Assembly: GCA_020833025.1 (NCBI GenBank)
Contig: JAJHRB010000018.1
Span: 1-25,200, forward strand
DNA: 25,200 nucleotides
Direction of reading: 5' to 3'
Source: Thermoproteaceae archaeon
Lineage (GTDB): Archaea > Thermoproteota > Thermoprotei > Thermoproteales > Thermoproteaceae
Shown here: one piece after another, positions 1-25,200 of the stretch
Layout: every line of letters begins with the position of its first letter
Numbering within the stretch: the first letter of the stretch is position 1
The notes under the pieces: generated by a model
Databases searched by the model: none
Told to the model about the DNA's origin: nothing
What the model saw: only the letters and a program-made list of their open reading frames with translations
Made by a program: the position numbers and the translations under genes

Positions 1-126
1 AATTCCTTTAGCCATCAAAAAGCCGCTGTCCTTCATTGTGGAGCACAACCGAGTAGCCCCCACCAAAGGGGAGGTAACCTCCAAGACCCCAAGGAATCCC
101 GCCCTTAAGGGCGGGGAGGAGGTCAG
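1..126 (+). mobile_element. tnpB: Right end of an IS200/IS605-family (IS1341/ISC1316-like) element, including the tnpB C-terminal tail
   Basis: Perfect 18-bp palindrome CCCGCCCTTAAGGGCGGG (98-115) followed by GAGGAGGTCAG (116-126), the typical subterminal hairpin plus TCAG end of archaeal IS605-type elements. There is a second small hairpin, GGAGG-TAA-CCTCC (70-82). Frame 2 reads IPLAIKKPLSFIVEHNRVAPTKGEVTSKTPRNPALKGGEEV, resembling Thermoproteales TnpB tails as I recall them. Most of the element lies outside the window. Confidence 0.75.
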
Positions 127-128
127 GT

Positions 129-518
129 TCACATCTGCGGTATGTTCACCACTTTGAGAAACCTCAGCCCCCTCCCAGCGCGCGAGAGCCTGGAGACCAG
201 CTCGCGCACTCTGTCTCCGCCGCCGACTGTGTGAACTACCTCGAGGCAGAGTCTGTCCGTGAGGTGTATGTGCGTTGACGCCCTGATCATATCGCGGTAG
301 TCGTGCTGGACCTCGGCGAGAGACTTTGCAATCTCTCCCTTCTCGTGGTCGTAAACCAGTACTATGATTGACGCCAGCGGTGCCTGCACTGTCTCACTCA
401 CCTTCTCCGCTACTAGAGTCGCGATGAAGCGAGACCTGTTCACCTCGCCCATCGCTGCCATCATTGCCTCCATCTTCCTGTACAGCTCGTCGTCAAGTGC
501 TATGCTTATGCGCTTCAT
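129..518 (-). CDS. nikR: Nickel-responsive regulator NikR (RHH plus ACT-like domain)
   Basis: N-terminal ribbon-helix-helix MKRISIALDDELY...NRSRFI, then the Ni-site pattern YDHE...QHDY...STHIHL...CLEV. TATA box (minus-strand TTTTATTA) at 540-547. Confidence 0.9.
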   Translation of the reverse strand: MKRISIALDDELYRKMEAMMAAMGEVNRSRFIATLVAEKVSETVQAPLASIIVLVYDHEKGEIAKSLAEVQHDYRDMIRASTHIHLTDRLCLEVVHTVGGGDRVRELVSRLSRAGRGLRFLKVVNIPQM

Positions 519-575
519 GTGCTGATATGAGGTACGAGCTAATAAAAGGCTTATGCTTAATTACAGGTATAGAGC

Positions 576-1098
576 TCATGGTGTGCCTCCCCTCATCCCC
601 CCGCCTCCCCCGCCCCGGGCCCGGCGCCGGATCTTGCAGTCCGCCGCTCTCCTCCAGCTCCTGCACTGGCCAGCTCTCCGGCACGTCAGCGGCAGCCCGC
701 TCCTGCCCGCCCAGCGGCCCTCAATTTTCTGCCGCGCCTCAGGCGGCATCGTGAGGACGTCGTAGCGCGAGCGTTCTGCAAGCCCCATGGCGCGCCGCGA
801 GCGCGGCGCACGGGAACTGGCAGCGCAGGCCGCCGAGTCTCGCGTGCTTGTAGCGCGCGGCCACGCAGTCCGCGCCCACACGCCCACATCGCCCGCGCGA
901 TGCGGCAAGCTGGATGCCGCCGTCAGGAGCATCCCTGCGCTAGAACCCCCGTGCCGCGGGGGCGTATCCCGCGACGCAGGGGATCTGGCACAGGCCCCCT
1001 ACTGGCAAGGGGCCTGGTGGAGTCGTGCCAGTCACGTTTCTTGCAAGCTGTGTGCCGCGACCGTGCCTCCTGGCGAAGTCGAGGGGCTCTACACGCAG
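576..1098 (-). pseudogene. Heavily deleted remnant of a COG2108-like radical SAM gene
   Basis: A TATA-like AT patch (1121-1130) precedes CTG at 1098, which reads LRVEPLDFARRHGRGTQLARNVTGTTPPGPLPVGGLCQI, resembling the family GxLPxGCxxC start. In-frame TAG at 940-942. Later fragments DCVAARYKHA and RRAMGLAERSRYDVLT resemble the family C-terminal YCSxxYKD...RxAxxxxxxYxxxT region. The CxxxCxxC motif is absent. The family call rests on recalled similarity. Confidence 0.5.
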
Positions 1099-1239
1099 GC
1101 GGGAGGCAGGGGGAGGCGGTTATTGATTAAGCCCGGGAGGGCGCAGGACGCGAAATGCCGTCTCACTCTGGAGGGCTGCCGCGCTGGCTCCTGGCGCCGC
1201 CCGGCGTGATGGCGTCGTACAGGGGCGTCCCGTGTGTCG

Positions 1240-1857
1240 TTAGGGGACGCCGCGCGCACTGGCGCTGCACGAGATCCTCGCGAGCAACGCCCACACTATC
1301 TCGTTCACCCTCTTGGCGTGCTCGACGACATAGCCCCACTTACCGCTAATTGACGCGAACACCAAGTAGCGGTCGCCCCCCAGCGGGTTGACTGACAGGT
1401 AAATTCCATTGCCCCCTTGAGGCTCGCCGGAAACCAGGACGTGCCCGCGCCTGTCAAACACCACGCCGGCCATTTCAACCCGCTCCTCGCCGCAAGTGCT
1501 CATGACGACGCCGAGCGAGACGTTAAACTCGGCACGCGGGGGCTCGGGCACGGAGAGCTCTGACAGCACCCTGGACAGGTCGGCGGCGCCGCGCATCGCG
1601 AGCTGGTGCTTGTCGGCCGTGACGCCCAGAGCCCCGCGCGGGAGGTCCACGAGCAGGTACACCTCCCCCTCCTCGTACACGCGCCTCCCGGCGTATCCGC
1701 CTGGAAGCGCGTCCACGTAAACGCGTCCCTCTCTGAAGCCAGACCTCGCGACCTCGTACCCGAGCCTCACGAGACCCTTAAGAACTGCCGGCACGTCCAG
1801 CGCGCTGCCGTACACCAGCCAGAAGAGGTACGTGCTACTGTAAACGCTCCACGCCAT
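1240..1857 (-). CDS. Hypothetical protein (205 aa) in the hydrogenase locus
   Basis: Long ORF with protein-like composition; its start overlaps the end of the 92-aa ORF, suggesting coupling. No motif recognised. Confidence 0.8.
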   Translation of the reverse strand: MAWSVYSSTYLFWLVYGSALDVPAVLKGLVRLGYEVARSGFREGRVYVDALPGGYAGRRVYEEGEVYLLVDLPRGALGVTADKHQLAMRGAADLSRVLSELSVPEPPRAEFNVSLGVVMSTCGEERVEMAGVVFDRRGHVLVSGEPQGGNGIYLSVNPLGGDRYLVFASISGKWGYVVEHAKRVNEIVWALLARISCSASARGVP

Positions 1858-2113
1858 TCCCGCCAGCCGCCTCGCGCCTGGAGCTGAGGTGCCTCTTTAC
1901 GATCTCGTCGCGCAGCGCCCCGGCGTCAACGCCCTGCGCCAGCTCCCTGGCGCTGCCGAGGTCGGCCAGCCACCTCACAACAATCTCCGAGATCGCCTCG
2001 CGCAGCGCGCTCTCGAGTGGGCCCACAGTCACGCCCCGCACGGCGTCTCTGAGCTGCACGTAGGCCCGGTAGAGCCGCCCGAGAGTCCTGGCGAGGTCCT
2101 TAAGCTCGCTCAC
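1835..2113 (-). CDS. Hypothetical helical protein (92 aa) in the hydrogenase locus
   Basis: GTG start about 20-27 bp after a TATA-like CTTTTAAG (plus 2133-2140) that overlaps the upstream protease stop; amphipathic helical pattern. Confidence 0.75.
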   Translation of the reverse strand: MSELKDLARTLGRLYRAYVQLRDAVRGVTVGPLESALREAISEIVVRWLADLGSARELAQGVDAGALRDEIVKRHLSSRREAAGGNGVERLQ

Positions 2114-2133
2114 GCGCGCCCTGGCGCCGGGCC

Positions 2134-2691
2134 TTAAAAGCTAGTGCGCCCCGCGGTGCCCGGCGCGGTCGCCCGCGGGCGCGCGCCCAGCGCCCTCTCG
2201 TAGCAGCGCAGTATCTCTGCCTCGGGGTCTCCTTCCCATCTGAGCACCAGCCCGTAGCCGGCCAGAATGTCCTCGAGCTCGCGCAGCACTGCCCTCGCGG
2301 CGGAGAGCACCTGTCTCGAGGGGGGCGAGAGCAGTTCGAGAGATGCCGGGCCCACGGCAACGAGGCGGGCCTCGACGTCCCTCCCCATGGCCCTTAGGTA
2401 GCCCACCAGGAGCGAGGGCGGAACTCTGTGGGCGTCCAGCAGCCTTGTCTCTCTCACCGTGAGCGAGCCCTCTATTCTCTCGACGGCCACCGCGCCTGGC
2501 GGCAGACTCGCATCGACATCGACGAACACTAGCACGTCGTAGTCAGACAGGAGGCCCAGGAGGCCCACCCCGTGGGCGTCGCCGTCGTAGACAAAATCGT
2601 TGAACTGCATCAAGTACTGGGCGAGGCACGAGCCAAAGCCGTCGTCGCCGTAAAGGGGGTTCCCGAGGCCTACCGCTAAAACTCTCGCCAC
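2134..2691 (-). CDS. Hydrogenase maturation endopeptidase (HyaD/HybD/HoxM family)
   Basis: GLGNPLYGDDGFG motif, VFVDV Asp and DAH His, so all three metal ligands are present; starts 6 bp after the hynL stop. Confidence 0.92.
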   Translation of the reverse strand: MARVLAVGLGNPLYGDDGFGSCLAQYLMQFNDFVYDGDAHGVGLLGLLSDYDVLVFVDVDASLPPGAVAVERIEGSLTVRETRLLDAHRVPPSLLVGYLRAMGRDVEARLVAVGPASLELLSPPSRQVLSAARAVLRELEDILAGYGLVLRWEGDPEAEILRCYERALGARPRATAPGTAGRTSF

Positions 2692-2697
2692 GCGGGG

Positions 2698-4617
2698 CTA
2701 CGGGGTGTAGACGTGCGACCAGATGACCTTCTCGATGACCTTGTAGACCCTCCCGCCCTCGCCTCTCGCCTCGAAGTGAACCGCGCACGCTATGCACGGG
2801 TCGAAGCTCCTGATGGCCCTCACGAGGTCCAGCCCCGTCCACTTGTCGGGCTCTATTTCCTCCGTGACGTAATTATTCAGCGCCGCCATCTCGAAGGGGC
2901 CGGCGCACTGCCCCGCGAACTCGCCAGTGCAGCGGTTGTTGCGCGGGCTCACGTTCGGCGTTGTCGGCGCCTCGTACTGGTAGTTCACCAGGATGCCCTC
3001 GCGCTGCACAAGCCAGTGCATGCAGCTGCCGCGCGGCACCTGCCACCAGCCGAAGCTGTAGCTGAAGCTCGGCCACCTGCCGTAGGACCACGGCCTCGAC
3101 GTCAGCACCATGCCCTTGTTTACGAGATCGAGAGCGTACAGCAGGTAGGCCCAGGCCACGGCGGCCACTAGGGCCAGGTGGACGGCCCTCGCGAGCAGGC
3201 GCTCCATTGTCGTCGAGTACTTCGGCAGCTTCCACTCTATCACGAGCTCGTCGCGCGTTCCGGGCGGCAGGTCGGGCGCCACCGTGTTGCCCGGCAGGTA
3301 TATCTTCAGCCTGCTGCCGTCGCTCTCCCACGCCTTGAAGCCTGCCAGCTCGAACTTAGTGGCGTGCAGCGTGTCGAGCCAGAGCTGTGATATAGGCCCG
3401 GTCTCCAGCGGCACAACCCTCCCGTCCTTCAGCACCACTCTCGGCTCGGCGTCCCAGCTGTACTTCGCGGCGAAGTTTATCGCGCCTGGTTTTGGCAGCG
3501 TCGTGCGGTTCCACATGTGGTATTTATAGAGCGGGTCCATGCCGTGCACAAGAGGCCTGCCGAGCGGGTCCTCCTTGATCCAGCCGGCCGGCGGCGCGAC
3601 GTTGGCCTTCGCCCAGTCCTCGTAAAACGCCGACTCGACGAACTCGACGTAGCCGAGCTGGATCTCAGTCACGTTCTTGCTGTAAATCTCACGGCCTATT
3701 GCAAGGCCTGGCTTTTCCGCGCGCGCGTTATAAGCCTTGTCCAGCAGCGCGTACATCTCCCTCCAGCTCCCCCTCGCCTCGTCTGCTATGCTGCTGTACA
3801 CCTCCGGGTGGTCAGCCCAGCCGCTTGCGTGCATTACCGGCGGGTCATGGGTCTTGCCCTGCGTCAGCGCGTACGGCTCGCCCGCGGGCGTGGTCACGTG
3901 GTCGCGGTAGAACTCGTAGAGGTCCTGCCACACGGCCCACACGAACTTGACCCACGCCGTCAGAGCAGTGAGGCCGGAGTACAGCTCGAGCAGCATCGCG
4001 GGGAGGTTGGTGATGTCTGTCGTTATCCCGCCGGGCACCAGCACGTTCGGGTGGGGCGCCCTGCCGTAAATCAGGGACCCTATCCTCCTCGACTCCCTCT
4101 GGTACTTGACTGCGAGCTGCCAGATCCTCCCCACGACCGGGTTCATGTCTCTCATTATGTCTGCTATGGTCCTGTAGCCGTGAATGTTGGAGTACTTGGC
4201 GGGGGTCTCCCGCGCGGCGCTCCAGACAGACGGCGTGAGCTTGCTGACGATGAGCTCGCTGTAGTCGGGCCCCTCGAGCAGGTTGAGGATAAGCGGGTGG
4301 TCGTACAGGTACTCGCCGAATGCGTACCCAAGCGCCCTGAGCGCAATGCCCATCGGGTAGGGCGTCATGCCCGCCGCGGCGTCGTTCGCGGCAGTTGAGG
4401 CGTTCGCGTGCGCTGCTCCGCACACGCCGCAGCTCCTCGACGTTATCTGTATTGCGTCCTCGGGAGGCTTGCCGCGCAGGATGACCTCAAAGCCGCGAAA
4501 CATCATTGTAGAGGTTCTCGCCTCGCGCACGCGCTTGGTGGAGGCGTCAATGTCGGCGTACAGCGCGAGGTGCCCTTCAATTCTCGTTATGGGATCTATC
4601 CATAACTTCACTGACAT
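2698..4617 (-). CDS. hynL: [NiFe]-hydrogenase large subunit (group 1, crenarchaeal 1g-like)
   Basis: DPITRIEGH; L1 RSCGVCGAAH; L2 SFDPCIACAVH followed by a 25-residue cleavable C-terminal extension. Confidence 0.97.
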   Translation of the reverse strand: MSVKLWIDPITRIEGHLALYADIDASTKRVREARTSTMMFRGFEVILRGKPPEDAIQITSRSCGVCGAAHANASTAANDAAAGMTPYPMGIALRALGYAFGEYLYDHPLILNLLEGPDYSELIVSKLTPSVWSAARETPAKYSNIHGYRTIADIMRDMNPVVGRIWQLAVKYQRESRRIGSLIYGRAPHPNVLVPGGITTDITNLPAMLLELYSGLTALTAWVKFVWAVWQDLYEFYRDHVTTPAGEPYALTQGKTHDPPVMHASGWADHPEVYSSIADEARGSWREMYALLDKAYNARAEKPGLAIGREIYSKNVTEIQLGYVEFVESAFYEDWAKANVAPPAGWIKEDPLGRPLVHGMDPLYKYHMWNRTTLPKPGAINFAAKYSWDAEPRVVLKDGRVVPLETGPISQLWLDTLHATKFELAGFKAWESDGSRLKIYLPGNTVAPDLPPGTRDELVIEWKLPKYSTTMERLLARAVHLALVAAVAWAYLLYALDLVNKGMVLTSRPWSYGRWPSFSYSFGWWQVPRGSCMHWLVQREGILVNYQYEAPTTPNVSPRNNRCTGEFAGQCAGPFEMAALNNYVTEEIEPDKWTGLDLVRAIRSFDPCIACAVHFEARGEGGRVYKVIEKVIWSHVYTP

Positions 4618-4638
4618 TGAGGCCGGCCAGCTGCGCTA

Positions 4639-4670
4639 TTATTAAATTGCCTTTCCGGGCGCGCGAAAAA
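4639..4670 (-). promoter_or_regulatory. hynL promoter: TATA box plus dyad motif TTTTC-N8-GGAAAG
   Basis: Minus strand reads TTTTTCGCGCGCCCGGAAAG-gcaa-TTTAATAA; TATA at -22 to -29 and motif at -34 to -53 from the ATG. Confidence 0.7.
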
Positions 4671-4684
4671 GAGGAGGGGCGGGT

Positions 4685-6016
4685 TCACTCGAGGGCCTTC
4701 GCCACTAGGTTCGATATGTGCTCAACCCCGACGTCGACTTTATGGAACTTGAGGCCCGCTCTCAGCGTCTCGATGCACGCCGGGCACGCCGTTACTAGCA
4801 TCTGCACGCCGGACTTTCTCACGTCCTTAACCTTCTTTAGCATGGCCCTCCTAAGCGCTTCTTCCGTCTCCCTTAAGAATGCCGACTCCCGCGGGCTCAC
4901 CCCCGCCGTGATGTCAGTGCCCAGAAGCTGCGAAACGCGCCTGTAGAACTCCTCGGAGAGGAATATAATGCCCGCGCCGCCGCTGCAGCACCAGCTCCTC
5001 TCGCCGTGGCCGGGGAGGTCGCGGTAGTCTGTGAACTTCCTGAGGACCTCTCTCGGCTCCTCTATCACGCCGCCCCTCCTGGCAAGGTGGCAGGGGTCGT
5101 GCCACGCGACCCTGATGCCGAGCGGCTTGAGCCTCAGCCTCCCCTCTCTGACGTACTCGGCGAAGAGCTCAATCACGTGAAGCACTTGAAAGCCGAGGGG
5201 CCTCCTCAGGATATTTGTCGCCTCGAATCTGAACTGCGGGTAGACGTACCCGCCGTCAATGAAGACGGCGAGGCGCGGCGACAGCGACTCGGCGTACGCC
5301 ACGAGGTCCTTGATTGTGTCCCTCTGCGCCTTGACGTCGCCAGCAATGGCGCCGAAGGGAGGCCTCACGCCGAACGGCACCTCGGGGAGCGTGAAGTCCT
5401 CCCCGACGCGCTTGAGCACCTTGATCGTGTTTAGCACTGCGTCCCGCGTCAGCGTGATGTCCATGAGCGTCACGGCGAGGAGGACCCTGGCGCCCCGCCT
5501 GCCGACGGGCGCCTCTGCCTCCTTCAAGAACGCCTCCCAGGCGGACTTGACGGCGGGGTGCCCCTTGTAGAGCCCGTCTCTCTCAAACCGGGCGAGCACC
5601 TTCATTATAGTTGGCGCGACTCCCGCCTCGTACAGCATCTGCCTGAGCGCCATCATCATGGCACCGCTGTCAATTCCGTACATGCATGCTATGTAACAGA
5701 AGCCGCAGTCAGCGCACCTGTACGCGCTCCTCAGCAGCTCCCACAGCTCCTCCTCCGTCCTCGGCATCCTGGCGCCGACTACCCTGCCCGCGAGGATTCC
5801 TGCCGCCGTGTACCTCCTCCTCAGAATCTGCCTGACGAGCTCTGCCTTCTCGACGGGCGCGAACTCCTCGTCAACGTAGTAGTACGGGCACCAGGGAGCG
5901 CAATTCCCGCAGCCCACGCACGACTCCATGTAGTGCAGCGTCACGGAATTAAGCCTCACGACAGGCAAGTGAGCAGGCGGCAGCACGGTCGGCACGCGCG
6001 GGTATATTGTAGTCAT
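4685..6016 (-). CDS. isp2: Isp2 / HdrD-DsrK-like iron-sulfur subunit
   Basis: Two ferredoxin-type motifs CVGCGNCAPWC and CADCGFCYIAC; C-terminal CCG domain (HDPCHL, CCSGG, TACPAC); first CCG domain degenerate; lies between isp1 and hynL. Confidence 0.9.
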   Translation of the reverse strand: MTTIYPRVPTVLPPAHLPVVRLNSVTLHYMESCVGCGNCAPWCPYYYVDEEFAPVEKAELVRQILRRRYTAAGILAGRVVGARMPRTEEELWELLRSAYRCADCGFCYIACMYGIDSGAMMMALRQMLYEAGVAPTIMKVLARFERDGLYKGHPAVKSAWEAFLKEAEAPVGRRGARVLLAVTLMDITLTRDAVLNTIKVLKRVGEDFTLPEVPFGVRPPFGAIAGDVKAQRDTIKDLVAYAESLSPRLAVFIDGGYVYPQFRFEATNILRRPLGFQVLHVIELFAEYVREGRLRLKPLGIRVAWHDPCHLARRGGVIEEPREVLRKFTDYRDLPGHGERSWCCSGGAGIIFLSEEFYRRVSQLLGTDITAGVSPRESAFLRETEEALRRAMLKKVKDVRKSGVQMLVTACPACIETLRAGLKFHKVDVGVEHISNLVAKALE

Positions 6017-6037
6017 TGCAGTGGGCTGCTGCCCACC

Positions 6038-6069
6038 TAAAAAAGCCAGCTTTCCGCGCGCGCGAAAAA
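6038..6069 (-). promoter_or_regulatory. isp2 promoter: T-rich TATA box plus dyad motif
   Basis: Plus-strand CTTTCCGCGCGCGCGAAAAA (6050-6069) is 19/20 identical to 4651-4670 and is also at -34 to -53 from the ATG. Confidence 0.7.
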
Positions 6070-6085
6070 TGGGAGCCTGCGAGCT

Positions 6086-6853
6086 CTAGACGCCCCTCTT
6101 GATCACGTTGTCATACCACTCGTGGAGCTTGCCGTACCAGTAGCCCCAGAGGAAGTGGAAGTACTTTGTGAACGGCATTACCGCGACGAACGCCGCGGCC
6201 GAGGTTATGTGAAGTCCCAGCAGGAGCCTGTACCAGCAGACGCCGGGGGGATAGTGGTGCGCCGCGAGCCAGCCGGTCAGCACTATCAACAGCAGGAGAG
6301 GCCAGACGAGGAGGTCCCCCGTCCTGACCCGTCTGTGCCCCCTCGCCTTCTCTACGAACTTCTCCACCATCTTGTACACGATGCCTATCGTGGCTATGAC
6401 TGCCAGAATGTCGCCGTTCAGCACCGAAGTCAGGGGTCCCCAAATTGTGGTCACGCGCTGGACCACGCCGGTCGGCGTCGTAACCTGCAGCGTGCCGGTT
6501 ATCGCGCTTATCGGTATTGCGAGGGGCCAGAGAATGCCGTAAGGCGGTATTATCTGCTGTATGTAGGCTATGTGCTGGGCGAGGAGGAAGACGAGCGGGT
6601 GCAGTGCTGCTAAGTGCAGCACTATCAGGCCGGAGAATGCCTCGACGGCGTTTCCCCTGAATGCAAGTATTATCGGGTTCAGGAATGTCATTATCAGGCC
6701 CTTTATGACGTGCCCAATTCCGCGCGGCCTCCTCACGTAGAACCCGCTTCTGTACACGAAGACGTAGCGCAGCAGCCTGTATGCCGCGCCGACGGCAAAC
6801 AATCCCAGAGCGGCGGGGAATAGGACGTAAATTGCGAGCTCCAGCAGCTCCAT
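6086..6853 (-). CDS. isp1: Isp1 / NarI-DsrM-like membrane cytochrome b subunit
   Basis: Several hydrophobic helices with intramembrane His residues (VLHLAALH, AQHI, GLHI) and the PFTKYFH motif; starts 4 bp after the hynS stop. Confidence 0.9.
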   Translation of the reverse strand: MELLELAIYVLFPAALGLFAVGAAYRLLRYVFVYRSGFYVRRPRGIGHVIKGLIMTFLNPIILAFRGNAVEAFSGLIVLHLAALHPLVFLLAQHIAYIQQIIPPYGILWPLAIPISAITGTLQVTTPTGVVQRVTTIWGPLTSVLNGDILAVIATIGIVYKMVEKFVEKARGHRRVRTGDLLVWPLLLLIVLTGWLAAHHYPPGVCWYRLLLGLHITSAAAFVAVMPFTKYFHFLWGYWYGKLHEWYDNVIKRGV

Positions 6854-6857
6854 CGCC

Positions 6858-8177
6858 CTACTCCCGCTCCCTCGCCCTCCTGGCGAACAGGTAAGCGCCC
6901 ACCGCGCCGAGCACGACTCCGGCGCCCGCGGCTGCCGCTATTGTGGACACCGGCGGCAGCGTCGGGGCGGGCAGGGCCTTCCAGAACGGCTCGTAGGCGT
7001 CGGAGAATCCCGGCATCGTGCAGCCTATGCACACGCCGCCGGCCCTCACGGGCCCTCCAACCCCGGCAATCCAGCCGACCTTGTTCCACGGGCAGTTCGA
7101 GATCGGCCCCTTGCAGCCGACCGAGAATAGGCATTTGTAGTCGCTAGAGCCCGGGTACTCCCTGAGGTCGCCGGCAGTGTAGGCGCCGGCACGCGGGCAC
7201 TGCTCGTGCACCGTGCGCCCGTATATGAACCTAGGCCTCGCGTACTCGTCGAGGAAGTCCTCGCGCCTCAGCACGTGCGGCTTCAGTATCCCGGCCACGA
7301 CGAGCACGGCGAGCGCGAGAGTCCTCACTATGGCGTTGCCGTTGACGGGACAGCCGGGCAGCGCTACTGCCGGCTTCGAGGTCTTCAGGTCTGGCTCTCC
7401 CCCCTCGTCTATGTACTTGCGGAAGGGCAGTACCTCTGGCTCAAAGTAGGACTGGTGAATCATGCCCCTGTACCCGCGGATTGGATCATCAAAGAAGCCG
7501 AGAGAGCCCGTCGGCGAGGGGGACCAGCTCGGCGGCGTGAAGCCGGGCGGCGGCTCGAGGACCTTATTAGCCGGCATCCCGCCGTAGCTGGAGCAGTTGC
7601 CGACGGTCACCACGGCGAGCGCGTTCTTGAGCAGGTGCTTGAGCCACTCGGCGCACGTCCTGTGCCCGACGACGCAGTAGTAGCCGCCCCTCTCTCTGAT
7701 GTTCGTGCCCGGGATGTCGGCCTCCTGCGGGAAGGAGCCCTCGAGCACCAGGACGTACGGCCCGTACTTGCCCTCGGCAATCTCCTCTAGGTGCCTGTCG
7801 GCGTCAGAGACTCCCTCAACTGCCTGTGTCTCCAGATAGTCGTAGAGCCTCTTCCTGTCGGCAACGTCGGAGGGATCCCTTATGTGATAGGTACCCCACG
7901 GCGGGAGGACTGTGTCGTGGGCCAGCAGGACGACAGTCCCCGGCGGGACCAGCGGCGTCGTCCCGAGCAGCACGTCCTCGAGAGTCGGGTCCGTCGCCTG
8001 GATTATTGCAGTGGTGTCGCCGGTGCAGCTCTGGGCCTCGAACCAGACGACCTTGGCTAGACCCTCCCTCACCGCAGCCGACGCCGCCCTCACTATGGCG
8101 CTCCAGTTGAGGGCGGAGAGAGCTGCGGCGAGAGACCCCGCCCTTAGCAGGTCGCGCCTGGTTATCGCAAGCCGCAC
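6858..8177 (-). CDS. hynS: [NiFe]-hydrogenase small subunit with Tat signal and C-terminal membrane anchor
   Basis: TRRDLL twin-arginine signal; EAQSCTGD, VGNCSSYGG and LPGCP (proximal); HEQCPR...CLFSVGC (distal); CKGP..NC...CIGC (medial, Pro so 3Fe-4S type); C-terminal hydrophobic helix. Confidence 0.96.
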   Translation of the reverse strand: MRLAITRRDLLRAGSLAAALSALNWSAIVRAASAAVREGLAKVVWFEAQSCTGDTTAIIQATDPTLEDVLLGTTPLVPPGTVVLLAHDTVLPPWGTYHIRDPSDVADRKRLYDYLETQAVEGVSDADRHLEEIAEGKYGPYVLVLEGSFPQEADIPGTNIRERGGYYCVVGHRTCAEWLKHLLKNALAVVTVGNCSSYGGMPANKVLEPPPGFTPPSWSPSPTGSLGFFDDPIRGYRGMIHQSYFEPEVLPFRKYIDEGGEPDLKTSKPAVALPGCPVNGNAIVRTLALAVLVVAGILKPHVLRREDFLDEYARPRFIYGRTVHEQCPRAGAYTAGDLREYPGSSDYKCLFSVGCKGPISNCPWNKVGWIAGVGGPVRAGGVCIGCTMPGFSDAYEPFWKALPAPTLPPVSTIAAAAGAGVVLGAVGAYLFARRARERE

Positions 8178-8183
8178 GGGTGG

Positions 8184-8795
8184 TTACCGCGGCCGCTTAA
8201 TAAATACCCTTTCCAGCTTTGAGAAAATCTCGGCAAGGCGCCCGCAGTCGGGGAAGAGCTCATATCTCTCCCCGCCGCATAGATTGCAGCGCGCTGCGAT
8301 GACATTCCCGTGGCCGAAGACGTACATGTTTCCGTCGATGCTCACGGCGCACGCGCTGCAATAGCTCAGGAACAGTCTCGCGGCGAGGGGCTCCGCGGGA
8401 GTGCCCTTAAACTGGCGGAGCTCCGGTACATTAAACAAGCGGATGGTATCTGCAAGAGAGCTGACGGGAAGCGAGAGAATGTCTGCAAACTTCTCGCAGA
8501 CGCGCTCGAGGTACAGCATCACGGCATCCTCGCTGGAGCCGTACATGCGCGCGAGAAGCGCGAGCGCTGCGGGATCGCCCAGCGACGCCATGGCTATCAA
8601 GCCCCGCTCGGTTACCTCGTAAAATCCGCAATCGGCGCAGAGCAGGTCCAGCGCCGCTGCTTGCTTTACTTTTCTCCATGCCGTTGCGAGGGGCATACGA
8701 GTTTTCTTGTAAATTGAATAGAATCTTGCCTTTCCTATATCTAGAGATGCTCTGAGTATCTCCACAAGCTTCTCGTCAATCTTGCAGGCTGGCAT
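8184..8795 (-). CDS. Winged-helix DNA-binding protein with nine Cys, putative transcription regulator
   Basis: HTH-like RFYSIYKKTRMPLATAWRKVKQ followed by a wing ending YEVTERG; three CxxC pairs (CADC, CSAC, CNLC). Confidence 0.75.
   Translation of the reverse strand: MPACKIDEKLVEILRASLDIGKARFYSIYKKTRMPLATAWRKVKQAAALDLLCADCGFYEVTERGLIAMASLGDPAALALLARMYGSSEDAVMLYLERVCEKFADILSLPVSSLADTIRLFNVPELRQFKGTPAEPLAARLFLSYCSACAVSIDGNMYVFGHGNVIAARCNLCGGERYELFPDCGRLAEIFSKLERVFIKRPR
8197..8227 (-). promoter_or_regulatory. hynS promoter embedded in the 3' end of the upstream wHTH gene
   Basis: Minus strand reads TTTTC-TCAAAGCT-GGAAAG-ggta-TTTATTAA: the same half-sites, 8-bp spacer and 4-bp gap to TATA as the hynL promoter. 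Confidence 0.6.
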
Positions 8796-9267
8796 AAAGC
8801 TCCTCTACTCTCCTGACGACCTCCTCCAGGCACTTGGCGCCGCCCTCTGACAGACCCGCGCGGGGGCCCGGATCCGGCGGCTCGCACTCAACGACGTAAA
8901 TCTCATCGGCGTGTCGCTCTAAGTAGCTCAGCCCCGCGAGCAAGTCCTCGAGCGAGATCCTGCCCTCAAGCGAGGGCCTTATCGCGTCGAGAACCTCCCA
9001 CGGGCTGGCCGGCGCTCTCGGCGAGAGCCTATACACCTCCACCGTCCCCGGCCTCCTGCCGCGCGCCACCGCGCCGACGAGAATGAGCTTTCTCGGTGCG
9101 TGACTCCTCAAGTCGTCCAGCATTGTGAAGACGTCGCCTGACAGCTCGATGGCGGGATATCCCCTCTCGCGCAGTACCTTGAGCGCGTAAAGCCCAATTG
9201 CGAGGTCGCCGCCCAGCAGGTACCCGACGCATGCTATTAACACGCCGCCTGGCTCGGGCTGCCCCAT
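8776..9267 (-). CDS. Hydrogenase-maturation-protease homolog lacking metal ligands
   Basis: Start reassigned to ATG 9267 (TATA-like TAATAAAA at 9295-9302). The family pattern is recognisable (VGYLLGGDLAIG; LILVGAV..G..PGTV; VVECEP; GLS), but the E16/D62/H93 equivalents are missing. Confidence 0.8.
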   Translation of the reverse strand: MGQPEPGGVLIACVGYLLGGDLAIGLYALKVLRERGYPAIELSGDVFTMLDDLRSHAPRKLILVGAVARGRRPGTVEVYRLSPRAPASPWEVLDAIRPSLEGRISLEDLLAGLSYLERHADEIYVVECEPPDPGPRAGLSEGGAKCLEEVVRRVEELYASLQD

Positions 9268-9308
9268 GCTCTCTAGCGGGGCCCCGTAGAAAGCTTTTAT
9301 TACGCGAT

Positions 9309-11570
9309 TTACTGTATGGTATATGTAAGAAAGTATATCTGGCCCAGCGCGAGCCCTCCGTCGCCCGGCGGCACCCTCCTCGGCAGGAGAACCCCGGCGC
9401 CGCACCGGGCTGCCGCGTCCCTTACCCCACGCACGATGTAGCTGTTAACTGCAGCGCCCCCGCCCAGCAGGATGTAGCGGTCTCCCTTGCTCTCCGCAGC
9501 CTCGCAAGCCCTCTCGCCGAGAATCCGGCCGAGCGCCACCTGCGCGGTGTACGCCAGGTCCTCCCGCCTGGCCTCCCGCCGCGCGTAATCCACGAGCTCC
9601 CCGAAGAGCTCGACTTGATCCCGGGCGTGCGTCTCGAGCTCGCGGCCGCCCCGCGCCGCGGCCTCCAGCTTCATTGCCGGCTCCCCCTCGTACGTCCTCT
9701 CCCACGCGACTCCCAGCAGCACGGCAACGGCGTCCAGAAACCTCCCGGCGCTTGACGTGAGAATGCGCGGCGACTTGACCTCCCTCATTACCGCGTTGAG
9801 CTCCGCGGCGCCTCCCGGCAGGTATCTCGCCGCCCTCTCCACAAGCTCCTCAGCATCCCCGCAGCACTCGCTGAGGTAGGCTATTGCCATTCTCGCCGGC
9901 CTGTATGCGGCCAGGTCGCCGCCGGGCATAGGGACGTATCTTAAGTGCCACGCGCGCTCGTACATCGCGCCGTCGACGAACAGCACCTCGCCGCCCCACG
10001 CGCTCCCGTCCTCGCCGTAGCCCACGCCGTCTATCGCTATTGCAACGAACGGCTCGTCGATTCCGAGATCCGCCGCCGCGGCTAGTGCGTGCGCGTGGTG
10101 GTGCTGTATCTGAAAGACCTCGGCGCCGAGCTCCTCCGCCCACTCCCTGCACAGCCTCACCGAGCGGTAAGCGGGGTTCTTGTCGCACGCGAGCACGGGC
10201 TCCCTGACACCGTAAACCGACGCGAACCATCTGAGCTCTCTGTCCAGGTACTCGTAGGCCTCGAAGCTGTCGAGATCGCCTATGTACTGCGTGAGGACGG
10301 CCTTGTCCTCCACCCCAATGGCGCCGGCCGTCTGGAGGTCCCCCCCGAACGCAACTGCATGGCGCTTGAGCGCGCGCCTCATTCTAATCCACGCGGGCGC
10401 GTAGCCCCTCCCCCTCCTGATCATTACAGGCTCTCCATCCGTGAACCTCATCACGCTGTCGTCGACTCTGTGCACGATCTCGAGCCCGTGATCGAGCACG
10501 TAGTCAACTACTCTGCCGAGCTTCTCGAGCACGCAGCTGAGAGTGTAACACATTGGCTCCCCCTGCACGTTCCCGCTGGTCGCAATGACGAACTTGTCGC
10601 GAGTCTTGGCGAGGAGTAAGTACTGCAGGGACGTATACGGCAGGAACACGCCCTCCATATCGAGTCCCGGCGACACGAGCGGCGAGACGGGACTGTCATC
10701 GCGCTTGGGCAGCAAGACGATGGGCCTCTGCGGCGACGTTAAGAGCTCGGCGGCGCGGCCGTCGACGTGCGCCAGGCGCCTCGCGACGTCAACGCTGAGC
10801 GCCATGACCGCGAAAGGCTTCTGGGGTCTCCTCTTCCTCCTCCTGAGCTCGGCGACCACGCCGCCGTCTGTTGCGAGCGCCATTATATGGTAGCCACCCA
10901 CGCCCTTGACGGCAACGATGTGACCCCCGTCTATCAGGCGCGCCGCCTCAGCTATCGGGTCCCCGTCCGGGATCTCTGCGCCGCGCCGGTCCAGAAGCCT
11001 GACCCTCGGCCCGTCGCGCCTGCACGAGATTCCCTGGTAGTAGTACCTCCTCACGCCGCCGGCCAGCGGGTCGCCGTACTCCCTCTCGCACTCGTGACAC
11101 ATTGGGAATGCGCGCCAGCTCGTGTTCTCCCTGTCGTACGGCAGCTGTGCGATGATGGAGAACCGCGGCCCGCAGAAGCTGCAGGAGTTGAACGGGTAGT
11201 CCCGCCTCCTCTCCTCGCCGCTCTCGAGAACCTCGCGCAGACAGTCATCGCAGATGGCGAGATCCGGCGGTATCATCGACGGCCTTTTCCGCGCCATCTC
11301 GCTGCCCTCAATTCTGAACCCCGCCGCGCCGAGCGGCTCGACCTCCTCGACGCGGACCTCCTCGAGCCTTATTACGGGCGGCGCGTTGGCAAGAAGGGCC
11401 CTCATGAACTCGCTTGCCCCGCCCCCCTCCACGTAAATCTCCACCTCGCCGCCGCCCAGGTTCTTCACGTACCCGCTCACTCCCAGCTTGTCCGCCAGCA
11501 TCTTGACGTAGGGGCGGAAGCCGACTCCCTGCACTATACCAACAGCGTAAATGCGGTAGGCCCTGGTCAC
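9309..11570 (-). CDS. hypF: Carbamoyltransferase HypF
   Basis: True start is GTG 11570, overlapping the hypC stop (GTGA). GIVQGVGFRP acylphosphatase domain, zinc fingers, YrdC-like VKGVGGYH, QHHHAH, DGVGYG and PPGDGGLALGQ. Confidence 0.97.
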   Translation of the reverse strand: MTRAYRIYAVGIVQGVGFRPYVKMLADKLGVSGYVKNLGGGEVEIYVEGGGASEFMRALLANAPPVIRLEEVRVEEVEPLGAAGFRIEGSEMARKRPSMIPPDLAICDDCLREVLESGEERRRDYPFNSCSFCGPRFSIIAQLPYDRENTSWRAFPMCHECEREYGDPLAGGVRRYYYQGISCRRDGPRVRLLDRRGAEIPDGDPIAEAARLIDGGHIVAVKGVGGYHIMALATDGGVVAELRRRKRRPQKPFAVMALSVDVARRLAHVDGRAAELLTSPQRPIVLLPKRDDSPVSPLVSPGLDMEGVFLPYTSLQYLLLAKTRDKFVIATSGNVQGEPMCYTLSCVLEKLGRVVDYVLDHGLEIVHRVDDSVMRFTDGEPVMIRRGRGYAPAWIRMRRALKRHAVAFGGDLQTAGAIGVEDKAVLTQYIGDLDSFEAYEYLDRELRWFASVYGVREPVLACDKNPAYRSVRLCREWAEELGAEVFQIQHHHAHALAAAADLGIDEPFVAIAIDGVGYGEDGSAWGGEVLFVDGAMYERAWHLRYVPMPGGDLAAYRPARMAIAYLSECCGDAEELVERAARYLPGGAAELNAVMREVKSPRILTSSAGRFLDAVAVLLGVAWERTYEGEPAMKLEAAARGGRELETHARDQVELFGELVDYARREARREDLAYTAQVALGRILGERACEAAESKGDRYILLGGGAAVNSYIVRGVRDAAARCGAGVLLPRRVPPGDGGLALGQIYFLTYTIQ

Positions 11571-11902
11571 GTCGCGGCGCGAGCCCCCGCCCTCAACTCC
11601 TCGGCTATTTTCAGCACGCGCCCCACCTCCTTCTCGATCTCCTTGGCGGCCGCCTCCGGGTCCTCCCCGGCACGTGCGGCAAGCTCCACTGCCATTTGCT
11701 TCCACGCCTCTATGCTCTCCCGCAGAGCGCTGAGATCGACCCTCGCTATAATCACGCCGGCGTGCACCATCACGATGTCGCCAGCGCCGACCTCCCCCTC
11801 GTCTATGCCCAGGAGCGCCGGCCTTTCAATGCCATCGCCGACGTCGACGTAGGCAACACCGCCCTCTACTCTCCTGACGACGGCTGGCACCGCCCAGCAC
11901 AT
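11567..11902 (-). CDS. hypC: Hydrogenase maturation chaperone HypC
   Basis: MCWAVPA start (ATG 11902) and VMVHAG motif; long helical C-terminal tail. Confidence 0.95.
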   Translation of the reverse strand: MCWAVPAVVRRVEGGVAYVDVGDGIERPALLGIDEGEVGAGDIVMVHAGVIIARVDLSALRESIEAWKQMAVELAARAGEDPEAAAKEIEKEVGRVLKIAEELRAGARAAT

Positions 11903-11906
11903 AGCC

Positions 11907-13115
11907 CTAAACAATGCCGGCGTCTCTCGCTACGTCGGTGGCGAGACCCCCGCCGCCGAAACGCGCCCAGATGGCACAGGTGCCCTCCATGGACACCATG
12001 CACGGCCCGACGGGCCTGTCGGGCGTGCATGCTCTCATGAACAGCGGGCAGTCAGTAGGTCTTGCCTTTCCCAGCGTCACCTCGGCGCACCTGCACGTGC
12101 GCGGGAGGTCGTACTGCCACCTCTCCGGCGCGAGCTCGGGAACGCTGAAGTACTTCATTGCGTCATGCTCTGCAAACGCGCCTCTAAGTCTCAGTCCGCT
12201 CTTCGGCAGGAAGCCTATGCCGCGCCAGGCGTCGTCAACGGCCTCGAATACCGTGTACATCGAGGACAGCGCCCTGAGATTTCCCTCCCACCTGACGGCC
12301 CTGGCGTACTCTATCACGACCTTGCTCTCGCCTCTCCTCAGCTGGCGCAGTATCTCCGCAATTGCTGTCAGCACGTCGTGCGGCTCGAAGCCCGCCACGA
12401 CGACCGGAATCCCGTACTGCTCCGCGACTGGGACCCACGCCTTGCCGCCGACAATTGTCGAGACGTGCCCCGGCGCTATAACGCCCGAGACCGGATAATC
12501 CGTGGGCTTTTCTTGCATCATGTCCAGCGCGTAGAACATCGCCGGAGGTGTGAGCTTGACCAGGCTCATGAGCTTTAAATTCGGCGGCACGAGACCTCTC
12601 AACACCGCCTCCGAGTACCCCGGCGCCACGGTCTCGAAACCTATGCCGACGAACACCGATGGCTTGCCGTGCCCCCTCGCGTCGATTATTGCCTGAATGA
12701 AGCTCTGGACCACTCTGACGTCGCCCCCGAGCGCCCTCGCCTCGGCGAGCGACCGCGCGCCATTAACGCCTCTCAGCGCGGGCACTCTGAACACGTCGCC
12801 ATAAGTATACACCACCACGCCCTCGAGAGCCAGCTTTATTGCCTCCTCCACGAAGTAGGAGGGAGTGACGCACACAGGGCAGCCTGGCCCCGCCACGAGC
12901 TCGACGCTCTTAATGCCGGACGTCTCCAGCACGCTCCTGATGCCGTAGTGAACGATCGTCCACTCGTGCGTCCCGCAGAAGTCCATTATTTTATAAACGT
13001 AATGGGGGTCTCTCCTGGCGAGATCCTCGGCGTATTTCTTGATGTAGCCGACGAGCACGGATGTGACGGCGCTTCTGCGCCTGAACGCCGTCTCAATTGC
13101 GGATATGCCGCTCAC
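11907..13115 (-). CDS. hypD: Hydrogenase maturation protein HypD
   Basis: CGTHE, GPGCPVC, GFETVAP, PGHVS, GFEP and CPLF...C...P.GPCMVS.EG.C motifs. Start placed at GTG 13115 from TATA spacing; upstream ATGs are possible. Confidence 0.95.
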   Translation of the reverse strand: MSGISAIETAFRRRSAVTSVLVGYIKKYAEDLARRDPHYVYKIMDFCGTHEWTIVHYGIRSVLETSGIKSVELVAGPGCPVCVTPSYFVEEAIKLALEGVVVYTYGDVFRVPALRGVNGARSLAEARALGGDVRVVQSFIQAIIDARGHGKPSVFVGIGFETVAPGYSEAVLRGLVPPNLKLMSLVKLTPPAMFYALDMMQEKPTDYPVSGVIAPGHVSTIVGGKAWVPVAEQYGIPVVVAGFEPHDVLTAIAEILRQLRRGESKVVIEYARAVRWEGNLRALSSMYTVFEAVDDAWRGIGFLPKSGLRLRGAFAEHDAMKYFSVPELAPERWQYDLPRTCRCAEVTLGKARPTDCPLFMRACTPDRPVGPCMVSMEGTCAIWARFGGGGLATDVARDAGIV

Positions 13116-13164
13116 GGGAAATCGGTCAGGCGAGTATTTTTGTGCTCTCCACTCCGGGCGCGGC

Positions 13165-13764
13165 ATGCCCAGCGCTGGCGGCAAGAGCGCGGGGCTGCGG
13201 CTTAATTACGGCGGCGTCGTGCTGTCGCTGAGGGACTACGCGGGGGCCGTCGCTGAGTACCGCGGCGAGAGTCTCTGCATTGACGTGCTGAGGCCTGACT
13301 GCCACCACGTCTTCTACACGCACGGCCACGAGAGACACTACGGCGGTTACGCCGGGGAGTTCCACGCGCCGTTCCGGGGGAATGTAATCGCGGGGACTGT
13401 AGTGAGGGCAGGGCCCTTTAGAGTTCTCGTAATTGATGCGTACAATATCACGAAGGTGGCAGGCGGGCGCCCCGTCCATAGCAGAGGAGAGGGAGTCGGT
13501 TACGTCATCGAGGTGGCCGGCATTGTCATGTACCACGCCGGCGACACAGATCTAACACCCCAGATGCTGGAGGTCGGGAGGCATGACATAGCGCTGCTGC
13601 CAATAGGGGGCGACGGCGTGATGACGCCGGAGGAGGCTGCCGAGGCGGTAAAGCTGCTGAGGCCCAAAATTGCAATTCCGGTGCACTTCACAGAGGCCAG
13701 GCACTATGTCAAGTTCCGTGACATGGCGCAGCCCTACGCCCAGATAATGAACATCAAGTCGTGA
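13165..13764 (+). CDS. Metallo-beta-lactamase-fold hydrolase (COG2220/UlaG-like)
   Basis: THGHERH, YHAGDT, LLPIGG..VMTPEEA and IPVH motifs; start uncertain. Confidence 0.88.
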   Translation: MPSAGGKSAGLRLNYGGVVLSLRDYAGAVAEYRGESLCIDVLRPDCHHVFYTHGHERHYGGYAGEFHAPFRGNVIAGTVVRAGPFRVLVIDAYNITKVAGGRPVHSRGEGVGYVIEVAGIVMYHAGDTDLTPQMLEVGRHDIALLPIGGDGVMTPEEAAEAVKLLRPKIAIPVHFTEARHYVKFRDMAQPYAQIMNIKS

Positions 13765-13815
13765 GACCCGGGCCCGGCGGTGAAGGAATAAAGAGGCGGG
13801 GACTGCAGGCACGCC

Positions 13816-15534
13816 GTGGCGCGCGAAAGCGTAGTGCCGCCGTACATGAAATACAAGGCCGTCCCGGCGGCAGAGTTCAAGAGACTGTACAGCGAGTCCG
13901 TGTCTGACATCTACGCGTTCTGGATGCGCGAGGCCGCGCACCTGCGCTGGCGGGTCAGGCCGCGCAGGGCATTTGAGGGGGGCGTCTGGTTTCCGGACGG
14001 GTATCTGTCGCCCTACGAGAACGTCATTGGCAGGCACCATGGGACGTTCATGTGGGACAAGATTGCAATAATATGGGAGGACGAGAGCGGCGAGGTGAGA
14101 GCGCTGACGTACTCGCAGCTCGACTCGCTGGCGCTTAGAATGGCCGGCGCGCTCAGAGCCCTGGGAGTCGGCAGGGGAGACTGGGTTGTGTTCTACGCCC
14201 CCCCAACCCCCGAGACGCTTGCCCTCACGTACGCCGCGGTGAGAATCGGGGCGCCGTTCGAGCATGTGTTCACGGGCTGGGGATGGCTGGCGCTCGCGAG
14301 GCGCGTCGCCAGCAGGAGGCCGAGGCTCGTCGTCACGGTAGACGCGTTCCCCCGGAGGGGAAAGCTAGTCAGGACGAAGAACGTCGTTGACAAGGCAGTG
14401 CCGGAGGGCGTGAGGGTTCTCGTGGTTGAGCGCGCGGGGGTGAGCGTGAGCAGGAGGAGGAATGATATATTCCTCTCGGAGGTCGAGCCGGCGGACGGCG
14501 GCGGGGAGGCCGTGGTCGGCAGCGGGCACCCGCTATTCGGGCTCCACGCAGCGTACAGAGACGGGCCGAGGCCGGTGACGCACGCGGCAGGCGGCTACCT
14601 GGTCCAGACCTACGCAACCACAAGGTGGCTGGGCATCAGACCGCGGGACACTTACTTCTGCACGGTGATGCCAGGCTGGATAACAGGGGTGACTTACATG
14701 CTCTTCGGGCCCCTAATGATCGGCGCGACGGTGGTGGTGTACGAGGGCGGCCCCGACTACCCGCAGTGGGACCGCTGGTGGTCCATAATTGAGCGGTACG
14801 CCGTCACGGTGTTTGTAACAACGGCGGGGGCCATGCGATACCTCTCCCGCCAAGACCCCGAGCTGTTGAAAAAACACAACCTGGACACCCTCCGCCTCAT
14901 CATAACCACGGCCGAGCCCTTTGAGGGGGAAATATGGCGCTGGACGTATCAATACGTAGGCACCGGGACTGTCCCAACCGTCGATTCTGTGCCGGAAAGG
15001 CTGACCGGGAGGGTTCCGGTTATCCACGCCTTTATCCAGACCGAGCTGGGGACCTTCGTCACGGGCCAGTTGCCCAACTATGTCTTCACCCCGCTTAAGC
15101 CAGGCTCAGCGGGCCCGCCGATGCCCGGCTTTTACATAGATGTAGTAGACGAGGAGGGGCGGCCGGCGAGGGGCATCCCCGGAAGGCTTATACTAAAAGC
15201 TCCCTGGCCTGCCCTGCCCCTAGAGCCGAAGGTATTTGACGGGATTTACGACACGGGGGATGCGGCTGTGATGGACGAAGACCTCTACATCTACCCGCAG
15301 GGGAGGAGAGACGGCGTGATAAAGATAAACGGGTACAGGGTGAGCCCCGGCGAGATAGAAGAAGCAATAAAGACAGCGCTTGGGGTCGACGTTGTAGTGG
15401 AGAAGACCAGAGACCCACTGCGATTCGAGGTGCCGGTGGTGTATATCAGAGGCGGCGCAAGCCCAGACGACGTAAAGGGGGCGGTGAGAGAGCTCCTAGG
15501 GCCTATCGTTGACGTTGAGGTGAGGTCTATGTAG
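13816..15534 (+). CDS. Acetyl-CoA-synthetase-like AMP-binding protein, degenerate
   Basis: ACS N-terminal region, GWITG, QTELG, YDTGD and GRRDGVIKINGYRV are retained. The P-loop position reads LHAAYRDGPRPVTH and the C-terminal PKTRSGK lysine motif is absent. Confidence 0.85.
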   Translation: MARESVVPPYMKYKAVPAAEFKRLYSESVSDIYAFWMREAAHLRWRVRPRRAFEGGVWFPDGYLSPYENVIGRHHGTFMWDKIAIIWEDESGEVRALTYSQLDSLALRMAGALRALGVGRGDWVVFYAPPTPETLALTYAAVRIGAPFEHVFTGWGWLALARRVASRRPRLVVTVDAFPRRGKLVRTKNVVDKAVPEGVRVLVVERAGVSVSRRRNDIFLSEVEPADGGGEAVVGSGHPLFGLHAAYRDGPRPVTHAAGGYLVQTYATTRWLGIRPRDTYFCTVMPGWITGVTYMLFGPLMIGATVVVYEGGPDYPQWDRWWSIIERYAVTVFVTTAGAMRYLSRQDPELLKKHNLDTLRLIITTAEPFEGEIWRWTYQYVGTGTVPTVDSVPERLTGRVPVIHAFIQTELGTFVTGQLPNYVFTPLKPGSAGPPMPGFYIDVVDEEGRPARGIPGRLILKAPWPALPLEPKVFDGIYDTGDAAVMDEDLYIYPQGRRDGVIKINGYRVSPGEIEEAIKTALGVDVVVEKTRDPLRFEVPVVYIRGGASPDDVKGAVRELLGPIVDVEVRSM

Positions 15535-15979
15535 CAACGAGCTTTCTGAGCCTATCTCTCAGCTCGGCCGCGGCCTTCTTGAGCACCTCAAAATCGAACT
15601 TGTCGAGGTGTCCCTCGTAGAAATTTGCATGTAGTTGCTCAACCGCGGCGAAGAGCTTTACCACCTCCCCATCCCCCGTCTCTGCGGCGATCCTCCTAAC
15701 CACGGCCCATATAAGCATATGCGAGTCGTGGCGCAAGCCCCTCGTCTCTGCAAAAGCCTTTATCAGCTGGATAATTGAATTCCACAGCTTCTCCCCCGCC
15801 TGCCTTAAATCCCTCTCCTCAAGGGCAAGCCCCTCCTGCCAGAAGTAATCGGCACTCTCAAGATACAGCCTCACCCTCTCCGGCGGGTCGGCAATACGTT
15901 CAGCAATTAGCTCAACTACATACGCAACGGGATCCAGGCCCCGCCTCTCCAGCTCCCTAATGATAAACTCTGGAAGCAC
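15527..15979 (-). CDS. PaREP1-family protein (HEPN-like fold), intact
   Basis: DLRQAGEKLWNS...HDSH...LHANFYE pattern. Start GTG 15979 fits TATA at 16004-16011; TTG 15997 is an alternative. Confidence 0.9.
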   Translation of the reverse strand: MLPEFIIRELERRGLDPVAYVVELIAERIADPPERVRLYLESADYFWQEGLALEERDLRQAGEKLWNSIIQLIKAFAETRGLRHDSHMLIWAVVRRIAAETGDGEVVKLFAAVEQLHANFYEGHLDKFDFEVLKKAAAELRDRLRKLVAT

Positions 15980-16093
15980 GTATAACGCTACCCGCAATTT
16001 AAAAATTATAACGCCTCCAGCTCGTCTTTCAAAAACCGCTTTGTTGTCAGTTAACCGAAAGATCTTTAAAAACAGTTGTTCAGAAAGGTGACA

Positions 16094-16300
16094 ATGGACG
16101 TAGTTGAGAGAGGAAACCGGCGGTGATCTGACCCGCGGCGGGAGGAGGGAGACCGGCACCTCCGCCAGTGGGAGGGGGTCCGGCGGGTACCCCGGTGGAT
16201 CCGCGGGATCTCCCTCAAGCCCTCCTGCTGAACTTTGTCTACGGGCCTAGGCAGGCCGGAAAAAACCACAGGCCTTAAGCTCTTGACCGGAGATAAGGGT
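16094..16300 (+). pseudogene. 5' fragment of a COG1373-type AAA+ ATPase
   Basis: TTTAAAAA TATA (16065-16072) then ATG 16094: MDVVERGNRR*SDPRREEGDRHLRQWEGVRRVPRWIRGISLKP / LNFVYGPRQAGK / TTGLKLL. Walker A across a stop and two frameshifts, then truncated. Confidence 0.7.
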
Positions 16301-16309
16301 CGGCTGATC

Positions 16310-16625
16310 TCAGGGAGCTGCCCGGCCGCCGCGAAGAGCTTTATTACTTCGCTGCCGCCTGTCTTGACTGCTAGCCCTCTCATGACAGCCCGCAGGAGTC
16401 AGTGAGAGTAGTGGCACAGTTCCTTGGCCTCGGCTACGGCATTCCTGTATTATCTGAGTCCCGCAGCTTCTCGCACGCATGTCTGAGGTCCCTCTCCGCA
16501 AGCGCCGTGCCCCCTCCAGAAGTGCCCGGAGCTCTTGAGTTTACGGCGTAGATCACCAGCTCTGTGACGTACGCCGCCGGGTCTGCGCCGCGCCTTTCCA
16601 GCCCAGCCCCGACGTTCGTGCTCGC
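16310..16625 (-). pseudogene. PaREP1 pseudogene, tandem paralog of 15527-15979
   Basis: Fragments LERRGADPAAYVTELVI / GDLRHACEKLRDS / IIQ / AVAEAKELCHYSH*LLRAVMRGLAVKTGGSEVIKLFAAAGQL align by eye to the intact copy. Stop at 16399-16401, several frameshifts, 3' end lost. Confidence 0.85.
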
Positions 16626-16679
16626 GCGGCCGGCGGCCGCACGGCCTCAGAGATAAAATTTCGCTGCACGGCCAGCCCC

Positions 16680-17048
16680 ATGGGACACGTGGAGGTCCAA
16701 GCCGTCCTGGGCGACGAAACGAGGACTAAAATGAAAGCAGTGCGAGCTCTGGTTGACACGGGCGCCACCCTGACTGCCATCCCAAGACAGCTGGCCAGGG
16801 AGCTGGGCATAAAACCGCATGCCCAGGCCCGCGTCAAGACCGGCGCCGGCGTGATTGTAATGGACAGAGCCCGGGCGTACGTCGAGATAATGGGCGCGGG
16901 CGAGATCGTGCCCGTGCTGATATCGGACGTGATAAATAGGGTGCTGGTCGGCGTCACAACGCTCGAGGTGCTAGAGCTTGAAGTGGATCCCGTGGCGGGA
17001 GCGCTGAGGAGGACGGCACTCCTCCTCTACTCTCTTGCGCGGGTGTGA
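16680..17048 (+). CDS. Retropepsin-like (clan AA) aspartyl protease
   Basis: ALVDTGATLT catalytic motif and C-terminal LVGVTTLEVLELEVDP. Confidence 0.9.
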   Translation: MGHVEVQAVLGDETRTKMKAVRALVDTGATLTAIPRQLARELGIKPHAQARVKTGAGVIVMDRARAYVEIMGAGEIVPVLISDVINRVLVGVTTLEVLELEVDPVAGALRRTALLLYSLARV

Positions 17049-17540
17049 CTGCGCTCGAGCTCGAGAAGCCGTGGCAGGATCCGGAGAAGTACCTTGACGG
17101 CCGTCTGACAGAGGCGCTGTACGAGGCCGAGCTGGCTCTGAAGCTCCTTGAGGCTGGCGTGTATTGGAATGCTGCAGGAAAGGCCTTTCGGGCTTTCAAG
17201 GCCCTGCTGTCCGCTCTCGCAATGGAGTACAGAGATATCATCGCGCGCAAGTACCAGGAGTGAGGAGATTGAGAGGCGGGAGGAGGATAGAACTTGCGGA
17301 CTGGATAGTAACCGCCATGCCAACTGGGCTCTTGCTCGAAATTGCCAGAGACCTCTCGCATGCAGTAGGGGCTGAGCTTTTGCATTTATAGTACTGAATC
17401 TCCACGAGTTTCAGCACAACGGCCTGGACACGTCAGTCGTGTTAAGCCGGCGCGCGAGGCTTAACTCCGTGCGGAGGACGTGAGGGCCCTCGCGCGTTAT
17501 GTTATTGAAAGCGCGAGGAGGCTCCGCGGCGAGATGCCCT
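17045..17540 (+). pseudogene. PaREP1-family pseudogene
   Basis: LEKPWQDPEKY...EAELALKLLEAG..WNAAGKAF, then a 1-bp loss near 17255 (KY-PGVRRLRGGRRIELADWIVTAMPTG). Further breaks near 17390 and 17480; LNLHEFQHNGLD motif. Confidence 0.85.
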
Positions 17541-17541
17541 C

Positions 17542-17865
17542 TCAAGCGCTTGGCTGCCTTAGGAGGTCCTTGACGGCCTCGGAAATGCCCACGACTCTGC
17601 ACATGCCGCTCTCGGCGTCGTACACGAGGAGCGTGCCATCCGCGCCCCGCAGTATGAAGTGCTTGAACTCAGCGTCATGCATTACAAACTGCGATAGCGA
17701 GCCGAACATCTCGAGCAGGAGCCCCGCCGCCATCGCGTGACACAGAGGCGGCTTCCCCACGGCCTCCAGGCAGCTCTCGTACCTCTTGCGCAGCTCGGAG
17801 AGTCCCTGTCTGATTATATCAATTCTCAGCTCCCGCGGCATGACTCCGTCATCCATTCTGAACAT
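17542..17865 (-). CDS. Hypothetical protein (107 aa)
   Basis: ATG at suitable spacing from the TTTAAA box at 17886-17891; protein-like composition. Confidence 0.75.
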   Translation of the reverse strand: MFRMDDGVMPRELRIDIIRQGLSELRKRYESCLEAVGKPPLCHAMAAGLLLEMFGSLSQFVMHDAEFKHFILRGADGTLLVYDAESGMCRVVGISEAVKDLLRQPSA

Positions 17866-17885
17866 ATACGGCGTGCCGTCTAAGC

Positions 17886-17891
17886 TTTAAA
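17886..17891. promoter_or_regulatory. Palindromic TATA box shared by divergent genes
   Basis: TTTAAA lies 21-26 bp from both the minus-strand start at 17865 and the plus-strand start at 17912. Confidence 0.55.
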
Positions 17892-17911
17892 GCCTTGGAC
17901 GCGGAGATGGC

Positions 17912-18202
17912 GTGGCCGGCTGGGCCGCTCAGGCGGTCGAGCTCGCAGCGATAGCCACGGGGGCCGCGCTCGTAATTCTCGGTATCCTGCTTATTGTGCT
18001 CTCGCTACTGATTTCAAGAGCCCGGGGAGTCAGGGAGGGAGGCGCCGAGGCTGGCGGCGTGGTGATGATAGGGCCCCTGCCTATTGTCTTCGGGACGAGC
18101 CAGCGCGCCGCCGTCGCTGCGATGGTTCTCGCAATCGCGCTCACGGCTCTCGCGCTCATTCTGTTCGTGTCCGGGCTAGCGCCCTTAAGAGCAGCCACGT
18201 GA
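17912..18202 (+). CDS. DUF131 / TIGR00304-family membrane protein
   Basis: Two hydrophobic helices flanking GGVVMIGPLPIVFGTS. Confidence 0.85.
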   Translation: MAGWAAQAVELAAIATGAALVILGILLIVLSLLISRARGVREGGAEAGGVVMIGPLPIVFGTSQRAAVAAMVLAIALTALALILFVSGLAPLRAAT

Positions 18203-18431
18203 GGAGCGCCAGGACTGCAAGTAAGAGCGCCGCCGCCGCAATTCCGTGCATGACGGCGGCCGGCTGTCCCACGCCGAAGCACACCGGCACGAAGAATACA
18301 ATTACGCAGCCGACGGCGCCGCCCGATATCTCACCCACCCTCACGTGGGAGAGGAGCGCCAGCATTGGAGCGGCGGCCATGAGGGCAATGCCGGTGAGCA
18401 CGAGAGCGAGGCCGAGCGCCAGCAGCCTCAC
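18156..18431 (-). CDS. DUF131-like small membrane protein
   Basis: Two hydrophobic helices with GAVGCVIVFFVPVCFG; TTTTAAAA box at 18452-18459. Confidence 0.75.
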   Translation of the reverse strand: MRLLALGLALVLTGIALMAAAPMLALLSHVRVGEISGGAVGCVIVFFVPVCFGVGQPAAVMHGIAAAALLLAVLALLTWLLLRALARTRTE

Positions 18432-18574
18432 GGCACGTCCCCGCGCTCTCTTTTAAAAGGAGTTGGGGCGTCAGCTCTTCCCACTCTCGCCACGCATCAG
18501 CCTGCAGCCGCCTGACATCACTCAAGGCTCTGCTTCTCGCGTCAAATCTTTTAAGGGCTGCGACAACAGAACCC

Positions 18575-19027
18575 ATGGAGTTCAAGCCCGAGTATTATGC
18601 AGTGTTGGAGTCGCTCTCGACGGGGGCGAGGAGCGCCAGCGAGGTATCCAGCATTACTGAATTAGAGCGGCATGATGTAGAGGCCATTCTGGCGTCGTTG
18701 ATGGGTCAGGGCCTGGTTGAGAGGCGCGAGAGGGGCCTGCTGTTCAAGAGGGAAGTCTACGTGCTGACTGAGAGGGGGTGGGAGGTGCTCCACAAGTGGA
18801 GGGAGCGCGTCAGAGAGCTCGTGAGCAAGGCAGCGGAGCTAAGGGAGGAGGGCAGGGTCGAGGAGGCCGACGCGCTCATAGCGCCAATCCAGTCAGTGCT
18901 CCCGTTGCTGCTCGCGCTGGGGGTTCTCGACGCGGCGCTTTATGCCGCCGCTCTCGGGGCCGTTGAGAGCACAGATACAGCCGAGGCGCTTGAGGGGGCC
19001 GAGGACCTCGACAGTCTGGGGCTCTAG
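18575..19027 (+). CDS. Winged-helix protein (MarR/ArsR-like fold)
   Basis: SASEVS...DVEAILASLMGQGLVER...YVLTERGWE pattern; TTTTAAG box about 25 bp upstream. Confidence 0.8.
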   Translation: MEFKPEYYAVLESLSTGARSASEVSSITELERHDVEAILASLMGQGLVERRERGLLFKREVYVLTERGWEVLHKWRERVRELVSKAAELREEGRVEEADALIAPIQSVLPLLLALGVLDAALYAAALGAVESTDTAEALEGAEDLDSLGL

Positions 19028-19086
19028 GCGCGCGGCCCCTGTAGCTGCCGCGCATTTCGTCGGACTTTCTCACAGCCGCGCTATAG

Positions 19087-19419
19087 CTACTCCCTCACTA
19101 TGAAGTAGGCGGAGGCGAATCTCAGGAAGTGCTCCTCGTCCCTCTCGTCGACTATAACTATGTCGACGAGCTCTGACACCTCCTCAGGAAGTGCCAAGTA
19201 AACCTGAACGGCAAGCCTCCTGGCATCTCCCGGGCGGAGGCCTCTTACAACTAGAGCCACGTCAAGGTCGCTGTTTCCGACCGCCCTCTTCTTTACCACA
19301 GAGCCGAAGACCACCGCCTCCTTGACGTCAGCAAATCTCCGCGCTGTACTGAGCACTAGTCTTGCAATGTCAAGCCACCTCTCCTCGAGAAGCCTGGCTC
19401 TCTCTAGACCCCACACCAT
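19087..19419 (-). CDS. Minimal nucleotidyltransferase (MNT) antitoxin
   Basis: FGSVVKKRAVGNSDLDV (GS..DxD) plus VDIV; overlaps the HEPN gene end. Confidence 0.9.
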   Translation of the reverse strand: MVWGLERARLLEERWLDIARLVLSTARRFADVKEAVVFGSVVKKRAVGNSDLDVALVVRGLRPGDARRLAVQVYLALPEEVSELVDIVIVDERDEEHFLRFASAYFIVRE

Positions 19420-19808
19420 TTGCCGTCCCAAGCTCTCTTAACAAGCTCGATGACCTCTCGCGCGGTGCTTAGGCAGATTTCCGCATCTTCCCTCTCAATG
19501 CCGTAAGAGAAGTATCGTCCCCTCTGCCTCGCGTTTTCTAGCACGATCAGCTCGCTCCTTCGTGACTTGATAAAGTTCGTGACCTCCTCCCCCCTCCATA
19601 CTGCAGCCAGGTGGGCGAGGAGCTTTCTAACCTGGTGGGTCTCCGGGAAGGAGTAACCCAGAAATGCTATTGTTGCCTTCACGGCGAGCTCCGCCGCTAT
19701 CTGTGCCAGCAGACCTGCCGCGTTAAAGAGACCGCTTCTCAGCGCACCTTCTGCTGCTTTCAGAAACTCCAGAGCCCTCCTACAGAGACTAAATGGAAGC
19801 TCGCCCAT
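19404..19808 (-). CDS. HEPN-domain protein of a HEPN-MNT toxin-antitoxin pair
   Basis: AQIAAELAVKA, PETHQVRKLL and LENARQRGRY pattern; adjacent to the MNT gene. Confidence 0.9.
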   Translation of the reverse strand: MGELPFSLCRRALEFLKAAEGALRSGLFNAAGLLAQIAAELAVKATIAFLGYSFPETHQVRKLLAHLAAVWRGEEVTNFIKSRRSELIVLENARQRGRYFSYGIEREDAEICLSTAREVIELVKRAWDGKWCGV

Positions 19809-19857
19809 GAGAAAGGAGACGGTGCAATAAATTTACTGTCCGTGCCGGACGATCGAA

Positions 19858-20709
19858 CTAAAAAGACTGCAGCGCCCTGCACCTCCCCTCTAGCGACTTG
19901 ATCAGCAGGTAGACGGCGTGGTTATACGGCGTCGGCACGCCGAGAGCTGCGCCGTACTTAACAACGGCGCCGTTTATAAACTCGACCTCAGTCTGCCTGC
20001 ACCTAGCAATGTCTTGCGCCATTGACGAGATGTTGCGGGCCGTCATTTCGGCAACCCCGAAAACCTCGGCGGCGGGACTCTCGACAGGATAGCCCCTGGC
20101 CCTGGCCACTGCCGCTGCCTCCTCGGCGAGCCTCCCCGCGAGCGCGCGCGCCCACGGGTCTGCCAGCACGACACCGTTCGGGGCCTGCAGTATTGCCGTT
20201 ACTGGATTCAGCGCCGCGTTGACAACGAGCTTTCTCCACCTGTAAGGCTCGATATCATCCACGACCCTAACTCTGGCGCCGCCTCTCTCAAGCGCCTCTG
20301 CCACCTCCTCGGCGCCGCGGGGCAGTACTATCTCGCCGAGACCTCGCAGCTCAGAGCGGCACCCCTCCCGGTACACGCCGTACGTGACCACGGCGCCGTA
20401 AGCCGCTGGAAACCTCCCTCTCGCGAGCTCGAGTCCCCCAATGCCGTTCTGAAAGATCACGGGAATCCCGGCGGCGGCCTTGAGCGCGCCTTCAGTGTCC
20501 GGCGCCTTGACCGCCACGAGAGTGTACCTCACGCCAGACGGCAGGCTGCTGACGACCCTCACGCGGAGGCGCGCGCAGTCAGAGCCGCCTGCGCAGAAGC
20601 GATATTCGTCGCACCTGGACCTCACGACGGCGCAGGGCTCGATTCCTGCTGCGTTGAGGAAGTAGGCCAGCATGCTGCCCACGGCGCCGAGGCCCACTAT
20701 AGCGAACAT
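19858..20709 (-). CDS. panE: Ketopantoate reductase
   Basis: GLGAVG Rossmann motif, QNGIG, WRKLVVNAALNP, SSMAQD and TEVEFING. Confidence 0.93.
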   Translation of the reverse strand: MFAIVGLGAVGSMLAYFLNAAGIEPCAVVRSRCDEYRFCAGGSDCARLRVRVVSSLPSGVRYTLVAVKAPDTEGALKAAAGIPVIFQNGIGGLELARGRFPAAYGAVVTYGVYREGCRSELRGLGEIVLPRGAEEVAEALERGGARVRVVDDIEPYRWRKLVVNAALNPVTAILQAPNGVVLADPWARALAGRLAEEAAAVARARGYPVESPAAEVFGVAEMTARNISSMAQDIARCRQTEVEFINGAVVKYGAALGVPTPYNHAVYLLIKSLEGRCRALQSF

Positions 20710-20736
20710 CAAACATAAAGGGGTTTTCTACAACAT

Positions 20737-21531
20737 ATGGACGCCCGGCGGAGGAGGCGCGTGACTGACTTCGTGAAGGGAGGCGGCCCTTACGTGTGGA
20801 TAACGGCGTACGACTGCCCGACGGCCCGGCTCGTAGACGAGGCAGGAGTTGACGGCATTTTGGTGGGTGACAGTCTCGGGATGGTAGTGCTCGGCCTCCC
20901 GAACACTCTCGGCGTCACGATGGCCGATATGGTGCGCCACACGGCAGCAGTTGCCCGGGCGAGCCCGAAGGCGCTCGTGGTTGCGGACATGCCCTTCATG
21001 TCATACGAGCCGGGGCCCGAGACCGCGCTCAAGAACGCGGCGAAGCTCGTGAGGGCCGGGGCGGACGGGGTCAAGATAGAGGGCGGCGCTGAGTACGCGC
21101 ACATTGTGGAGAGGCTCGTCAAGGCCGGAATACCCGTGATGGGGCACATCGGGCTGAACCCCCAGCGCATACTCACGCTGGGGGGCTTTAGAATGGTCGG
21201 CAGGACCGAGGAGCAGAAAAGAAAACTGGTAGAGGACGCCAAGGCGCTCAGGGACGCCGGCGCCTTTGCCATAGTAGTGGAGTTCGTCCCGGCGCCTGTC
21301 GCGAGGGAGATAACGCGCTCGGTGGACGTGCCGACAGTATGCATAGGCTCGGGGCCTCACTGCGACGGGCAGATACTGGTGCTGCATGACGTGATAGGCC
21401 TCTCGGAGAGGCCGCCGAGCTTTGCCAAGAGGTACGCCGACGTCGCCTCAGCGATAAAGAGCGCGGTCGCGAAGTACGCCGAGGAGGTGAGGGCCGGCCT
21501 CTTCCCGTCGAGGGAGCACTACAGGGAGTGA
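20737..21531 (+). CDS. panB: 3-methyl-2-oxobutanoate hydroxymethyltransferase
   Basis: TAYD, LVGDSLGM, VADMPF, VKIEGG, GHIGLNPQ and CDGQILVLHD motifs. Confidence 0.97.
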   Translation: MDARRRRRVTDFVKGGGPYVWITAYDCPTARLVDEAGVDGILVGDSLGMVVLGLPNTLGVTMADMVRHTAAVARASPKALVVADMPFMSYEPGPETALKNAAKLVRAGADGVKIEGGAEYAHIVERLVKAGIPVMGHIGLNPQRILTLGGFRMVGRTEEQKRKLVEDAKALRDAGAFAIVVEFVPAPVAREITRSVDVPTVCIGSGPHCDGQILVLHDVIGLSERPPSFAKRYADVASAIKSAVAKYAEEVRAGLFPSREHYRE

Positions 21532-21537
21532 CCGCGT

Positions 21538-23132
21538 TTAGAGGGCGGTGCCCTGCGGCAGGCTCATGCGCTGGAGGGCGAAGTCGTAGCCGTCGACAAG
21601 CGCTTTCACAGACGCCTTGACTATGTTCGTCGAAACGCCGACTGTCCGCCACACTCTCTGCCCGTCGTGAAACTCGGCGATGACTCTCACGGCACTCTCC
21701 GTCCCCCTCACGGAGCCGGGCAGCGTCACCCTGTAATCGCGCAGCGCGACACTCCTGAGCTCCGGGAACGCAGAGGTGAGGGCCCTGCGCAGCGCGACGT
21801 CGATGGCGTGGACGGGCCCGACGCCCTCGCCTGCCTCGAGTCTCTCCGCGCCGCCGACCAGCACCTTTACAATTGCGTAGGACTGCTCCGAGGGTCCCGT
21901 GATGACTCTCCACTCGATGACTCTAAACCTCTCCCTGTAGAGCCCGAGGTGGCGCGTCAGTATGAGAATGGCAGAGGCCGGAGCGAGGTCGAATGAGTAG
22001 CCCTCTCTCTCGAGCGCCTTCACCTCCTCGAGCGCCCTTCTCACGGCCTCGCTGCGCTTGTCGAGCGGGATGCCGAGCTCCTCAGCTGCCCTGGCGACAA
22101 TGCTGGCGCCGCCCGATAGCTCCGACACAACAATCACCCTGCGGTTGCCTACAAGCTCGGGGTCTATGTGTTCGTAGGCCCTCGGTACCTTCAGCACGGC
22201 GTCTGCGTGAACGCCGCCCTTATGCGCGAACGCAAACTCGCCCACGTAAGGCTGGTAGGGATTTGGCTGCACGCCCAGGGCCTCGTAGACCAGTCTCGAG
22301 AGCTCCCCCAGCCTGGAGTACTTGACGCGCGGCGGCTCGTCGCGCAGCACTCTAAAGCCCATCTTCAGCTCTAGCGTCGGCAGCACGGCGACGAGATCCG
22401 CATTGCCTGTCCGCTCGCCTATTCCGTTTATCGTCCCCTGTACGTGTCTCGCGCCTGCCGCCACTGCCATCAGCGTGTTCGCCACCGCGCAGCCGATGTC
22501 ATTGTGGGCGTGAATTCCCAGAGTCGCCGACGGGAGCCTGCGCCTCACCTCCAGCGTTATCCTGTAGATCTCGTGCGGCGGCGTCCCGCCGTTAGTGTCG
22601 GCCAGCACCACTACCCGGGCGCCGGCGCGCCACGCCGTCTCCACCGAGGCGAGGGCCATCTCGGGATCCTCCTGGTACCCCTGATAGAAGTGCTCGGCGT
22701 CGAATATCACCTCGAGCCCGTGCTCTCTGAGGTACTCGACGCTCTCGGCGATCATGGCAAGGTTCTCCTCCCAGGTGGCCCTCAGGACTTCCCTCACGTG
22801 CAGCGTCCAGCTCTTGCCGAATATCACGGCCGCCGGCACGTCAGCCTTGATTATTGCGTTGAGGTTCTCGTCGTCTCTCGGCCTCACGCCCCTCCTCCTT
22901 GTGCTCCCGAACGCCGCGAGCTTGGCCCTGCCGAGCGGGCGCTCCCTCATCGCCCTGAAGAACTCGGCGTCCTTCGGGTTGGAGTGGGGCCAGCCGCCCT
23001 CGATGTAGTCAACGCCGAGCTCGTCCAGCTTGAGCGCAATTCTCACCTTGTCCTCAAGCGTGAACGAGACGTTTGCCCCTTGGGCGCCGTCCCTCAGTGT
23101 TGTGTCCAGGACCTCGACGCGATCCCCGACAT
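21538..23132 (-). pseudogene. cimA: Citramalate synthase with a 1-bp frameshift after codon 3 (pseudogene or sequence error)
   Basis: EVLDTTLRDGAQG, GGWP.SNPKD, FDAEHFY, HAHND, GERTGNA, FAHKGGVH and GVGPVHA. The ATG at 23132 is one base out of frame with this body, which is otherwise uninterrupted. Confidence 0.85.
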
Positions 23133-23208
23133 ACCGGCGTTGGGCGCTGCAGTATATAAGCCGTGCGCGCGCTGACTTGCGAGAGCTACGGGCCGCGGCG
23201 CTGAAAGT

Positions 23209-23537
23209 CTATTTAGTTAACCTCTCGCCGTTTCTTATCCTCAAGGCGTCCAGCACGGGCAGGACGAATATCCTGCCGTCGCCGGGCCTCCCGCTCTCGC
23301 CGACGGCATTATGACGGCGGTGAGCCTATCTACCTCCTCGCCGGCCGCGACCACCTCGATGACGGCCCTCGGCAATAGAGCCTCGTAGCTCCTCCCTCTT
23401 ATCTTCACGACGCCGCTCTCGCCGCCCATGCCCCCCGCGTTTCTATATACGGTGGCGCCCGTGAAGCCGGCCGCGACGAGGGCCTCGAGCGCGTCGTTGA
23501 TCTCATCCTCTCTCACGACGGCCTTCACGAGCTTCAT
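23209..23537 (-). pseudogene. glnK: P-II nitrogen regulator with a 1-bp frameshift
   Basis: MKLVKAVVRE...LLPRAVIEVV...ARAGG; GDGRIFVLPV..ALRIRNGE continues in another frame after a missing base near 23283. Confidence 0.9.
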
Positions 23538-24447
23538 AGCATCGCTATGCCCACGATCCCGTTGAAGCCAATGGGCCGGGAGGCCCCCACGGGGTCGTCG
23601 ATAGGTATACACCTCTCCACCGGCTTGGTGCCGTAGTACGTGATGAAGCCGGCCAGAACGCCGACGGCCGATGCGGCCCAGAGCTACACGAAGCCAGCCA
23701 GGGGGTTATCATGACCAAGCCTCCGATTATTCCGCCTATAGTGGCTGCCGGGCTCCAGAGCCCCTCGGCCCTTCTGGCCAGGAGGAGCGACACAAGGCCG
23801 GCGAGAGAGCCCGCCGCCGTTGAAGCCAAACCAGCCGAAGAAAAGCAGGGTCGTGCCCACTATCGCGTAAGGGAGCTCCGACCTGCAGTACTCCGCCGCC
23901 TCCTTATACGCCGGGATTAAGTACTTCCCGTTGGCCTTGGCCCTCTTGGCCATGGAAAGCCCCGGCAACCAGGGGGCCACGGCGCCCGCCAGACCCGCGT
24001 AGGCGTGCACCACGGTGCCGCCGGCGAAGTCCCTCACGCCGTATCCAGACAGACCGAAGTACTGGCCCAAGTTGTAGAGAAAGACGTTCCCCACACCCAC
24101 GAGGAGACGAGAGGTCACTGGACAGACGAGAGGAAAGCCGCGAACGCGAGCTACCCGCCGAACTTGAGCCTCTCGGGGGCTCCGGCGAATATGAGAGCCA
24201 GCGTGACGGCCCCGAATGCGCCGAGGAAGAAGGCGTATACGTACATAGGCACGCCTACGCCCTGCCCCGTCGGGTAGTAGCCGTCCTGGAGAACCCCGGC
24301 GTAGTAGTAGGGAAATAGGGCGAACCAGTTAAATAAGGACGAGGACCTGAAGCGGCGTCGAGCGCTATGCCTTCGGCTCCGCCGTGGCTGGGAGAATTCT
24401 AGCGATTTAGATACCATCCTATTTTCATAGAACAGGGAGACCCCCAC
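23534..24447 (-). pseudogene. amt: Ammonium transporter pseudogene
   Basis: FGAVTLALIFAGAPERLKF, DFAGGTVVH, FFGWFGFNGG, ITPLAGFV and IDDPVG..PAHG fragments. Trp-position stops at 24151-24153 and 24115-24117, several frameshifts and internal deletions; the end overlaps the glnK ATG. Confidence 0.92.
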
Positions 24448-24546
24448 AAAGTCAAGACAGAGGTACTAAATCTCCCTCCCTCGTTTCTCCGCCTCCCTAA
24501 GCGACTGCGCCGGGGCAAATTTATAAGGAAATCTAGCTATTGGACC

Positions 24547-25023
24547 GTGGAGTAGTTGACCAAGAGGCTGGCGAGAGGGGGCATCGACGCGAAGGGGCTG
24601 TTGCTCGACGCCCTAAGCGCCGGGGGATCCCGAAGAGAGCTCCAGAGAGAGGCTAAAAATCGCCGAGAGGTACATGGAGGAGTGCACGGAGTACGTAAAG
24701 AAAGGCGATGCGGTGCAGGCCAGCGAGAAGGCTTACAAAGCCGCCGAAGAGGTAGTAAAGGCCCTAGGGAGAAATGCGGAACGCCTGAATACGGCAGATT
24801 CCTCAAGGAGGGCAGGCGGTACACATATCTACTCAGCATGGCCAGCAAAACCCTCGCCAAAAACCTAGGCGACTGGATCCAAGACGGTTGGAACGCCGCA
24901 TACGACCTACACGTCTGGGTGTTCCACGAAGTCAAGCTAGCAATTGAATACGTCAAAGTCGGTGTGGAAAAGATAAAGAAAATGTTAAACGAAGCTAAAA
25001 TAGCCCTCCAACAAAATCGATAA
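24547..25023 (+). pseudogene. PaREP1-family pseudogene with compensating frameshifts
   Basis: TTTATAAG TATA then GTG-GAG-TAG. Extra G in a G5 run (24622-24626) and a missing base near 24767. GDAVQASEKAYKAAEEVVKAL is in a shifted frame while W..AYDLHVW.FHE is in the main frame. Confidence 0.88.
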
Positions 25024-25200
25024 AACATTCCCTGTAAAAGCGCCGTGAGAAGGTCGAGGCCCATGACTCCCAGCCCCCCCCCCCAAAGTCGAAATCCACG
25101 CTGCCTCCGGCCCAGCACGCCACCAACATCGCCGACACAGCCCAGTAAAGGAGCCGCCCCACCTCTATACACTTCAGACCCGCGGCCGCCACAGCCCCGG

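Follow-up and report, generated by a model that had tools for sequence, protein, structure and literature searches.

Three hydrogenase genes of a Thermoproteaceae archaeon are each preceded by the same inverted repeat, TTTTC-N8-GGAAAG, immediately upstream of a TATA box, and we consider it probable, on balance, that this dyad acts as the operator for a dedicated Thermoproteales hydrogenase and nickel regulon, with a 203-aa protein encoded directly upstream of hynS as the most likely factor predicted to bind it. Since the dyad is repeated before three genes, keeps its position across genera and is also found at nickel-transport and maturation genes, a regulator binding site is its most likely identity.

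Dyads and core promoters of the hyn genes

All coordinates refer to the window, that is, the whole 25,200-nt stretch of contig JAJHRB010000018.1 that was analysed. The hyn genes and the dyads lie on its minus strand, which is their coding strand, and the features discussed below are as follows.

129..518, minus strand: nikR, rival candidate binder, at the end of the hyn cluster (Pfam NikR_C 1.4e-21, plus RHH_1)
2134-2691, minus strand: maturation protease homologue directly after hynL (weak HycI match)
2698..4617, minus strand: hynL, NiFe hydrogenase large subunit (Pfam PF00374)
4639..4646, minus strand: hynL promoter TATA TTTAATAA, read directly, with the ATG (4617) 21 nt downstream
4652..4669, minus strand: hynL dyad (predicted operator), TTTTC-N8-GGAAA with a GC-only spacer; orthologous dyads before hynL in 12 other genomes
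4685..6016, minus strand: isp2, separately promoted, coding for an HdrD-like Fe-S protein (CCG and Fer4 domains in Pfam)
6037..6044, minus strand: isp2 promoter TATA TTTTTTAG, read directly
6051..6068, minus strand: isp2 dyad (predicted operator); orthologous dyads before isp2 in five Pyrobaculum genomes
6086-6853, minus strand: isp1, which follows hynS and is without a promoter of its own
6858..8177, minus strand: hynS, NiFe hydrogenase small subunit with a Tat signal (RRDLL motif; Pfam PF14720, PF01058)
8184..8795, minus strand: 203-aa gene (orf203), candidate regulator, with a winged helix at about residues 1-65 and a Cys-rich C-terminal part
8197..8204, minus strand: hynS promoter TATA TTTATTAA, read directly
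8210..8227, minus strand: hynS dyad (predicted operator), within the final codons of the 203-aa gene

The first-pass annotation of this DNA had placed TTTTC-N8-GGAAAG on the coding strand before hynL, isp2 and hynS, and both direct reading and a scan of the genome confirmed the three copies, at 4651-4669 (hynL), 6050-6068 (isp2) and 8209-8227 (hynS), each about 51 nt upstream of its start codon. The hynL and isp2 copies are, as was claimed, identical at 19 of 20 positions (4651-4670 and 6050-6069), with both covering -34 to -53 as counted from the first base of the ATG (4617 and 6016), and the spacer of the hynS copy is indeed unrelated. The proposed distance of 4 bp between dyad and TATA box is correct for hynL and hynS (4 nt) and has to be amended to 5 nt for isp2. 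Pfam upheld the identities given to the hyn genes, and the reported lack of a dyad before hypD, nikR or the 92-aa ORF was borne out. All three copies in the window carry the non-consensus right half GGAAAG, and two of them have a GC-only spacer.

At hynL the distance from TATA box to ATG is one that we infer to be typical of leaderless archaeal promoters, and upstream of isp1 neither a dyad nor a TATA box was found. The isp2 and hynL dyads have a T5 run that lies 14-17 nt past the upstream stop codon and could possibly play a double role as an oligo-T terminator; the hynS dyad has T4 and is intragenic. The right half of the dyad occupies the BRE position and, with GRAA followed by a TATA box at 52 places in the window genome, may serve as a BRE as well.

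Rarity of the dyad

The 1,557,889-base genome holds three matches to TTTTC-N8-GGAAAG, all of them at hyn promoters, which agrees with the expectation that the motif would not be common at random positions, and dinucleotide shuffles of the window gave no match to the pattern (0/100). When one mismatch was allowed and a TATA-like box required, a single unrelated place was added (C37:13231, before a tRNA-guanine-transglycosylase-like ORF). TTTTC stands at -13 in 3 of the 52 GRAA-plus-TATA places of the genome, and these are the three hyn sites. With a matrix built from the relatives' sites only, the hynS dyad was the top match genome-wide (21.9 bits); the two GC-spacer sites scored low because weak spacer preferences were overfitted. 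Neither this matrix scan nor the scan with one mismatch and a TATA box disclosed a further convincing dyad target in the window genome.

In five complete relatives the bare dyad TTTTC-N8-GAAAA also occurs away from hyn, at 3-11 places per genome as compared to 1-4 for the control. Those that were read, about half, are intragenic, are without a TATA box and are common only to two very close genomes, and we therefore treat them as chance; requiring a TATA box eliminated the non-hyn places. An excess of TTTTC-N8-GRAAA in G036 is explained by AT-rich coding sequence together with two arrays of a shorter palindrome, and is unrelated to hydrogenase genes. A scan for related loci gave four loci only, and these from a narrower alignment, the full alignment being without a usable conserved stretch.

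Conservation across the Thermoproteales

The dyad is kept at the equivalent promoter position in Pyrobaculum, Thermoproteus and relatives. Across the 16 Thermoproteales genomes with orf203, whether intact or broken, we found about 50 copies, and one relic in addition, counts that overstate independence because the genomes are close kin from about four genera. The consensus in the relatives is TTTTCA-N6-TGAAAA, with TTTTC-N8-GAAAA as its symmetric core; in the window genome the right half is the variant GGAAA. In the 44 tabulated sites the inverted half-sites are TTTTC-N8-GAAAA or GGAAA, a few having N9. The TATA box lies 21-25 nt from the dyad in 44/44, and the script-picked start codon 50-52 nt from it in 35/44, a spacing that fits leaderless promoters as far as they can be recognized from sequence. 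Orthologous dyads precede hynS in all of the other genomes with the 203-aa gene (15/15).

Across the orthologous promoters of the 15 other genomes the half-sites are kept and the spacer drifts, which is the pattern expected of a protein-bound site. Information content over 29 sites is 1.4-2.0 bits in the half-site columns and 0.03-0.8 bits in the spacer columns, and inside the coding sequence that holds the hynS dyad the half-sites stay constant as DNA despite variation in the encoded amino acids. The proposal of a protein-bound operator upstream of BRE/TATA, with hyn genes separately promoted and co-regulated, thus draws support from the fixed register, the spacer drift and the weak hairpins described below.

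Dyads in the relatives also precede hypDC, hypA-hypB, cbiMNQO and nicO. In 29 family genomes the dyad-plus-TATA pattern occurs at 38 places, as compared to 6 for the reversed control, and 35 of the 38 are promoters of hynS, isp2, hynL, hypD, hypA or cbiM; judged by its sequence distribution, the set of dyad-bearing genes is a hydrogenase and nickel regulon. The matches at a PadR-like gene (G008) and at a TFS-like gene (G010) are apparently unrelated promoters. No homologs of cbiM or hypA were found by tblastn in the window genome, the assembly of which is 94% complete.

Where the 203-aa protein is absent, the hynS and hynL promoters that we read show no dyad; these were from eight genomes outside the order with hynS-hynL operons (family f15 and G073, which we take to be Thermofilaceae-like) and from G036. 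Two exceptions look like decay: in G017 the 203-aa gene is broken and the isp2 promoter lost, and in G022 the dyad is kept only before a frameshifted hypD, as a relic.

The 203-aa candidate regulator

The 203-aa protein is present in 16 of the 120 genomes of the class, all of them Thermoproteales (a count that includes the broken G017 copy and leaves out a weak match in G036), and the dyad is found at hynS in 16/16; as no genome separates the gene from the hyn cluster, this co-occurrence of gene and site is indistinguishable from that of the site with its target genes. In every carrier genome hynS is the next gene downstream of it, in the same orientation. Its AF2 model has a pLDDT of 89, and the N-terminus is a winged helix, with a three-helix bundle and a beta-hairpin wing, that matches the winged-helix domains of Zur, Fur, MarR, MecI and RPA32 (Z 8-10, rmsd 1.4-2.0 A over 57-60 residues). 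Foldseek relates this winged helix with a probability of up to 1.0 to MarR, IclR, AspA and PhiH1-repressor-like proteins, and profile matches to PH0140, AspA and F-93 are at E ~0.05. The suggestion that the product of 8184-8795 binds the dyad gains from the winged helix and from the strict synteny, from which binding may be predicted.

No Pfam family matched the 203-aa protein at E up to 10, a whole-protein Foldseek search returned nothing at E up to 0.001, and an ESM Atlas shape search returned nothing usable. The Cys-rich C-terminal part, modelled alone (pLDDT 86), had a best PDB-wide match of Z 4.3, which is not a RAM domain, and on these models it appears to have no recognised fold. No dyad was found upstream of the operon encoding the protein. 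The gene of a ligand-less protease homologue overlaps the 203-aa gene.

In G024, which we take to be Thermoproteus tenax, the 203-aa orthologue has 37% identity and a matching position. The T. tenax gene between hypZ and hynS is labelled 'lrp, Lrp/AsnC family', i.e. a regulator (PMC3189178, Fig. 2 legend), and the genome paper describes neither a binding site nor a regulon for it. Its position is equivalent to that of the 203-aa gene, and membership in Lrp/AsnC finds no support here beyond the winged helix.

Alternative explanations

Alternatively, the dyad might be the operator of NikR, with nickel-loaded NikR tuning the hydrogenase, maturation and nickel-uptake genes to the nickel supply. 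The regulon is nickel-centred (NiFe hydrogenase, hypA, hypB, hypDC, cbiMNQO, nicO), nikR is at most 10 kb away from hyn in the majority of dyad genomes, and these genomes have strong NikR matches (76-88 bits), with the exceptions of G118 (a cut 45-bit match), the 67%-complete G099 (none found) and the relic-only G022. The nikR promoter of G024 has a half-degenerate copy, ATGTC-N8-GAAAA, with a TATA box. Yet G013 and G021, which have NikR (78-82 bits) and are without the 203-aa gene, show no dyad excess (8 versus 11 and 1 versus 5 in the control) and zero dyad-plus-TATA places; the cbiM promoter of G021, 3 kb from nikR, is without an intact dyad, and G036 has NikR and hyn while the dyad is absent at hynS. 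A comparison of nikR promoters for NikR's own operator gave no clear common motif. In the characterized NikR operators the half-sites are about two helical turns apart, GTATGA-N16-TCATAC in E. coli and N11 in H. pylori, because the NikR tetramer carries one RHH dimer at either end. The dyad resembles them in standing at nickel-uptake and NiFe-enzyme genes, but as an 18-bp site with a gap of N8 rather than N11-N16 it is, as had been noted against the E. coli N16, unlike the characterized NikR operators, and we regard control by NikR as improbable. It is also possible that the dyad is a real operator whose factor is encoded elsewhere, the 203-aa protein having another role, e.g., in maturation or as a co-factor. 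The link between protein and site consists of synteny and fold, the winged helix is generic, and no autoregulatory site was found for the gene; against this, we saw no alternative factor with the right phyletic pattern, and the dyad is missing wherever the 203-aa gene is missing, save for one relic. We think a factor encoded elsewhere unlikely.

A further possibility dispenses with a dedicated factor: the T-run would terminate the upstream gene as an oligo-T signal, GAAA(A/G) would serve the following promoter as its BRE, and their symmetry would be incidental. The T5 runs 14-17 nt after the stop at isp2 and hynL and the 52 GRAA-plus-TATA places speak for such an arrangement, which we nevertheless consider very unlikely, as about 50 sites strictly keep the N8 register, the C that follows the T-run and the G that precedes the A-run, the hynS copy is intragenic with only T4, and the left half occurs only at hyn, hyp and nickel promoters. 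Nor did the refuting condition named in the first-pass annotation, a genome-wide BRE preference or terminator habit, hold in the window genome, where the left half occurs in fixed register at hyn alone. That the dyad works as an RNA hairpin, for the processing or stability of read-through transcripts, is scarcely credible. Its arms can pair, and the two GC-spacer copies fold at -5.5 and -10.2 kcal/mol (37 C), but these energies are no lower than those of shuffled sequences (z 0.3 and -1.2), no such hairpin forms at hynS, the relatives reach only -2 to -5 kcal/mol, and the element precedes its own TATA box. We also assume that the source organism and its relatives are hyperthermophiles, as are Pyrobaculum and Thermoproteus, and the energies reached in the relatives would be negligible at the growth temperatures of these two genera.

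Proposed mechanism and relation to known systems

Under the preferred reading, an operator read by the 203-aa protein, there would be three transcription units, hynS-isp1, isp2 and hynL-protease, each with its own TATA promoter and a leaderless or nearly leaderless mRNA. The 18-bp dyad spans about -52 to -35 immediately upstream of each TATA box, with its centre near -43.5, which puts the right half at the BRE position. A presumably dimeric transcription factor would read the two half-sites and control TFB/TBP recruitment at the three promoters at once; its control would extend in relatives to hypDC, hypA-hypB, cbiMNQO and nicO. As the right half overlaps the BRE position, a bound factor could equally repress or activate, and we lean only slightly toward activation. 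The putative effector is possibly a metal or redox signal, acting via the conserved cysteines. A wider reading, possible though rather doubtful as a whole, is that the 203-aa protein founds a new archaeal sensor-regulator family, in which a winged helix is joined to a Cys-rich domain of unrecognised fold, the latter reading nickel, Fe-S or hydrogenase-maturation status. Under this reading the protein may work with the ligand-less protease homologue and would switch on leaderless hydrogenase, maturation and nickel-uptake promoters through TTTTC-N8-GAAAA, and the location of the hynS operator and TATA box within the final codons of the 203-aa gene would couple expression of the regulator to that of its target.

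Archaeal upstream activating sites by BRE/TATA are those of Ptr2 (Methanocaldococcus), TFB-RF1 (Pyrococcus), GvpE (the UAS of haloarchaea) and the Lrp-type LysM and BarR (Sulfolobales). The dyad is like these in being short and abutting BRE/TATA at a fixed distance, with a winged-helix/HTH factor presumably acting at TBP/TFB recruitment; it differs in that its sequence is unrelated, its right half is on the BRE itself, its candidate factor shows no recognizable RAM domain and matches no Pfam family, and activation is tentative. SurR of the Thermococcales (GTT-N3-AAC) is a redox-switched winged-helix regulator of hydrogenases with a cysteine switch and several promoters, and by analogy might be a functional counterpart of the 203-aa protein. 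The two have no detectable sequence relationship, and phylum, hydrogenase type (here the H2-uptake Isp type) and targets differ. The dyad is, as previously held, not a SurR box, GTT-N3-AAC being absent within 110 nt upstream of hynS, isp2 and hynL.

We know of no regulator of an H2-uptake hydrogenase in Crenarchaeota (Thermoproteota), the literature searched included, and of few archaeal regulons that are defined by a site as well as a candidate factor. The same literature gave no description of the dyad, which may have been predicted earlier in Rodionov 2006 (nickel transporters/NikR) or RegPrecise. Our results provide a precise 18-bp site with about 50 natural variants, a predicted regulon joining hydrogenase structural, maturation and nickel-import genes, and a named candidate factor that is open to direct expression and testing. 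The Pyrobaculum hyn 'operon' would on this evidence be three separately promoted, co-regulated units. Finally, a promoter can sit fully within the coding end of its presumed regulator.

Dyad promoters of the hydrogenase cluster

The genes that concern us here all lie on the minus strand according to Pfam and are listed below in window coordinates.

Genes of the hydrogenase region, with the basis of assignment
11907-13184, minus strand: hypD (Pfam)
9309-11705, minus strand: hypF (Pfam)
8776-9405, minus strand: protease-like ORF (Pfam search)
8184-8795, minus strand: 203-aa ORF (without Pfam family)
6858-8177, minus strand: hynS, NiFe hydrogenase small subunit (Pfam)
6086-6853, minus strand: isp1 (Pfam search)
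4685-6016, minus strand: isp2, HdrD-like Fe-S protein (Pfam)
2698-4617, minus strand: hynL, NiFe hydrogenase large subunit (Pfam)
2134-2691, minus strand: maturation protease homologue (Pfam search)
129-518, minus strand: nikR (Pfam)

The dyad TTTTC-N8-GGAAAG reported by the first-pass annotation was confirmed at 4651-4669 (hynL), 6050-6068 (isp2) and 8209-8227 (hynS), in each case 4-5 nt upstream of a TATA box (TTTAATAA, TTTTTTAG, TTTATTAA), where 4 bp had been given, with a further 19-21 nt from the TATA box to the start codon. Since isp1 starts 4 nt past the hynS stop, with no promoter of its own in the upstream sequence, the dyad and TATA elements before hynS, isp2 and hynL point to three transcription units: hynS-isp1, isp2 and hynL-protease.

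It had been cautioned that such a motif might be scattered throughout the genome or merely reflect a general BRE preference. Across the 1.56 Mb assembly (126 contigs, 62.6% GC) the exact pattern was found three times, at these sites and nowhere else, against ~0.24 per genome expected by arithmetic from base composition and zero in shuffles of the window; the right half followed by a TATA-like box is found at 52 places, of which these three only carry TTTTC in register, so a general BRE habit is an unlikely explanation. Tolerating one mismatch adds a single, unrelated promoter. The dyad is indeed missing before hypD of the window, where a TATA box is present. The first ~26 residues of HypD in this genome cannot be aligned to relatives (alignment begins at residue 27; window 13100-13190, minus strand) and its longest ORF has a TTG start 20 nt downstream of a GTAATTAAG box, making the true hypD start and promoter in this genome uncertain.

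We note two peculiarities of the copies in this genome. The spacers of the isp2 and hynL copies consist wholly of G and C, as alternating CG (window 4655-4664 and 6054-6063), which is seen in this genome only, and the right halves are GGAAAG in 3/3 copies as compared to TGAAAA, with mixed spacers, in relatives; GC drift (62.6% GC), gene conversion between both sites, or co-change with the factor could each be responsible. Read in frame, the hynS dyad and TATA box (8184-8230, minus strand) make up the final 14 codons (I-F-S-K-L-E-R-V-F-I-K-...) of the 203-aa gene, and in most relatives the gene extends beyond the hynS start codon. This overlap suggests that the family's conserved C-terminal "F-x-x-L-K-x-x-F-I" tail probably reflects promoter constraint rather than protein function.

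Conservation and predicted regulon

Orthologues of hynS occur in 11 close relatives (55-71% identity), and we compared full loci of the hynS-bearing relatives with their genes mapped. G002 and G116, identified by the related-loci scan as Pyrobaculum oguniense TE7 and Thermoproteus sp. CP80, are joined by what are presumably P. arsenaticum, P. islandicum, P. neutrophilum, P. calidifontis, T. tenax, T. uzoniensis and Vulcanisaeta distributa. Two gene orders were found, a Pyrobaculum type (203-aa gene, hynS, isp1, isp2, hynL) and a Thermoproteus type (203-aa gene, hynS, 340-aa membrane gene, hynL), and the dyad precedes both hynS and hynL in every mapped locus of either type; in Pyrobaculum it precedes isp2 too, except in G017, where isp2 overlaps isp1. 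Further copies came from four more genomes and from G027 and G099 of family f2. The consensus is TTTTCA-N6-TGAAAA, with 1.4-2.0 bits in half-site columns versus 0.03-0.8 bits in spacer columns. Among 44 tabulated sites, whose counts are not independent because the genomes are kin, the dyad-TATA distance is 21-25 nt and the dyad-start codon distance is 50-52 nt in 35, the remaining nine including some wrongly picked starts. The randomised spacers and flanks indicate that these genomes diverged long enough ago for drift at neutral positions.

The proposed scan of relatives bore the motif out: dyad plus TATA was found at 38 distinct places in 29 genomes of the family versus 6 for the reversed pattern used as chance baseline, and 35 of the 38 are hydrogenase-related promoters. 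Besides hynS and hynL, which form the core of a regulon whose membership differs by genome, the dyad is found at hypD-hypC (G002, G005, G006, G014, G023, G116, G119), hypA-hypB-...-hypE (G116), cbiM-type nickel/cobalt ECF transporters (G002, G005, G023, G116, G119) and a NicO nickel permease gene (G119). It also precedes a frameshifted hypD in G022 (L161/L162, G022:C12:20800-24992), where an intact dyad and TATA promoter is the only dyad kept in a genome without hynS, hynL, the 203-aa gene or a strong NikR; this promoter looks like a relic of a lost hydrogenase system.

Two other palindromes fall outside the regulon. A PadR-family gene in G008 (L071, G008:C1:775090-778119), matched by chance and rejected as a member, lies behind a perfect 16-bp palindrome, TTTCCGATATCGGAAA, and a TATA box, the palindrome probably being the gene's own operator. 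In G036, a Thermocladiaceae-like genome of 34% GC, a 19-bp palindrome, ATTTTCA-N4/5-TGAAAAT, forms two arrays of several copies per 300-400 bp (L163, G036:C1:281300-283400; L166, G036:C14:6000-8200); these resemble a clustered binding array or an origin-like element and have no connection with hydrogenase genes.

Candidate regulators and possible mode of action

We propose the dyad as a predicted archaeal operator whose candidate binder, the 203-aa protein, would represent a new regulator family. The motif is not described in the literature covered, which did not extend to the comparative NikR paper of 2006. In a figure legend of the T. tenax genome paper the orthologue of the 203-aa gene carries the label "lrp", and no site or regulon is described for it there (PMC3189178). 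The AF2 model of the protein (pLDDT 89) predicts a winged helix at residues 1-65 (Z 8-10, rmsd 1.4-2 A), which Foldseek matches with probability up to 1.0 to MarR, IclR, AspA and PhiH1-repressor-like proteins. The rest comprises five helices, a small beta sheet on which C146, C149, C170, C173 and C184 sit, and a terminal helix; structure searches with this C-terminal part returned nothing at Z 5 or above.

The family is found only in Thermoproteales, in 16/120 genomes of the class (including a broken copy in G017 and excluding a weak match in G036), and in every case directly upstream of hynS. Eight genomes outside Thermoproteales (family f15, G073) have neither the 203-aa protein nor, at the hynS and hynL promoters examined, the dyad, and carry hydrogenase orthologues of about 47-52% identity as hynS-hynL operons. 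In G017, probably P. calidifontis, stop codons and a frame change disrupt the 203-aa gene (L028, G017:C1:1461586-1469881) and the isp2 dyad promoter is lost, with the hynS and hynL dyads persisting; this regulon appears to be decaying.

NikR represents a serious rival as the predicted binder, as nikR adjoins the hyn cluster in most genomes and the regulon is nickel-centred in content. However, G013 and G021 have the same NikR yet show neither a dyad excess nor a dyad plus TATA site, and in G036 NikR and hyn are present and hynS is without a dyad. Characterised NikR operators are about two turns long, and the 18-bp site with its N8 gap does not fit them.

Should these mRNAs be leaderless, as those of Pyrobaculum are, the dyad would span about -52 to -35 with its right half on the BRE, and a factor bound there could either recruit TFB/TBP or exclude them. 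Recruitment would resemble the action of TFB-RF1, Ptr2 and GvpE, which recruit TFB/TBP, and we lean slightly towards activation over repression. The T-run of the dyad may double as the end of upstream transcripts; that the dyad acts at the RNA level is unlikely.

Many cbiM promoters (L117, L118, L121, L124) carry, downstream of TATA and ahead of the start codon, a second element, AGTAAAT-(0-3)-GTAATA(C), regardless of whether the 203-aa gene is present. Its sole match in this genome is at 9298-9313 (minus strand), in the AT-rich promoter of the protease-like/203-aa operon. The element could be what NikR actually binds, or else another repressor's site. Independently of hydrogenase genes, another NikR_C-like protein, a weak match (24-34 bits; open frame about 125-210 aa), is encoded at one place in most genomes of both main genera, for instance at G000:C58:1858-1965.
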